Part shown: one piece after another, positions 1-59,264 of the stretch
Numbering within the stretch: the stretch's first letter is position 1
Layout: each line of letters begins with the position of its first letter
Virus record (IMG/VR): IMGVR_UViG_3300009481_000013
Span: 1-59,264 of that record
Reading direction: 5' to 3' (one strand)
Source: a virus
Lineage: Duplodnaviria > Caudoviricetes
DNA length: 59,264 bases
Position numbers and translations under genes: made by a program
The notes under the pieces: model-generated
Seen by the model: the letters and a program-made list of their open reading frames with translations, nothing else
Told to the model about the DNA's origin: nothing
Databases searched by the model: none

Positions 1-114
1 ATTAAAATTAATTCATCTTTTATACCAAACCTCCGACCTAGACATATTGTTTATGTTCAGAAAGAAGGATATCGTAGATTCGCCGATGTTGACATTCGGA
101 AAGTAAGCAAATGA
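1..114 (+). CDS. 3' end of small protein, probably same paralog family as downstream array
   Basis: Open frame 1 (…RHIVYVQK…IRKVSK*), stop overlaps next ATG (ATGA). Confidence 0.55.
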   Translation: MKINSSFIPNLRPRHIVYVQKEGYRRFADVDIRKVSK

Positions 115-302
115 ACCATTTTAAGAAAGGCAACCTAGTTGTAATAGTTGAAGAAGTCGCTGGAGAAGGGACTTCTATAAACAAAGGTGATTTAGGTATC
201 TATATCGGAAAGGTTAGTAAAAGCCTTCATAGAGTTTATCTGCTTAAAGGTAAGATATTTGTAAGTTTTTTTGAAAATGAGTTTATGAAGGCAAACAAAT
301 GA
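111..302 (+). CDS. small SH3/KOW-like beta-barrel protein (FKKGDLV family)
   Basis: FKKGNLV…DLGIYI…HRVY motif; coupled to neighbours. Confidence 0.7.
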   Translation: MNHFKKGNLVVIVEEVAGEGTSINKGDLGIYIGKVSKSLHRVYLLKGKIFVSFFENEFMKANK

Positions 303-532
303 CCAGTACCTTCAAAAAAGGTGAATTGGTGAAGTTGAGCCCAGAAGCTGGGTATTTTGCAATGATTGACGAATATCAAGATTTAGATTTAATAAATGAT
401 TTAGGCGTCTATATTAAAGCGCATGCATTGAAATGGACAAAAAAACCCTTCGTTCGCCACGATATTTATATGATAAGAGTGGGAAGAATTGTAACGCTCT
501 ATGAGAAAGAATTCGAGCCAATAAGCAAATGA
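299..532 (+). CDS. small SH3/KOW-like protein (FKKGDLV family)
   Basis: FKKGELV…DLGVYI…HDIY. Confidence 0.7.
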   Translation: MTSTFKKGELVKLSPEAGYFAMIDEYQDLDLINDLGVYIKAHALKWTKKPFVRHDIYMIRVGRIVTLYEKEFEPISK

Positions 533-768
533 ACATTGATATTAAAAAAGGTGATTTAGTCGAATTGAGTGAAGTATCCTATCTGAGGAACGTTGAAGGA
601 CTTGAAATCTTAGAACTTGGCGATGTAGGCGTTTACATTAGTCAGGTTTCTGAGACGCCATTCTCTGGTATGACACCGCAAACAACACGGCACATTATCC
701 ATATTTTAAGGGTGAAAAAAGCTATAGTGCTCTTTTATCACGAATTCGAGAAAGTATTGAAAAAATGA
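529..768 (+). CDS. small SH3/KOW-like protein (FKKGDLV family)
   Basis: IKKGDLV…DVGVYI…HIIH. Confidence 0.7.
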   Translation: MNIDIKKGDLVELSEVSYLRNVEGLEILELGDVGVYISQVSETPFSGMTPQTTRHIIHILRVKKAIVLFYHEFEKVLKK

Positions 769-974
769 TCACTGCTAAGTTCAAAAGAGGCGATTTAATT
801 ACCATTAATCATAGCAATCTTATGGCTATTTACATTAGGGATATTTCTTCTAATGATGATATCTACATCAATGCTCAAGCCCGACACTTAGTTTATATAA
901 TAAGATCGAAAAATCGTGGTGGTGAGGCGCTGATGTCTATTACAAATATCAAGAAGGTATTTGTAAATGATTGA
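765..974 (+). CDS. small SH3/KOW-like protein (FKKGDLV family)
   Basis: FKRGDLI…MAIYI…HLVY. Confidence 0.7.
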   Translation: MITAKFKRGDLITINHSNLMAIYIRDISSNDDIYINAQARHLVYIIRSKNRGGEALMSITNIKKVFVND

Positions 975-1164
975 ACCACCTTATAAGCTGCGTCGAGGGG
1001 ATTTGATAGAGTTAAGCAATTTTTCTTATAAAACCGTTTATGAAGGTAATCTGTGCATCTATATTGGATTGAATAAATCTAGACTTTCTCACAAAATATA
1101 CAATATGAAGAGAAAAAAATTCTGTCATTTTAATATTAAATTTATCAAGAAGGTCCAATGTTGA
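967..1164 (+). CDS. small SH3/KOW-like protein (FKKGDLV family)
   Basis: LRRGDLI…NLCIYI…HKIY. Confidence 0.7.
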   Translation: MIEPPYKLRRGDLIELSNFSYKTVYEGNLCIYIGLNKSRLSHKIYNMKRKKFCHFNIKFIKKVQC

Positions 1165-1367
1165 AAGAAGATTATCAAAAGGGTGATTTGGTTAAGGTAG
1201 CCAATTTCTTTACCGCGTCTGAAAGAACGGCGGCAGGCTTGGCTGATATAGAATACGACTTGTGCATCTATATTAGGCAAGGTCGTTTTGTAAACATCCA
1301 CTATCTTTACAATATAAGAAAAAAGAAGTTCTTAGATTATCTCTCAAAAAGTATCAAAAAAAAATAG
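1158..1367 (+). CDS. small SH3/KOW-like protein (FKKGDLV family)
   Basis: YQKGDLV…DLCIYI…HYLY. Confidence 0.7.
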   Translation: MLKEDYQKGDLVKVANFFTASERTAAGLADIEYDLCIYIRQGRFVNIHYLYNIRKKKFLDYLSKSIKKK

Positions 1368-1381
1368 AAAGAAGGTGGCAA

Positions 1382-1651
1382 ATGAACAAGCCTGAACTCA
1401 AGTTTAAGAAGGGTGACTTGATTAGGGTAATAAGATTTAGCATCCCTTCAGCAATAACAGATAAACCGCTTGTGGACTTTCCACTTAATGATGATTTGTG
1501 CATTTATATATGCTTGGATCCCAACAATGAAATGAGTGAAGGCGCGTTCGTGCTGCACAAAGTTTATAATCTCAGATTGAAAAAAGAATTTTATCATTAT
1601 TCAAACGTGTTAGAGAGCGTATCAAATAAACCCGCTTTCAAACTTTCATAA
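1382..1651 (+). CDS. small SH3/KOW-like protein (FKKGDLV family)
   Basis: FKKGDLI…DLCIYI…HKVY; AAGGTGG RBS. Confidence 0.7.
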   Translation: MNKPELKFKKGDLIRVIRFSIPSAITDKPLVDFPLNDDLCIYICLDPNNEMSEGAFVLHKVYNLRLKKEFYHYSNVLESVSNKPAFKLS

Positions 1652-1672
1652 AGCCTTAAAGGATAAAACAAG

Positions 1673-1882
1673 ATGACATCAACTTTTAAGAAAGGCGACT
1701 TGGTAAGAGTAGTAACCAATATACCAGGTTCTGGCATTTGTGAAAGATTGGGGATTTATTTAGGTTACGAGTCAAAACATCAACTTTTTTATCCTCATTG
1801 TGTATTTGTAATGCAAACAGGCAAAAAAAGCAAAAATAATAAATATGAAGTTTTTAGAAGTTGTGAGGTTAGAAAGGTTTGA
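1673..1882 (+). CDS. small SH3/KOW-like protein (FKKGDLV family)
   Basis: FKKGDLV…LGIYL…HCVF. Confidence 0.7.
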   Translation: MTSTFKKGDLVRVVTNIPGSGICERLGIYLGYESKHQLFYPHCVFVMQTGKKSKNNKYEVFRSCEVRKV

Positions 1883-2133
1883 ACCAATCAATGAAAATTT
1901 TTGAAAAAGGCATTTTGGTGCAAACTGTTCATTCGGACTATTATTCAAAGAATAGTCCAGCTGGTCGTTTGGGTGTTTTGTTAAAATTTATTGGAGAACC
2001 TAGCCCGATAACTGGTTTAAAAGGCAGAAGGTTGTGGCAAGTTTGGTGGCAAGGTACTGACGATGTGTGCCTTGTAGATGAGCGATATATTAAAAATATG
2101 TTTCACACTTCGATACGCGATTGTAAATTTTAA
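1879..2133 (+). CDS. small SH3/KOW-like protein
   Basis: FEKGILV…LGVLL…WQVWW. Confidence 0.65.
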   Translation: MNQSMKIFEKGILVQTVHSDYYSKNSPAGRLGVLLKFIGEPSPITGLKGRRLWQVWWQGTDDVCLVDERYIKNMFHTSIRDCKF

Positions 2134-2390
2134 TGCTAAAACAAAATTATAGAAAAGGCGAGCTTCTTTACATTAAGAATGAGGATCGACTACCTATTTC
2201 ATTGAAAAATTGTCAAGGAAAAATGGGAATCTTCCTTTTTGAAGAGCGTAAGGCAGAAAAAATTGGTCGTTATGAAGTTTATGTCTTAGGTGTGGGAAAA
2301 AGGTGGTTTGCATCGTTCGAGATAGAGCCTTTTGCTCCAAGTTTGCACCGAGAGGCACCAACAGAGCTTGATGGGACGAACGATGTTTAA
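2133..2390 (+). CDS. small SH3/KOW-like protein
   Basis: YRKGELL…MGIFL…YEVY. Confidence 0.65.
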   Translation: MLKQNYRKGELLYIKNEDRLPISLKNCQGKMGIFLFEERKAEKIGRYEVYVLGVGKRWFASFEIEPFAPSLHREAPTELDGTNDV

Positions 2391-2682
2391 AAAAGGTGAC
2401 TTAGTTGCGCTTGAACATTGCAAAGATCCCAAGTGTTGCGATAAGAAAACATCTTACTTGTGTGGTTGTTTAGACGTTGAATGTTTCAAAAAAGGTCACT
2501 TATTGATTGTTCTGAAGAAAGCGAATACTGCATATATACCCCCACCAATCAATCAAATCAAATATAGAGAAGGTGAATGGGATAGATATGAACTCTATGA
2601 CCTTAATCGGTATTGGAAATCAAGAAAAAAAACTACATTTTACAGTATACATTTAAAATTGGTCAATAGAAATGAGGTCTAA
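2383..2682 (+). CDS. small SH3/KOW-like protein with Cys-rich insert
   Basis: MFKKGDLV start at 2383, six Cys in the first loop. Confidence 0.65.
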   Translation: MFKKGDLVALEHCKDPKCCDKKTSYLCGCLDVECFKKGHLLIVLKKANTAYIPPPINQIKYREGEWDRYELYDLNRYWKSRKKTTFYSIHLKLVNRNEV

Positions 2683-2941
2683 AGTGTCGGCATTATCAGG
2701 TGGAAGAGTATCTTATAACGTTCCTCAAGAGCATAAAAGAGGTGATCTGGTCTTAACGACAAACTCATTTAGTCGAGATAAAAAGTGGTATGGGATAGTA
2801 TTGAATTGTAGAGCTTATATGGGCACTCAGTACCGACTTTACGATTTGTTGGTCTTAAGTTTAAATAATAGAAATGTAAAAGTCTTGGTTAGAAATACAG
2901 AAATAGAGAAAGCTTCAAAGAAAGGAAACAATAGTGTTTGA
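2672..2941 (+). CDS. small SH3/KOW-like protein
   Basis: HKRGDLV…YGIVL…YDLL. Confidence 0.65.
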   Translation: MRSKVSALSGGRVSYNVPQEHKRGDLVLTTNSFSRDKKWYGIVLNCRAYMGTQYRLYDLLVLSLNNRNVKVLVRNTEIEKASKKGNNSV

Positions 2942-3557
2942 TTTTATTGTTAATATATTCTCAAAAAAAGAAAACCAACATCCGCAAGATATATTAAATG
3001 CAAAGATGTTTGAAAACTACCCAGGTTTAAAAATGAAGTTCCTCGGCTATACACGAGGTCACAAAAGAGTATACTCAAGTGTTGGCATTTGTGAACATCT
3101 TGCCTATCTGGATGCTTCCACTAAAGAAGATAAGATGAATATTTTGCAAAATCGTATAAAACGTGCTGGTTTGAGTGAATTTGGCTTATGTCCTCAGACA
3201 GTTCTTGATGGTGAAGGGTTTTTGAATATTCCTATGATTGATTTTGTTGGCAATCATAATGCTAACTATTTTAAAACGATGGCTCAAACGATGGGCGACA
3301 AGCTGCCTTTCTTGAGAGGAGCTAAGCTTTTTATTTTTCACAGCGGAAACAGTTATCATGGCTATGTCGATAAGATGATTGATTCAGAGAACTATCTCAA
3401 GTGGGGCAACTTCTTGCTTGAATCATCTGGAGTTGATCGCGCCTGGGTTAAGATGGGTATGCGGTGCCTTAGATGGTCTTTGAGTAAAGAAAATAATCGT
3501 AAAAAGCCTTCTCTATTTCAGGAGTTTGAGATTGGCACTAGGACATCAAAATGCTAA
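2934..3557 (+). CDS. archaeo-eukaryotic primase (AEP)-like protein
   Basis: IPMIDF, FHSGNSYHGY (AEP motif II-like SGxxxH) and VDRAW…LR motifs. Confidence 0.55.
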   Translation: MFDFIVNIFSKKENQHPQDILNAKMFENYPGLKMKFLGYTRGHKRVYSSVGICEHLAYLDASTKEDKMNILQNRIKRAGLSEFGLCPQTVLDGEGFLNIPMIDFVGNHNANYFKTMAQTMGDKLPFLRGAKLFIFHSGNSYHGYVDKMIDSENYLKWGNFLLESSGVDRAWVKMGMRCLRWSLSKENNRKKPSLFQEFEIGTRTSKC

Positions 3558-3745
3558 AAAGGGGTCAACTAGTGAAAATAGTAAATGATAAATCTAATCA
3601 TCCGCTTCAGCAGGCTGGCAAAATTGGTGTTATTGTAGACGTTAAAAATTATCAAAATGTGACGCTATATTTTGTAGATATTCAAAATACGAATAACAAG
3701 AAGCTTAATTTTTCTTATCTAGAAGAATCTCTTTTTCTGTTGTAG
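3551..3745 (+). CDS. small SH3/KOW-like protein
   Basis: LKRGQLV…IGVIV…YFVD. Confidence 0.65.
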   Translation: MLKRGQLVKIVNDKSNHPLQQAGKIGVIVDVKNYQNVTLYFVDIQNTNNKKLNFSYLEESLFLL

Positions 3746-3759
3746 ATAGAAGAGGCAAA

Positions 3760-3987
3760 ATGGATACTAAATGCAAAAAATGTCATAAAGAAAAAATAAC
3801 AGTTCAACTTCAAACTTGTTTGGGCTATACTTACTATGAGAAGAACGCTTGCAAGTGTTGTGATTTAGAATTGTTTGGTCCTTGCAAATGTAGCCTTTTC
3901 CTGCCTTCGTCGTCCTGTGGACTTTCAAACGTTTTTTGGAGAGGGCATATTGAGTACTGGCGGCATATTTTTGGAAGATTTAAATAA
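3760..3987 (+). CDS. Cys-rich hypothetical protein
   Basis: GAGG RBS, CxxC motifs. Confidence 0.45.
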   Translation: MDTKCKKCHKEKITVQLQTCLGYTYYEKNACKCCDLELFGPCKCSLFLPSSSCGLSNVFWRGHIEYWRHIFGRFK

Positions 3988-4213
3988 AGTTCCTGACAAA
4001 TGTAGTTTAGTTGAAATAACTAAAAGCTCACGCTATGGAAAACACAAAATCGAAATAGGCAATGTTGGTATTTTTGTCGAGTTTGTCAAAACATCTACAG
4101 AAGAAAAAGAATATGGTGGCTTAATACTAGAGTGGTTTTATGTATATCTGCCTAATATCGGACAAACTATATGTGTTCCAAGGACTGAGTTTAAGGTCTT
4201 GAATAAGGCTTGA
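3875..4213 (+). CDS. SH3/KOW-like protein (true start probably downstream)
   Basis: SLVEI…VGIFV…YVYL pattern like the array. Confidence 0.5.
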   Translation: MVLANVAFSCLRRPVDFQTFFGEGILSTGGIFLEDLNKVPDKCSLVEITKSSRYGKHKIEIGNVGIFVEFVKTSTEEKEYGGLILEWFYVYLPNIGQTICVPRTEFKVLNKA

Positions 4214-4238
4214 CATTGTGTTTGTACTGTGTTAATCT
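4210..4238 (+). promoter_or_regulatory. sigma70-type promoter
   Basis: TTGACA-17 nt-TAATCT with TG extension. Confidence 0.65.
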
Positions 4239-4272
4239 CAGTTAGGTAATAATAAACTTTAGGAGATTTTTC

Positions 4273-4602
4273 GTGAATGATGCCGAAGTAAGTTTTGAAC
4301 TAGAAGATTTGCGCTCCATTACAAAAGAAGCTATTGAAAAAAACAATAAAGATAGTGAAATTAAAATAACCCCTTTAAGTGATTCCTCGATTAATAATCA
4401 TATCCAAAATATGGAAAAAGATATTCAAGATTTTGCAAAGCAAGGTTTTTTTGAAGTCTTTTGGGATTTTGGAACTAGTAATATTCCTCTATTTCACGTG
4501 AGACAAATCTCAAAAGCTTTCAAACAAAAGCATCCACAATTCAGGCAAAAAACACATTCAGGAACCCTAAAGATTAGCGTCTATTGGGGAACAGAGTTTT
4601 AA
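4273..4602 (+). CDS. hypothetical protein
   Basis: AGGAG RBS, GTG start, downstream of promoter. Confidence 0.6.
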   Translation: MNDAEVSFELEDLRSITKEAIEKNNKDSEIKITPLSDSSINNHIQNMEKDIQDFAKQGFFEVFWDFGTSNIPLFHVRQISKAFKQKHPQFRQKTHSGTLKISVYWGTEF

Positions 4603-4622
4603 ATTAAGAAAGGAAACATCAA

Positions 4623-5042
4623 ATGAGTAATGAAAAACCACATTGTCTTTCAGATTACTGGCAGATTGAACACAATCGTCGCTTGAGCGCAAAAAATACA
4701 AAGATGCCAAACAGAATGAACGATTCGTCAGCTCAGCATTATATCAAAAAAGGAAAAGTTCCTCACAAAAGATATGGCAAGACTTGTGGCAAATACAATC
4801 CAAAATACAGGCGAGTCAAGAAAGGCAACAAAGCTATTTTTCAGTACGGAGAAGTAGTATCTGTTAACAATCGTCAAGGATATATTCGAGATCATTATGA
4901 ATATGATGGTGTTATCTTTTACCAAATCGCTTGGCGTGTAGGAGATTCACAACTTTCTTGGTACGATAGGCATATCGGAAATGACAAAGTTCCTAGTCGT
5001 GGCTGGACCGAAGCACGTTTTATCAAGAGAATCGATGAATAA
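4623..5042 (+). CDS. hypothetical protein with C-terminal SH3-like domain
   Basis: AAGGA RBS; FQYGEVV…GYI…YQIAW. Confidence 0.6.
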   Translation: MSNEKPHCLSDYWQIEHNRRLSAKNTKMPNRMNDSSAQHYIKKGKVPHKRYGKTCGKYNPKYRRVKKGNKAIFQYGEVVSVNNRQGYIRDHYEYDGVIFYQIAWRVGDSQLSWYDRHIGNDKVPSRGWTEARFIKRIDE

Positions 5043-5265
5043 GACTAACCTCATAGTTGACATTGAAGCAAAAGGTATGTATACGGAACAAGAATTGCGT
5101 TATTTGTCAGAACAGATTTGCAACTTCCTTTCTGGACCCCACGGAAATGGAATTACTGTAGGTACTCGTTACGACAAGAGTGATAAAACATTTGAAGTGT
5201 CAGATGTAAATATCAAACACCCTTCAAGCCTTGTATGGACAGCAAGCTGGTTCTCAGGTGATTAA
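5035..5265 (+). CDS. hypothetical protein
   Basis: ORF coupled to neighbours. Confidence 0.5.
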   Translation: MNKTNLIVDIEAKGMYTEQELRYLSEQICNFLSGPHGNGITVGTRYDKSDKTFEVSDVNIKHPSSLVWTASWFSGD

Positions 5266-5537
5266 TGGCTAGAATTTTCTTCTTTACTAAACAACCTATC
5301 GAGATTGTCAGAATTCTTGACGGAAAGCTTGATGATTGCAGATTAGAAAAGCACCCCATTCGTTTAATAAATGGGGAAGAATATGTTTATAGTTATTGCA
5401 AATTTCGGAAAATAAGATTTAGAGAAGATGGTCGTCGATATCTAATGATTTATTTAGAATCAGAATTTGAATATTTCCCAGCCATAAAAGTAAGAAAGAT
5501 CTTTGATGATGATGAATGTTGCCCTGACCAACGATGA
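5265..5537 (+). CDS. hypothetical protein
   Basis: ORF coupled (TAATG). Confidence 0.5.
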   Translation: MARIFFFTKQPIEIVRILDGKLDDCRLEKHPIRLINGEEYVYSYCKFRKIRFREDGRRYLMIYLESEFEYFPAIKVRKIFDDDECCPDQR

Positions 5538-5805
5538 GTTTAAAACCATAACAAAGATAACCAGTAGACCGCAAATTGTGATTTATATTGCCCTGTTGGA
5601 TAGGGCAAACAGAGATACTAACTGGGATTGGCACGTTAATGTAGGCTATATCGACTTCTTATTGAAAGAAACACCTTTCAGCAAAGGAACGATTACGGAA
5701 TCTCTTCAGCATCTAGCTTGGGATGGTCACATTGAAAAAACAGGCGACCCAATGATTCCATTTCCTGACTGTCCAATTTTAATCACTTCAAGAAAACAAC
5801 AATGA
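5503..5805 (+). CDS. putative winged-helix DNA-binding protein
   Basis: …IYIALL…TPFSKGTITESLQHLAWDGHIEK resembles a wHTH. Confidence 0.45.
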   Translation: MMMMNVALTNDEFKTITKITSRPQIVIYIALLDRANRDTNWDWHVNVGYIDFLLKETPFSKGTITESLQHLAWDGHIEKTGDPMIPFPDCPILITSRKQQ

Positions 5806-6020
5806 ATATTATCTTATTTAAACGTGGCGATTTAGTCATCGACGCAGCAAGAAATCTACACGGCTTAATCGTAGAGGTTGGTCTTAAGTCTGTAACCGTC
5901 AAATGGGCTAACAAGCCAATGATAAAAGAATATAGAAAAGAACAACTAATGCTTAATTCTTACCTCCGTCAAAAAATAATGGACGGAACATATCTTTACA
6001 ACGAAAAGGCAAATAAATGA
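5802..6020 (+). CDS. small SH3/KOW-like protein
   Basis: FKRGDLV…GLIVEV…VTVKW. Confidence 0.65.
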   Translation: MNIILFKRGDLVIDAARNLHGLIVEVGLKSVTVKWANKPMIKEYRKEQLMLNSYLRQKIMDGTYLYNEKANK

Positions 6021-6574
6021 GTAAAATGATTTTTGACACACTAAAATATGCTTGGACAGACCTTGAAACCACAGGAACCGAAACAGAAGGTGGTGGTATT
6101 TTGGAAGTAGCTTGCATTATCACTGATAGAGCCCTTCAAGAGCTAGGTCGTTTTCACACTCTTGTCCATCCAGGTGATGAAGCGCTAAAAAATATGAGTC
6201 CGTATGTAGCAAATATGCACACTTCGAACAACCTCTTGAGAGACATTCAGGCTCTTGATGTCCCTTCTATTGAAGAAGCAGATGAAAAGTTTGCCGATTT
6301 CCTTAGGCATTACAATCAAGGTGAGCCAAAAGATATCATCCTCGCAGGAAACACCGTTGAGGGAGTAGATTTACCTTTCATTAAGTCTTTTATGCCATTA
6401 TCAAATAAAGAAAAACATTATAGGTATTTTGATATCACTTCTTTAAGGATTGGTGGTGGAATCAAGAATGGGCACGATGTAGATTTCGAAAAATCTCGTG
6501 GTCATCGAGCTTTTGACGATGTGCTTGAGTGTATTGAAGAGTTCAAATTTCTCAGAGCACAAATTCTCAAATAA
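6017..6574 (+). CDS. orn: oligoribonuclease (DEDDh exonuclease)
   Basis: WTDLETTG, ILEVACIITD, MHTSNNL, LAGN, HYRYFD, HRAFDDVLECIEE. Confidence 0.9.
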   Translation: MSKMIFDTLKYAWTDLETTGTETEGGGILEVACIITDRALQELGRFHTLVHPGDEALKNMSPYVANMHTSNNLLRDIQALDVPSIEEADEKFADFLRHYNQGEPKDIILAGNTVEGVDLPFIKSFMPLSNKEKHYRYFDITSLRIGGGIKNGHDVDFEKSRGHRAFDDVLECIEEFKFLRAQILK

Positions 6575-6892
6575 ATGTTTAAAGTTTTATTTTTTAGCTC
6601 TCTATTTTTTACCCTTCAACCAACAGTTTATCAAGCCACTTGGATTACGACTGGTTATGGTTACGGAGCACCAAAGAAAAGTATCATAGTAGTAAAACCG
6701 TGTCAACCAGTAAATCACTACGATAAAGCAAAGTTTAATCGATTTTGTGCAAACGCGGGTAAATACCTTAAACATCAAAAAGGAAGTATGTTCTGCACTC
6801 ACTCAGGTCTACTTACAAAAGAGAAATGTGAAGATGTTGTTCGTCAAAATACGAAAGGAAAACGAACTATTTTAAGACTAATCGAAGATTGA
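6575..6892 (+). CDS. exported hypothetical protein
   Basis: N-terminal signal-like hydrophobic stretch. Confidence 0.5.
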   Translation: MFKVLFFSSLFFTLQPTVYQATWITTGYGYGAPKKSIIVVKPCQPVNHYDKAKFNRFCANAGKYLKHQKGSMFCTHSGLLTKEKCEDVVRQNTKGKRTILRLIED

Positions 6893-7018
6893 AAAGTTTG
6901 GACTGTAAAAGCTTTCTACGCTCTGCTAAGATGATGCAAACAGAGCGACAAACAACATCGCAAAACGCAGGAGCGGACGACTCTGGATTTCCTCAGCGGT
7001 GTTATAGGAAGACTAAGT

Positions 7019-7540
7019 ATGGCAAAGTTTAAAATTGGAGATTGGGTGGAGATTACTCCAAATCCTGATACTTCTTGGAGTGAATGGTCAACTAATCACG
7101 ATAGCTTTTGCGGAGCTATCGGTTACATTGGCGAAATAAGAGATAGCTTCTCTCAATTTGAAGATAACGACAAAATAAAAATCATTGTAGACTTTCGGGA
7201 AGATGTTTTCGGAGGTGGATATAATAGAAATTTTCTATGGTTCCTTAAGCGGCACGTAATCCTTTCAAACAAAACTTCAGAAGAAACAAAACAAAATCTT
7301 AGAAAGAGAGGAAGCGAACTTCAACGATGGGAAGCAACAAAGCGTTCAGTTGTAGACAAAAGTTTAAAAAAAGTCTTTTCGCCTCAGAAGAAGAAAAAAG
7401 TACCCGAAAAAGTAGATATCTGGGATGAAAAAACTGATCCAATGATCTCTATACCTAAGAGGACTAATGATAAAACATTTGATTTATTTGATGATGGTAT
7501 TGATATAGATGACTGGCTTAATGATACTTTTGGTCCCTAA
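7019..7540 (+). CDS. protein with N-terminal SH3-like domain and acidic tail
   Basis: FKIGDWVEI…IGYI; acidic DDWLND C-terminus. Confidence 0.65.
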   Translation: MAKFKIGDWVEITPNPDTSWSEWSTNHDSFCGAIGYIGEIRDSFSQFEDNDKIKIIVDFREDVFGGGYNRNFLWFLKRHVILSNKTSEETKQNLRKRGSELQRWEATKRSVVDKSLKKVFSPQKKKKVPEKVDIWDEKTDPMISIPKRTNDKTFDLFDDGIDIDDWLNDTFGP

Positions 7541-7549
7541 GAGGAAAAT

Positions 7550-7756
7550 ATGCAAGTTAAAGAACTGCGCGAAGCACTTGAAGATTTAAATGATGAAGAC
7601 GAAGTTGTCATTGAGATTCGAAGTTTTACTTGGGGGTGCTACAAGAAGGTTAAAGACCTTCAAAAGAAAACACTTCAACAAAAGGGTGAATTTTTTGAAG
7701 ACGAAACCTATCTTGGAGAGCCTGAATTTCCAGTCAATGTTGCCATCCTCAAATGA
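7550..7756 (+). CDS. hypothetical protein
   Basis: GAGG RBS; MQVKELREAL…DEVVI common small phage protein start. Confidence 0.6.
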   Translation: MQVKELREALEDLNDEDEVVIEIRSFTWGCYKKVKDLQKKTLQQKGEFFEDETYLGEPEFPVNVAILK

Positions 7757-8096
7757 CCTAACCGAGATATTCGAAGAAATTACTATGGAATCAGAACTTA
7801 TGTATTGGAAGAATCACCCTTTGTTTAGAGAAGTATCTTTTGAAATGTCTACAAAAGGCATCGAATCAATCAAATCAGAATCATTTCTAACGAACACCAA
7901 AGAACTACCTTATTTGCCAAAAGAAATACCGTTTAAGTTATTGTATATGCTCGGAACATATTTTGCCGATTCTACAATTAATACTCATCGTAATTTTTGG
8001 GTATATGTGATGATGGAATGCGATACTAAAACTTATGAAAATCTTTTAAAAATGCACTCAAAGGAATTGAGAGAAAAGATTTCACCAGTATGTTGA
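7590..8096 (+). CDS. hypothetical protein (true start probably ~7740-7790)
   Basis: ORF; 5' part overlaps previous gene. Confidence 0.45.
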   Translation: MMKTKLSLRFEVLLGGATRRLKTFKRKHFNKRVNFLKTKPILESLNFQSMLPSSNDLTEIFEEITMESELMYWKNHPLFREVSFEMSTKGIESIKSESFLTNTKELPYLPKEIPFKLLYMLGTYFADSTINTHRNFWVYVMMECDTKTYENLLKMHSKELREKISPVC

Positions 8097-8311
8097 AAGA
8101 ATTAAAAAAAGGATCCCTAGTAAGACATTTAATTATTAAAAATATGAACGGAATAGTGATTTCGCCAAACGGTAGGGCAGAGAAAAGATATTATAAAGTT
8201 TATTGGCTGCTAAACTCCAAATGCGCAGGATTAAATAAAAAAAATAACAAGCGCTGGGAAAGTAGAAACAATTTAGTGGTTTATGAAAAAGAAAACCTTC
8301 AAGAAAGGTGA
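8090..8311 (+). CDS. small SH3/KOW-like protein
   Basis: LKKGSLV…GIVI…YKVYW. Confidence 0.65.
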   Translation: MLKELKKGSLVRHLIIKNMNGIVISPNGRAEKRYYKVYWLLNSKCAGLNKKNNKRWESRNNLVVYEKENLQER

Positions 8312-8498
8312 ACTGGTTTGGCTTTGGTGGAGAACCAAGGATGATGATCCCTTCACCGTATTAGACCAGCCCTACAAAAGATTCGCCATAGTCTTGGTTG
8401 CTAATGAACTTTTACAAGTAGCCGATATTAGCGTTCAAAAATATAAAATCCTAAAAAGAGTTCCTTACACTTATTTAGAACATTCAAACAAAGTCTAA
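8283..8498 (+). CDS. small SH3/KOW-like protein
   Basis: FKKGELV…AIVL. Confidence 0.65.
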   Translation: MKKKTFKKGELVWLWWRTKDDDPFTVLDQPYKRFAIVLVANELLQVADISVQKYKILKRVPYTYLEHSNKV

Positions 8499-8508
8499 AC
8501 ATAGAAGA

Positions 8509-8540
8509 GCCCCGCACTATTTACAGTTGCGGGGTTTTTT
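8509..8540 (+). terminator. intrinsic terminator with CTANTTA motif in its loop
   Basis: GCCCCGCA/TGCGGGGT stem followed by T run. Confidence 0.8.
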
Positions 8541-8993
8541 ATGATACTAGCTTTAAATGAATGGAAGGCTTTTCTTGGAGAAGCTAAAAGAAAAGAATGG
8601 GACTCAGCCCATGTCATCTTGATTAAGGGCAAAAAGGTACTTCTAGTACAGCGCTCTATCGACGATAGCTGGATGCCTGAGAAATGGGCAACTCCAGGTG
8701 GAGAGCTTGATAAAGGTGAGACTCTTGAGCAAGGTCTCAAAAGAGAAATAAAAGAAGAAACTGGTCTTGAAGTAGAACTTGAAGATCTGTTTTATCTTCC
8801 AGCCATTAGTTATAAAATGAAGCACGCTTTCTACGCTTGTAATAAAAGCGCAGGCAAGTTAGAGATTAATGCTAATGGTGTTCACGAACACGAAGCAGCA
8901 AAATGGGTTACCCAAAGTGAAATCACTAATATGGATACTGTTCCAGATATGTTAGAAGTTGTGAAAGAAGCGTTTAAGGTTGTGGGAAAATAA
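8541..8993 (+). CDS. NUDIX hydrolase
   Basis: Nudix box GGELDKGETLEQGLKREIKEETGL. Confidence 0.92.
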   Translation: MILALNEWKAFLGEAKRKEWDSAHVILIKGKKVLLVQRSIDDSWMPEKWATPGGELDKGETLEQGLKREIKEETGLEVELEDLFYLPAISYKMKHAFYACNKSAGKLEINANGVHEHEAAKWVTQSEITNMDTVPDMLEVVKEAFKVVGK

Positions 8994-9618
8994 GATGACA
9001 ATGAAGCTATTATTTGAAAACTGGAGAGGATTTTTGAACGAAGGAATGCAACAGATTGAGAATCTTCCTGAAGGGATTGGTGTACTCATCAATACGGAAA
9101 ATTCTCCTGAAGAAATCCGCATCTCTTATGTAGATTTGCATACTGCCAGTCCTTCTAGTGAGCCGCAAGGAGAAGTGACAATCGGAAATACACCTCAAGA
9201 ATATGCTGATTGGTATGGGGCTTGCTTGAATGCTTGGGTAGTAACTGGAGCAAAGGCTTCAAATGGTTGGGGACCTTTGTTGTACGATGTTGCTATCGAA
9301 TGGGCTTCAATGAGAGGTTCAGGAGTTGGTTTAGCACCCGATCGTTCTTTAGTGAGTGATGAGGCATATGCTGTGTGGGACAAATATGCCCATAGAGGCG
9401 ATGTTGAAGCGATTCAAATGGACAATCCAGAGAATGAATTAACTTCAGACGAGTCAGATAATTGCGCTCAAAACTCATCTGTTGCGGCAGCAAACAATCA
9501 AGGTGTAGAATGGCATCAAACTCCTCTTTCCAAAGTCTATAAGAAGAAAGGGGCTAAAATGATTAAAGCCCTTCAGGCTGCTCAGAAACTAGTTTTCAGA
9601 GAAGAAGGTGATCTGTGA
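8980..9618 (+). CDS. GNAT-like fold protein, probable virion protein
   Basis: GWGPLLYDVAIE resembles acetyl-CoA motif A; paralogous to C-terminal domain of 10109-11413; N-terminal ENWRGFLNE tag. Confidence 0.5.
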   Translation: MWENKMTMKLLFENWRGFLNEGMQQIENLPEGIGVLINTENSPEEIRISYVDLHTASPSSEPQGEVTIGNTPQEYADWYGACLNAWVVTGAKASNGWGPLLYDVAIEWASMRGSGVGLAPDRSLVSDEAYAVWDKYAHRGDVEAIQMDNPENELTSDESDNCAQNSSVAAANNQGVEWHQTPLSKVYKKKGAKMIKALQAAQKLVFREEGDL

Positions 9619-10124
9619 TTGTAATCAAGATTGGAAAAAAGTGTTCTGAGGATATTTTACCTGGCGGCTTAGCAGACAAGAATAGTCCTAGCGATTTTGA
9701 TCCAAAACATTTGGCAAAGAGCACCAAAGTAGAAATGGAGCACGTTAACGATAAAAAAATTGCTCAAGAGATTGCGATGGATCACTTAACAGAAGATCCA
9801 AAATATTATGACAAATTGAAAAAAATAGAAACTGAATCTTTAGCAGATTCAAGAGTGAAGATTTATAGAGCCTTGCCTGCAACTACAACTGAAATACGAC
9901 ACGATGATTATGTTACATTGTCTCGTAAATTTGCAGGCGACCACGCAGTAACTTCAGCTGTTTATAATGAAGAGCCTTTTTATGTGGTTTGGGCTTTCGT
10001 AGCTAAAACAGATATTGTAGAAGCATCAAATCCTGGTGAATACAAATATATGGGAAAACCCTTTAAGGCTAAAGCGAGCCAAATAGCAAACGAAAATGGA
10101 GTCCTTAAGTGGTTAAAAATATGA
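9615..10124 (+). CDS. DUF5661-like domain fused to putative ADP-ribosyltransferase-like domain
   Basis: KVEMEH…EIAMDHLTEDPKYY; then IYRA…YVTLSR…GEY (R-S/T-E-like). Confidence 0.5.
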   Translation: MIVIKIGKKCSEDILPGGLADKNSPSDFDPKHLAKSTKVEMEHVNDKKIAQEIAMDHLTEDPKYYDKLKKIETESLADSRVKIYRALPATTTEIRHDDYVTLSRKFAGDHAVTSAVYNEEPFYVVWAFVAKTDIVEASNPGEYKYMGKPFKAKASQIANENGVLKWLKI

Positions 10125-11413
10125 ATTCACTTGTTGAAAACTGGAAGGCATATCTTGAAGAATTGGTAGACCCAAGTTCTATTGATTTGTCTAGCTTTGC
10201 AATCAAAGATCAATTGAACCCTCAAGTATGGGTTGGTGGTCGTTTGCGTCCAGAAGTAAAAGAGCGCCTTATAGAGATTGCTAACGACTTCTTTGAAGCT
10301 CTAGAACTTCCTGATGTAGAGTTGAAGGATATCACCTTTACAGGTTCCTTGGCGAACTTCACGTGGTCCCAATTTTCTGATATCGACCTTCACTTGATTG
10401 TTGATTTTAACGAAGTTGACACAAACGTGGAATTGGTTAAGAATTGGCTTGATCAAGCTCGCGCAGTTTGGAACAAAAGTCACGATATTGAAATCGGGGG
10501 ACACGAGGTAGAGATTTACGTACAAAACGAAACAGAACCTCACATTTCAACAGGTGTTTATTCGGTATTGAATGATGCTTGGTTGACAAAACCTGATAAA
10601 GAAAAACCTACAGTCAAATGGGATGAGGTTCAGGAAAAGGCTGCATCCTTGATGAACGAGATTGAAGAGGTTGAAAAGATGTTTTCGTCAGGTGAAACGG
10701 AAGCAGCTTTAGAATACGCAGAAAGACTTAAAGAGAAGATTCGCAAGTTTAGAAAGAGTGGACTGGAAAAAGGAGGCGAGTTTTCTGTTGAGAATATCGC
10801 GTTTAAAACCCTTCGCAGAAACGGATACCTTGAAAAACTGTCTAAACTGAAGGATGATGCATATGATCAAAATATGTCTCTTCAAGAGTCGCGTAAATGG
10901 CAAAGCTTTATGAATGAAGCAGCTGTTACGCCAGAACAGATTCCTCAAGGTTGGAAGTTCACAATTAAAGAACAACCGAATCGAGTGGTTGTTGTTTTGA
11001 AAGACCATAGAGACAAAGGAGTAGGTAAAGTTCTTATTCAAAATGATACCAGACTACCTTGCATTGATGCTCTCTCTGTTCTCTCCTCTTACGCACCGAA
11101 AGGATATGGTCCTTTGCTTTATGATTTAGCAATGGAACTTTCTGGAGATAGGGGCATTTATTCAGATCGCACCAGTGTAAGTGACCAAGCTCAAAAGATT
11201 TGGGAATATTATGAGCATCATAGGAGTGACGTAGAATCGTTTCATCCTCTTGAATTGATCGATACAACGGAATCAGAATGTGTGGAAGATATCACTTTTA
11301 TGTTTGGAGAAGAATGGGAAGATGATCCACTTTCTAAAGTTTATAAAAAGAAAACTGACAAACTAGCTACTCTTGAAGCTCTCAGAACGGCAAACAAGAT
11401 AACATTTGTCTAG
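10109..11413 (+). CDS. Pol-beta family nucleotidyltransferase fused to GNAT-like domain
   Basis: TGSLANF…SDIDLH…EVEIY; C-terminal GYGPLLYDLAME…SDRTSVS. Confidence 0.8.
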   Translation: MVKNMNSLVENWKAYLEELVDPSSIDLSSFAIKDQLNPQVWVGGRLRPEVKERLIEIANDFFEALELPDVELKDITFTGSLANFTWSQFSDIDLHLIVDFNEVDTNVELVKNWLDQARAVWNKSHDIEIGGHEVEIYVQNETEPHISTGVYSVLNDAWLTKPDKEKPTVKWDEVQEKAASLMNEIEEVEKMFSSGETEAALEYAERLKEKIRKFRKSGLEKGGEFSVENIAFKTLRRNGYLEKLSKLKDDAYDQNMSLQESRKWQSFMNEAAVTPEQIPQGWKFTIKEQPNRVVVVLKDHRDKGVGKVLIQNDTRLPCIDALSVLSSYAPKGYGPLLYDLAMELSGDRGIYSDRTSVSDQAQKIWEYYEHHRSDVESFHPLELIDTTESECVEDITFMFGEEWEDDPLSKVYKKKTDKLATLEALRTANKITFV

Positions 11414-11416
11414 TTA

Positions 11417-13939
11417 TTGGAGCGAGGAAACACAATGAATCAATTATGGGAACAAAAATGGCGTTCGTTTAGAAAAACTGAACCCCAATCAGCACCGGAG
11501 TACAACAAACCAAAATCTATTGATGAGGGCGGTCCGCTTCTTAGAGAACTTACAGAATTTGAATATGATAAGGTTGCTCACGTTGTTGGAAATGTAGACG
11601 CTGATGACTTATCGTTTGACAACATTTTTCAAGGTAAAAAAAGAATTGTTATCCCTTTTGTAGCTGGTCCAACTGGAGAGTTAAATAAGATAATCACATA
11701 TTTTGATAAAGCCGGTTACGAAATCGATTGGAACAATGGTCTAGTCGGAAAAGAGATAGAAACTCAGCGCGGGAAACAAATGCGCAAATCAAAGATTGGG
11801 AAATTTTTAAATAAAGCTATCTCTGTTCAAAAAAAGTTTGAAGCTTTGGCACTGACTCATAGCACTGCTGTTGGAAATGCACAAGCTCTTAGGAAAGAGG
11901 AAACAGAAGAAATAAAACAAAATCTTATTCGTCAAGGCGAAGGGGGGGGAAGTTATCGCATTAACCAAGAGGCTCGGAATATTTGGTTTGATAATGATAG
12001 AACTCCCGAATATAAAGTTATTCAAAAAACAATAGATGATTTTGAACTTAAAATGGATCAACTGCGCCGCAAAATTAATGATGAATTTGGTTCTTTTGTT
12101 TCTGCAAGAGAACTTGAAGCTATGCTTAAGTTTTGGAACGAAAAAGGAGACTTTTATCGCCAGAATCCTCAAGCAATTCAAGGCGAGGAAGGCAAATATT
12201 CACTTGTAATTACTCGTGCGCCGATTGATGTTCTTCGAATGAGCGATTTTGACGACATTACTTCGTGTCACAGCCCTCCCAACCGTGGCTCGCCGAATGG
12301 CGGGGGTTATTATGCTTGTGCAATAGCTGAAGCTAATGGTCACGGTCCTATTGTATATGTTGTAGAGAATGTTGACATTCCAGAAGATTTTGATTGGGAA
12401 GAAGACGAAGTATTTACAGACGATCATCGCGGAGTGAATGGGGTAGAGCCTATTTCTAGACTTAGAGTTAGAAAATTCGTAGACCCAGATAAAGAAATAA
12501 GTTTTGCTATTCCAGAGCTTAGAACTTATGGTAGAAAATTTCCTAATCTTGGAAATGCGGTTAATAATTTCTTTAGAAAATCTCAACCAGAAATAATGGC
12601 TAATCCTCCTTCTGACAAATTGTATAAATTGGAACGATATGGCGGCTCATATTCGGACAATACAGATGATAATCTTTTTAGAAGATTTTTCGACAATTCT
12701 ATTGCATATACTGGTAGTGCAAATCATCTAAATGACGATGAAGAAGAAGAATATGATGATGAGGAAGAGGCAGATTTAGAAGCTGAATATGAAGCAGAAT
12801 GCGAAGGAATTGATGCTCAATACAACAATCATCATACTCTTGAACACGCTTACGCAAGCTATGAAATTGAAGATTATGGTGACGGCGTAGCCGTCTTTAT
12901 GAACGGCGGAATGTCTATTGAGATTGATGAAGATGAAATGATCAATACTTTGCCCGATTGGAGAGGTCAGAACGAACTTTCAAAGCAGATTCAGGGTGAG
13001 TTAGATGTGTCTGTGAATGATATAAATTTTCAAGAATTTAACGGCTCACTTCACGTTCAACTAGATGCTTATACGAGCAACATCTATGAAAATACTCCAT
13101 CAGCTTATGAAGATTTTCTGAGATATAACGTTAAAGAATTAGATGATGGATATACTCAAATTTTAGCAACTGTTCGAAAAGTTTTAGTTGCGAATAAGAT
13201 TTTAGCACAAAACGCATTTGGAAGCCTCACGCTTGATGCCGAGGCACTTGATGATATTGGAGATAAATATAAACACTTTGACATAGAATATCACGATGGT
13301 GAACTTACTATCGATCTTAAAGAAGAATCAAAAATTCCTATTGACGTATCGCTTATTGTTGAGTTAAACAAAGAACTGGAGGGAACCCCTCAAAATGATG
13401 ATGCAAAATACAACGATTCTGTTCTCAGAGCAGGTCGACACAGTTTAAAACATTTTATTAAAACTCTCGAAGCAGACGGCTTTAAACATCAAGTGTGGTC
13501 AGGTATTGTCAGAATGATTGAGAATGCAGCTAAACAGATTGATCTTCCAGGTTTAGAAAATGACGTAAATAACGAAGTTAGCATTAAAATGCCTTTTGAA
13601 GATTTGAGTTTTTCGCCAGCAGGCAGGGGAATTACCCAAAATAATATTACAAAACCTTGGATTGCTTATACTGATCTGACAATGACTCTTACAGGTCTTG
13701 AAGAAAACGAAGATGTCATCATTGCAGTGAAGCTTATCGAATATATTGACGAACATTTTGAACGTGTTGCGGAATTCGTTAATAAAGAATTCAACAATTT
13801 TGCTAAAAGCGTAAACGATGCGATAAATAATGTGACCAGTTTATTTGAAAAAGAAAATATGGTAAATGAAGTGTTAAAAAGTATTCAGCCAAAAACGAAG
13901 AAAATAGTTATTGGTTTGCAAAGAAAAAAAACTAGTTAA
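11417..13939 (+). CDS. large hypothetical protein (probable virion protein; likely start 11435)
   Basis: 840-aa ORF, EQKWRSF tag, acidic linker; GAGG RBS before ATG 11435. Confidence 0.75.
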   Translation: MERGNTMNQLWEQKWRSFRKTEPQSAPEYNKPKSIDEGGPLLRELTEFEYDKVAHVVGNVDADDLSFDNIFQGKKRIVIPFVAGPTGELNKIITYFDKAGYEIDWNNGLVGKEIETQRGKQMRKSKIGKFLNKAISVQKKFEALALTHSTAVGNAQALRKEETEEIKQNLIRQGEGGGSYRINQEARNIWFDNDRTPEYKVIQKTIDDFELKMDQLRRKINDEFGSFVSARELEAMLKFWNEKGDFYRQNPQAIQGEEGKYSLVITRAPIDVLRMSDFDDITSCHSPPNRGSPNGGGYYACAIAEANGHGPIVYVVENVDIPEDFDWEEDEVFTDDHRGVNGVEPISRLRVRKFVDPDKEISFAIPELRTYGRKFPNLGNAVNNFFRKSQPEIMANPPSDKLYKLERYGGSYSDNTDDNLFRRFFDNSIAYTGSANHLNDDEEEEYDDEEEADLEAEYEAECEGIDAQYNNHHTLEHAYASYEIEDYGDGVAVFMNGGMSIEIDEDEMINTLPDWRGQNELSKQIQGELDVSVNDINFQEFNGSLHVQLDAYTSNIYENTPSAYEDFLRYNVKELDDGYTQILATVRKVLVANKILAQNAFGSLTLDAEALDDIGDKYKHFDIEYHDGELTIDLKEESKIPIDVSLIVELNKELEGTPQNDDAKYNDSVLRAGRHSLKHFIKTLEADGFKHQVWSGIVRMIENAAKQIDLPGLENDVNNEVSIKMPFEDLSFSPAGRGITQNNITKPWIAYTDLTMTLTGLEENEDVIIAVKLIEYIDEHFERVAEFVNKEFNNFAKSVNDAINNVTSLFEKENMVNEVLKSIQPKTKKIVIGLQRKKTS

Positions 13940-13943
13940 AGAT

Positions 13944-14516
13944 ATGAAGATGTTAAAAGCTATATTTAGTGGTATTCTGTTGTTGGGGATGATTTCTTGT
14001 TCAAATTTGTCGGATGTCTCGACTTGTGGTCTAGATTATGAACCAATTCCCGGTTATAGTAATGCAGGTCAAAAGGTGATTGGAGATTACTTCGACGCAG
14101 AAAGAACTTCTATAGCTATGGATATTTTTTATGACAAGTGGGTTGAAAAATCAGAAGATTACGACGAAGTAGCATCAATTTTGTCAGGTGTTTGTGTTAA
14201 GTGGGAGCCTTATCCTTGGATTGTAGAAAGTTTAGGAAATTATGAAGATGGGGTACCTAAGCGTGCTGCTGGCTTAACTGAATCTAGACGATTAGTTAGA
14301 GTGTTTATCGGAGAAAATGAAGATAGTTTGGGAAATGAAATAGAAAGAACAATTTCGGCAACTGCCTTGTGGCACGAATTAGTTCATTTAACGCTTTGGA
14401 ACTTGAATGATGAACCAGACCCAGATCACGAAGGTTCTTCTTATAGTGGTTGGGAAACGGACGAAACTCAGGTAATCATCGATTCTAGAATAGAAGGAAA
14501 CCATTTGGGAATTTAA
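13944..14516 (+). CDS. lipoprotein Zn metallopeptidase-like
   Basis: signal peptide ending MISC; HELVH…DPDH. Confidence 0.6.
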   Translation: MKMLKAIFSGILLLGMISCSNLSDVSTCGLDYEPIPGYSNAGQKVIGDYFDAERTSIAMDIFYDKWVEKSEDYDEVASILSGVCVKWEPYPWIVESLGNYEDGVPKRAAGLTESRRLVRVFIGENEDSLGNEIERTISATALWHELVHLTLWNLNDEPDPDHEGSSYSGWETDETQVIIDSRIEGNHLGI

Positions 14517-14520
14517 AAAA

Positions 14521-15102
14521 ATGTATGAAAAGAAACGTATAAATGAAACTAAAAACTTTCTCAAAGGATGGGGAACTTATCTCAACGAAGCAGGCGGTCT
14601 CGATGGAGTCAACCGTTCTAAAATTGCTCAACTTCTTAAGCGCCTAGGTAAAAGCGAACAACCTCCTCCGATTCCAGATGATGCTATGCCTGCTGATGGC
14701 GCGGATGATGACAATGTTGTAGATGATGTTGATGTAATAGATTCAGGAAACGATCTTTCTATGGGACAAATAATGGTCGTTTTAAATCAGTTGCGCAATA
14801 CAGGCGGTCTATCATTTGAGGATTTGGGAAATGATCTGCTTAATCAAGTGAGAGATTCTATTAAAAAAACTATTACAACTTTAGCTAAAAGACCAGGTGT
14901 TCGTTCAAGTGACATAGCTCAAGATAAACAAAACATCGAAGAGGTTGGCGGCAGAATCTTAAAACGCCTTGAAGTGGCATTTGAAAAACTCTTTCAACCA
15001 AGGGCGCTTGTGAATCTTCAAGAAGTCCTTCAGGTTATTGAAAGCGAGGAACATAAAGTTCTTAAAGAGCACAAAAAACTTATTATAAGGATTAAAGACT
15101 GA
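14521..15102 (+). CDS. hypothetical (probable virion) protein
   Basis: KGWGTYLNEA tag. Confidence 0.65.
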   Translation: MYEKKRINETKNFLKGWGTYLNEAGGLDGVNRSKIAQLLKRLGKSEQPPPIPDDAMPADGADDDNVVDDVDVIDSGNDLSMGQIMVVLNQLRNTGGLSFEDLGNDLLNQVRDSIKKTITTLAKRPGVRSSDIAQDKQNIEEVGGRILKRLEVAFEKLFQPRALVNLQEVLQVIESEEHKVLKEHKKLIIRIKD

Positions 15103-15103
15103 C

Positions 15104-15553
15104 ATGAGTGATGACGTGCTTAAAGATTTGTCTGATCAGTTTTACCCCTATGCTCAACAGAAAATGGGGTTTGACAAGCCAGTTCAAATAAATTACTTGA
15201 ATGATCCACAAAATGCTGAAGATCCTCTTGGAAAAACTGCATACTACGATCCAGAAGCTATGGAAATCTCACTTTTTGTTGATGGAAGGCACCCAAAAGA
15301 CATCCTTCGTTCTTTATCTCACGAGTTAGTTCATCATACACAAAATTGTCGCGGCGAGTTTGCAAACGGCTTTATAGCAACAGAAGGGTATGCGCAAGAA
15401 GATGAACATCTCCGCGAAATGGAACGCGAAGCATACGAACAGGGCAATCTTGTTTTCAGAGACTTTGAAGATGAGTTTAAAGCTAATAAAAAAAAGAAAA
15501 GTTTAAAGTTAGAAATTAAAATTAACAGAGGAAAGAAATTATGTCTAAGTTAG
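15104..15553 (+). CDS. zincin-like metallopeptidase
   Basis: LRSLSHELVHHTQ…EREAY. Confidence 0.75.
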   Translation: MSDDVLKDLSDQFYPYAQQKMGFDKPVQINYLNDPQNAEDPLGKTAYYDPEAMEISLFVDGRHPKDILRSLSHELVHHTQNCRGEFANGFIATEGYAQEDEHLREMEREAYEQGNLVFRDFEDEFKANKKKKSLKLEIKINRGKKLCLS

Positions 15554-15683
15554 AAGATCATTTTGATATTCGCAGAATCAAGCTTAATAAACAATTGATG
15601 GATAAATATGGCTATAAGCCAAAAAAAGATACCAACAAGGAAGTTCTTAAGAACGAACCCAAAACAAACAAGGAGAAAAAATA

Positions 15684-15953
15684 ATGACATCACCAAAACA
15701 ACGCAAAAAGCGACGACTTTTGAGAGCGTTACAAGAACTACAAACAGCCGCACCTGAAGTGGTTGAAGTCGCGCCAGAGGAGCCAAAGAAAGCTTTACCA
15801 GAAGTAAAGAAAGAAGTTCCAAAAGTAGCAGCTAAGAAGGCTCCTAAGAAGCCAGCTGCTAAACCTGCAAAGGTGTCAGCGAAACCTGCCAAGAAGGCAG
15901 ACAAGCCAGCTGAGGATTCTGTAGAGGCATCTACCAAAGCTACCAAGGAGTAG
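15684..15953 (+). CDS. Lys/Ala/Pro-rich (histone H1-like) protein
   Basis: AAKKAPKKPAAKPAK low-complexity; AGGAG RBS. Confidence 0.6.
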   Translation: MTSPKQRKKRRLLRALQELQTAAPEVVEVAPEEPKKALPEVKKEVPKVAAKKAPKKPAAKPAKVSAKPAKKADKPAEDSVEASTKATKE

Positions 15954-15959
15954 AAGATT

Positions 15960-16241
15960 GTGCCCGACTTCAGAAAAATGACCAAAAAGTTTCTTTTAGG
16001 AGAAACTAAAAGTAAAGAGCCAGGAATGATGAGTCATCTTCAAGCTCTTGAAGAGACGCTCGGCTTATTGCAGCCTCGCTCTAAATCCGATTCCCGTCGC
16101 GTTGAGATTGCGCGGGAACATTTGCGTGGAATGAAGCGTCAATATCGTCGCATTATACAAGAGAATAAAAAGTTGCAAGAAAAGGTTAGCCTTTTAGAGG
16201 AAGAAAAAGCAAATGCACTCATTGAAGAAGATTATAAATGA
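15960..16241 (+). CDS. coiled-coil hypothetical protein
   Basis: ORF with heptad pattern. Confidence 0.6.
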   Translation: MPDFRKMTKKFLLGETKSKEPGMMSHLQALEETLGLLQPRSKSDSRRVEIAREHLRGMKRQYRRIIQENKKLQEKVSLLEEEKANALIEEDYK

Positions 16242-19200
16242 GGGCGGCGCCGCTGCCGTTGCTCTAACAAATAAAAAACTAGCTCCACATCCAAACAATG
16301 CTGAAAGAGATTTGCAATATGGCAAAATCTCGGATGCTGAGCTGGATTCTATTTTTCCTAGAGAATATGGAACTATGACAGATGCTTCTGACGATACATA
16401 CGTTGGAAGGATTTTTCACGCTCTTGGTTCGCAAGGATTGATAGACACTTCTCATTCTCCCTCATATTCGATGGGCTCCACACGTCTGGCAGCACTCAAA
16501 AAATATGGTCGTGGTTCTATCGGGCTAGACAAGTATGAAACTGATGACGTAATCGCAACCGTAAGCGGAAAAAAGACTGAATATGGTGATTTAGATATTG
16601 ATCTTCTTTTTACTGGCGACAAAAAGTCTATTGCCAACGCAATTGAAGCTATTGACCCGTCTGTTTATGCAGCAGCAGCTGGAGGTCCCAAAGCTGTTGC
16701 TGTAGCTATTCGAATTGGAAACAAAGTTATCCAAGTAGACTTGGTTGATATCTCTGAAGGTCAAGCGGCACAGGACTTTCTTTGGAAGAGCAGTTTTGTA
16801 GACTTGGCAGCTGGAGTTAAAGGTGCTTTTTCTATTATTTTGCTGCGAGCAGTAGCTTCTGTTATGGAAATTGGTCCTAGTGATACCCTTGAGTCTCTTA
16901 TTCAATATGCTCAAGACAATCCAGAGTCTCGATTTGCCAAAGATTTCAATAAAAAGCTAAAACTAAATTATCAACCAGTTGGTTCGCGCTTTTCTCTTGG
17001 TTCAAAAGGTTTAAAGCTTATTGTAGATTTAGAAAAGCCAAGTAAAAAAGATCCTAACAAAAAAACTCAATCAAAAATCGATTTTGAAGATGCAGTGCGT
17101 CAAGGATACGAAGATTTAGATGAATTGGCGCAAATAATTCTTCAAAATCGAAATGCTGACTCATCTACGATTTATAGTGCAACGAAACTAGCTAGTTTTA
17201 TCAAAAAACACGTCCCTCAAAGCAAAATCAATCTGATTTGGAGCGCTTTTCTAAAAAGTACTAAAGATACGCTTGAAGGAAAAATCGATCAACACGATTA
17301 TGAGACTGGAATGGCTTTTTTGGGCAATTTACTCGGAACTGAGTGGACTCCTGAAGCAGCTGCAACCTTAAATGAAGCTCGTGAAGATATTGGGCGATTT
17401 ATTGGTAAAAATAAGTTCTCCAATAAGAATATGCTGTTGCTATTGAGGGCTTTGGTTTCCGAATCGGGCAACGAAGGAAAGACCAGTTTTGATATTAAGC
17501 TTTCAGAAAATCCAGCGGTTGATATGGTTGAGAAAATGGATTCATCGTTCAGTCACTTTGGTATCGACCCAGAAGGCAAGTTCTTTATGGAAACCAGCAA
17601 TAGCGGTCCTGTAACGAAAGAGAACTTGGAAGAAAAGTTCGGAACTAAGCCAGAGTTTTTCCACGATATCTATGAATCCTTCAAATGGTTGTCCAACAGT
17701 AAAGAGGTTCAAGGTTCTCTTCAAGAAATTTTCAAACAAATCGGACCAATTAGATATGATGCTGAACTCTTTCCAGTTTTGACTCACGAAGGTGATGCTT
17801 CAGGGAATATTGTATTCGTTGGCACACCTTATTCGAGAGAGAAGCTTGGAAGAGTTGGTGGTTTCGTAGTATTTAAAGCTCAAAAATGGAGTCCTGAAGA
17901 GCTTAGTTGGTATCGACCAGAACCAGCAGAGAACGTAGCTTTGGTGAAGATGATTAAACAGTCTTCTTTCTCAGGCAACTGGGCTGGAGATTGGAGAGTT
18001 TATACCAACGAAGAAGATATGAAACACAACGTCACGCTTCACGTTGAGTTTGATGAGTTGTTGTCAAGCTATTTGAGCAGTGAAGAGAGCTTCAATAAAG
18101 CTCTGGCACTTGTCTCTACACGTAAAAACAATCCCGATAAGGATGAACTGCTCTTTTCTCTAAACAGAATACGTGAGGTGTTGCAAGATAAGCTTAATTC
18201 TTATGCTTCTGGAGCTGAATCTATTCTAGGTGGTGAAGGCTCTTACATCGAAGGCGTTGTCCTCCGAGTAAAGAAGAACAATGGTGATATTTTCGAAGCA
18301 AAAGGGACTTCATACAAGTTTGATGAGCACAAGGAAGAACTTTGGGAGGATCGCGTCAATGTACTTAATCTTACCAAGACTTTTGAAAAGAAACTAATGA
18401 TTGAGGTTCTAGAACTTAGAACTGATCATCCAGCAACATTGAACAAAGCAATCAAGCAAGTGTCCCTTGAGTTTAACGCTACCTCAAGCGGCGATGAAGC
18501 GAAGGTGGAGTTTATTAGAGAGCTGTTACCTGTTATCACCGACAAGACAACTGGGTTTGATAAAATAAAACCTGAAACAATCAACCTAATCAATGAAACA
18601 GAAGCTCTTTACAAAGAACTCCTTCAGCAGTTTGAAGCGAACAAGCCAAATCTCGATCCTGACACTATCAGGAAAACCCAAGCTTTGTATGACTCTTCTG
18701 CTGAGTCTCTAAGTAAGTACAAAGCAGCTGCCAGCTCTACTCTTGAGAGTATGTCTTATTTCGTATACCTTATTGGTTTAACACTGAACAGAAGAATCGA
18801 CAGATTTGTGAATTTTGGAAGAACTAAGCCACGCCCAGAGAAGAAAGATGTTCCTAAAGTTATCTTTTGGAATGGCAGGGCTCAACCTTGGCACAAAGGT
18901 CACGATGCTATGGTGCAGAAAGGCAAAAGTATGCTCAATACACTTGATGCTGAAGCGGTAATGATTATGATTGTCAAAGGTGGTAAAGCTTCTCAAGACA
19001 AATCGGTAAATCCATTGTCAGAGTCAGATCAAATCAACTTGATTAGTGCAATCTACGAAAATGATCCGCAAGTTATCGTTTCAGACAAGATTTTGAAGCG
19101 TTCATTCATTGGAGAGATTGCAAATGTTGTCTACAGCACTGGATATGAGGTTGTAGGTTGGCTTGCTGGTGCAGATAGGATCGATAGCTACAGAAAAGGA

Positions 19201-20364
19201 TTGAATTCTTTTAATCCCGAAATGTGGGAAAAAGATCACGCTTATTCGCCATTTGACGCCGACGATGCTGGACACTCCACAGTTAAGATGATCGAGACTC
19301 CTCGCGTCATGAGCGGAACCAAGGCGCGTGAGCTAGTGAATCAGGTAGAGGTTCCTGAATGGATTGATGCTGTAGCTCCAGATGGTATTGGGGAAGCTGC
19401 TCAACAAGCTTATGTCGAAGTTTATGACAAACTTCGAAACCCTGAGCTTTCTGAAATAGTGTTTGATGCTCTTGAAGAGATGTCATCAGCTGGTGGTGGT
19501 GCTGTTAGTGGTTATCCTGGTGGTTTCAAAGACCCAGACGCAGATGAGGGCACTCTAATCAGAGAAGAGGAAACAGATGGTGACGAACTACTTAATACAG
19601 AGGTAAATGAAATGGATCGTGAAGTATTTATGAAAGAAATGCAACTTAGGAAGTTTATTCGTCGTGCAATCAATATTGTCGAGAGTAAGAATCAAAAACA
19701 GCGCTTTTTGCAAGAATCTAAAGTGCGAAAGTACGTACGAAAGCTTATTCTTGAAGCAGAAGAAGATCATCCTCACGATTCTACCGGTATCAATGTTCTG
19801 GAAGACCTTTTGAAGAAAATCATCCCAGTATTTGAGAAAGATTACAAATCGCTCACTACGGATGCAAACCAACGTAAATCTTTCCGTTCTCACGTTATCA
19901 ATGCAGTGCAAAATTCTCTTGCTCCTTCACGAGCTGAGATTAGTATTAATCCAGAAGCTCCACAAGGACCTGCTGTAGGGATGACTGAACAGGAAGATGA
20001 ACTTGAGATGGATATTCCTACTGAAAGGGATCTTGATCCTAAATTTATCGATATTGATCCAGCATCTAAAGAAGCTCCAGAAATTGCTCCAGAAGAGAAG
20101 TTTGGCATTCCTGGTGAAGACGAAACAGGACGTAATGTCGCTATGAGAAGTTGGGATCAAGTAGAAACTTCAGTTATTGATGCCTATAATGTTTTGTCAA
20201 ATGCACAGGATCGGGAAATGTTTTATGATTATCTTATTACAAATCTAAAACTATATTTCGATAAAATGGAAGAAGAACTTTCTCCAGGTGTTCAGGAACC
20301 TGAGTCAGAAATCTATCAGCAACAAAAAACAGCAGAACAACCTTCTTCTGATTTTAATCTTTAA
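16213..20364 (+). CDS. multidomain protein: Pol-beta NTase + RNA-ligase-like + HxGH cytidylyl/adenylyltransferase + acidic C-terminal domain
   Basis: MGS…YGDLDIDL…QVDL; VEKMDS…DAELF…IEGVVLR…EAKG; GRAQPWHKGH…GADR…SGTKAR. Confidence 0.75.
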   Translation: MHSLKKIINEGGAAAVALTNKKLAPHPNNAERDLQYGKISDAELDSIFPREYGTMTDASDDTYVGRIFHALGSQGLIDTSHSPSYSMGSTRLAALKKYGRGSIGLDKYETDDVIATVSGKKTEYGDLDIDLLFTGDKKSIANAIEAIDPSVYAAAAGGPKAVAVAIRIGNKVIQVDLVDISEGQAAQDFLWKSSFVDLAAGVKGAFSIILLRAVASVMEIGPSDTLESLIQYAQDNPESRFAKDFNKKLKLNYQPVGSRFSLGSKGLKLIVDLEKPSKKDPNKKTQSKIDFEDAVRQGYEDLDELAQIILQNRNADSSTIYSATKLASFIKKHVPQSKINLIWSAFLKSTKDTLEGKIDQHDYETGMAFLGNLLGTEWTPEAAATLNEAREDIGRFIGKNKFSNKNMLLLLRALVSESGNEGKTSFDIKLSENPAVDMVEKMDSSFSHFGIDPEGKFFMETSNSGPVTKENLEEKFGTKPEFFHDIYESFKWLSNSKEVQGSLQEIFKQIGPIRYDAELFPVLTHEGDASGNIVFVGTPYSREKLGRVGGFVVFKAQKWSPEELSWYRPEPAENVALVKMIKQSSFSGNWAGDWRVYTNEEDMKHNVTLHVEFDELLSSYLSSEESFNKALALVSTRKNNPDKDELLFSLNRIREVLQDKLNSYASGAESILGGEGSYIEGVVLRVKKNNGDIFEAKGTSYKFDEHKEELWEDRVNVLNLTKTFEKKLMIEVLELRTDHPATLNKAIKQVSLEFNATSSGDEAKVEFIRELLPVITDKTTGFDKIKPETINLINETEALYKELLQQFEANKPNLDPDTIRKTQALYDSSAESLSKYKAAASSTLESMSYFVYLIGLTLNRRIDRFVNFGRTKPRPEKKDVPKVIFWNGRAQPWHKGHDAMVQKGKSMLNTLDAEAVMIMIVKGGKASQDKSVNPLSESDQINLISAIYENDPQVIVSDKILKRSFIGEIANVVYSTGYEVVGWLAGADRIDSYRKGLNSFNPEMWEKDHAYSPFDADDAGHSTVKMIETPRVMSGTKARELVNQVEVPEWIDAVAPDGIGEAAQQAYVEVYDKLRNPELSEIVFDALEEMSSAGGGAVSGYPGGFKDPDADEGTLIREEETDGDELLNTEVNEMDREVFMKEMQLRKFIRRAINIVESKNQKQRFLQESKVRKYVRKLILEAEEDHPHDSTGINVLEDLLKKIIPVFEKDYKSLTTDANQRKSFRSHVINAVQNSLAPSRAEISINPEAPQGPAVGMTEQEDELEMDIPTERDLDPKFIDIDPASKEAPEIAPEEKFGIPGEDETGRNVAMRSWDQVETSVIDAYNVLSNAQDREMFYDYLITNLKLYFDKMEEELSPGVQEPESEIYQQQKTAEQPSSDFNL

Positions 20365-20372
20365 CTTTCCCC

Positions 20373-20401
20373 TTGACATCTTAAACTAGAAATGTTAGAT
20401 C
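20373..20401 (+). promoter_or_regulatory. probable sigma70-type promoter
   Basis: TTGACA followed by TG-TTAGAT; -10 imperfect. Confidence 0.45.
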
Positions 20402-20513
20402 TATGACTTGATCATTAGACAAGAGAACACTTGATCTATTTTTTCTTATTTGATCTATAATATTACTGATCAATTGGTATAGTGTTCTATACGTTCAAAT
20501 CCAAGGAGAAATA

Positions 20514-21005
20514 ATGACTATTAGAGATGATTATGAAGAAATCGGAGCAAGCATTGGAAGGCTCATTCAAGAAAAACAAGCAGCGTACGGAGATTCATTT
20601 AACCGGTCTAACGAAATTCTACGGGTTCTATATCCTGAAGGTGTTACACCAGATAAGTATCGTGATTTCCTAGCTGTAACGAGAGTTATTGATAAGCTAT
20701 TCAGGATCGCTACAGACAGAGACGCACTTGGAGAAAGTCCGTGGCGTGATGTTATGGGCTATGCGCTTTTGAGTCTTGCTCACCAAGAAGAAGAGAGAGT
20801 GATTTCATTTACACCCGATGAAATAAAAAAGGCTGTAATAAGTGAATATGAAGAAGTTTATGGCGTAGAAACTCCTCCTAAGATTGCCCCTGCCCCTCGC
20901 GGCGGTCGGCAACAGAAAGGTTGGGCTCAACAACAAACAGCCACCGCTGGTCAGACCACTACAGTAGTTAATACAGAAGTGCCTGCCGATCATAAGAAAC
21001 GTTAA
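20514..21005 (+). CDS. nucleotide-modification-associated (DUF1599/MazG-like) domain protein
   Basis: KQAAYGDSF…DKLFRI…ESPWRDVMGYALL; AAGGAG RBS. Confidence 0.6.
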   Translation: MTIRDDYEEIGASIGRLIQEKQAAYGDSFNRSNEILRVLYPEGVTPDKYRDFLAVTRVIDKLFRIATDRDALGESPWRDVMGYALLSLAHQEEERVISFTPDEIKKAVISEYEEVYGVETPPKIAPAPRGGRQQKGWAQQQTATAGQTTTVVNTEVPADHKKR

Positions 21006-21007
21006 TA

Positions 21008-21379
21008 GTGGTTTGGACTCCAAAGAAAAAAAAGTTTGGCAAGAACAGATATTATTCAGTAGCCAAGTTGTTGCGAAGGCAAAGAAAAACTTCTCCACAG
21101 TTTGAAGTAATGCTCAGCAGCCTTTCTCTTGAAGAAGTGATTGCCCTGAAACTTGAGTTGGCAGCTCAGGCTTCAGGGTCTCCTCTTTACGGTGTTCCTC
21201 TTTGGAAGAATTTAAATTTTATCGTTAGAGATGCTGTTATTAAATATGCTCTTTCAGCTACTCGTACTAAACACGAAGCAGCTCGTTTTTTGGGAATGGA
21301 TATAAGTCAGTTTTGGTTAAGGCAGAAATATTATCAAACAGAAAGTTATTTTAACAAAGAAAAAGAAGATGATCTGTAG
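21008..21379 (+). CDS. Fis-like HTH DNA-binding protein
   Basis: AVIKYALSATRTKHEAARFLGM resembles Fis HTH. Confidence 0.6.
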   Translation: MVWTPKKKKFGKNRYYSVAKLLRRQRKTSPQFEVMLSSLSLEEVIALKLELAAQASGSPLYGVPLWKNLNFIVRDAVIKYALSATRTKHEAARFLGMDISQFWLRQKYYQTESYFNKEKEDDL

Positions 21380-21443
21380 AACTTTTTTTTCTTTGTCCGT
21401 TTAAAGAGATAGAAAGCTAGTTAGCTTCACAAGAGATAGAACA

Positions 21444-21545
21444 ATGAGTAAAATACAAGGGATTTCTGGTTTTAGTATGTCACAGGTCACAAGATCGGTG
21501 GGTACAGCTGCGCGCAACGATATCGAAGAAAAAAATAGCCCTTGA
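21444..21545 (+). CDS. putative attenuator leader peptide (33 aa)
   Basis: MSKIQGISGFSMSQVTRSVGTAARNDIEEKNSP*, stop inside antiterminator strand. Confidence 0.5.
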   Translation: MSKIQGISGFSMSQVTRSVGTAARNDIEEKNSP

Positions 21546-21597
21546 TTTGAACGTTTAACAACCGAAAGAATCAAGGGACTCGAAAGAGTCCTTTTTT
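21539..21597 (+). terminator. overlapping antiterminator/terminator (attenuator)
   Basis: CCCTTGATT/AATCAAGGG competes with AGGGACTC-GAAA-GAGTCCTT-TTTT. Confidence 0.75.
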
Positions 21598-21629
21598 ATT
21601 AGATACTTAGGAGAAACACAACAATAGGC

Positions 21630-21658
21630 TTGACAAATAGCGCGCCGCCTGCTACAAT
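21630..21658 (+). promoter_or_regulatory. sigma70-type promoter
   Basis: TTGACA-17-TACAAT with TG extension. Confidence 0.8.
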
Positions 21659-21831
21659 GCGTTGGACTTAGGAGAAAGAGATGAAATTACAACCTATTTT
21701 TGGTAAAATGCAAAGAGATGGTAAAAATAAGAATGGATTGATGATGTTTAAATGCTTAGAGTGTGGACGTAGGTCTTCTTGGGCAAGGCAAGAACATAAT
21801 CACCCAGAGGTTGAAGAAAAGTAAGAAATAT

Positions 21832-21909
21832 GCGCCCAAAGTGTCAAGAGGCTCTGTATACCTGTTTTGTACTCAGGAGGACCGAGTTCGAGACTTGGTG
21901 GGTGCTCCA
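21832..21909 (+). tRNA. tRNA-Thr(UGU)
   Basis: cloverleaf, GCGCCCA/TGGGTGC, TTCGA T-loop, CCA. Confidence 0.8.
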
Positions 21910-21961
21910 AGAAGATGTGGAATAAGGTGATAACCACAGTTAAATAAAAACGACCTACTAT

Positions 21962-22259
21962 GGGGGATCCATGGTTTCGACAGAGTAAGGAGAATGATTC
22001 ATACAAGGAAGCCAGCCAACAAATGCTTTAAATCAGTGTTGGAAAGTATAACTGCAAACGATAATGTTGAACAGTTCGCTCCTATTGCTCTAGCAGCGTA
22101 GAAAGCTGGGCGTCAACTGCCTGGGAACAGAAAGTTGAAAAGAGAAGAATGAATGGTAGAATGGAATGTCAGTTGCTGGACTCAAACCAGCTAACCTTGT
22201 AAGTATTTGAATTATTTGAGTTATTTTGGACAGCGGTTCGACTCCGCTATCCTCCACCA
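21962..22259 (+). ncRNA. ssrA: tmRNA; tag ANDNVEQFAPIALAA* (22054-22101)
   Basis: GGGGGAT/ATCCTCC acceptor with G3:U70, TTCGAC, GGAC-AGCGGTTCGACTCCGCT T-arm, ACCA; internal tag ORF ending ALAA. Confidence 0.95.
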
Positions 22260-22312
22260 GAGTGAAAGCCAGCAAGAACTAGGCTTGACGCATCGGAGAG
22301 ACGATGATTTAT

Positions 22313-22387
22313 AGGTTCGTAACTCAGAGGCAGAGTGCTACTTTTACACGGTAGAAGCCGAGATTTCGAAATTCTCCGAACCTACCA
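22313..22387 (+). tRNA. tRNA-Val(UAC)
   Basis: cloverleaf, CCA. Confidence 0.88.
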
Positions 22388-22484
22388 TAGGCGTGCAGTG
22401 AAGGGCGGGATTGACTATCGTCCAGTTCATAGCCTAGTCAGCAATGAATCCTGACACTGCACGCCAACGATTTTAAGAGATGGC

Positions 22485-22513
22485 TTGACAAGCCTAAAAT
22501 GATCTGTTAGAAT
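22485..22513 (+). promoter_or_regulatory. sigma70-type promoter
   Basis: TTGACA-17-TAGAAT, TG extension. Confidence 0.8.
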
Positions 22514-22570
22514 GTTAGAAAAGAAAAGGAGAAAATTATGGGCACCGAACCAACGTGGTAAACAAATAGT

Positions 22571-22646
22571 GGCTTAGAGATCGAAGAGTCGAAATATCTG
22601 CCTGTCGAGCAGAATCAAACAGGTTCGAGTCCTGTCTAGGTCGCCA
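22571..22646 (+). tRNA. tRNA-Asp(GUC)
   Basis: CTGC-CTGTCGA-GCAG anticodon arm, T-arm, GCCA; weak D arm. Confidence 0.8.
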
Positions 22647-22777
22647 TCCCGTTAGCAGAGACGGGCAAGATGAGTTCGAGGTCTGACGGCATTTCCACGC
22701 TGCTCACTCATCAGGGATACGATACAACAACCGCCAAGTGGTGTATCCTGGGTAATGCTGATAGTTGTTAAATTTTT

Positions 22778-22856
22778 GGGGTATGGGTCTGCCTGGGGTG
22801 GACACCTCGCTTGCACCGAGGATCTCAACAGGGTTCGAGTCCCTGATACTCCACCA
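22778..22856 (+). tRNA. tRNA-Ala(UGC)
   Basis: cloverleaf with G3:U70, ACCA. Confidence 0.9.
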
Positions 22857-23124
22857 TTGCGTTAGGGAATCCACACTGGGGACAGTGCCCGCGCAATCAA
22901 ATTACCTCGCGTTGGTTTAAAATTGATGCGTTTTTAAGGGAAAACGCGCTCGCTCCTCGCGGAAGCTTAGAGATTGAACGAGCATATACGATCTGAGGAT
23001 GTTTTTTAGATAAGCCACTGGCGGCGGGTTGAAGCTCTTCGGAGATTATCCAAAGTAACTAGCTTATGACGGGAAAGCCACCGTGTGTTCGGCTTGACAA
23101 GGTACGGAGAGACGTCGCATTTGT

Positions 23125-23202
23125 GGGTGTGTAGCTCAGCCAGGTTAGAGCAGTCGTCTGATACGCGAAAGATCATAGGTTCAAATCCTATCATACCTAC
23201 CA
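23125..23202 (+). tRNA. tRNA-Ile(GAU)
   Basis: cloverleaf, ACCA. Confidence 0.9.
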
Positions 23203-23204
23203 CA

Positions 23205-23276
23205 GCGGAAGACGTTGGTTCGATTCCAACTATCACAACCATAGTGATATCGTTTAGTGGAAGGATATCCGCACCA
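23205..23276 (+). ncRNA. circularly permuted tRNA-like RNA (T arm before D arm)
   Basis: GCGGA-AGAC-T arm-TATCAC/GTGATA-D arm-TCCGC-ACCA. Confidence 0.75.
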
Positions 23277-23505
23277 TTTTAAGGAAAAAGAGTGACAAAC
23301 TTGGAAAAAAGCATTGCACGCATTAGCAAATGAAGAAGCCTAGATTTCCTGAAGGGAGAGTAATTAAAGAAGGCGGAAAGCATACAGATTATTGTGGATG
23401 CAATGACTGCCGATTAGTTGAAAAGACTAAAGAAGAATTTCGTAGGGCATTGTTTTTTGCCCGAATAGAGGAGAAGAAGAGATGTTAGAAAGTGACTTTA
23501 TTTTT

Positions 23506-23583
23506 GGGCTGAAAGCTCAAGTGGTCGGAGCGCTGGTTTGAAACGCCTGAGATTAGAGGGTTCGAGTCCCTTTTAGCCCACCA
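23506..23583 (+). tRNA. tRNA-Phe(GAA)
   Basis: cloverleaf, ACCA. Confidence 0.88.
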
Positions 23584-23587
23584 ATTA

Positions 23588-23669
23588 GTCTATAGTGAAC
23601 GATGGACGTTCAGTGCTCTCATAAGGCACGGAGAAATCACCACTGGTTCGATTCCAGTTATAGGCACCA
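23588..23669 (+). tRNA. tRNA(CAU) elongator Met/Ile2 with extended variable loop
   Basis: GTGCT-CTCATAA-GGCAC, 12-nt variable region, ACCA. Confidence 0.8.
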
Positions 23670-23719
23670 AAGGAGAAGGTTTTAAACTTTGCACTCCTTA
23701 AAAAATGCAAGGTTATTGT

Positions 23720-23797
23720 CGCGGGTTGGTGTAGTCCGGTCTAGCATTTTGGGTTCATGTCCCAAAGCCGTCAGTTCAAATCTGGCACCCGCAACCA
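23720..23797 (+). tRNA. initiator tRNA-fMet(CAU)
   Basis: C1:A72 mismatch, GGG/CCC anticodon stem, ACCA. Confidence 0.88.
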
Positions 23798-23852
23798 ACA
23801 TCGAAAGCCGTAGATGTAGACTAGGTTTGACACTGGGAGAGACTGGAACTGT

Positions 23853-23930
23853 GGCGTGGTAGGATAACTGGAATAGTCCCCCTGATTTTCACTCAGGATG
23901 ATGCGAGTTCGATTCTCGTCCACGCTACCA
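23853..23930 (+). tRNA. tRNA-Glu(UUC)
   Basis: cloverleaf, ACCA. Confidence 0.88.
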
Positions 23931-23948
23931 AAACAAGGAGAAGACAAG

Positions 23949-24179
23949 ATGGATGATTTGGAGTTGTATTACCTCGAACGAGGAACGCGAATTATGAAGG
24001 TCAAGGAAGAAGCAAAGGTTCTTTTGAAGGAATACTCAGACATCCTTGAAACTTCTAAGCCAGAAATCAAGAGCAACCTTAATGAGTTTGCTTTAGAAGA
24101 GGCTGGTATTAAAATCACTGATATGGTGATTTACGATGAAGGCTCTATTAGTCTTGAATTTGGGAAGATGGTAGATTAA
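23949..24179 (+). CDS. hypothetical protein
   Basis: AAGGAG RBS. Confidence 0.55.
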   Translation: MDDLELYYLERGTRIMKVKEEAKVLLKEYSDILETSKPEIKSNLNEFALEEAGIKITDMVIYDEGSISLEFGKMVD

Positions 24180-24252
24180 AATGTTTAAGTGTCTTAACGA
24201 TTACCCTAGTGAAGTTCAACCTCAGCAAACGCTGGACGTTGTTCAATACTGT

Positions 24253-24328
24253 AGGGATATGGTCTAACTGGTAAGACACTTGATTTTGATTCAAACCGAT
24301 GTGGGTTCGACTCCCTCTACCCCCACCA
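24253..24328 (+). tRNA. tRNA-Gln(UUG)
   Basis: cloverleaf with some acceptor mismatches, ACCA. Confidence 0.78.
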
Positions 24329-24332
24329 TTAA

Positions 24333-24408
24333 TGCCGATTTGCTTAGTGGACTAAAGCGGGGCACTCTGAATGCTCTATCATCGGTTCGAATCCGATATC
24401 GGCTGCCA
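24333..24408 (+). tRNA. tRNA-Gln(CUG)
   Basis: cloverleaf, GCCA. Confidence 0.88.
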
Positions 24409-24540
24409 CTATGAATAAACTGACACCAGAAAAACTTGAAGAACTAAAAGAAGAGGGTCGCCAGCTCTCAAAAGAGTTAGATAAGCAAATAAGACAAATG
24501 TGGAACATTCCCGAAGAACAAATGAAAAGAAGGTGTAATT

Positions 24541-24846
24541 GTGGGAAATGTTGTTGATATATTTAAGAATACTTTAAAGGAGCCAAAAGAAGGAAAAATT
24601 AAGCCTGCACATGAGGATGAAATTTCCATCTTAAATATGGAACAGATTCAGAGAATCTTTTATGAAGCTTTAATTTCGCAAGAAGAAAAGCCACCATCTG
24701 AAGAAGATTTGATTTCTATTTTGTGTTGGGCGCGTGAAACTACTATCAGAGTAGGCATTTTGAACTTGATTTACCAAGGAGAAGTAAAATTTAAATGGTG
24801 TAATAAAGAAAAAGATCTTATAGTTGAAAAAATAAAAGATAAATAG
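24541..24846 (+). CDS. hypothetical protein
   Basis: ORF, AAGGTG RBS. Confidence 0.55.
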   Translation: MGNVVDIFKNTLKEPKEGKIKPAHEDEISILNMEQIQRIFYEALISQEEKPPSEEDLISILCWARETTIRVGILNLIYQGEVKFKWCNKEKDLIVEKIKDK

Positions 24847-24850
24847 GTAT

Positions 24851-24939
24851 GGAAGTTGTCCGGCATGGACGAGGACACCGGTTTGAACCCGGCTGCGGCT
24901 TAATCTCCGTCAAGAGTTCGATTCTCTTAGCTTCCGCCA
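24851..24939 (+). tRNA. tRNA-Ser(UGA)
   Basis: long variable arm, G73 CCA. Confidence 0.85.
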
Positions 24940-25013
24940 GTCCCAGAGAACTACTTGCTACCCAACTTGGACGGGAAAAAACGTAGTGACAGATTGGAGA
25001 GACGATCGCGAGT

Positions 25014-25101
25014 TAAGGGTTGGCAGAGTGGTTTAATGCGACCTCCTACAGGGAGGTGTCCCGAGACGGACCGTGGGTTCGAATCCCACACCCTACACTC
25101 A
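25014..25101 (+). tRNA. atypical class II tRNA with ACA anticodon (Cys decoder or pseudogene)
   Basis: ACCTC-CTACAGG-GAGGT arm, long variable arm, frayed acceptor, no CCA. Confidence 0.6.
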
Positions 25102-25107
25102 TTTTAC

Positions 25108-25199
25108 GGAAGGCTGACAGAGTCAGGTTGAATGTAGCGGGTTGCTAACTCGTAGGTTGTGAAAGCTTCCCAAGGGTTCGAATCCCTTGCCTTCCTCCA
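25108..25199 (+). tRNA. tRNA-Ser(GCU)
   Basis: long variable arm, CCA. Confidence 0.88.
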
Positions 25200-25233
25200 A
25201 AAACAAGAAGCAGAACTTGTCAAATCTGTGTGT

Positions 25234-25311
25234 GCGTCGTCGGTCTCAATGGTGGGACATCACCCTTCCAAGGTGAACATCAGAAGGGTTCGATCCCCTT
25301 ACGACGCTCCA
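25234..25311 (+). tRNA. tRNA-Gly(UCC)
   Basis: cloverleaf, U73 CCA. Confidence 0.88.
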
Positions 25312-25314
25312 TTT

Positions 25315-25389
25315 GCGAGAGAGTATCTATGGTTGATTGTCTCGTTGCCAACGAGAAGCTTGCGAGTTCGAATCTCGTCTCTCGCTCCA
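25315..25389 (+). tRNA. tRNA-Gly(GCC)
   Basis: cloverleaf, U73 CCA. Confidence 0.85.
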
Positions 25390-25392
25390 CAC

Positions 25393-25469
25393 GCCTTTGT
25401 AGCTCAGTCAGGTAGAGCGTTCCCTTGGTATGGGAAATGTCGTTAGTTCAAATCTAATCGGAGGCTCCA
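25393..25469 (+). tRNA. tRNA-Thr(GGU)
   Basis: cloverleaf, CCA. Confidence 0.9.
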
Positions 25470-25474
25470 ATATT

Positions 25475-25819
25475 ATGAAAGTTTTAGTTTGTGGCGGTAG
25501 GAAATACGACGATCAGGAATATGTGTCACAAGTTCTTGATATGATTCACAGCGATTATCCCATTACTTGCGTTGTACACGGCGCAGCAACAGGTGCCGAC
25601 ACATTTGGAGAATCTTGGGCAAAAGCAACCGGTATTGCTTTTAAACCCTACCCAGCAGATTGGGATACTTTCAAACACGCAGCAGGTTCAATCAGGAACG
25701 CTGAAATGCTAAAAGACAACCCAGATATCGAGCTAGTTATTGTGTTCCCAGGCAACAACGGAACCAATAATATGCGAAACAAAGCAGAAAAAGCAGGCAT
25801 TAACGTGTACTGCGCATAA
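25475..25819 (+). CDS. SLOG family (DUF2493/YspA-like) protein
   Basis: VLVCGGRKY…VHGAATGAD…YPADW…AGSIRN…FPGNNGT. Confidence 0.85.
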   Translation: MKVLVCGGRKYDDQEYVSQVLDMIHSDYPITCVVHGAATGADTFGESWAKATGIAFKPYPADWDTFKHAAGSIRNAEMLKDNPDIELVIVFPGNNGTNNMRNKAEKAGINVYCA

Positions 25820-25836
25820 CCCAAAAGGAGTAAAGA

Positions 25837-26097
25837 ATGGAAGAAGTAAAAGAAGTTCAGAAACAAGGGAAAACTTGGAAGAATTCAGCTTATAAAGCTA
25901 CATTTGAAGAAGCAGACGCTATTCGTATTGAACGCCTTCTAGAGCCTGGTACAGAGGCTAAGGTTAAATGGCTTGAATCAGAGAATAGGTTCGTTGTAAA
26001 GGTCCGTAGAGACCCCATTATAGAGGCATCTGAGAAGCTTTTCGGAGGCAATGCTAAAAAGAAGGGCAAGAATAAGAAGAAAGGTAAGCGCAAATAG
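25837..26097 (+). CDS. hypothetical protein
   Basis: AGGAG RBS. Confidence 0.6.
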   Translation: MEEVKEVQKQGKTWKNSAYKATFEEADAIRIERLLEPGTEAKVKWLESENRFVVKVRRDPIIEASEKLFGGNAKKKGKNKKKGKRK

Positions 26098-26099
26098 AC

Positions 26100-26128
26100 T
26101 TGACAAAAATAAAATGCTATGCTAGAAT
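26100..26128 (+). promoter_or_regulatory. sigma70-type promoter
   Basis: TTGACA-17-TAGAAT, TG extension. Confidence 0.8.
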
Positions 26129-26141
26129 GGGTAAGCATTGA

Positions 26142-26216
26142 GCGCCTAGGGAGGACGGTGTCCTCAGCGGGACTTATAATCCGCGAAAGTCGGCTCGTAC
26201 CCGAATGGGCGTACCA
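26142..26216 (+). tRNA. tRNA-Ile(UAU), atypical
   Basis: loop CT-TAT-AA, bulged anticodon stem, degenerate T loop, ACCA. Confidence 0.7.
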
Positions 26217-26232
26217 AAGAAAGAGAGATAAG

Positions 26233-26670
26233 ATGTCTAATACATATTTCATCACTACAAATCAGCATTTTGATTATGAAGAAGTGATAAAGTCAGTAAA
26301 TGACACTTTGAAGCGTCTTAAATATGACGATGTTGTTCACGTTTCGACAATAGATTTGTTTGATCAAATAAATATTGTAATGCCAGGAGTATCTTGTGCA
26401 TTCTTTATGATGTCAAAACGAAGGATTGAATATTCATCGCCACGAGGCGCCTTCGCGCAATGGTTGGTAACCTCTATCGAGAACGACATTGCACTGAAAT
26501 ACAACGGCTGGATGGGTGATGAGAACGAGAGATGGCGAGGAGAACATAATAAATATCCAACATATGAAAGTTGGATTGCAGCAATGACTTCTCATATAGA
26601 AGATAATGACTTGCGCTTTTTATTGTCTGAGAGAATGAGGCAAGAAGCACCAAAGAAAGAGAGCGAATAA
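26233..26670 (+). CDS. hypothetical protein
   Basis: ORF after tRNA. Confidence 0.6.
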   Translation: MSNTYFITTNQHFDYEEVIKSVNDTLKRLKYDDVVHVSTIDLFDQINIVMPGVSCAFFMMSKRRIEYSSPRGAFAQWLVTSIENDIALKYNGWMGDENERWRGEHNKYPTYESWIAAMTSHIEDNDLRFLLSERMRQEAPKKESE

Positions 26671-26918
26671 TGAGTAAAGATTCACGAACGAAAACAGAAC
26701 GAAAGTATTACATTCAACATTTCAAGAAGCCAAACTGGCTTGATTGTCGAAAAATGAAAGGCGTTCAAGAGGTGTTTGGCAGCCCCGAACACGCAAAGCA
26801 AATGATGGACAAAGTGATGACGCATTTCAATGACTTTGTCCCAATGAACTATCGACTTGTTGAGCGAACGACCATCGTGATTGATGAGCCGCTTGAGAAG
26901 TTTGGAAAAGGTTGGTAA
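26670..26918 (+). CDS. hypothetical protein
   Basis: coupled ORF (TAATG). Confidence 0.55.
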   Translation: MSKDSRTKTERKYYIQHFKKPNWLDCRKMKGVQEVFGSPEHAKQMMDKVMTHFNDFVPMNYRLVERTTIVIDEPLEKFGKGW

Positions 26919-26922
26919 ATAT

Positions 26923-26999
26923 GCGCCGGTAGTCAAACTGGATTGGCACTTGATTACGGATCAAGATTAATGTGGGTTCGAGTCCCGCGCGGCGTGCCA
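26923..26999 (+). tRNA. tRNA-Arg(ACG)
   Basis: cloverleaf, GCCA. Confidence 0.88.
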
Positions 27000-27004
27000 A
27001 ATAT

Positions 27005-27121
27005 GGGGGGCGATAGTGTAAGTTGGTATGCACGCCTGCAAGGACGCTTGAGGAAGCGAGGATTAATTACCCTTGTGACTGCGGGAAGGTTTGTAGGTTC
27101 GAACCCTACCGTCCCCCACTA
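27005..27121 (+). ncRNA. tRNA-like RNA with ~39-nt branched insert replacing the anticodon loop
   Basis: GGGGGGCG/CGTCCCCC, D arm GTGT/GCAC, CCTGC/GCGGG stem, GTAGG-TTCGAAC-CCTAC. Confidence 0.7.
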
Positions 27122-27136
27122 TTTCACGGAGAATAG

Positions 27137-27340
27137 ATGAATCTAAAAGATTTTAGAAAGAAGTATGAAGAGAAGCTCGGATACTTTCAAAAAGAAAAAA
27201 CAAACGCACGTTCTAAAGGTAGAGTTATGAATTGCAGGACTGCAATCAAGATTGTTGACGAACTGCTAACTGACCTTGGTGATCTAGAAGAGCACATTGA
27301 CGCTTCTTATATGGAATTTGAAGAACTAGTTGATGAATAA
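27137..27340 (+). CDS. hypothetical protein
   Basis: GGAG RBS. Confidence 0.55.
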   Translation: MNLKDFRKKYEEKLGYFQKEKTNARSKGRVMNCRTAIKIVDELLTDLGDLEEHIDASYMEFEELVDE

Positions 27341-27344
27341 ATAT

Positions 27345-27419
27345 GGACAGGATCCCGAACGATTAGGGTCTGGATTGCAAACCCAGTATTAGTGAGTTCG
27401 ATTCTCACCCTGTCTTCCA
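27345..27419 (+). tRNA. tRNA-Cys(GCA)
   Basis: cloverleaf, U73 CCA. Confidence 0.85.
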
Positions 27420-27436
27420 CTTGAAAGAAAAATGAG

Positions 27437-27709
27437 ATGAACAAAAAGTACCATCCACTACAACAGATTTACAAGGCAAAAGGTGATCGCCCAAGGTTTC
27501 GTTCAAATGAGATTGTCAAACTTCTTTTGAAGCTTGGACCATTCGATTTAAACAAGCTTCATAACTTTAAACTATCTGATGAGGATTGGCTCCAGTTTTA
27601 TCAACTCATTGGTTATTCGGTTGATGGCTTTGCAGAACTTAACAAGTCTCAAAATAATCCAGAAGTGATTGAAGAAGCAGACAGAATTGTTGAAGAGTAT
27701 GGGCTTTAG
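27437..27709 (+). CDS. hypothetical phage protein
   Basis: HPLQ…RFRSNEIV…QLIGYSVDGFAEL. Confidence 0.6.
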   Translation: MNKKYHPLQQIYKAKGDRPRFRSNEIVKLLLKLGPFDLNKLHNFKLSDEDWLQFYQLIGYSVDGFAELNKSQNNPEVIEEADRIVEEYGL

Positions 27710-27713
27710 GTAT

Positions 27714-27786
27714 GCGCCACGCGACGGATTCGCAGATTCGGTTTCTACCCTTATCGTTCTAGGTTCGACTCCTAGGTGGCGTGCCA
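27714..27786 (+). tRNA. tRNA-Arg(UCU), short D arm
   Basis: acceptor and T arm intact, loop TT-TCT-AC, GCCA. Confidence 0.7.
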
Positions 27787-27790
27787 TTTT

Positions 27791-27863
27791 GCCCTCTCTA
27801 AGGGATTTTAGACCTAGCTTTCCTAAAGCCGGTGGAACAGTTCGACTCTGTTAGAGGGTGCCA
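27791..27863 (+). tRNA. tRNA-Arg(CCU), short D arm
   Basis: acceptor and T arm intact, loop TT-CCT-AA, GCCA. Confidence 0.7.
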
Positions 27864-27971
27864 CAAAGGAGAACAAATGACTAAAAAAGAACTCAAGAAA
27901 GAGAACAAGAAACTTAAGAAGAAGCTCGAAAAGCTTGAGAGATTTCGTCGAGAAGTTCAGGGAACTAAACG

Positions 27972-28166
27972 ATGAAGAGAACTGAGTTTATAGACGGCAA
28001 GCCTGTAGCAGTTGAAGTTGATGTTGTAGAAGAGGCGTTCAACAAGTGGTGGGAACAATATTGTTTCTACAATAGTAATTACAATGCTACACTAACAATA
28101 CGCGAAGCTTATAAGGCAGGTTTTCAAGCTTGTCAAAATATTAACAACCCAGACGTAGGAATATAA
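27972..28166 (+). CDS. hypothetical protein
   Basis: ORF. Confidence 0.5.
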   Translation: MKRTEFIDGKPVAVEVDVVEEAFNKWWEQYCFYNSNYNATLTIREAYKAGFQACQNINNPDVGI

Positions 28167-29633
28167 ATGAATGAATTTTTGAGTGAAGTATACGGTGATT
28201 TGGAAAAAGAACTTAAGCAAATTTGTGATTATGAGGTTCCAGAAAATTACGTAGCTCCTTTTAATCCAAGTTCAATGCAAATAAGTAGCGTTTTTCAATT
28301 ATTGAATAAGCAACATTTGGGTAATTTCTCCGCACCAGGCGCAGGAAAAACTCTTGCTGCTATTTTGAGTAGTTGTAAACTTGATGCTAAGTTGACCGTG
28401 ATCTTTTGCCCGAATAACGTGGTTGGAGATAATGGATGGGTGAAAGAGTTGGCAAAATGTCTCCAAGCGGACTCTTATGAGGTTCAGCTTAAGACTTGGA
28501 GTCCTGTTTGGAAGTCTAAAAATAAGCCAAGGTATTTGATTTTAACTTATGAAGGAGGCTTGCAAGCAGAAGATTCATCATTGCAAGCCAAAACTTTTCT
28601 AGAAGAAAACAAAGTAGATTTTCTCGTTTTAGACGAGATGCATTATGCCAAGCGCCGCTCTGAAGAAACTTCTGCTCGTCACGATGTTTTGATGAACTTC
28701 CGAATTCAAGCAGGAGAAGATAATCCAGATCTGCATGTTTTAGGGATGACTGCTACTCCTGTTGTCAATAATCTTACAGAAGGGAAACACACTATAGAAA
28801 TGATCAAGGGTGAAGAGAACGATTCTCTTGAAACGAGGAAAACCCTCGACAATGCCATGAAAATGCATCAAGAGTTTTCTCGTTGTAGTCTACGTGTTAT
28901 TCCAGATTATGAAATAGAATGCGAAGAATGTGATATTCCAATTAAAGGCGACTCACATTTGGAAGAATTTCTCTCTTTGGGAGATAATCCAACAGAAAGT
29001 AAGGTCGATAGATTACTTACTGAGATTAAAATGTCAACTATTTTGGAGAATCTTGTTCCAAAAACCATCATCTATACTCACTACGTAGATGGAATCGTTT
29101 CTTTGTTGAAAAAAGAAGTTTCTGCTGCTAATTGGACAGTAGGAGTTTACACAGGTGAAGATAAAAGTGGATTGGAAGGTTTTTGGAAGGGAGATATTGA
29201 TGTTTTGATTGCAAGTAGCGCAATTGCAACAGGAGTTGATGGTTTGCAAGACATTTGCGATCGTATTATTATCTCCAGTTTGCCTTGGACTAATGCGGGC
29301 TATCAGCAGCTGGTTGGTAGGGTTTATAGAAAAGGACAAAAGAAAAAAGTTGATATCTTTCGGCTTCTTGTTTATGTTACTGATCCAGAGACTGGCGAAG
29401 AACGATCTAATGATCGACGAAGAATGCAAATCATCGAAAACAAGGAAACTATTGCTGATGCTGTGCTGGATGGCTCTATTGGTAGAGACGCAGAGGAAAA
29501 AATCACTCAAAAGAAAGCAAAGAGAGCATTTGTTAAGTGGACTCAAAATATTGCTAAGGGAGACGTGAAGACTCATGTTGTTACTCCTCTTGAGCCAAAA
29601 TGGGATGCCACTAATCGAAAAGGTGATAAGTGA
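28167..29633 (+). CDS. superfamily 2 (DEAD/DEAH-like) helicase
   Basis: APGAGKT, LDEMH, MTATP, ATGVDG, QLVGRVYRKGQ. Confidence 0.9.
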   Translation: MNEFLSEVYGDLEKELKQICDYEVPENYVAPFNPSSMQISSVFQLLNKQHLGNFSAPGAGKTLAAILSSCKLDAKLTVIFCPNNVVGDNGWVKELAKCLQADSYEVQLKTWSPVWKSKNKPRYLILTYEGGLQAEDSSLQAKTFLEENKVDFLVLDEMHYAKRRSEETSARHDVLMNFRIQAGEDNPDLHVLGMTATPVVNNLTEGKHTIEMIKGEENDSLETRKTLDNAMKMHQEFSRCSLRVIPDYEIECEECDIPIKGDSHLEEFLSLGDNPTESKVDRLLTEIKMSTILENLVPKTIIYTHYVDGIVSLLKKEVSAANWTVGVYTGEDKSGLEGFWKGDIDVLIASSAIATGVDGLQDICDRIIISSLPWTNAGYQQLVGRVYRKGQKKKVDIFRLLVYVTDPETGEERSNDRRRMQIIENKETIADAVLDGSIGRDAEEKITQKKAKRAFVKWTQNIAKGDVKTHVVTPLEPKWDATNRKGDK

Positions 29634-31171
29634 TGAAGATTAAGTTAAACAATCTGACAGTAACTCATCCAGAGCTATGTAAAAATTGGAGCCCTAAAAA
29701 TGAAAAAGGACCAGAGCATTATACAAAGAGGACAGCAAGAGAAGTTTTTCTTGATTGTCCCACTTGTAAATGTGAATATCTAACTAAAGTTGCAAATCTA
29801 ACGAGGGTTAAGGGTGAAACTTGTCCGAAATGTCGAATTGTTAACAACCTAACAACAACTCACCCAGAACTTTGTAAGGAATGGAGCCTCAAAAACGAAA
29901 AAGGACCAGAGCACCATACTGCCGGTGAAAATAAAAAAGTTTGGTGGGATTGTCCAACTTGCGATGAATCGTTTGATTCTTCTCCAAATTCTAGGACCCG
30001 CGCCGGGGTCGGTCGTGGTTGTCCCTATTGTTCAGGTCGTAAAGCAGGTTCTAATAGCAACCTAACAACAACTCACCCAGAACTAGTCAAAGAATGGAGT
30101 CCCAAAAATGAAAAGGGTCCTGAAGAATATACAAAAGGTTCAAATAAAAAAGTTTGGTGGGATTGTCCAACTTGTGAAATGACATATCCAGCCCCGCCCA
30201 AAAAACGTACCGTTGGTCGTGGTTGTTCCTATTGCGCCGGTAAAAGAGTATGTTCCAATAACAACCTAACAACAACTCACTCAGAACTTTGTAAGGAATG
30301 GAGCCTCAAAAACGAAAAGGGTCCTGAAGAATATATCAATGGCTCAGGAGAAAAAGTTTGGTGGGATTGTTCAGTTTGTAATGATTCGTGGAATGCTGCT
30401 ATTGTTAGCCGAGCGCGAGGCGCTGGTTGTCCCTATTGTTCAGGTCATAAAGCAGGTTCAAAAAATAATCTAGCAGTAATTAATCCTGATTTATGTAAAG
30501 AATGGAGTCCTAAAAACGAAAAGGGTCCTGAAGAATATACCCCAGGTTCAGGTTATAAAGTGTGGTGGGATTGTTCAGTTTGTAATGATTCGTGGAATGC
30601 TGCTATTTTTAGCCGAGCGCGAGGCGGTGGTTGTCCCTATTGTTCAGGTCAAAGACCTATTAAAAAGCTTCGCTCTATTCTTAAAGGGGTAATGTCTTTT
30701 ATCGATATCTTACCTTCATCAGAACTTTATGCTATCTTACAACAAGAGGGTGTTTCAAAGGCTAGATTAAAGAGAGTGTCAAAAGCAAAGAGGATTCTTC
30801 CTCCAAAAGATGTAGCTGCCTTCGTTGAGGGTGAAGAAGATACAACAGTAGAAGAGATGCTTCTAAAGGACGAAGAAGATTATTCTTTAGAGACCAAAGA
30901 ACTTCTAAAAGAAGGAGATAATCTGAGTGTTGAAGCTGAAGTAGATTTTTCAGACATTATGAATAAGAATGTTGATTCTCTTGTGTTTTTGATGAGCAAC
31001 AATTTTCGGCGCTGCTCTGATGATGATACTGCGACGTTTTTGATTGAGAAGGCAAAAGATCGAATTCGACAAGTAATAAACATAATAAGAGATAGAGATG
31101 GCAATGAAGCAGCAATGACTCATCTTCATTCTTCTTGGGCGTTGGCAGAGGAAAAGAGTAAAGTTGGATAA
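29630..31171 (+). CDS. zinc-ribbon (DUF4379-like) repeat protein
   Basis: five repeats THPEL.KEW..KN…KVWWDCxxC…GCPYC. Confidence 0.85.
   Translation: MMKIKLNNLTVTHPELCKNWSPKNEKGPEHYTKRTAREVFLDCPTCKCEYLTKVANLTRVKGETCPKCRIVNNLTTTHPELCKEWSLKNEKGPEHHTAGENKKVWWDCPTCDESFDSSPNSRTRAGVGRGCPYCSGRKAGSNSNLTTTHPELVKEWSPKNEKGPEEYTKGSNKKVWWDCPTCEMTYPAPPKKRTVGRGCSYCAGKRVCSNNNLTTTHSELCKEWSLKNEKGPEEYINGSGEKVWWDCSVCNDSWNAAIVSRARGAGCPYCSGHKAGSKNNLAVINPDLCKEWSPKNEKGPEEYTPGSGYKVWWDCSVCNDSWNAAIFSRARGGGCPYCSGQRPIKKLRSILKGVMSFIDILPSSELYAILQQEGVSKARLKRVSKAKRILPPKDVAAFVEGEEDTTVEEMLLKDEEDYSLETKELLKEGDNLSVEAEVDFSDIMNKNVDSLVFLMSNNFRRCSDDDTATFLIEKAKDRIRQVINIIRDRDGNEAAMTHLHSSWALAEEKSKVG
29647..30650 (+). repeat. intragenic tandem repeats (~205-215 bp) encoding zinc ribbons
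   Basis: near-identical DNA blocks, e.g. AAAAACGAAAAGGGTCCTGAAGAATATA and TGGGATTGTTCAGTTTGTAATGATTCGTGGAATGCTGCTATT. Confidence 0.85.
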
Positions 31172-31178
31172 ATGCAAT

Positions 31179-31689
31179 ATGTTAGGACAAGTATTTCATT
31201 ATTGGACTGTTAAATCAAGAGACCCTATCAAGAAAAGGTATTGGATTTGCTCTTGCAAATGTGGGAGTGAGAAATCTGTTTTTTGAAAGTAACTTAAAAT
31301 CAGAGAAGTCTAAAAGTTGCGGCTGTTGGGCAAAAGAAAAAGCATCCCGACCAAGAATAGATGACACCAATCCTGCTTTAAGAAGATTAATCCATTCCTA
31401 TCGATTCAATGCGAAGAGCAGAGGGTTAGAATGGAATCTTACAATAAAACAGTGTGAGGTCATTTTTCAAGAAAATTGTTTTTATTGCGGTGCTGAACCA
31501 AGCAAAGTAAGAAAGACAGGTATTAATCACTTTGTTTATAATGGGATTGATCGAAAAGATAACACCAAAGGGCATGATATTGGGAATGTTGTTTCTTGTT
31601 GTTTTATTTGTAATAGGGCAAAAAGTGTTCTAACAGTGGAAGAGTTTCTTGAATGGATTGAAAGAGTAAATACCTACCAACGCTCCTAA
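31179..31689 (+). pseudogene. HNH homing endonuclease split by +1 frameshift at T6 (31279-31284)
   Basis: frame 1 MLGQVF…WICSCKCGSEKSVF*; frame 2 ESNL…SCGC…CFYCG…GIDRKDN…NVVSCCFICN. Confidence 0.75.
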
Positions 31690-31709
31690 AAACACACAAC
31701 ATTTAATGC

Positions 31710-31738
31710 TTGACAGCCTCCATCTGGTCTGCTAAAGT
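31710..31738 (+). promoter_or_regulatory. sigma70-type promoter
   Basis: TTGACA-17-TAAAGT, TG extension. Confidence 0.7.
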
Positions 31739-31758
31739 GGATTAGATGGAGGTTTCTT

Positions 31759-32322
31759 TTGATTACAGAAATCAAGTTTAAAAAAGGTAAAGATGCTTGT
31801 CCTACTATCGAATGGCGTAGGAAGATGTCTGACGAGGAGTTTAAAACAGCAACTGAAAAAGTTGTTTGTTTTGCGGCTTCTACGGGAGTAGAAGTTAAGT
31901 TTTCTTCTCGTTACAGGTGTACACACAAAGTGTGTGATAAAATCATTTATATGAATTCGAGAATGAAGCCATCGAAGACTTATTATATTCTCCTTCACGA
32001 AATGGGACACAGTGTTATTCAGAGCTATATGACCAAAGGACAGGATCATTCAGAATATATGTTGAATTATCCAGGCAATGTAGATGAAAACACTATGTGC
32101 TATACAGCTGAAGGCGGTCGTGAACATCTTCTTTCCAAGAAAGACCAACGTCGACGAAATATTACAATCATTCACGAAGAACTTGATGCTTGGCGCAAAG
32201 GAATCGATATCGCGGCTATACTTCAATTACCATTGAGTTTGTACGATTACTATTCAATGGCTACAAAAGGTGTTGAATCCTACGTGGTTGGAGCAGTAGT
32301 CGATGGAAACTTGAAGCTTTGA
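31759..32322 (+). CDS. zincin-like metallopeptidase
   Basis: LLHEMGH…HEELDAW; GGAGGT RBS. Confidence 0.7.
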   Translation: MITEIKFKKGKDACPTIEWRRKMSDEEFKTATEKVVCFAASTGVEVKFSSRYRCTHKVCDKIIYMNSRMKPSKTYYILLHEMGHSVIQSYMTKGQDHSEYMLNYPGNVDENTMCYTAEGGREHLLSKKDQRRRNITIIHEELDAWRKGIDIAAILQLPLSLYDYYSMATKGVESYVVGAVVDGNLKL

Positions 32323-32342
32323 AGAAGATCCGAGAAAGTAAC

Positions 32343-32371
32343 TTGACAAAGGCGAAATGATCTGTTAGGAT
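32343..32371 (+). promoter_or_regulatory. sigma70-type promoter
   Basis: TTGACA-17-TAGGAT; spacer identical to that at 40733. Confidence 0.8.
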
Positions 32372-32387
32372 CTATTTAAGGAACACC

Positions 32388-32511
32388 GGACGAGATTCCG
32401 GCTTGAGGAAGACAATGTTTATTTCAAAGTTACATAAACAAAATACCATCGGCTATCATTTGTGGTATAGCCATGCGAACGCCCTCAAGTCTTATTTGGG
32501 CTAATCTCTCC
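32388..32511 (+). ncRNA. candidate structured ncRNA (~125 nt)
   Basis: GAGATT/AATCTC, CTTGAGG/CCTCAAG, TGTTTAT/ATAAACA, GGCTAT/ATAGCC helices. Confidence 0.5.
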
Positions 32512-32536
32512 ACAAAACCCCCTAAAACTAATGTAT

Positions 32537-32612
32537 TGTAGGAGAGGCGTCTGGGTGACGCCGGGCGATTGTTACTCGCTTGAGGTTGGTTCGAGTCCAA
32601 CTCTTACAACCA
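32537..32612 (+). tRNA. tRNA-Asn(GUU)
   Basis: cloverleaf, ACCA. Confidence 0.8.
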
Positions 32613-32689
32613 TTGCAGGTAGTATTAAAAAATAAAACGTCGGTCTGTTAAACCGAAAGATGCGAGTGGGAGTCTCGCCCTGTAAGCCA
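32613..32689 (+). tRNA. tRNA-Asn(GUU), degenerate D/T loops
   Basis: TCGGT-CTGTTAA-ACCGA arm, GCCA. Confidence 0.65.
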
Positions 32690-32840
32690 AGAAAGAAGGA
32701 AGAATGTTTGAGTGGGTGATGAGATTGATTAGAAAACGCATTAATCCTAAAAGGATGTGCGACGATTGTCTAAGAGAGTTTACTTATCAGACCAAATCTG
32801 GTAAGATGCTATGTGAGAAGTGTCACAGGAGGCAAAATAA

Positions 32841-33257
32841 ATGAAGCCAGCTTGGGATCAAATTTGGATGGACTTAGCGGTAGCAATATCGCAACGTTCA
32901 AATGATCCTAAGTTCAAAGTCGGCGCTGTAATCGTCACAAGAGACAATGAGTCTGTTTTGTCGCTCGGTTACAATGGAGACGAAAAGGGTGGAGACAACA
33001 TTAGAGACAGCTTGGAAACAGGATGCTCTGGATTCATTCACGCTGAAGTTAACGCAGTTGCTAAAATGAACTATGTTGACCCAAGAGAGAGAAAGATTTA
33101 TCTGACTCACTCACCTTGCCTTGTATGTGCTAGATTGCTCGTCAATGCAAGAATTTCAGAAGTCATCTTTAGGGAAGAATATAAATCAGACACGAAAGGA
33201 CTTGACTTACTCAGAGAACGTGGTATAGTAGCTAGACAGTCAGAATACTGGGAATAG
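32841..33257 (+). CDS. dCMP deaminase
   Basis: KVGAVI…GYNG…HAEVNA…SPCLVC. Confidence 0.9.
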   Translation: MKPAWDQIWMDLAVAISQRSNDPKFKVGAVIVTRDNESVLSLGYNGDEKGGDNIRDSLETGCSGFIHAEVNAVAKMNYVDPRERKIYLTHSPCLVCARLLVNARISEVIFREEYKSDTKGLDLLRERGIVARQSEYWE

Positions 33258-33270
33258 AAAGGAAGCAGAA

Positions 33271-33930
33271 ATGACGGATCTTAAAGTAGTTTGCATTAGC
33301 GATACGCACAATCAACTTGACACGTTGAATATTCCAGACGGCGACGTTTTGGTTCACGCTGGAGACTTTTCGATGATGGGCACTGAAGAAGAAGTAGTTA
33401 AGTTTTTTGAAGATTTTTCTGCACTACCTCATTATGTGAAGATTTGTATCGCGGGCAATCACGATTTTATGCCTGAGAAAGACCCTGGTGGTTTTCGAGC
33501 ACTTCTTCCCTTGGGGATTACTTACCTAGAGGATACCAGTGTTACGATTGAAGGAGTGAAGTTTTACGGTACTCCTTGGGTTCAAAACTTACCACGTTGG
33601 GCGTTCAACATCGATGATGTAAAAGAACGTGCAAAGAAGTGGGAGATGATTCCAGACGATGTCGACGTATTGATTACGCACGGTCCTCCATATGGAATCC
33701 TTGATTTGCTCAAGTACCCACGCGCAGGCGAAGATCCTCACGTTGGATGCAGTGCTCTCAATTATGAGGTGCTGGAGCGAATCAAGCCGAAGTACAATGT
33801 CTTTGGACACATCCACGAGGCAAGAAGCACACGTAAGATCGGAGAAACTACTTTCATCAATGCTTCTATTTTGGATGAAAAATATAGAATCAAAAATGAA
33901 CCGTACATATTTAACATTGGAGAGGAATAG
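33271..33930 (+). CDS. calcineurin-like metallophosphoesterase
   Basis: SDTH, HAGD, GNHD, THGPP, GHIH. Confidence 0.92.
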   Translation: MTDLKVVCISDTHNQLDTLNIPDGDVLVHAGDFSMMGTEEEVVKFFEDFSALPHYVKICIAGNHDFMPEKDPGGFRALLPLGITYLEDTSVTIEGVKFYGTPWVQNLPRWAFNIDDVKERAKKWEMIPDDVDVLITHGPPYGILDLLKYPRAGEDPHVGCSALNYEVLERIKPKYNVFGHIHEARSTRKIGETTFINASILDEKYRIKNEPYIFNIGEE

Positions 33931-34092
33931 AAATGAGTTGTTTGTATTGTGGTGGTGAAAGCTGCGGATCCTCCGCAGGAGGATCTGAAATGTGTAACAA
34001 CACAGGAAAAGATAAGGAAAAGGGAAAGAAAATGAAAAAGTACAAACACAAGCAATAAGGTTCGGACTGCACCTGTTAAAGCAGTCCCTTGT

Positions 34093-34176
34093 GGGATTGT
34101 GGCAGAGTGGCTTATGCACCTGACTCTTAATCAGCGCCGAAAGGCAACGTGGGTTCGAATCCCACCGGTCCCACCA
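34093..34176 (+). tRNA. tRNA-Lys(CUU) with long variable arm
   Basis: loop CT-CTT-AA, GCC-GAAA-GGC variable hairpin, ACCA. Confidence 0.85.
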
Positions 34177-34255
34177 ACAGGTGTAACTCAATTGGATTAA
34201 GAGTAACGGGCTTTTACCCTGGAAGTTGTGGGCATCCAATCCACCACCTGTACCA
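34177..34255 (+). tRNA. tRNA-Lys(UUU), degenerate T loop
   Basis: ACAGGTG/CACCTGT, loop CT-TTT-AC, ACCA. Confidence 0.7.
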
Positions 34256-34269
34256 TATCGGAGAAGAAA

Positions 34270-34530
34270 ATGATAGATATAGTAGGAAACGAAATCAAAG
34301 AAAGAGATGTCATAATATACGCCAACGATAATGGGTTTTTAACCTTTGCAATTGTTGAAAGTGTGAATGATGAACGTTTGGAAATCTTGGAAAAGGGTTA
34401 TCGAGATGTAGTACACAAAAAGGTCCTAGTAAGACCTAATAACACATTGTTGATAACTGGACAGATAGACCTACCTACGCCTGGGAATATTGATTCTCAA
34501 ATAAACTTTCTCAGGTCTTTAAAGAAGTAA
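34270..34530 (+). CDS. hypothetical protein
   Basis: GGAG RBS. Confidence 0.55.
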   Translation: MIDIVGNEIKERDVIIYANDNGFLTFAIVESVNDERLEILEKGYRDVVHKKVLVRPNNTLLITGQIDLPTPGNIDSQINFLRSLKK

Positions 34531-34547
34531 AGAGATTGATGATTTAT

Positions 34548-34820
34548 GCTCGTGCTGCCGTCGAATGATAGATCGTAGCCAACCGTTCTAAGGGGAGTCT
34601 CAGCTGAACCTGTGGATTGAAAATGAAGCAGGGAGAAAGACGAACTGAAGTTTGAGGATCGATAGGAGAGGGATAGCTTCCTCAAAAATGTTCCTCACGG
34701 AAGGCGAGCCCTGGAGAGTAGGAAAAGGTGCGAAGAGTAAGCACTGAAGTACAAAATCCTAGCGTTGTCCGACTCAGACAATGCAAAAAAGGCTTAGGGT
34801 TAAATTCCCTACACGGGCGC
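34548..34820 (+). ncRNA. large (~270 nt) structured RNA closed by tRNA-like acceptor stem and T arm
   Basis: GCTCGTG/CACGGGC, TAGGG-TTAAATT-CCCTA, AGCC/GGCT, GAGTC/GACTC pseudoknot, followed by T8. Confidence 0.6.
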
Positions 34821-34842
34821 TTTTTTTTAACTGGAGATAAAT

Positions 34843-35460
34843 ATGAGTGCAAGTTTGCTTGGACATATGATGGAAGAATTGATTGCTGCTGGTGTTGAGA
34901 TTCACCTCACGCCAAAGAAATCAATCGATTCAGATGATGGCGGCAAGATGTCCGGCGCTTTCTCAGAAGATGATAAAATACTCGAAGTAGCCTCAGGAAG
35001 AGATGACTGTCTTCAAGTATTCGCACACGAATATTGTCACTTTAAACAATGGCAAGATGGACTTTTTGAAGACATTGAAGTTATTGCTGCATATTCGTGC
35101 TTTACTCCTTGGCTTTTGAGGCAAAGAGAGCTTTCTGAAGAACAACTTGAGCTTTTTATTCGTAAAATGCAATGGCTTGAGATGGAGAATGAAAAGAGGA
35201 CAGTAAAACTCTTGAAGAAGTTTAAAGTTGATTTTGATGAGGAAGAATATATCACCAAAACCAACATCTATATGCACTCATATGAGTTGTGTAAAAGAGT
35301 TCGTAAATGGCACAAGAAAGCACTTTATGATCTTCCTGAACTAATGGAACTAGTTTCAGGAGAAGAGTTTCTAAAAGAAGAAGATTTTGGTGAATTGCCA
35401 GAAGGATTTGAAGCGATAGCGATGCAATGCTACGACTTCACAAAGGAAGAAGAGGAATAA
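34843..35460 (+). CDS. zincin-like metallopeptidase
   Basis: FAHEYCHFKQW…LEMENE; GGAG RBS. Confidence 0.7.
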   Translation: MSASLLGHMMEELIAAGVEIHLTPKKSIDSDDGGKMSGAFSEDDKILEVASGRDDCLQVFAHEYCHFKQWQDGLFEDIEVIAAYSCFTPWLLRQRELSEEQLELFIRKMQWLEMENEKRTVKLLKKFKVDFDEEEYITKTNIYMHSYELCKRVRKWHKKALYDLPELMELVSGEEFLKEEDFGELPEGFEAIAMQCYDFTKEEEE

Positions 35461-35496
35461 AATGGACTATTATTATTGCTATAGACATTCACATAT

Positions 35497-35588
35497 GGAG
35501 TAGCTGTCAGAGACGGTGGACTGCGTCAGGCTGTAAACCTGAATCCTGTAATGGGACGCTGGGGGTTCGAATCCCTCCTACTTCACCA
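35497..35588 (+). tRNA. tRNA-Tyr(GUA)
   Basis: long variable arm, ACCA. Confidence 0.88.
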
Positions 35589-35618
35589 ACTGATAGCTAG
35601 AATGTCGAGCAATAATAT

Positions 35619-35706
35619 GGTGTTTGATCCCGAAGTGGTCGAGGGGCTGGACTGTGAATCCGGTTTCAGAAATGATAAGCGAGTTCGAGTCTCGTCATTC
35701 ACCCCA
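35619..35706 (+). tRNA. tRNA-His(GUG) with long variable arm
   Basis: G-1:C73, loop CT-GTG-AA, TCA-GAAA-TGA variable hairpin. Confidence 0.82.
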
Positions 35707-35718
35707 AATCAAATACGC

Positions 35719-35747
35719 TTGACAAGCGGAGGACAGTATGGTAGGTT
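35719..35747 (+). promoter_or_regulatory. sigma70-type promoter
   Basis: TTGACA-17-TAGGTT, TG extension. Confidence 0.65.
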
Positions 35748-35961
35748 TAAAGGTAATAGCACATTTTGCAAAGAAGCAGGATAGAGACTGGGTTCTCGTT
35801 GCTAAAGAAGGTGTTGTTGTGAAGGATTTTTTCTTACGTACTGGAAATCAGTCACTCTACCAAGTGGAGTATAAAGATGGAACTTTCGATAACTGTTGGA
35901 ATGACCAACTTGAGGTGATAGAAGAATAGATGGAAATTACTTGGGAAAAGTGAGTTAAGTA

Positions 35962-36147
35962 GTGTGGTATTGGCTATCGAACGTTAAAATGACAGTAGCT
36001 GTCAAAACAGATGAAAACGACAATATCGTAGAAAGCGCTCCAATCGTTCGAAGGTTCACTGGGCAAAACTTAGAAAACTTAGCAATGTGGATGAACAGAC
36101 AGAAGGGATTTGAGATAGAAGAAATGAAATGTGGGGATATGGCGTAA
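35962..36147 (+). CDS. hypothetical phage protein
   Basis: ORF …APIVRRFTGQ…. Confidence 0.5.
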   Translation: MWYWLSNVKMTVAVKTDENDNIVESAPIVRRFTGQNLENLAMWMNRQKGFEIEEMKCGDMA

Positions 36148-36217
36148 TTGGTAGGCGCGTCGGGTTTAAGTTCTGATGTCTTCGGGCGTGTGGGTTCGAG
36201 TCCCACTATCCCTACCA
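36133..36217 (+). tRNA. tRNA-Leu(UAA)
   Basis: long variable arm, ACCA. Confidence 0.9.
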
Positions 36218-36230
36218 CAAAAAATAATAT

Positions 36231-36306
36231 GGGCTAGTATTCCAACGGCAGAGAAAATCGTTTCAAACGCGATCCAGTGAGGGTTCGAATCCCTCTTAGC
36301 CTACCA
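36231..36306 (+). tRNA. tRNA-Leu(CAA) lacking long variable arm
   Basis: ATCGT-TTCAAAC-GCGAT, 5-nt variable loop, ACCA. Confidence 0.8.
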
Positions 36307-36317
36307 AAGAGGAAAGT

Positions 36318-36704
36318 ATGAAGTATATTGACACGATGTTACTGGTTTGGATCTGGGCAATTCTATTACCCACCTGCTTCATTGAGCCTGTTCACATTGA
36401 AGAGCCAGACGCTGGAACACCTTCAAGAACAGTCATACTTCCACCATTCGCTATCACATGGGGTGAACCAGATGCAAACGATATTGACCTTGTTCAAGAC
36501 AGCGGTACTGTTGACAGTGGTTATGATGGCGGTTTGGACTTGGATGCAGGTAGCGATAGTGATTCGGGTCCTGTATTGGGTGACTCAGGGGTCCTAGAAG
36601 ACTCTGGTTGCGATTCTGACGATGATTCAGATAGTGATTCTGACGATGATTCTGACGATGATTCAGATAGTGATTCTGACAACCATCATGGACATCATCA
36701 TTGA
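36318..36704 (+). CDS. exported Asp/Ser/Gly-rich low-complexity protein
   Basis: hydrophobic N-terminus, DAG/DSG repeats, DSDD repeats, His tail. Confidence 0.65.
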   Translation: MKYIDTMLLVWIWAILLPTCFIEPVHIEEPDAGTPSRTVILPPFAITWGEPDANDIDLVQDSGTVDSGYDGGLDLDAGSDSDSGPVLGDSGVLEDSGCDSDDDSDSDSDDDSDDDSDSDSDNHHGHHH

Positions 36705-37222
36705 AGCAAGGAAGATTAATGTTAGACGAAAAAGCAGTTGAAGAGTCAGATTTCTTGAAACTTGGAGAGGCTCTAAGAGATCCAAAGTTTCTAGAGGTAA
36801 TGGTAAAGAAATGCCAGCTTGAAAACAAGGTCCGCGTCATTCCCGATAGAGAAACAGACGAACCCTATCTTGTACGCTACTATCTTCAAAACTTCAGACC
36901 GTTTGGACGTATTGTAATGCACAACGTACTTAGGTCAGATATTGATGGATTACACGATCATCCTTGGGGATTTCAAAACTACATCATTCGTGGTGGATAT
37001 TGGGAAACCAATCAAGAAGGAAGATTCTGGCGCCCAGCTGGCTACAGCGCCACAAGAGCCTCTGATTATATGCATCGTCTTGAGATTGATCCAGCTAAGG
37101 CGCTTGATGAAACTTGGACGCTATTTATGATGGGTCCTAAGGAAAAAGACTGGGGATTTCTCAATGAAGGTAAAGAATGGGTTCAATGGGAAAAACACCT
37201 AGCAAATAGAAAGAAGAAGTAA
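36701..37222 (+). CDS. cupin-like protein
   Basis: PYLVRYY…LHDHPW…GGYWE…HRLEI…WTLF. Confidence 0.75.
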   Translation: MKQGRLMLDEKAVEESDFLKLGEALRDPKFLEVMVKKCQLENKVRVIPDRETDEPYLVRYYLQNFRPFGRIVMHNVLRSDIDGLHDHPWGFQNYIIRGGYWETNQEGRFWRPAGYSATRASDYMHRLEIDPAKALDETWTLFMMGPKEKDWGFLNEGKEWVQWEKHLANRKKK

Positions 37223-37225
37223 TAT

Positions 37226-37296
37226 ATTCGGGGTGCTGGGCACAGGAAAGCCTCCAAAACTATCCTTGCTGGGTTCGATTCCCAGACCGTTTGCAA
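37226..37296 (+). tRNA. tRNA-Trp(CCA), degenerate
   Basis: CT-CCA-AA loop, intact T arm, short D arm, poor acceptor stem. Confidence 0.55.
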
Positions 37297-37315
37297 AACC
37301 TTAGGAGGTTGAATT

Positions 37316-37786
37316 TTGTCTTTAGTTTATCTAGCAGGTCCCATCAGCGAGCTATCATACGATGATTGCACTGGTTGGCGAGAGTACGCAAAGAAAGAAC
37401 TAGCAAAAGCTGGCATTACAGGGTTAAACCCTTTGAGAGCAAAAGAATATCTTCAGAATGAAACTTCAATGCCAGACGCTGTAGGACAGATGAAGAGCGA
37501 TCATCCATTAGCTCACGTACTCAGCAGTAGAAAAGGCATCACAACTAGAGACAGATGGGACTGTACCCGATGTGACGTTGTGATTGCTAACCTTTTAGGA
37601 GCGAAGAAGCCGTCCATTGGAACGTGTATGGAAATCGCTTGGGCTGACTTGAATAGAATCCCAGTAATTCTAGTTGAAGAAGAAGGTGGATTCCACGATC
37701 ACGCAATGATTGCAGATTGTGTTGGATTCACAGTTCCAAATCTTGAGCAGGCACTAGAGCTTGCAAAGGCGTTGTTGCAGTCATGA
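37316..37786 (+). CDS. nucleoside 2-deoxyribosyltransferase-like protein
   Basis: VYLAGPI…NP…CDVVIANL…SIGTCMEI; AGGAGG RBS. Confidence 0.82.
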   Translation: MSLVYLAGPISELSYDDCTGWREYAKKELAKAGITGLNPLRAKEYLQNETSMPDAVGQMKSDHPLAHVLSSRKGITTRDRWDCTRCDVVIANLLGAKKPSIGTCMEIAWADLNRIPVILVEEEGGFHDHAMIADCVGFTVPNLEQALELAKALLQS

Positions 37787-37989
37787 GAATGTATCACTAC
37801 AAAAAACTACCAGAAGGCGCCATTACTCACTTTGAGTTTGGTTATGAACAGATTGGCTTCATTACCTTAAAGAATCAACTTGTTAAAGTTGAATATAAAT
37901 ATGATGGGTTGGGATATTTGCAAGTCGATCCTGATACTACAAAGTACGGTCCAGTTGATGCTCCAGTTTTTAGGAAGAAAGCTAATTAG
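37783..37989 (+). CDS. hypothetical protein
   Basis: coupled ORF. Confidence 0.5.
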   Translation: MRMYHYKKLPEGAITHFEFGYEQIGFITLKNQLVKVEYKYDGLGYLQVDPDTTKYGPVDAPVFRKKAN

Positions 37990-37992
37990 AAC

Positions 37993-38151
37993 GTGATTGT
38001 ATGTGTTTGTAACGCAATAAACGAAGAAGAACTCGACGACGCTGTACAATGTGGGTGCAGCGCTGTAGAAGATGTTTGGAAACACTTTAAATGCCAAAAA
38101 CGTTGTGGTATATGTGTAGAGAGCATTGAAAAAAAGTTAGATACTGACTAG
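37993..38151 (+). CDS. bfd: Bfd-like (2Fe-2S) ferredoxin (52 aa, below ORF-track cutoff)
   Basis: MIVCVCNAI…CGIC pattern; GTG start 4 nt after CTAATTA. Confidence 0.75.
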   Translation: MIVCVCNAINEEELDDAVQCGCSAVEDVWKHFKCQKRCGICVESIEKKLDTD

Positions 38152-38191
38152 TCAAAAAGTTTTTGTTCTTTAAGAGCACTACTTACGGTAG

Positions 38192-38548
38192 ATGCCCACC
38201 TTTAACGAACGAGCTTGGCGAAAGCTAGTATTAACTACACAATTTCCTGTACAAAATATAAGCGGTTCAACATTATCAGTTAATACTCTCAGCGGTTCTT
38301 CGCTGACTGTATCAACTGCTAGTGGTTCTTCGTTATCTGTTAGCAATGCTAGTGGTTCGTCGCTTAATGTTACAACTGCCAGCGGCTCCTATGTTTCTGC
38401 AAGTATTTCGAGCAGTGCAGCAAATGCTGTTCACGTTGCTTTGCCTATTGATCACAATATTGAACTAATGTGTACGCTAAATCAACTTCTTGAAGAACAA
38501 AAGAAAACTAATCTCTATTTATCAGAGATAGTGGGTGACACATTTTAA
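38192..38548 (+). CDS. probable virion protein with SGS repeats
   Basis: five 10-aa xSGSxLxVxx repeats. Confidence 0.6.
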   Translation: MPTFNERAWRKLVLTTQFPVQNISGSTLSVNTLSGSSLTVSTASGSSLSVSNASGSSLNVTTASGSYVSASISSSAANAVHVALPIDHNIELMCTLNQLLEEQKKTNLYLSEIVGDTF

Positions 38549-38563
38549 ATGAGGGTTTAAACA

Positions 38564-39148
38564 ATGATCTTGGAAGACGGAACAGGTACAGGCAGTAGGT
38601 TAAAAATTGATTCAGAAAATAGAATGTGGGCTCGTGTTATCACTGAATCCGAAGCACAACACGCTAGTGAAGAAGGCGATGCTTACAATATTAATACTGG
38701 AATAATGTTGGTGACTGGCTCTACGACTATCGCAGGTTTATATATTAAGAATACAGAAACAAGAAACCTTATCATTGAAGCAGTCGCTGTCGGAATTGGC
38801 ACAGGTTCTGCTCTAAATCCAGCAGTTGTCAGAATCGTTAGAGCACCAACACTCGGAACTATTATTTCTGATGCTAATGTTGTTGATATGAATGCTAATA
38901 GAAATTTTAACTCAAGTAAAACTTTATCATCACTCGCCTATAAAGGATCACTTGGTTCAACTTTTACTGATGGTGCTCCTGTTGCTCAGTTTTTCCAAAC
39001 TCACAATGGTCGCTTGTTTGCAACTATAAATTTTATTCTTCCTCAAGGTACTGCTATGGGTGTTTCAATCAACCCAAACCTTACGGCTGGCACATCTTCA
39101 GTTTATATTGCTGCTATTGTTAATTTAGCTCCTATTGTTGGTTCATAG
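38564..39148 (+). CDS. probable virion structural protein
   Basis: ILEDGTGTG N-terminus, G/S/T-rich beta composition. Confidence 0.6.
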   Translation: MILEDGTGTGSRLKIDSENRMWARVITESEAQHASEEGDAYNINTGIMLVTGSTTIAGLYIKNTETRNLIIEAVAVGIGTGSALNPAVVRIVRAPTLGTIISDANVVDMNANRNFNSSKTLSSLAYKGSLGSTFTDGAPVAQFFQTHNGRLFATINFILPQGTAMGVSINPNLTAGTSSVYIAAIVNLAPIVGS

Positions 39149-39163
39149 TAAAAGGGGTTTATA

Positions 39164-40261
39164 ATGTCGTTAAAATCTATCATTGAAGATGGAAATGGCT
39201 CAGGATTAAAAGCAACAGTAGATAATGTTCCAGGTGACGGACAGAACGGTCTTGTTGTTCTTACGACTCCTTTGTTGGAGCTTTATCCTAAAACAAAATT
39301 CTTCACCAATCCAGAATACGGCGTTTCTATGGTACAGAGCGCTTCTTTGTCTGGCGCTCCCAAAAACATTCACAACGGAAATGACACAGGTCTTTGGGTT
39401 GGCTCTTCTATCGTCGGCGCTAAATTTAATTTTAGTTCAACAGATATAGCTTTTGAAGGCACCAGCAGCGTCCACGCTAACTCTCCATCTGTTGGGGACA
39501 TAATGCAATTTGCTAGTGGCAGCGCATTCACAGTTTCTGACTATGGTGCTCTTACTTTTCATATTAACGTTGACAGAAGGTGGACCACCGATTCGGTTTC
39601 AATCTATGGTTGGGATACAAATTCTGGCTCTATTGTTGGAAACAAGGTTTTGTTAGAAGATTATTTTGTTCAAAACGATTTTGATGTTTGGCAAACTGTT
39701 ACTATTCCGCTCGTTTCGATGGGACTTGGCGGTGATGAGATTATTGACTCTATTAGAATCGAAGGCGAATCAAACACAGGAAGAGGACCAGAATATTATC
39801 TAGACAAAATCGCATTAAAAGGAACTTCCACTTCTACACCTCTTTGTTATACAGCGAAACCTTCTCCAGGGACAAGATATCACGTTAATGCTTTTAGGCT
39901 TATTATCGGAAATAACATTTCAGGCTCCGTTACAAATGGGACCATGACAGGCTTATCATATGATAAATTTATAGGAATGAATGAACTTTCAGGTGGCTTG
40001 AACATTCAAAGAATTCTTAATGAAAGTGCTGATTTTACAGGACGCTTCACTACCACAAGCGATTTGATGTTTGCTGGCTTGAGAAATATTGACTCTATTA
40101 GTGATGGAACCAATTCTCTCTTTATTTATGAATTTGAGTTTCATACTCCAAGTATCTTAGATTCTAGAACAAATGACAGAATAGAGATTACTTTGAACGA
40201 TGATATGACAGATTTGACCTATTTGCGTGCTACATTGCTTGGATCTGAAGAATTCCTCTAA
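39164..40261 (+). CDS. probable virion structural protein with carbohydrate-binding-like domain
   Basis: IIEDGNGSG N-terminus; WQTVTIPL…YLDKI jelly-roll-like. Confidence 0.6.
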   Translation: MSLKSIIEDGNGSGLKATVDNVPGDGQNGLVVLTTPLLELYPKTKFFTNPEYGVSMVQSASLSGAPKNIHNGNDTGLWVGSSIVGAKFNFSSTDIAFEGTSSVHANSPSVGDIMQFASGSAFTVSDYGALTFHINVDRRWTTDSVSIYGWDTNSGSIVGNKVLLEDYFVQNDFDVWQTVTIPLVSMGLGGDEIIDSIRIEGESNTGRGPEYYLDKIALKGTSTSTPLCYTAKPSPGTRYHVNAFRLIIGNNISGSVTNGTMTGLSYDKFIGMNELSGGLNIQRILNESADFTGRFTTTSDLMFAGLRNIDSISDGTNSLFIYEFEFHTPSILDSRTNDRIEITLNDDMTDLTYLRATLLGSEEFL

Positions 40262-40268
40262 TGAGTAC

Positions 40269-40297
40269 TTGACAAAGGTGAAATGAACTGATAGGAT
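40269..40297 (+). promoter_or_regulatory. sigma70-type promoter
   Basis: TTGACA-17-TAGGAT. Confidence 0.75.
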
Positions 40298-40321
40298 ATT
40301 GTTCTCGCGAAAGGTATTAAA

Positions 40322-40729
40322 GTGAAAACGATTTTGATGATTTGTGTGTTGTGTTTCATTAGTGGAGTTGTAGAGGCAAAGCCACTCCCCACTAACGCTG
40401 AAAAGATTGAAGAGAAGCTTTGTCAAGATGAAGCAGCGCTTCAACAGGCAGAAAATGCTCAATGGTATCAAAGCGGCTGGGTGTGGATTGGTGGCGCTTT
40501 TCTTGCCACAGGTCTTTTTACTACAGTCCTCAGCGCTGTTCTCCTTCCTTTCACTGCGGGTGCTAGTTTGAGTCTAAGTTTGATGGGCTGCGGATTCCTT
40601 ACCTCGGCTGCATTCGATATTTGGTTTGGATTGTGGTTGCAAGGTCACGAACGCGACATGGCTAAAAAGTGCCAAGAGAAGAAAAAAGCTCCTAAAAATA
40701 CGAAAACGACAATGACAATGGTTTATTAG
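40322..40729 (+). CDS. membrane protein
   Basis: signal peptide plus two hydrophobic segments. Confidence 0.65.
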   Translation: MKTILMICVLCFISGVVEAKPLPTNAEKIEEKLCQDEAALQQAENAQWYQSGWVWIGGAFLATGLFTTVLSAVLLPFTAGASLSLSLMGCGFLTSAAFDIWFGLWLQGHERDMAKKCQEKKKAPKNTKTTMTMVY

Positions 40730-40732
40730 GGC

Positions 40733-40761
40733 TTGACAAAGGCGAAATGATCTGTTAAGAT
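40733..40761 (+). promoter_or_regulatory. sigma70-type promoter
   Basis: TTGACA-17-TAAGAT. Confidence 0.8.
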
Positions 40762-40769
40762 CTACTTAG

Positions 40770-40962
40770 AAGAGACATAGCCGAAACATTCAAACGGATG
40801 TACCAAGTGGGATAGGCTCCCTTGGCTGAAGAGGCAAGCCTAAACGAAAGGGAGGAGATACAAATGAAAAACGATTCACAAGAGCTATATGTTAAGCGAC
40901 TGGAGAACGGTCTTCTCCCACTACCCGCGTAGGGTATATCACTTACATAAGAGATGTTTCTT
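40770..40962 (+). ncRNA. candidate structured ncRNA (~190 nt)
   Basis: AAGAGACAT/ATGTTTCTT closing stem plus internal helices; starts right after promoter. Confidence 0.55.
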
Positions 40963-40972
40963 GCACACTTAA

Positions 40973-41048
40973 CAGAGTATGAGAAAGCCTGGTATTCATC
41001 GTCCCCTGGAAGGACGAAACGCACGTTCAAATCGTGTCACTCTGACCA
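40973..41048 (+). tRNA. tRNA-Pro(UGG)
   Basis: CGTCC-CCTGGAA-GGACG, ACCA. Confidence 0.75.
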
Positions 41049-41118
41049 CGCTAAGTGCTTGAAAACATTGAAGAAACAAGATTTATGAGATGTAGCTCAG
41101 TTCGGCACTACTTACTGT

Positions 41119-41628
41119 ATGAACCAAGCTGAACTACAAGCTTTAATTGAAAAAGATTTCACGTTAAAGCAAATTACGAAAGAAACCGGGAAAGCTTCTA
41201 CAACTATACGATATTGGATTAAGAAGTACGGATTAAAACTGAAGAGGGGTCGACGCGGAAAACACCCAAAAGATTTTGTTGTTCAAAGAAGTTGTACTTG
41301 TGGTGAGACCAACCCTGACAAGTTTTACGGAAACAAAAAAAGTATCTGCGGTAAATGTCACAACAAGTATACCCTAGAAAAAGGAAGAGAAAACAGAAAG
41401 AAATCTATTGAATATCTTGGTGGTGAATGTGTGATTTGTAGTTGGAAAAAGTTTGGAAGTGGTTTTGACATTCACCATGTGGATCCAAATGAGAAAGATG
41501 TTGCCTTTGCTTCGATGAGAAGTTGGTGTTGGGAGCGAACGAAAAAAGAACTTGACAAATGTGTTCTTCTATGCAAATGTTGTCATGCGGGTGTTCATAG
41601 TAACGATTTGAAAATAGACCAGAATTAG
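41119..41628 (+). CDS. HNH homing endonuclease with N-terminal HTH
   Basis: TTIRYWIKKYG; CVIC…DIHHVDP…CVLLCKCCH. Confidence 0.85.
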   Translation: MNQAELQALIEKDFTLKQITKETGKASTTIRYWIKKYGLKLKRGRRGKHPKDFVVQRSCTCGETNPDKFYGNKKSICGKCHNKYTLEKGRENRKKSIEYLGGECVICSWKKFGSGFDIHHVDPNEKDVAFASMRSWCWERTKKELDKCVLLCKCCHAGVHSNDLKIDQN

Positions 41629-41696
41629 CGAAGCTTGGTTATCGCGTCTGCTTTGGGAGTAGAAGATCGTAGGTTCAAATCCTACATTCTGGACCA
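41619..41696 (+). tRNA. tRNA-Pro(UGG)
   Basis: cloverleaf overlapping HNH stop codon, ACCA. Confidence 0.88.
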
Positions 41697-41721
41697 AATT
41701 GAATGAAAACAAGGAGTTAGA

Positions 41722-42090
41722 GTGTATATTGTTCATCTGAATTTGCGATTTCTCGGTGATGATCAAAACAGTTTTGATTTTTATGAGAAAACGTTTACTG
41801 ACTTGGAGAATGAAATTGAGAAAAAACTTTCTCTCAGAATAGAGTATTACAAGAACGCCATAGTTACAACTAACGTTCTGTATGTTGATAAAATTACAGG
41901 CAAGCCTGAAATTCTTAATGGAGGAGGTCATTGGGTACATCCGATCCATGAGCTTCCTCCTCAATCAGTAAAGGATATTTATAATTCTATTTCTCAAATG
42001 AGCGATTGGTATATGCCTCCTAACCTTCCTGATTGTGAACATATGGATGTAGGTGCTCATCTAGACTCTATTTTGAGTTCTATTAGATAA
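41722..42090 (+). CDS. hypothetical protein
   Basis: AAGGAG RBS. Confidence 0.55.
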   Translation: MYIVHLNLRFLGDDQNSFDFYEKTFTDLENEIEKKLSLRIEYYKNAIVTTNVLYVDKITGKPEILNGGGHWVHPIHELPPQSVKDIYNSISQMSDWYMPPNLPDCEHMDVGAHLDSILSSIR

Positions 42091-42105
42091 GATAGAAGAG
42101 GACTA

Positions 42106-42339
42106 ATGGCAAAACGCATTGAAATTGATGGCAAGTTCTATAGGATGAGACGTGGAACGCTTGTAGAGATTCCTAGCGAATGGGTGGGCAATACTACTCA
42201 TCCACAAACCATCCGCAAGCGCCAGTCTAAACAGACAGGCAAATCTAGGCGCAAAGGCAATTGGGGTAGCAAATACCGCGAACGATTGCCCTCGCGAATG
42301 GAAGAGAACAAAGGTCCCATCGAAGAAGGATTAGAATGA
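42106..42339 (+). CDS. basic hypothetical protein
   Basis: GAGGA RBS. Confidence 0.55.
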   Translation: MAKRIEIDGKFYRMRRGTLVEIPSEWVGNTTHPQTIRKRQSKQTGKSRRKGNWGSKYRERLPSRMEENKGPIEEGLE

Positions 42340-42626
42340 CAAGCAAGAACACTGATTGGTATTGGGACGAAGAGGAAAATAAGTATGTGCTGTTGGCAGG
42401 CGCGCTTACAGTTGAGTTAACTAAGCAACTTGCAGCAACAACAAGATCTATTTGGAAACTTGAAATTAACTGTGTGCCCAATTCTATCTATTACATCTAT
42501 CCTAAAGGAACAGAGGAAGAAGAAGATTTGCTAGAAGAAGCTGCGGAAAGAGCCATAAGTGTTATTGAGAATCGTATTGGAGCAATGCACTCTTACATAG
42601 ACATACTCAAGTATGTAAAGGATTAG
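42336..42626 (+). CDS. hypothetical protein
   Basis: coupled ORF. Confidence 0.55.
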   Translation: MTSKNTDWYWDEEENKYVLLAGALTVELTKQLAATTRSIWKLEINCVPNSIYYIYPKGTEEEEDLLEEAAERAISVIENRIGAMHSYIDILKYVKD

Positions 42627-42627
42627 A

Positions 42628-42849
42628 ATGACAACTAAAAAAGAAGATTCGTTTGATACATTTCCTTTTGCTGTTATAGGCGTAATGTTTATAATTTCTC
42701 TCATTTCGATAGGAACGATGTTCATCGTTGACTACAATGAACCCGAACGAGTAAGATGCGTAAAAGTAGCCAAACGCGGCTGTTCCAATGTTGATGAGAG
42801 TGGAGACTTTGGCGCTTGTATTGCTAAGGCTTGCGGAGAAGCTAAATGA
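42628..42849 (+). CDS. small membrane protein
   Basis: one TM helix, Cys-rich tail. Confidence 0.55.
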   Translation: MTTKKEDSFDTFPFAVIGVMFIISLISIGTMFIVDYNEPERVRCVKVAKRGCSNVDESGDFGACIAKACGEAK

Positions 42850-43058
42850 AAACAATTGCCCTCCTCGCTCTCGCACTCTCCCTTAACGGTTGTTGCTGTT
42901 GGGGACTTGGAGTAAAAGTCAGTGAGTCTTATGATTGTTTCGATAGCCAAAGAGAAGCTTATTGTCTTGAAGCAAAGACAGAAGAGGAGAAGATAGATTG
43001 TTTCGGAGAACTTCAGGAGAGATGTGTTCACGAGTCTTTGACAGGAAAGTTTGATTAA
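42846..43058 (+). CDS. small lipoprotein
   Basis: MKTIALLALALSLNGC lipobox. Confidence 0.6.
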   Translation: MKTIALLALALSLNGCCCWGLGVKVSESYDCFDSQREAYCLEAKTEEEKIDCFGELQERCVHESLTGKFD

Positions 43059-43067
43059 GTAATTTGT

Positions 43068-43154
43068 GCTCAGGTGGTGGAACTGGCAGACACGCCGCAT
43101 TTAGGCTGCGGTGTCCGAAAGGACGTGAGGGTTCGAATCCCTTCTTGAGTACCA
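43068..43154 (+). tRNA. tRNA-Leu(UAG)
   Basis: long variable arm, ACCA. Confidence 0.92.
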
Positions 43155-43157
43155 GCG

Positions 43158-43292
43158 CCGGAAGATGTAGGGTATTGAATCCCTACTGCAACTAAAGAGG
43201 GAAATGCTGACACATTTGCTTCTGCGAGGGAAAAAGGATATGTCAGTATCTTACAAAACCATCGTTCTTGTATAGCTCAACCAGAGCACCGG
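43158..43292 (+). ncRNA. circularly permuted tRNA-like RNA with inserted hairpin
   Basis: CCGG-AAGAT-T arm-TGCAA…TTGTA-TA-D arm-A-CCGG. Confidence 0.7.
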
Positions 43293-43299
43293 ATATTTT

Positions 43300-43376
43300 G
43301 GAGTATTCGTCTAGCGGAATAGGACGCCTGATTCTCAATCAGGAAAACGACGGTTCGAATCCGTCATACTTCACCA
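43300..43376 (+). tRNA. tRNA-Glu(CUC)
   Basis: cloverleaf, ACCA. Confidence 0.9.
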
Positions 43377-43379
43377 CCC

Positions 43380-43502
43380 CCGGTACGTGGGTTCGAATCC
43401 CACTGCACGTGTTTTTAATAGCTGTCACTATTAAAGAATACAAGAAGATTGTTGGCAGGCAATGCTTGACTGCAAGTGTATCGTCTATTGGAAGGACGCC
43501 GG
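43380..43502 (+). ncRNA. circularly permuted tRNA-like RNA with inserted hairpins
   Basis: CCGG-TAC-GTGGGTTCGAATCCCAC-TGCAC…GTGTA-TC-D arm-G-CCGG. Confidence 0.75.
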
Positions 43503-43525
43503 ATTTTTTATAAACTACTTACTGT

Positions 43526-43903
43526 GTGAGTAAAACAATAGCGCAGTTACTTAGCGAGCATCCTCAGTTCAATTTTGAACCAGGGATGCTTGTTTTGTTT
43601 CACAAGTCTCGAAAAGAAGAAGTAAAGTTGCGCCTCACAAGCCCTGAGACAGCCGTTCTATGGCAGACGGCAGACGCACTTATGGAACCAATCTTAAACG
43701 ACTACGGGACGTCTGCGGCGCTCATAGAGGTTCTAACTAACGCCACCGGCAAAGGAAGGTTTGAGATTCACCGCACGTCAGCCATTACAAACAAAAGATG
43801 GGTTGTTAAAGTGTTCAAAGGCGGTACATATGAAAATGGCGAGTCACTAGGGGAAACGCTAGCACTCGCCATTTTAGATTTATGGGACAGAAAGGTCAGA
43901 TAA
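43526..43903 (+). CDS. hypothetical protein
   Basis: GTG start 4 nt after CTACTTA. Confidence 0.6.
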   Translation: MSKTIAQLLSEHPQFNFEPGMLVLFHKSRKEEVKLRLTSPETAVLWQTADALMEPILNDYGTSAALIEVLTNATGKGRFEIHRTSAITNKRWVVKVFKGGTYENGESLGETLALAILDLWDRKVR

Positions 43904-44567
43904 TATCTTTTACGAATTCCTGAATATCTTCTAGAGTTACCATCAAACCTACATTTTCTAAAGTTATAAAAGCCATAGAAGCGATTCCGATGATTTCCCA
44001 TCTTTCATTATAGACTGGAGAGCCTGAACTTCCTGGTCTAGTTGGAATAGTGTGCATATCCAAGTCATAACCAAGCTTTTCGCGATTAACTCTTCCGGCA
44101 TAATAGCCTTCAAATTGGAGGATCATATTTTTATCGTGAATCCCCCAAGGTGCTGCTAGATTATATGTTTTTTCTCCTGGTTTTGGCATTTGATGTGCAA
44201 TAGGACTTATTGGTCGTTCTACCCTATCCATAGTAATTAAAAGGCACAAATCTGACTTTTTAGATACTTTTAAAATCAGAGTTCTATGTTTGTTAAGTTC
44301 TATGTCTAAAGCATATAATAAACCATCTTGAGGTTCGCAAATATGACCAGCAGTAAGGATAAAAGTGTTGTTTTCAATATGTTGAATAATAACACCAGAA
44401 CCTGAGCCTAGTTTTTGTCCGTTTTGTTCGGAAATAACCTTGACAAAAGATTCTCTTGGTGGTATATTAGTTGTTGGGATAAGATTTTTTAATGAGACGC
44501 AGGCGATTGGATTTATTAAAATGGCAAATCCCAATACAAGAGCGAATGTTCGTAGTAATGTTTTCAT
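43896..44567 (-). CDS. trypsin-like serine protease (lipoprotein)
   Basis: TAGH, DL, PGSSGSP triad motifs; signal peptide ending IAC. Confidence 0.88.
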   Translation of the reverse strand: MKTLLRTFALVLGFAILINPIACVSLKNLIPTTNIPPRESFVKVISEQNGQKLGSGSGVIIQHIENNTFILTAGHICEPQDGLLYALDIELNKHRTLILKVSKKSDLCLLITMDRVERPISPIAHQMPKPGEKTYNLAAPWGIHDKNMILQFEGYYAGRVNREKLGYDLDMHTIPTRPGSSGSPVYNERWEIIGIASMAFITLENVGLMVTLEDIQEFVKDII

Positions 44568-44626
44568 ATTAGTAACTATGAAGAACTACTTAAAAGAGAT
44601 TAAGTTCTTAATAAAAAGGTGGGTAA

Positions 44627-45955
44627 ATGGCTAAAAATACATATGTTCTCGATACAAGCGTGTATCTAACTAACTTTCACGCACTCTACGAGTACAAGAA
44701 TCACGATATCGTGGTGCCCCTAAAAGTTTTAGAAGAAATTGACAAACACAAGAATAGGCAAGATTCTGTGGGACATCAGGCTCGAAACACAATTCGAGAG
44801 CTTGATCGTCTTAGGGAAAAAGGCAGCCTCTCGAAGGGCGTTCGTCTCGGCAAGGGTAAGGGCATTTTGCGAGTGGAAGGATCATCAACTTCTTTCCTTC
44901 CAGAAGATCTGTCCCCAAAAGTTCCAGACAATATGATTATTTCTACCGCATTGGCAGAGCGCCATGACGCTGCGCACAACGCTCCAAGTCGTAAGGTGAT
45001 TTTGGTTACTCGCGATATTAATATGCGAGTGATTTGTGATTCAATTGGTCTTAAGTGCGAATCATATGATCCAGAAAAGGCAGTTCAAGACAGAAATGAG
45101 CTTTATTCTGGATATGCAGAAGTGGAAGTAGACGAAGAGTTTTTAGATCGTTTTTATGCTGGTGAAGTAAACAATCTCCCTCCAGAGATTATTGATGGTG
45201 GTTTCAAATACCAACCCAATGAATTCATAATGCTAAGAGCTGCTGGAAACGAAAAGAAGACTGCTCTTACGCGCATCTTTAAAAGTGGTAAACTTGAAAA
45301 AGTTAAAGAGTCTAAAAGAAAGATTTGTAACGTAAAGACACGCAACCGCGAACAATCTTTTGCTATGGACTTGCTGTTAGATCCTGATGTCAAGGTTGTT
45401 ACTCTTGTGGGTAAAGCAGGTTCAGGCAAGACTTTATGTGCCATTGCAGCTGGACTCCATCAAACAATCGACGAAGACAAATATCGACGTTTAATTGTTT
45501 CGAGACCCATTCAACCAATGGGAAAAGATATTGGATTCCTTCCAGGTGATATTAACGATAAGATGCTTCCTTGGTTGGCTCCCATTCAAGACAATTTGCA
45601 GACCCTTCTTGGTGACAGGGCTCAGCTTGAAGAGCATATGTTTCAGGGCACGATTGAAATCGAAGCTTTGACTTATATTCGTGGTCGTTCTATTTCTGAT
45701 GCTTACATTATTATCGATGAGTCACAGAACTTGACGATGCACGAGTTGAAGACTATTATCACTCGCGTTGGAGAGAATACTAAGATTGTTCTTACTGGCG
45801 ACATCGAACAGATTGATAATGCTTTTATTAACGATGTGACGAATGGTTTGACTCACGCAGTAGAGAAGTTTAAACATTCTGAGCTTGCTGGTCACGTAAC
45901 TTTGGTCAAGGGCGAAAGGAGCGCGGTCGCGACTCTCGCAGCCAAGGTACTATAG
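44627..45955 (+). CDS. phoH: PIN-domain PhoH family ATPase
   Basis: YVLDT PIN motif; GKAGSGKT, GFLPG, RGRS, IDESQN, GDIEQID. Confidence 0.93.
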   Translation: MAKNTYVLDTSVYLTNFHALYEYKNHDIVVPLKVLEEIDKHKNRQDSVGHQARNTIRELDRLREKGSLSKGVRLGKGKGILRVEGSSTSFLPEDLSPKVPDNMIISTALAERHDAAHNAPSRKVILVTRDINMRVICDSIGLKCESYDPEKAVQDRNELYSGYAEVEVDEEFLDRFYAGEVNNLPPEIIDGGFKYQPNEFIMLRAAGNEKKTALTRIFKSGKLEKVKESKRKICNVKTRNREQSFAMDLLLDPDVKVVTLVGKAGSGKTLCAIAAGLHQTIDEDKYRRLIVSRPIQPMGKDIGFLPGDINDKMLPWLAPIQDNLQTLLGDRAQLEEHMFQGTIEIEALTYIRGRSISDAYIIIDESQNLTMHELKTIITRVGENTKIVLTGDIEQIDNAFINDVTNGLTHAVEKFKHSELAGHVTLVKGERSAVATLAAKVL

Positions 45956-45974
45956 AAAGGGGAATAACAATAAG

Positions 45975-46009
45975 TTCACTACTAGTTAGTAACACTAGGA
46001 GGTAGTGAA
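45975..46009 (+). promoter_or_regulatory. RBS-sequestering hairpin containing CTAGTTA
   Basis: TTCACTAC/GTAGTGAA stem around GGAGGT. Confidence 0.65.
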
Positions 46010-46579
46010 ATGTTTGTTAGAATTGAAAAACCAGGAAGTTGGGATGAAAAAACAGTTATTGTTCAATGTGAGGAGTGTAATAGAGAAAGAGAAATCAAAT
46101 GGACTACTGCTCGTATGAAAAAAGAGCATCTGTGTAGATCGTGTTCAATTAGTATTGCGAATACTGGAGCAAAGCGCTCTGAAGAAGCTAAAAAAAGAAT
46201 GAGTATTGCTCAAAGAAAATGTGGCAATGGTGGGATAAGAATGAACCAGAGCGGCGGCTATAAACAAGTTATTGTAGATGGCTATCATCCAAGAAAAAAA
46301 GATAGAAAAGGCGGCAACTATATTATGGAACACATTCTCATTGTAGAGAAAAGATTAGGTCGCTTCTTGGAATCGCGCGAAATTGTTCACCACATTGACG
46401 GTAACAAACAAAATAATGATGATTCTAATCTTTTTTTGTGTTCTGGAGAAACAAAAAAAGAATCTAGACAAATCCACAATGCTTGCCATACATCAGCTGA
46501 AAAATTAGCATTTGACATGCTCAAGAGAGGTATGGTAGAGTTTGTGGACGGTCATTATCAACTTAAGGAAAAACAATGA
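46010..46579 (+). CDS. HNH homing endonuclease (NUMOD3-like motif)
   Basis: RSEEAKKRMS; EHILIVE…LGR…VHHIDGNKQNNDDSNL. Confidence 0.88.
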   Translation: MFVRIEKPGSWDEKTVIVQCEECNREREIKWTTARMKKEHLCRSCSISIANTGAKRSEEAKKRMSIAQRKCGNGGIRMNQSGGYKQVIVDGYHPRKKDRKGGNYIMEHILIVEKRLGRFLESREIVHHIDGNKQNNDDSNLFLCSGETKKESRQIHNACHTSAEKLAFDMLKRGMVEFVDGHYQLKEKQ

Positions 46580-46992
46580 ACAATAAATACAACGTAGATG
46601 AACTTTATGAAAAGATGGGATTGATCCCCTATGATGAATTTTCAACTAAACAAAGAGCAATCAACTTGGCTCACCCTGAATCATATAGGGGAGAGTGTGA
46701 TGGTTTTAGGCAAACAGGTAGGACCACTAGACAACTTTGCAAAGCAATAGCTAACGTTTTGTCTGGAACGGATGTAGTGTATTACGTTAGTAATCAAATT
46801 TCCGCAAACCATCACAAAAAGAAAGCAGAAGAAATTTTAAATAAGATTGAAATTCATAATTTTACTTCCCCAAACAATGACATTTGTTGTTTCTCTAAAG
46901 ATGGTACGTCATCCCTGATGGGAACAAAACTTTCTTTCGTGATTGAAAAATCTACAAAGAAGGTTTATTTTGATGCAGCTTTTAACGATTGA
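46576..46992 (+). CDS. hypothetical protein with P-loop-like motif
   Basis: RQTGRTT. Confidence 0.55.
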   Translation: MNNKYNVDELYEKMGLIPYDEFSTKQRAINLAHPESYRGECDGFRQTGRTTRQLCKAIANVLSGTDVVYYVSNQISANHHKKKAEEILNKIEIHNFTSPNNDICCFSKDGTSSLMGTKLSFVIEKSTKKVYFDAAFND

Positions 46993-47028
46993 TTTTTTAA
47001 ACACAGCAAACGCTGTAAGGAAAGGAAA

Positions 47029-47373
47029 ATGACAGAAGAAAATATTAAAACGCTAACTGAATTGGAGGCAGAAGCTCAAGCAGAGTTGCAACAACCTGTA
47101 GAGCCTATCAACCCTTTGAAAGCTTTTTTTATAGAATATGTAGGCAATAAATACAAGCCTGAAGATGGTGCAGTGACGGTTGAGATGTGCGTTCAAGCTT
47201 TAGGTGAAGATTTCCCAGAGTTTTTGGTGCCTGTGTGTGAGCAAAACTTCTTTCTTGGTTATAATCAATGTGAGGCAGATATTCGAACAGCACTTACCGC
47301 TCGTGACGCAGCTAAGGAAACTGAAGCAAGTGTTGATTTAGATGAAACAGAGGATGTAGTCATTAATGAATGA
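47029..47373 (+). CDS. hypothetical protein
   Basis: AAGGA RBS. Confidence 0.65.
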   Translation: MTEENIKTLTELEAEAQAELQQPVEPINPLKAFFIEYVGNKYKPEDGAVTVEMCVQALGEDFPEFLVPVCEQNFFLGYNQCEADIRTALTARDAAKETEASVDLDETEDVVINE

Positions 47374-48040
47374 TTACGGAGTAAAAACCTATATCAAGCA
47401 GACAGCAGGAGGACTACAACAAGAACTTTTGTTTAACCGCATTATTGTTTATCAGCAAAATCCACTCCCAGATGGAATCGAAATAAAGAATCTCATTCAG
47501 AGCATCGAGGAAAAGGTTCCTCAATTTTTATGCAACGATATCGATTCTATTTTCGTCGGTCAGTTTTCTTTTTTGAAAGAAAAAGATCTAGAAGCTGTTT
47601 ACGAAAACGGCGCCATCTACATCAGTAATGAGCAAGATAACGAGCAAGATTTTTTGTCAGATATTGTTCACGAAATAGCACATTCTGTTGAAGAGATATA
47701 TCCGCTTGACATATATGGAGACAAAACAATAGAAAATGAATTTCTCATAAAGCGTAAAAGTATGGCAGAGATTTTGAATGCTCACGGCTTTAAAGAGTAT
47801 GATATGGCATCTTATGCTGAAACAGAATACTCAGTTGAGTTTGATACTTATTTGTATCAGCACGTCGGATATGAACTTCTTCACACGCTTTTGCAGGGAT
47901 TGTTTGTTTCGCCATATGGCGCTACCTCATTGAGAGAATATTTTGCAAATGCATTTGAAGAATTTTATGCTGGAGATACGTATTACGTTAAATCTATTTC
48001 TCCAGCTATCTATAGAAAGATAATCGACATTCAAGGTTGA
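47366..48040 (+). CDS. zincin-like metallopeptidase
   Basis: HEIAH…Y…REYFANAFE. Confidence 0.7.
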   Translation: MNDYGVKTYIKQTAGGLQQELLFNRIIVYQQNPLPDGIEIKNLIQSIEEKVPQFLCNDIDSIFVGQFSFLKEKDLEAVYENGAIYISNEQDNEQDFLSDIVHEIAHSVEEIYPLDIYGDKTIENEFLIKRKSMAEILNAHGFKEYDMASYAETEYSVEFDTYLYQHVGYELLHTLLQGLFVSPYGATSLREYFANAFEEFYAGDTYYVKSISPAIYRKIIDIQG

Positions 48041-48060
48041 TAAACAAGAGGAAAAAAACA

Positions 48061-48381
48061 ATGGAAAAAAACATCAAAGTAAGCAAAGACAAGGTAGTAG
48101 TTTCGCTTAAGCTAGCACCTTGGAAGCCTGGTCACAAAAAGGTTAGATATTACGAAGAAAATGCTCGTGAATGGGTAAAAGAAGAGCATCCAAAAGTTGT
48201 GATTGGTAAAACCCTTAAACCTTGCGTTGTACGCAACCAGGGAAGTATTACAGAGGGTGAATGGATTTTTGAAGTAGTCCAAGAAGTAAAAGAAGTAAAA
48301 GAAGTAAAGAAAGTGACCAAGAAAAAGGTTGCCCCAAAGAAAGAGGTGGTTAGTGTTAAAGATTCTAACCGAACAAGTTGA
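48061..48381 (+). CDS. hypothetical protein
   Basis: GAGGA RBS. Confidence 0.55.
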   Translation: MEKNIKVSKDKVVVSLKLAPWKPGHKKVRYYEENAREWVKEEHPKVVIGKTLKPCVVRNQGSITEGEWIFEVVQEVKEVKEVKKVTKKKVAPKKEVVSVKDSNRTS

Positions 48382-49204
48382 AGAAAAAAAGGGTAGATAT
48401 CTTTCTTGGTCAGCTGCCAAGAACTGGGATGAATGCCCTTATTATTATAAGTTAACAAAAATAGATGATATTGGTGGCTTTGAGGGGAATGTTCATACCG
48501 CTTTTGGTCACGGAGTTCACTGGACCATCGAAAAGGAGCTAACCCCTACACGGACTGGCTCTATTGATCTTGCTGAAACGTTTACAGAGAACTTCAACAA
48601 AGCTCTTGGCGAACTTCCAGAAGAGCAAAAGAAACTTCTTTCAGAAGAACCCAAAACAATGAAACTTCACGATGAAATGAAACTTCAGGGTCGTGAACTT
48701 GTTCCTTTTCTTAAGCCTGCGCTTGATGAGTATTTTGGCGAATGGGAACTTGTTGGTATTGAAGAGAAATTTTACGAAAAATGTAACTTCTATGATTTGG
48801 GAGATTTCTTTTTTAAAGGATTTATTGATATTGTCGTCAAAACAAAAGATGGGAAGTTTCATATTGTTGATTGGAAAACTTGTAGCTGGGGTTGGGATGT
48901 GCGAAAGAAGTCAGATCCTATGGTTACCTATCAGCTAACTGTTTACAAACATTTCTTCTGTCAAAAATATGGTATTAAACCATCAAAAGTTGAAACTCAT
49001 TTTGCCCTTTGTAAAAGAACTAACAAGACCAACAAAAGAGTCGAGTTTTTTAAAGTTACGAGCGGACCAAAAAAAACTGCCAATGCTCTTAACTTCTTGA
49101 AACGAGTCGTATACAATGTCGATCATAACAATCACTTAAAAAATCGCAGTAGTTGTTATAAAAAAAAGAAATGTGAGTTTCGCCATACGAAACATTGCTT
49201 ATAG
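48329..49204 (+). CDS. PD-(D/E)XK nuclease (Cas4/AddB-like)
   Basis: LSWS…CP…GHGVH…GFID…DWKT…QLTVY…C…CEF…C. Confidence 0.88.
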   Translation: MPQRKRWLVLKILTEQVEEKKGRYLSWSAAKNWDECPYYYKLTKIDDIGGFEGNVHTAFGHGVHWTIEKELTPTRTGSIDLAETFTENFNKALGELPEEQKKLLSEEPKTMKLHDEMKLQGRELVPFLKPALDEYFGEWELVGIEEKFYEKCNFYDLGDFFFKGFIDIVVKTKDGKFHIVDWKTCSWGWDVRKKSDPMVTYQLTVYKHFFCQKYGIKPSKVETHFALCKRTNKTNKRVEFFKVTSGPKKTANALNFLKRVVYNVDHNNHLKNRSSCYKKKKCEFRHTKHCL

Positions 49205-49212
49205 GATTATAA

Positions 49213-50562
49213 ATGACTGACAAAACCCTTACCTTTTCTGACAAAGTAGAAGAGCTTGCAACTGTAACAAAAATTCCCACCAAGAAAATAAAAATCTTAA
49301 CTATCGGAGACCACCCAATGTCTCCTTCTGGTGTTGGTACACAGACTCGCTATATGATTGAGCACTTACTTTCTACAGGAAAATATCAGTTCATTTCTAT
49401 GGGTGGAGCAATAAAACATCACGATTATCGCCCTCAAAAGACGGAAGAATGGGAAGAAGATTGGATTATGCTTCCTATTGATGGATATGGCAACCAAGAT
49501 TTGGTTCGCTCCCTTATTCTGGCGCACAAGCCAGATGTTCTTTGGTTTATGACTGACCCAAGATTTTATGGTTGGTTGTGGAATATGGAAGAAGAAATTC
49601 GCCCATTTGTCCCTATGGTTTATTATCACGTTTGGGACAACTATCCGTTCCCTAAGTTTAATAAGCCGTTTTACGATTCAAATGATGCTATTGTAACGAT
49701 TTCTAAGTTGACTGACAACTGTGTAAGAAATGTTTCACCTGAGGTAAAGTGTATTCATTTGCCTCACTCAGTAGATACTGATGTTTTTAAGAAGCTGCCA
49801 GATGATGACATTGAAACTTTCAGAAAAGGCGCTTTCCCTAAAGAGGAAAAGGATTCAAAATTTACTTTTTTGTGGAATAGTCGCAACGCCCGTCGAAAAC
49901 AATCGGGTTCATTAATTTTTTGGTTCAATGAGTTTCTTGATAGGGTGGGTCGTGATAAAGCACGATTGATTATGCATACCGATCCTAAAGATCCTAATGG
50001 ACAAGATTTGGAAGCAATCATTCACGAACTTGGTTTAACCAATAGCGAAGTAATGTTTTCCCGTGCCAAGCTTCATTCACTTGACTTAGCAAACTTGTAC
50101 AATATGGCAGATTGCACTCTTAGCGTTTCAGATGCTGAAGGGTTTGGTCTTTCAACAATGGAATCCATCGCTTGTGAGACACCTATTATCGTTACTATGA
50201 CTGGCGGTCTACAAGAACAAGTAACCGATGGCGAGAACTGGTTTGGTATTGGTCTAGAACCATCTTCAAAATCTATTATTGGTTCACAAGATGTTCCCTA
50301 TATCTACGAAGATCGCCTTGCAAAAGAAGATGTCATTGCAGCATTAGTGAAAATGTATGAAATGAGTCCAGAAGACCGCGCCGCACTTGGTAAGGCTGGT
50401 CGCGAACACGTTCTTAAAAACTATAACTTCAAAGATATGATTAATGGTTGGGACGATATTTTTACCGATATTCATAAAGAATGTGGCTCTTGGGATAATC
50501 GCAAGGGATATGATAGATGGACTTTCGAAGAAATGGGTAAAGCCAAGAAGGAGGCAGCGTGA
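49213..50562 (+). CDS. glycosyltransferase (GT-B, family 4-like)
   Basis: RNARRKQ, EGFGLSTMESIAC. Confidence 0.88.
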   Translation: MTDKTLTFSDKVEELATVTKIPTKKIKILTIGDHPMSPSGVGTQTRYMIEHLLSTGKYQFISMGGAIKHHDYRPQKTEEWEEDWIMLPIDGYGNQDLVRSLILAHKPDVLWFMTDPRFYGWLWNMEEEIRPFVPMVYYHVWDNYPFPKFNKPFYDSNDAIVTISKLTDNCVRNVSPEVKCIHLPHSVDTDVFKKLPDDDIETFRKGAFPKEEKDSKFTFLWNSRNARRKQSGSLIFWFNEFLDRVGRDKARLIMHTDPKDPNGQDLEAIIHELGLTNSEVMFSRAKLHSLDLANLYNMADCTLSVSDAEGFGLSTMESIACETPIIVTMTGGLQEQVTDGENWFGIGLEPSSKSIIGSQDVPYIYEDRLAKEDVIAALVKMYEMSPEDRAALGKAGREHVLKNYNFKDMINGWDDIFTDIHKECGSWDNRKGYDRWTFEEMGKAKKEAA

Positions 50563-51812
50563 AAAGGATTGTAATCAAGGGACCAGCTCTTAGTGCGTCA
50601 GGATATGGGGAACAATGCAGGTTTGCCCTCAAATCTCTCATGGCTCACGAAGAAAGGTTTGAAATATATCTTGAAAATATTAGCTGGGGTAAAACTGGCT
50701 GGATTCCAATGGATAGTGAAGAAAGAAACATTATTGATCACCTTATCGGCAAGACAATGATTTATGTTCAACAAGGCGGAACGTTTGATATTTCCTTGCA
50801 AGTAACAATTCCAAATGAGTGGGATCCTAATCTTGCTCCCTATAATGTTGGTTATACAGCTGGTATTGAAACAACTCGTATTTCTCCTCAATGGATTGAA
50901 GCGAGCAATAAAATGGATAAAATCATTGTTGTATCTAACCACGCTAAAGCTGGCTTCGACCACACTGTCTATAAGGCGCGCAATGAGCAGACAGGAGAAG
51001 AGAAAGAGTTCAGAACGACAACTCCAATAGAAGTTGTTAACTATGCGTTGCGCAAGAGTAAGCCAGCAAAGCTAGATTTAGAGCTTGAGAATGATTTCAA
51101 CTTTTTGACAGTTTGTCAATGGGGACCTCGTAAGAATCTTGAAGCTACTATCGTTAGCTTTATGGAAGAGTTTCACGATGAAGATGTGGGTTTGGTTGTA
51201 AAGACCAATATTGCTAGAAACAATGAAATGGATCGACAACATTGCCGCTTGCGCTTCGACGATTTTCTAGCGAACTTCCCTGACAGAAAGTGCAAATTGT
51301 ACCTTGTACACGGCAATCTTTCTTCTGAAGAGATGGCAGGACTTTACACACATCCAAAAATTAAAGGTATTGTTTCAACTACACACGGCGAGGGATTTGG
51401 TTTGCCACTTTTCGAAGCTGTATGTCACGGTTTGCCAGTGATTGCTCCTAACTGGAGTGGGCAAGTGGACTTCCTTTATGCACCTGTAAAAGATAAGAAG
51501 ACTAAAAAGATTAAGCAACGTCCTCATTTCCTTAAAGTTGATTTTGAATTGAAACAAGTTCAACAACAAGCAGTATGGGATGGAGTGGTTCAAGCGGATT
51601 CTAAATGGTGTTTTGTTAAGAAGAGTAGTGTTAAACAAAATATGAGGAATCTATTCAAAGAGCTTCAAAAGCGTCAATCACTCGCAAAGAAACTTCAGAA
51701 ATATGTAATTAAAAAGTTCGAGGAAGAGGCTATTTTTGAACAGTTTGCTACTGCTGTACACGAGTCTGAAGATGCCTGGGAGAATGACCTAGATGAAATT
51801 GCAGAAGTCTAG
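50559..51812 (+). CDS. glycosyltransferase (GT-B, family 4-like)
   Basis: SGYGEQCR, RKN, GEGFGLPLFEA. Confidence 0.88.
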   Translation: MKRIVIKGPALSASGYGEQCRFALKSLMAHEERFEIYLENISWGKTGWIPMDSEERNIIDHLIGKTMIYVQQGGTFDISLQVTIPNEWDPNLAPYNVGYTAGIETTRISPQWIEASNKMDKIIVVSNHAKAGFDHTVYKARNEQTGEEKEFRTTTPIEVVNYALRKSKPAKLDLELENDFNFLTVCQWGPRKNLEATIVSFMEEFHDEDVGLVVKTNIARNNEMDRQHCRLRFDDFLANFPDRKCKLYLVHGNLSSEEMAGLYTHPKIKGIVSTTHGEGFGLPLFEAVCHGLPVIAPNWSGQVDFLYAPVKDKKTKKIKQRPHFLKVDFELKQVQQQAVWDGVVQADSKWCFVKKSSVKQNMRNLFKELQKRQSLAKKLQKYVIKKFEEEAIFEQFATAVHESEDAWENDLDEIAEV

Positions 51813-53409
51813 AAAGATTGTTTTCATAGCGGATTACTTCGTTGGAGAAGTTGTGGGGGGTGCCGAATGTAACGATTCGGTCCTCATTTCTTTTTTAGAG
51901 GCACAAGGTTATGAGGTTGAGAAGAGAGAGTCTCAACGTGTTCGCGTGTCTGACTTTGTCTCAAATGATGCTTTCTATATTGTTGGTAATTTTATTGGAC
52001 TCTCAGAAGATGTCAAATATACCATGGCTACTGCTGGTGTTGAGTATATAATTTATGAGCACGACCATAAATATTTAAAGTCACGCGACCCATCAAAATT
52101 TAAAAACTTCAAGGCTCCTTTGAACCAGATTATCAATCACGATTTTTACAGCAATGCGAAAGCCGTGGTTGTACTTAGCGAGATTTGCCAGGAGGTGATT
52201 TGCAAAAATCTCAACATCAATAATGTTTATAACATTGGATGCAGTCTGTGGGGGAAGGCTCGCCTTGAACTTTTGGAGCGCTTAAGTTATTCGAACAAAA
52301 CGGAAATGGTTTCAATTATGGAATCTAGCAACCCCACTAAAGGCACCGCAGCCGCTGTTGCGTTTTGTAAAAAGAATTCCTGGGATCCTCGTTTAATTCC
52401 AACAACTAAAATTCAAGAACAGTTTTTAGCAGATTTAGCTAAAACACATAAGTTGGTTTTTATCCCTCAAGTTCTTGAGACATTCTGTCGCTTGGCAGCT
52501 GAAGCTAAAATGCTCAACTGCACACTAATCACTAAGCCTAAAATGCTCGGGTTTGCAAGTGAAGCGTGTTTTGAGTTGCAAGGAAAAGAACTCATTGATG
52601 AAATGAGGCGTAGAGTCGACAAGGCGCTCAAGCTTTTCGAGGACTTGGTTGAAGGTAAAGAAGATACTGGCGACGGCAAGGTCACAGCCATTTTAAATTG
52701 CTACAAACGCCCACAACTTTTAAAAGAACAGATTCAGGCTTTAAGAAATCAATCTAATCCTCCTGACGAGATTTGGGTATGGGCTAACGACGATGGTCTT
52801 GAAGACAAACGTAGTCGTGCGTCACGCCTACGAACTTGTGGTGCAGACAGAGTTTTTAATAATGATCACAACTGGAAGTTCTATGGCAGATTCGCAGCTG
52901 CCTTGCTTGTCGACACCGAATATGTCGCAATCTTTGATGATGATACAATACCAGCAAAAGATTGGCTCTCAAACTGCCTAGAAACGATGGCAGTTAAGGA
53001 GGGCATCCTCGGTGGAGTTGGTTGCATACTGCCGGGAGACAGCTACTACGGGCACGAGAGAGTGGGTTGGAGTGCTCCCAACAAAGAGATAGTTGAAGTT
53101 GACCTTGTAGGTCACGCTTGGTTCTTCAAAAGAGAGTGGTTGCAATATTTGTGGAGAGAAAAACCACAAACTTGGGACAACGGAGAAGATATACAATTTT
53201 CTTATCTCGCTCAGAAATATGGAAATATTAAAACATACGTTCCCCCACACGACAAGCCAGAAAAGTTTAGCTCGACAAAGGGAATGGAGTATGGTATAGA
53301 TGATGTTGCAACTTCGAACACACGAAACCACGAAGTCTTCTATAAAGAGAGAAACGATTGTGTGAAGAATGCAGTTAAGAACGGTTGGAAAATCGTTAGG
53401 AGTCGATAA
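51793..53409 (+). CDS. two-domain glycosyltransferase (GT-B-like + GT2-like)
   Basis: ETFCRLAAEA; TAILNCYKR…FDDD…GED. Confidence 0.8.
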   Translation: MKLQKSRKIVFIADYFVGEVVGGAECNDSVLISFLEAQGYEVEKRESQRVRVSDFVSNDAFYIVGNFIGLSEDVKYTMATAGVEYIIYEHDHKYLKSRDPSKFKNFKAPLNQIINHDFYSNAKAVVVLSEICQEVICKNLNINNVYNIGCSLWGKARLELLERLSYSNKTEMVSIMESSNPTKGTAAAVAFCKKNSWDPRLIPTTKIQEQFLADLAKTHKLVFIPQVLETFCRLAAEAKMLNCTLITKPKMLGFASEACFELQGKELIDEMRRRVDKALKLFEDLVEGKEDTGDGKVTAILNCYKRPQLLKEQIQALRNQSNPPDEIWVWANDDGLEDKRSRASRLRTCGADRVFNNDHNWKFYGRFAAALLVDTEYVAIFDDDTIPAKDWLSNCLETMAVKEGILGGVGCILPGDSYYGHERVGWSAPNKEIVEVDLVGHAWFFKREWLQYLWREKPQTWDNGEDIQFSYLAQKYGNIKTYVPPHDKPEKFSSTKGMEYGIDDVATSNTRNHEVFYKERNDCVKNAVKNGWKIVRSR

Positions 53410-54467
53410 TGTTAGGTATTGCTTTTGGAACCAGACCTGAATGGATTAAGATTTTACCTGTTGTTAAGGAGTTAATCGAACGTGTTATTCCATTCAAATT
53501 AATAATCACAGGGCAGCATAGTGATCTTCTTAACTATAATAAAATAAGTGAAGACTTGTTTGATCGCGGTTATGATCCTGCTGATTGGAAGAAAGGTAAG
53601 CGAACAATGCGTGTGCTTGAAATAGCAACGCTTGATGATGCCAATAGATTAGATTCTATTGTTTCTAGTATTTTAAGCAAAAGTGATAATATTCTTGATG
53701 GGTGTACTTCCATTATGGTCCAGGGTGATACTACTTCAGCTTTTGCTTGTGCTCTTGCAGCCTTTCACAGACAGATTCCTGTGATTCACCTTGAAGCAGG
53801 GTTGAGAACGTATGTTTTGGAACAACCGTTTCCTGAAGAAGGAAATAGGCAGATGATCTCTTGTATTGCGAAGCTCCATTTATGCCCAACATATGAGGCA
53901 GAAGAAAATCTTTATTCTGAAAGAAAAGATTGGCAGTCTCTCGTTAAGACTACAGGAAATACTGTACTCGACAACATTCGAGATGTGAAGACGACGAACT
54001 TGAAGAGAGTGTTGGTAACAATGCATCGTAGAGAGAATCACGAACGTCTTGACGAGTGGTTTACAAATATCAATGCTTTGGCAAAAGAGAGACCTGACTA
54101 TGAGTTCTTGCTTCCCATTCATCCGAACCCTAATGTTTTGAAGCATCGTGATTTACTGACGCACGTTAAGGTGGTAGAGCCAATGGAGCACGATGAATTG
54201 ATCAAATACCTTGCCTCTTGCGAATATGTTATTACAGACAGTGGTGGAATCCAAGAAGAAGCTTGTTTCTTACGCAAGCCCACGATTGTTTGTAGAAAAG
54301 ATACAGAGAGAGAAGAAGGATTGGGAAACTTTTCGATGTTGTGTACTGGTCCAGAATTTCTTAGTGATATACACGGGCGACTTCACAAACTGAAGTGTGA
54401 GGGTCCTTGCCCCTATGGCGATGGTCATTCAGTAGAGAAGGTGGTAGATGCAATCCAAGGACTTTAG
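53409..54467 (+). CDS. wecB: UDP-N-acetylglucosamine 2-epimerase
   Basis: GTRPEWIK, TGQH, QGDT, HLEAGLR, PFPEE, HRREN, TDSGGIQEE. Confidence 0.95.
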   Translation: MLGIAFGTRPEWIKILPVVKELIERVIPFKLIITGQHSDLLNYNKISEDLFDRGYDPADWKKGKRTMRVLEIATLDDANRLDSIVSSILSKSDNILDGCTSIMVQGDTTSAFACALAAFHRQIPVIHLEAGLRTYVLEQPFPEEGNRQMISCIAKLHLCPTYEAEENLYSERKDWQSLVKTTGNTVLDNIRDVKTTNLKRVLVTMHRRENHERLDEWFTNINALAKERPDYEFLLPIHPNPNVLKHRDLLTHVKVVEPMEHDELIKYLASCEYVITDSGGIQEEACFLRKPTIVCRKDTEREEGLGNFSMLCTGPEFLSDIHGRLHKLKCEGPCPYGDGHSVEKVVDAIQGL

Positions 54468-55230
54468 AAAACATTTTTGGATGCTCCAAAAGAAGCTAAA
54501 GAGTGGTGAGAACTTTGCCTTCTCGCGTTATTCTGATGGTGAAATGATTATTATGCAGAATAAGCATTTGAAACTCGGTGACGAAAAAACGACCGTTGAT
54601 GGTGCAAACGCTGGCATTGGTTATGATAAATCAGATCATAAAGAATTTGATCCAAAGAAACATTCACATTTTAGAGATGAACTGCTCAAAGCCTATCAGC
54701 ATAAACAAGATAACTATTTTGTTGGTTTGAGTTGCCCGTGTTGTGTTGGTAAAGAGCAAAACAAATGGATGAAAGACGTTCGCGGCGGAGATGATAAGCA
54801 CTTGACTTGGGCGAATCTGTTTGTAAACTCAAACTATCCATATTTTCTAAACCATATTGTACCACTTTTGAAAAATAAAAAAGTATACATTGTGTGTAAC
54901 GAAAATGCTGATTTGAGTGAACTACCTTTTAAGGTGGAGAAAGATTGGCGTATTGGTTCAAACGCAATGATTGAAGATGCTGATTTGATTGATGGTATAG
55001 ATGGTTTCATTAATACGAATAAAGTGAAAAATGCAGTGTTTTTGTTCGCAGGTGCTTCTTTGACGAATTTGTTGATTGGTAGATTGTTCCCGACACATCC
55101 TGATAACACATATCTCGACATTGGAACAACGCTGAATCCACATATGAAGTTGCCTATTGCTAGAAATTATTTGAAGGGATATTTTTTAAAATCTGGCAAC
55201 ACAGAAATTTACAGGAGGTGTGTGTGGTGA
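54448..55230 (+). CDS. GT-D/DUF1792-like glycosyltransferase
   Basis: FSRYSDGE…LFAG…YLDIG. Confidence 0.65.
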   Translation: MQSKDFRKHFWMLQKKLKSGENFAFSRYSDGEMIIMQNKHLKLGDEKTTVDGANAGIGYDKSDHKEFDPKKHSHFRDELLKAYQHKQDNYFVGLSCPCCVGKEQNKWMKDVRGGDDKHLTWANLFVNSNYPYFLNHIVPLLKNKKVYIVCNENADLSELPFKVEKDWRIGSNAMIEDADLIDGIDGFINTNKVKNAVFLFAGASLTNLLIGRLFPTHPDNTYLDIGTTLNPHMKLPIARNYLKGYFLKSGNTEIYRRCVW

Positions 55231-55607
55231 ATGTTGTACACAATAAAAGAAAATATTGGGATTTCATTAGAAATCTTCGAAATGATTCGAGAGTAAAAAA
55301 AGGATTCATCCAACAGCACGAGATATCTCTTGATGAACATTACGACCACATGGGTCATTGCGCAGCTACATATAGGATTTGCCTTATTGAAGATAAGCCC
55401 GCAGGCTACGCCCGCGTTGATTATAGTGGAGACATTAGCGTTTGTGTCCACCCAGACTATCAGAAACAAGGTGTAGGAACGGCATTGATTGAAGATATTT
55501 CCTACTCAGACGCCTTTGCTAAAATAAAGATTGAGAATGAAGCAAGTCTGCGCCTCTTTGAGAAGTGTGGCTTCAAGAAAAAGTATTACATTATGGAGAA
55601 AGAATGA
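55218..55607 (+). CDS. GNAT N-acetyltransferase (PseH-like)
   Basis: VHPDYQKQGVGT…NEASLRLFEKCGF. Confidence 0.88.
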   Translation: MCVVNVVHNKRKYWDFIRNLRNDSRVKKGFIQQHEISLDEHYDHMGHCAATYRICLIEDKPAGYARVDYSGDISVCVHPDYQKQGVGTALIEDISYSDAFAKIKIENEASLRLFEKCGFKKKYYIMEKE

Positions 55608-56251
55608 AAGAAAATCCCTATGAAATTGTCAGAATGTTCGAGCGAGTAGTAGCAGAGTACACGGGTGCCCCTTATGCGGTATCGGTAGACTCTTGTACAA
55701 ATGCGTTGTTCTTGAGTCTTAAATATAAAGCTAAGCTTGAATCGTTACATCAACGTCTCCATACACATATCGTTATTCCAAAAAGAACATACCTTTCAGT
55801 ACCTCAATCAATTATTAGAGCAGGATACAACCTGGTATTCGATGAGCGCGAGTGGGAAGGAACTTATGATTTGATTGGCTCTAATGTAGTTGATGCAGCC
55901 AAACGCTTTACATCAAATATGTATGTACCAGGAAAGATGATGTGTCTTTCGTTTCACATTAAAAAGCATCTGAAGATTAGTAAGGGCGGAATGATTTTAA
56001 CAGACGATCCTGATGCAGTTGCGTGGCTCAAGAAGGCGCGATACGAAGGGCGCTCAGAAGGTGTTAGATATCAAGATGATGACATTGATATGTTGGGATG
56101 GAATATGTACATGACCCCTCAACAAGCAGCACACGGTCTTACTCTTATGCAAAACTTTCCAAAGGATAATCCAGATCTTCCTGAGGATCCACCATATAGA
56201 GATTTGACTGAGTTCACTATTTTCAGAAATACTCCGGTGTTGAAAAAATGA
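55604..56251 (+). CDS. short DegT/DnrJ/EryC1 sugar aminotransferase
   Basis: SCTNAL, DAA, SFHIKK, GGMI, GWN. Confidence 0.85.
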   Translation: MKENPYEIVRMFERVVAEYTGAPYAVSVDSCTNALFLSLKYKAKLESLHQRLHTHIVIPKRTYLSVPQSIIRAGYNLVFDEREWEGTYDLIGSNVVDAAKRFTSNMYVPGKMMCLSFHIKKHLKISKGGMILTDDPDAVAWLKKARYEGRSEGVRYQDDDIDMLGWNMYMTPQQAAHGLTLMQNFPKDNPDLPEDPPYRDLTEFTIFRNTPVLKK

Positions 56252-57123
56252 TTACATTTGTAGAGCTTGGAGTCTTGGGGCGACTGGGGAACCAACTTTT
56301 CCAATATGCTGCTCTTAAGGCACTGGGTTTGGAAAATGGCTATGACGTGCGTATTCCAAATCCAGCTACTCAGGTATGGCACAATCAGAAGTGTTTGCTT
56401 TCAGAGTTTAATCTTGAGTGCAAATATTACGATACCGATCTTCCTTTGTATATAAAATATCTCTATAACGAACGTGATCATATGAACTACGATCCCAATT
56501 TTTGGATCATTCCAGATGGTACAAACTTGAAGGGATTCTTTCAAAGTACACACTATTTTGAGAAACATTCTGAACAGATTAAAAAAGAACTGACACCTAA
56601 ACCTTGGCACCTCAAGAAAGCTGAAAAGAAAATAGCAGAAATAAAAGCAAAGTACCCTGGCTGTGATATTGTAAGCCTCCACCTTCGCCGAGGAGATAAC
56701 ACCGATGGTTCTAATATTTCGGTCAAGTTGAATCAGATGTATGATTCTTTCGAATCTGATTATGATGAGTATCTGGAAAAAGCGCTTCTCCAGTTTGATA
56801 GAAGAACCACTAAGTTCTTTGTATTCTCTGGTGGATCGCGCTCAGTAGGAAACGATAACACCGCAGATATGGAGTGGTGCAAGAAAGAGTTCTCAGGTGC
56901 TGAGTTCATCTTTTCTGAGACAAACGATACAATGGAAGATTTTTGTTTGATTAGGGCTTGTGATCACAATATCATCTCTCCAGTGAGTAGTTTCGGCTGG
57001 TGGGCAGCTTATCTAAATCCAAGCAAGGAAAAGATTGTAGTTGCTCCTAAACATTACCACCCAGATATGCCAGAATACAAGCACAGACCGGGATTTTACC
57101 CAAAGGATTGGAGACTATTATGA
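56248..57123 (+). CDS. alpha-1,2-fucosyltransferase (GT11)
   Basis: GRLGNQLFQYA, GFFQS, HLRRGD, SSFGWWAA. Confidence 0.9.
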   Translation: MITFVELGVLGRLGNQLFQYAALKALGLENGYDVRIPNPATQVWHNQKCLLSEFNLECKYYDTDLPLYIKYLYNERDHMNYDPNFWIIPDGTNLKGFFQSTHYFEKHSEQIKKELTPKPWHLKKAEKKIAEIKAKYPGCDIVSLHLRRGDNTDGSNISVKLNQMYDSFESDYDEYLEKALLQFDRRTTKFFVFSGGSRSVGNDNTADMEWCKKEFSGAEFIFSETNDTMEDFCLIRACDHNIISPVSSFGWWAAYLNPSKEKIVVAPKHYHPDMPEYKHRPGFYPKDWRLL

Positions 57124-57815
57124 AATTGATTTTTGATGTTGGCTATAATAGAGGCGACTTTACCTCTAAGTGTTTTGAGAAGTTCCCAGAGTGTAAATCG
57201 ATTGGTGTAGAAGCTAATCCTAATCTTGCTTATGCTGCCGAGGACACTCCAAATGTTACGGTGCTGAACAGGCTCGCTGCTCGTGAGGGCGATGATGACC
57301 TTGAGTTTTTCATTGAGCCAGACCAAGATGGTATCTCTACTGCTTCAAAAAAGTTTATGGAGAACTCACGTTTTTCAAAAGGAAGCGACAATCTTGCACC
57401 CCATTCAGCCGAATGGATTCCTCCTATTATGATTGAGACGATTACAATAGATGAGATGGTAGAAGAATATGGCAAACCAGATTTAATCAAAGTTGACGTA
57501 GAAGGTTATGAACTTGAAGTTTTAGCTGGATTAAGTCATAAAATCAATAGACTCTGCTTTGAGTGGCACGAAGAATTTTTAGATGAATTTGTTTTGTGTC
57601 TTGAAGAACTGGAGAGAATCGGATATAAAGAATATGGAATCATTGGCTACTTTGTTGAGCCAGATAAAATTGAGGGCATGACTTATTCCCCTCAAGGCGA
57701 TCCGTATATGGTAGAGCCAGAAAGCTATTTGTCACGCGAAGAGCTGCTTGACAATGTTAGAAAAGTCTGTTATCCTGAGCGCCGCATTAACTACGGAATG
57801 TTGTGGGCGAAATGA
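57120..57815 (+). CDS. FkbM family methyltransferase
   Basis: FDVGYNRG, EANP, IKVDVEGYE. Confidence 0.9.
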   Translation: MKLIFDVGYNRGDFTSKCFEKFPECKSIGVEANPNLAYAAEDTPNVTVLNRLAAREGDDDLEFFIEPDQDGISTASKKFMENSRFSKGSDNLAPHSAEWIPPIMIETITIDEMVEEYGKPDLIKVDVEGYELEVLAGLSHKINRLCFEWHEEFLDEFVLCLEELERIGYKEYGIIGYFVEPDKIEGMTYSPQGDPYMVEPESYLSREELLDNVRKVCYPERRINYGMLWAK

Positions 57816-58774
57816 AAGTATTAAATAATAGAAACCAAAACTACTCAGATGATGCAGATTTTTATCTAGAGTTTGAAGATCATGATGACGGTGATGATAG
57901 CGAAGTGTTGTACTACGGCTATGCATCTTGTCATGATAAGGCTAACATAGAACTTTACAAAGATTCAAAGCAGATTTTCTGGCAGATGGAACAGCCTTGC
58001 GGTCTTATGGATCCAGGCAAGACAGAATTTCATGTAAATATTGGAGAGAATTTTGATCGAATCTATTCTACGTGTCCGTACACTGCTGAGTGGTTAAATA
58101 AAATCAAGTACACTGATGGAAGATACCGAGTGTCCATTTTCCCCCACAATGCAAAGTACGCAATCAAAAAAGAAGAAGAAGTTGAGCGAGAGTTCGACGC
58201 TATCACTTGGGGCAACCCACACGTTCAAGACGTATATGATATTATAGAGACGATTTCCAAATTCAAGTACAACTTCTATACTCTGGGCTTGGCTAACCTC
58301 AATGCATACAAAAAGTATGTAACTGGCATGAAGATGGACAGAAAGGTTATGTGGGAGACTTTGCGAAAGACAAAGATCATGGTTACATCTAACCTCTTAT
58401 ACGTTCAGCCTCGTCACGTTGCAGCAACCAAGGGGATTCCTCAATGGGAACTCAATGAAGCTTTTTCTCATGTAGACCAAGGTATTATGCCTCAAATTAA
58501 GACCAGATGTATTGAGGCAGTCTTTAATAAGACTCTTCTTTTGGTCAAACGTGACCCATGGAGAGTTCTTGAGAAATGGTTTGTTGCTGGCGAAGACTTC
58601 TTGTATTACGACGACAAGAATGATCTTTACGAGAAGATAAAAGAGATTTCCAACAACTGGGATGATTACAAACACATTCCAGAAAGCGCTTATGAGAGAG
58701 CACTTAACAATTACACCACTGACCATTTGATGGAAGCTATCAAAAACGATGTTACAATGGAAATGCTGAAATGA
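57812..58774 (+). CDS. glycosyltransferase (GT-B C-terminal, CgeB-like)
   Basis: QIKTRCIEA…F..GEDFLYY. Confidence 0.7.
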   Translation: MKVLNNRNQNYSDDADFYLEFEDHDDGDDSEVLYYGYASCHDKANIELYKDSKQIFWQMEQPCGLMDPGKTEFHVNIGENFDRIYSTCPYTAEWLNKIKYTDGRYRVSIFPHNAKYAIKKEEEVEREFDAITWGNPHVQDVYDIIETISKFKYNFYTLGLANLNAYKKYVTGMKMDRKVMWETLRKTKIMVTSNLLYVQPRHVAATKGIPQWELNEAFSHVDQGIMPQIKTRCIEAVFNKTLLLVKRDPWRVLEKWFVAGEDFLYYDDKNDLYEKIKEISNNWDDYKHIPESAYERALNNYTTDHLMEAIKNDVTMEMLK

Positions 58775-59264
58775 GTTTCTACAAGAATAAGAAAGTCCTC
58801 GTCACCGGTGGAGCCGGTATGATTGGTAGAGAAGTAGTAGACCTTTTATTGGAAAAGGGTGCTAAAGTCAGAGTATCGAGCATCGACGACAATCCAGTGT
58901 TGCCCAAAGGTGTTGCTTATTTTCAAGCAGATTTGACGGACATCAATCTTTGTCACGAAGCTTGTAGAGACATTGACTATGTTGTAAATTGTATTGGAGT
59001 CAAGGGTTCGCCCAAGATGTGTATGGAGAAGCCAGCCAGCTTCTTCGTCCCAATGTTACAGTTTAATACTAACATGATGCAGGCTGCCCTTGAGAACAAG
59101 ATTGAGCGATATGTATATGTCAGTAGTGTTGGAGTTTATTCGCCTCAGGAAGTTTTCCAAGAAGATTCCGTTTGGTCTACGTTCCCATCGCCAAACGACA
59201 AGTTTGCAGGCTGGGCAAAGAGAATGGGCGAACTTCAAGCTGAAGCTTACAAGATTCAATACGG
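58771..59264 (+). CDS. NAD-dependent sugar epimerase/GDP-fucose synthase-like (truncated by window end)
   Basis: VLVTGGAGMIG, DL, VSSVGVY, GWAKRMGE. Confidence 0.88.
   Translation, partial: MSFYKNKKVLVTGGAGMIGREVVDLLLEKGAKVRVSSIDDNPVLPKGVAYFQADLTDINLCHEACRDIDYVVNCIGVKGSPKMCMEKPASFFVPMLQFNTNMMQAALENKIERYVYVSSVGVYSPQEVFQEDSVWSTFPSPNDKFAGWAKRMGELQAEAYKIQY

What the first reader, a model, noticed from the sequence alone, without database searches (positions are those of the whole stretch)
43380..43502. Third permuted tRNA-like RNA; with the second it brackets tRNA-Glu
Seen, 3 nt after tRNA-Glu CCA: CCGG-TAC-GTGGG TTCGAAT CCCAC-TGCAC-[~67 nt incl. TTTAATAG/CTATTAAA]-GTGTA-TC-GTCT ATTGGAA GGAC-G-CCGG-ATTTTTT. 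The acceptor pair covaries with copy 2 (TGCAA/TTGTA vs TGCAC/GTGTA), which favours the permuted pairing. A weaker alternative has the D half of copy 2 pairing with this T half, nesting tRNA-Glu in an anticodon loop. Inference: modular tRNA-elbow scaffolds with exchangeable cargo.
Basis: partly seen in the sequence, partly recalled or inferred. Interest (0 to 1): 0.85.

Follow-up and report, generated by a model that had tools for sequence, protein, structure and literature searches.

The report
Permuted tRNA-like RNA beside phage tRNA-Glu
A large phage carries, right after its tRNA-Glu gene, a tRNA-derived RNA whose halves are in swapped order, so that the acceptor arm is closed and carries a 67-base insert; this is the layout of bacterial YrlA "Y RNA-like" tRNA mimics, but without their Ro60-binding part or a Ro60 gene nearby.

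Summary
Window 43380-43502 (+) folds as closing stem, T arm, capped acceptor stem with a 67-nt insert, D arm, closing stem. All 18 core pairs are intact, and the T loop (TTCGAAT) and D loop (ATTGGAA) are canonical. It starts 3 nt after tRNA-Glu.

Keeping each T arm and shuffling its flanks predicts 0.015 such completions in the window; 2 are seen.

It is one of five such elements: three in this phage fragment and two in its only close tRNA-rich relative. The neighbouring copy 2 has an ortholog there, with 5 compensatory pair changes and a conserved insert. Copy 3 itself has no ortholog.

The layout is that of the tRNA-like module of YrlA RNAs, described in print as circularly permuted tRNAs with closed acceptor stems. 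Membership fails:
- there is no room for a Ro60-binding helix;
- no TROVE gene lies in 59 kb;
- the Rfam YrlA model gives no hit.

Best reading (0.5): a Ro60-independent tRNA mimic or scaffold, cut out of the tRNA operon transcript by tRNA processing. Rivals are an unselected relic of tRNA duplication, and a cassette in which RNase P excises the insert.

No expression data exist. I class it as a new variant of a known kind.

The parts
43380..43383 (+). Closing stem, 5' strand (CCGG). It takes the place of a tRNA anticodon-stem 3' strand.
   Evidence: Pairs with 43499-43502 in the MFE fold and in the descriptor hit. It starts 3 nt after the ACCA of tRNA-Glu.
43384..43386 (+). Variable-loop equivalent (TAC).
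   Evidence: C48 faces U15, so the Levitt pair is not canonical in this copy.
43387..43403 (+). T arm GTGGG-TTCGAAT-CCCAC.
   Evidence: Over 19 nt (43385-43403) it is identical to the T-arm region of tRNA-Lys at 34147-34165.
43404..43408 (+). Acceptor-stem 3' strand (TGCAC). It can be extended to 43410 as 7 positions with one A.G mismatch.
43409..43475 (+). 67-nt insert capping the acceptor stem. Predicted hairpin 1 is 43409-43441 and hairpin 2 is 43449-43475, with a 7-nt single-stranded linker between them.
   Evidence: MFE folds. No homolog in any held locus by blastn. No Rfam match.
43476..43480 (+). Acceptor-stem 5' strand (GTGTA).
43481..43498 (+). U8-C9, D arm GTCT-ATTGGAA-GGAC, and G26.
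   Evidence: It is closest to the D half of copy 1 (16 of 18). Read by eye, it is of the same type as the adjacent tRNA-Glu D arm.
43499..43502 (+). Closing stem, 3' strand (CCGG).
43503..43509 (+). A + T6 tract after the closing stem.
   Evidence: A simple scan lists the D-arm hairpin plus this tail as terminator-like, but the count in the region (3) is not above shuffles (mean 2.8).
43300..43376 (+). tRNA-Glu (ctc), lying between copy 2 and copy 3.
   Evidence: ARAGORN. Rfam tRNA 61.2 bits.
43158..43292 (+). Copy 2: permuted tRNA-like element with a 76-nt insert and degenerate T and D loops. It lies between tRNA-Leu(tag) and tRNA-Glu.
   Evidence: Its ortholog is L009:4676-4806.
23205..23272 (+). 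Copy 1: compact permuted tRNA-like element, 2 nt after tRNA-Ile. Its acceptor cap reads ACCAT.

Best explanation
Copy 3 is a real, tRNA-derived, circularly permuted tRNA-like RNA module with the architecture of the YrlA tRNA-like domain.

Inferred mechanism:
- It is transcribed on the + strand together with tRNA-Leu, copy 2 and tRNA-Glu.
- Its 5' end is made by 3' processing of tRNA-Glu, which ends 3 nt upstream. Its 3' end lies in the U tract.
- It folds into an L shape through the T-loop/D-loop elbow.
- Its acceptor arm is closed and extended by a 67-nt two-hairpin insert, so it cannot be charged.
- It has no anticodon loop, so it cannot decode.
- It therefore acts as a stable tRNA mimic or scaffold. 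The tRNA fold gives nuclease resistance and a docking surface for proteins that recognise the tRNA elbow, and the insert projects from the acceptor end.
- It works without a Ro60-binding helix.

Shown: the anatomy, the non-chance occurrence, family membership with four other elements, and purifying selection on the neighbouring paralog (copy 2).

Inferred: expression, processing, the L-shaped fold and the function.
For: - Anatomy: all four helices are intact, with a canonical T loop, GG in the D loop, U8, A14 and G26.
- Chance: expected 0.015 completions in the window against 2 observed. The strict descriptor gave 3 hits in 236,982 bases, all of them these elements and none a tandem-tRNA junction.
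- Family: the model from copy 1 alone finds copy 3 (E = 5.6e-7) and L009:4290-4359 (E = 2.7e-7). The 3-seed model finds the G001 ortholog of copy 2 at 33.8 bits.
- Pairing across the family: 90 of 90 core-pair cells are canonical, and 12 of 18 positions show changes on both sides. Three of the five elements were chosen by a descriptor that demands pairing.
- Levitt pair: G15-C48 or A15-U48 in 4 of 5 elements.
- Selection on the paralog: copy 2 against its ortholog has 33 consensus pairs, with 5 compensatory, 3 one-sided and 0 broken. The insert is alignable at 72% over 60 nt, although the flanking PIN-PhoH protein is only 75% identical.
- Position: all five elements lie on the tRNA strand, 2-9 nt after a tRNA's CCA, and are followed by a T-rich tract.
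- The halves are not fresh copies of a present tRNA. The best non-self match of copy 3's D half is copy 1's D half.
- Precedent: YrlA has the order V-T-AS-D, is modified by TruB and DusA, and has a crystal structure close to tRNA. Its AS length varies between species (PMC4201824, sections 5, 6 and 10 and passages read; bioRxiv 10.1101/312249, passages read).
- My 3-seed model recognises the Bxz1 YrlA just upstream of the Ro60 gene of that phage (21.4 bits, E = 7.5e-6 in 3 kb).
Against: - Copy 3 has no ortholog. In G001, tRNA-Glu runs straight into the homolog of ORF 43526-43903, so there is no direct evidence of selection on copy 3.
- Its folding energy is not exceptional (z = -1.39).
- Its 15-48 pair is U.C.
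- Covariance models do not separate this layout from tandem tRNA junctions, which score up to 41.3 bits in other phages.
- By eye, the D half resembles the 5' half of the adjacent tRNA-Glu, including the start of its anticodon loop. That fits a duplication by-product.
- Covariation among paralogs could reflect descent from different tRNAs rather than selection.
- The elements were found in only two related phage fragments. None was found near PhoH in 10 further metagenome loci, none in the complete relative G003, and no convincing one in four other phage tRNA regions totalling 128,319 bases.
Confidence: 0.5

Rival explanations
1. Unselected relic. Copy 3 is what is left of a tandem duplication of a Glu-type tRNA gene: the 3' half of one copy, a spacer, and the 5' half of the next. 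It may be transcribed but has no function of its own.
For: - Tandem tRNA genes give exactly this T arm-stem-D arm layout (also warned of in PMC4201824 Methods, passage read).
- Copy 1's acceptor cap reads 7-nt strand + ACCA + T + 7-nt strand, like a tRNA-tRNA junction with a 1-nt spacer.
- Copy 3's D half has a Glu-type D arm and a tail like the start of tRNA-Glu's anticodon loop (by eye).
- Copy 3 is lineage-specific.
- HNH endonuclease genes lie scattered through the array.
Against: - None of copy 3's 18 core pairs is broken, and its loops are canonical.
- Its halves match no present tRNA beyond the generic T arm, so it is not recent.
- The paralog copy 2 is clearly conserved, with compensatory changes.
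- Two outer half-genes would have had to be lost cleanly at five separate sites.
Confidence: 0.25
2. Processing cassette. The permuted fold is cut by RNase P at the 5' side of the acceptor 5' strand, and by a 3' processing enzyme after the acceptor 3' strand. This either releases the insert as a small RNA or leaves a nicked two-piece tRNA-like RNA, possibly with a CCA end.
For: - M. smegmatis YrlA is cut by RNase P and receives CCA (PMC4201824, section 8 passages).
- Copy 1 encodes ACCA at exactly the position of a tRNA 3' end.
- L009:4290 has a 7-bp acceptor stem.
- Copy 3 can form 6 of 7 acceptor pairs.
Against: - Copy 3 and copy 2 have only 5 contiguous acceptor pairs and no CCA. The same paper names a 7-bp stem as the main RNase P determinant.
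- Nothing marks the insert as an sRNA. It has no terminator tail of its own and no conserved seed.
Confidence: 0.13
3. True Y RNA. Copy 3 binds a Ro60 (Rsr) protein encoded elsewhere in the phage or in the host, and tethers it to an exonuclease as YrlA does.
For: - It has the same tRNA-like architecture.
- Other large phages with tRNA arrays and tmRNA, such as Bxz1, carry Ro60 plus YrlA.
- The window is only about 33% of the genome.
Against: - The closing stem is 4 bp, and tRNA-Glu ends 3 nt upstream, so there is no room for a Ro60-binding helix or a GNCGAA(N)G motif.
- No TROVE gene in the 59-kb window (0 of 1) or in G001, G002 and G003 (0 of 3).
- RF02553 gives no hit on copies 1-3 at E <= 10.
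- The T and D stem sequences conserved in YrlA are not those of copy 3.
Confidence: 0.05
4. Operon punctuation or terminator. The structure plus the U tract ends the tRNA transcript before ORF 43526-43903.
For: - A + T6 follows the closing stem directly.
- A simple scan lists 43482-43498 plus its tail as terminator-like.
- Copy 3 is the last RNA gene before a protein gene.
Against: - The hairpin next to the U tract has only 5 pairs, and the tail starts 4 nt later.
- The terminator-like count in the region equals shuffles (3 against 2.8).
- Copy 2 has the same tail but is followed at once by tRNA-Glu.
- A terminator needs no T loop, D loop or acceptor stem.
Confidence: 0.05
5. Nested reading. 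The D half of copy 2 and the T half of copy 3 form one tRNA-like fold, with tRNA-Glu sitting in its anticodon loop.
For: Both closing strands are CCGG, and 4 of 5 acceptor pairs would form.
Against: - In G001 the ortholog of copy 2 closes on itself with 6 bp, and no T half follows tRNA-Glu.
- The permuted pairings are 5 of 5 in both copies.
- The MFE folds choose the permuted form.
Confidence: 0.02

Closest known systems
YrlA (Y RNA-like A; Rfam RF02553), the tRNA-like module of bacterial and phage Y RNAs
   Same: - Same order: stem, variable region, T arm, closed acceptor stem-loop, D arm, stem.
- Same tRNA tertiary nucleotides.
- No free CCA and no anticodon loop.
- The acceptor stem-loop varies in length.
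- Sometimes encoded beside tRNAs, and found in large phages that also carry tRNA arrays.

[quoted passage not shown]
   Different: - No Ro60-binding helix or motif; the closing stem is only 4 bp and is hemmed in by tRNA-Glu.
- No TROVE gene in 59 kb.
- No RF02553 hit.
- Different T and D stem sequences.
- Several copies per genome, inside a tRNA operon.
- A 67-nt two-hairpin insert in the acceptor cap.
Circularly permuted tRNA genes (Cyanidioschyzon merolae type; recalled, and seen only in search listings)
   Same: The 3' half lies upstream of the 5' half, and the acceptor strands are joined by an intervening sequence.
   Different: Those genes yield a normal tRNA after the ends are ligated and the intervening sequence is removed. 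Here no anticodon loop can be assembled, the acceptor stem has 5-6 pairs, and no CCA or discriminator context is present in copy 3.
Two-piece (permuted) tmRNA, Rfam RF04321
   Same: A permuted tRNA-like domain in which the acceptor strands are joined in the precursor. The phage also uses tmRNA.
   Different: - No tag reading frame or pseudoknots.
- No RF04321 match on copy 3.
- The phage has a standard one-piece tmRNA at 21962-22259.
Tandem tRNA gene junctions
   Same: T arm, acceptor strands and D arm come in the same order. Such junctions score up to 41.3 bits with my model and up to 28.3 bits with RF02553.
   Different: In junctions both arms belong to intact tRNAs, and the 'closing' and acceptor strands do not pair. 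In copy 3 both arms are orphans and all stems pair.

Membership tests
YrlA (RF02553) | T arm, closed acceptor stem-loop and D arm in that order, with tRNA-like tertiary nucleotides. | tested here: met
   A model built from these elements also aligns the Bxz1 YrlA.
YrlA (RF02553) | Ro60-binding helix formed by the 5' and 3' ends, carrying the GNCGAA(N)G motif. | tested here: not met
   The closing stem is 4 bp. tRNA-Glu ends 3 nt upstream. The motif is absent from 43377-43386.
YrlA (RF02553) | Encoded within about 4 kb of a Ro60/TROVE gene on the same strand. | tested here: not met
   PF05731 six-frame search: 0 matches in the 59,264-bp window and 0 of 3 related records. The control phage Bxz1 does ring. 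The window is about 33% of the genome, so a distant gene is not excluded.
YrlA (RF02553) | Score at or above the Rfam gathering threshold (69 bits). | tested here: not met
   No RF02553 match on copies 1-3 at E <= 10. L009:4283-4372 scores 20.3 bits. Note that the real Bxz1 YrlA reaches only 32.5 bits.
YrlA (RF02553) | Near-invariant T-stem and D-stem sequences (consensus GCGGG/CCCGC and GCUC/GAGC). | tested here: not met
   Copy 3 has GTGGG/CCCAC and GTCT/GGAC, against the consensus shown. L009:4290 shares the T arm, and copy 2 and its ortholog share the D stem.
YrlA (RF02553) | Pseudouridine and dihydrouridine made by TruB and DusA; binding to Rsr. | not testable with these tools
   Needs RNA from cells.
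tRNA (RF00005) | Canonical order with an anticodon arm and an open acceptor stem. | tested here: not met
   No ARAGORN or Rfam tRNA call in 43380-43502.
Permuted tRNA gene | Halves that can be rejoined into a complete tRNA with an anticodon loop and a 7-bp acceptor stem. | tested here: not met
   No anticodon-loop sequence lies at either end. There are 5 contiguous acceptor pairs, or 6 of 7.
Permuted tmRNA (RF04321) | Match to the family model; tag reading frame and pseudoknots. | tested here: not met
   No match in 43140-43540 at E <= 10.
Intrinsic terminator | Stable G+C-rich hairpin directly followed by a U tract. | tested here: inconclusive
   A 5-pair hairpin at 43482-43498 has its tail starting 4 nt later. 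It is listed by the scan, but counts equal shuffles.

The most novel reading that the evidence does not exclude
This phage clade has turned permuted tRNAs into a Ro60-independent, multi-copy natural 'tRNA scaffold'. The units are dropped directly behind tRNA genes. Host tRNA-processing enzymes define their ends. The L-shaped fold stabilises different RNA inserts and presents them at the closed acceptor end, or directs their excision. The compact, insert-free copies may act as decoys for host factors, or for defence factors, that read the tRNA elbow.
Probability: 0.2. Interest if true: 0.75.

Novelty: new variant of a known kind. Interest (0 to 1): 0.55.

Why it matters
YrlA-type tRNA mimics have so far been defined by their partnership with Ro60, and the binding partner of their tRNA-like module is still unknown. 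A set of the same permuted tRNA folds that lack the Ro60-binding part, sit inside a phage tRNA operon and carry different inserts would have two consequences. It would show that the tRNA-like module can work alone. It would also give a simple system for asking what binds a tRNA elbow with a closed acceptor arm.

The work also has a practical use. It shows that tandem tRNA junctions are strong false positives for any model of this layout, and that an orphan-arm test separates them from real elements.

Tried and rejected
- Rfam at gathering and at E <= 10 gave nothing on copy 3 apart from chance-level rows.
- RF02553 on the whole window returned only tandem-tRNA places.
- A search for the copy 2 insert in IMG/VR by pattern found only G001.
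- A compact-element pattern in IMG/VR gave 6 stretches. Five were ordinary tandem tRNA junctions and one was G001 itself.
- PIN-PhoH relatives: 3 IMG/VR loci and 11 metagenome loci (one a duplicate of the G001 stretch, one matching the G003 stretch). Only G001 has the elements.
- The R2 hit in the complete relative G003 is the 3' end of a tmRNA.
- Sequencing runs: no RNA holder is listed. Three DNA runs were found, and contigs of X1 and X2 each cover 42600-44100 with no differences. Those two may be the source samples, so they are not independent. X3 does not cover copy 3. No variation could be used.
- MAFFT could not align the five elements because of the inserts, so I used model-guided and coordinate-based alignments instead.
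- A short reading frame in the copy 2 insert (23 codons, against 17 in G001) was considered and rejected. I read it by eye. Its start codon lies inside the conserved hairpin and the frames diverge.
- attP-like tRNA fragment: rejected, because a matching D half is present and is not needed for attP.
- Pfam and PHROGs on 37 ORFs found no RNA ligase, CCA-adding enzyme or Ro60 among those tested.
- Four other phage tRNA regions (128,319 bases) gave 8 relaxed-descriptor hits. Only 2 had both arms orphan, and neither has U8 or a GG D loop.
- The Annual Review on bacterial Ro60 (PMC10870794) is not held.
- The supplements of PMC4201824, which list phage YrlA places, could not be seen. They may show YrlA-like RNAs away from Ro60.

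Full report
**Setting.** The window is an IMG/VR virus record of 59,264 bp, estimated at about 33% of a genome. All of the following lie on the + strand:
- a one-piece tmRNA and 26 ARAGORN tRNAs between 21.9 and 43.4 kb;
- 22 Rfam tRNA matches, four of which ARAGORN misses;
- small ORFs and HNH endonuclease genes interspersed among them;
- a PIN-PhoH gene at 44627-45955.

No phage in INPHARED resembles the region, apart from matches to single tRNAs.

**The observation.** tRNA-Glu(ctc) ends at 43376, and CCC follows. The element then reads as follows:

| Part | Sequence | Coordinates |
|---|---|---|
| Closing stem, 5' strand | CCGG | 43380-43383 |
| Variable region | TAC | 43384-43386 |
| T arm | GTGGG-TTCGAAT-CCCAC | 43387-43403 |
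| Acceptor 3' strand | TGCAC | 43404-43408 |
| Insert | 67 nt | 43409-43475 |
| Acceptor 5' strand | GTGTA | 43476-43480 |
| U8, C9 | TC | 43481-43482 |
| D arm | GTCT-ATTGGAA-GGAC | 43483-43497 |
| Position 26 | G | 43498 |
| Closing stem, 3' strand | CCGG | 43499-43502 |
| Tail | ATTTTTT | 43503-43509 |

- The unconstrained MFE fold of 43377-43510 gives this permuted cloverleaf, with the insert as two hairpins.
- The energy is not exceptional: z = -1.39, and 21 of 200 shuffles fold as well. That is usual for tRNA-sized RNAs and is no support by itself.
- Neither ARAGORN nor Rfam sees a tRNA, a YrlA or a permuted tmRNA here.
- No ORF of 50 aa or more covers the element on the minus strand. 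The only + strand frame over it (43268-43513) runs through tRNA-Glu.

**Is it chance?**
- I wrote a descriptor requiring:
  - a 5-bp T stem with T loop T[TG]C[GA]ANN;
  - a 5-7-bp acceptor stem closing an insert of 3-160 nt;
  - U8;
  - a 3-4-bp D stem whose loop starts with A;
  - one nucleotide, then a closing stem of at least 4 bp, 3-5 nt before the T arm.
- On both strands of 236,982 bases (window, its relatives, five other phage tRNA arrays, pieces of Bxz1) it hit three places: copy 1, copy 3 and the G001 ortholog of copy 2. In all three, both arms lie outside any tRNA.
- I kept each of the 35 T arms on the window's + strand and shuffled its flanks 400 times. Six of 14,000 trials completed the descriptor, which predicts 0.015 for the window; 2 are observed.
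- A looser descriptor is less clean. It gave 4 hits in the window, two of them spurious, against 0-2 per whole-window shuffle in 20 shuffles.

**A small family.**
- A covariance model from copy 1 alone (23205-23272) found copy 3 (33.0 bits, E = 5.6e-7). It also found a compact element in the related phage G001, L009:4290-4359 (34.1 bits, E = 2.7e-7). The next match, at 26.8 bits, was a tRNA 3' end.
- A model from these three found the G001 ortholog of copy 2 at 33.8 bits, but the window's own copy 2 at only 16.4 bits, below many tandem-tRNA places.
- Copy 2 scores low because its loops are degenerate: an 8-nt T loop (TATTGAAT) and a 5-nt D loop (AACCA). Its ortholog has TTCGACT and AATGGATA.
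- Over the 18 core pairs of the five elements, 90 of 90 cells are canonical and 12 positions change on both sides. The 15-48 pair is G-C or A-U in four elements, and U.C in copy 3.
- Three of the five were selected by a descriptor that demands pairing, and paralogs may descend from different tRNAs. These counts therefore describe the family; they do not prove selection.

**Comparative evidence.**
- The PIN-PhoH protein recovered three IMG/VR relatives and eleven metagenome loci, one of them a duplicate of the G001 stretch and one matching the G003 stretch.
- Only G001 (75% protein identity, 35 tRNA matches) shares the tRNA array.
- In G001 the order is tRNA-Leu(aag), the copy 2 ortholog, tRNA-Glu(ctc). 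The homolog of ORF 43526-43903 follows at once, so copy 3 is absent.
- Copy 2 and its ortholog give a consensus structure of 33 pairs: 5 compensatory, 3 one-sided and 0 broken. It includes a long hairpin inside the insert. The inserts align at 72% over 60 nt. Copy 2 is therefore a conserved structured RNA.
- Copy 3's insert has no homolog in any held locus.
- Copy 1 and L009:4290 are also lineage-specific. At the tRNA-Ile to tRNA-Phe spacer, G001 has only CCGG-N16-CCGG-ATTTT.
- The complete relative G003 (189,712 bp, 2 tRNAs) has no element. The one model hit there is the end of a tmRNA.
- Public runs gave no RNA holder and no sequence variation.

**Origin.**
- The elements are tRNA-derived. 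Copy 3's T-arm region is identical over 19 nt to that of tRNA-Lys.
- Its D half is closest to copy 1's D half (16 of 18). By eye it is of the Glu type, and its tail resembles the start of the anticodon loop of the adjacent tRNA-Glu.
- Copy 1's acceptor cap reads as a 7-nt strand, ACCA, T, and a 7-nt strand. That is exactly what a tRNA-tRNA junction with a 1-nt spacer looks like.
- Real tandem junctions in five other phages matched my compact pattern and scored up to 41.3 bits with the model.
- A tandem duplication of one tRNA followed by loss of the outer halves is therefore the likely source.
- It also means a covariance score alone cannot identify such elements. What separates them is that both arms are orphans and that the acceptor and closing strands pair.

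**Comparison with the known.**
- YrlA RNAs have the order V, T arm, acceptor stem-loop, D arm, flanked by a Ro60-binding stem. They are modified by TruB and DusA, and one is cut by RNase P and receives CCA (PMC4201824: sections 5 and 10 read in full, passages of sections 6, 8 and 18).
[quoted passage not shown] It also notes variable acceptor, anticodon-stem and variable-loop sizes, and nearly invariant T and D stems (bioRxiv 10.1101/312249, passages).
- As a positive control I used Mycobacterium phage Bxz1.
  - RF02553 finds its YrlA at 129979-130055 (32.5 bits), just upstream of the TROVE gene at 130313-131344.
  - My model aligns the same place (21.4 bits).
  - That RNA has a long terminal stem outside the tRNA-like core.
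- Copy 3 fails the membership tests:
  - a 4-bp closing stem, with tRNA-Glu 3 nt away;
  - no GNCGAA(N)G motif;
  - no TROVE gene in the window or in three relatives;
  - no RF02553 match;
  - different T and D stem sequences.
- L009:4290 shares the YrlA-type T arm and gets a weak full-length RF02553 alignment that skips the inner Ro60-binding helix (20.3 bits, E = 0.11).
- So the element works like, or at least looks like, the tRNA-like module of YrlA, but it is not a member of that family as defined.
- Five literature searches and passages of four further papers turned up no description of Ro60-less permuted tRNA-like RNAs in phage tRNA arrays. The supplements of PMC4201824 could not be seen.

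**Mechanism.**
- Best reading (0.5): the element is co-transcribed with the tRNAs. It is freed at its 5' end by 3' processing of tRNA-Glu and ends in the U tract. It folds into an L shape, and acts as a stable tRNA mimic or scaffold whose closed acceptor arm carries the insert.
- None of these steps is shown. What is shown is the anatomy, its non-chance occurrence, and selection on the paralog.
- Rivals and their weights:
  - unselected relic, 0.25;
  - RNase P-directed cassette, 0.13;
  - true Ro60 partner, 0.05;
  - terminator, 0.05 (the scan result equals shuffles);
  - nested reading, 0.02.

**How general is it?** In four more phage tRNA regions (two megaphages, Mendera, DSS3_MAL1; 128,319 bases), a relaxed descriptor gave 8 hits. 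Two had both arms orphan, and neither has U8 or a GG D loop. On this small sample the elements are confined to the window's clade.

**Verdict.** I class the element as a new variant of a known kind, namely a YrlA-type permuted tRNA mimic. Interest is moderate.

Noticed in passing
window 23205-23272: Copy 1, a compact permuted tRNA-like element 2 nt after tRNA-Ile. Its acceptor cap holds ACCA in the place of a tRNA 3' end, and the element is followed by ACCATTTT.
   Followed up: partly
window 43158-43292 and L009:4676-4806: Copy 2 has lost the canonical T and D loops (TATTGAAT, AACCA), while its G001 ortholog keeps them (TTCGACT, AATGGATA). The phage with the degenerate copy 2 is the one that also has copy 3.
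   Followed up: partly
L009:4283-4372: A compact permuted element in G001 between tRNA-Pro and tRNA-Leu(tag). It has a 7-bp acceptor stem, an 8-bp bulged closing helix, and a T arm identical to that of the Bxz1 YrlA. The RF02553 match is weak (20.3 bits).
   Followed up: partly
L013:3251-3328: At the tRNA-Ile to tRNA-Phe spacer, where the window has copy 1, G001 has only CCGG-N16-CCGG-ATTTT. This could be an emptied or ancestral site.
   Followed up: no
L009:4459-4582: A 124-nt stretch between two tRNA-Leu genes in G001, with a 9-bp outer stem, two separate T-arm-like hairpins and a GNRA-like capped hairpin. No tool calls it as a tRNA.
   Followed up: no
window 22571-22643, 27345-27416, 32613-32686, 34177-34252; also 26140-26215, 27000-27120, 27715-27860: Four Rfam tRNA matches that ARAGORN does not call. 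Further tRNA-like stretches have acceptor stems and CCA ends, but an odd or missing D arm or a long insert.
   Followed up: no
window 21962-22259 and L013:1085-1475: Phage-encoded tmRNA with the same tag peptide (ANDNVEQFAPIALAA) in the window and in G001.
   Followed up: no
window 25330-25452 and loci L027-L031: Tandem tRNA genes with 1-5-nt spacers are strong false positives for YrlA-type models: RF02553 up to 28.3 bits, my model up to 41.3 bits.
   Followed up: yes
window 44627-45955, 31261-31689, 41119-41628, 46010-46579, 25430-25819: A PIN-PhoH fusion lies 1.1 kb downstream of copy 3. HNH endonuclease genes, and a SLOG (YAcAr) protein, are scattered through the tRNA array.
   Followed up: no
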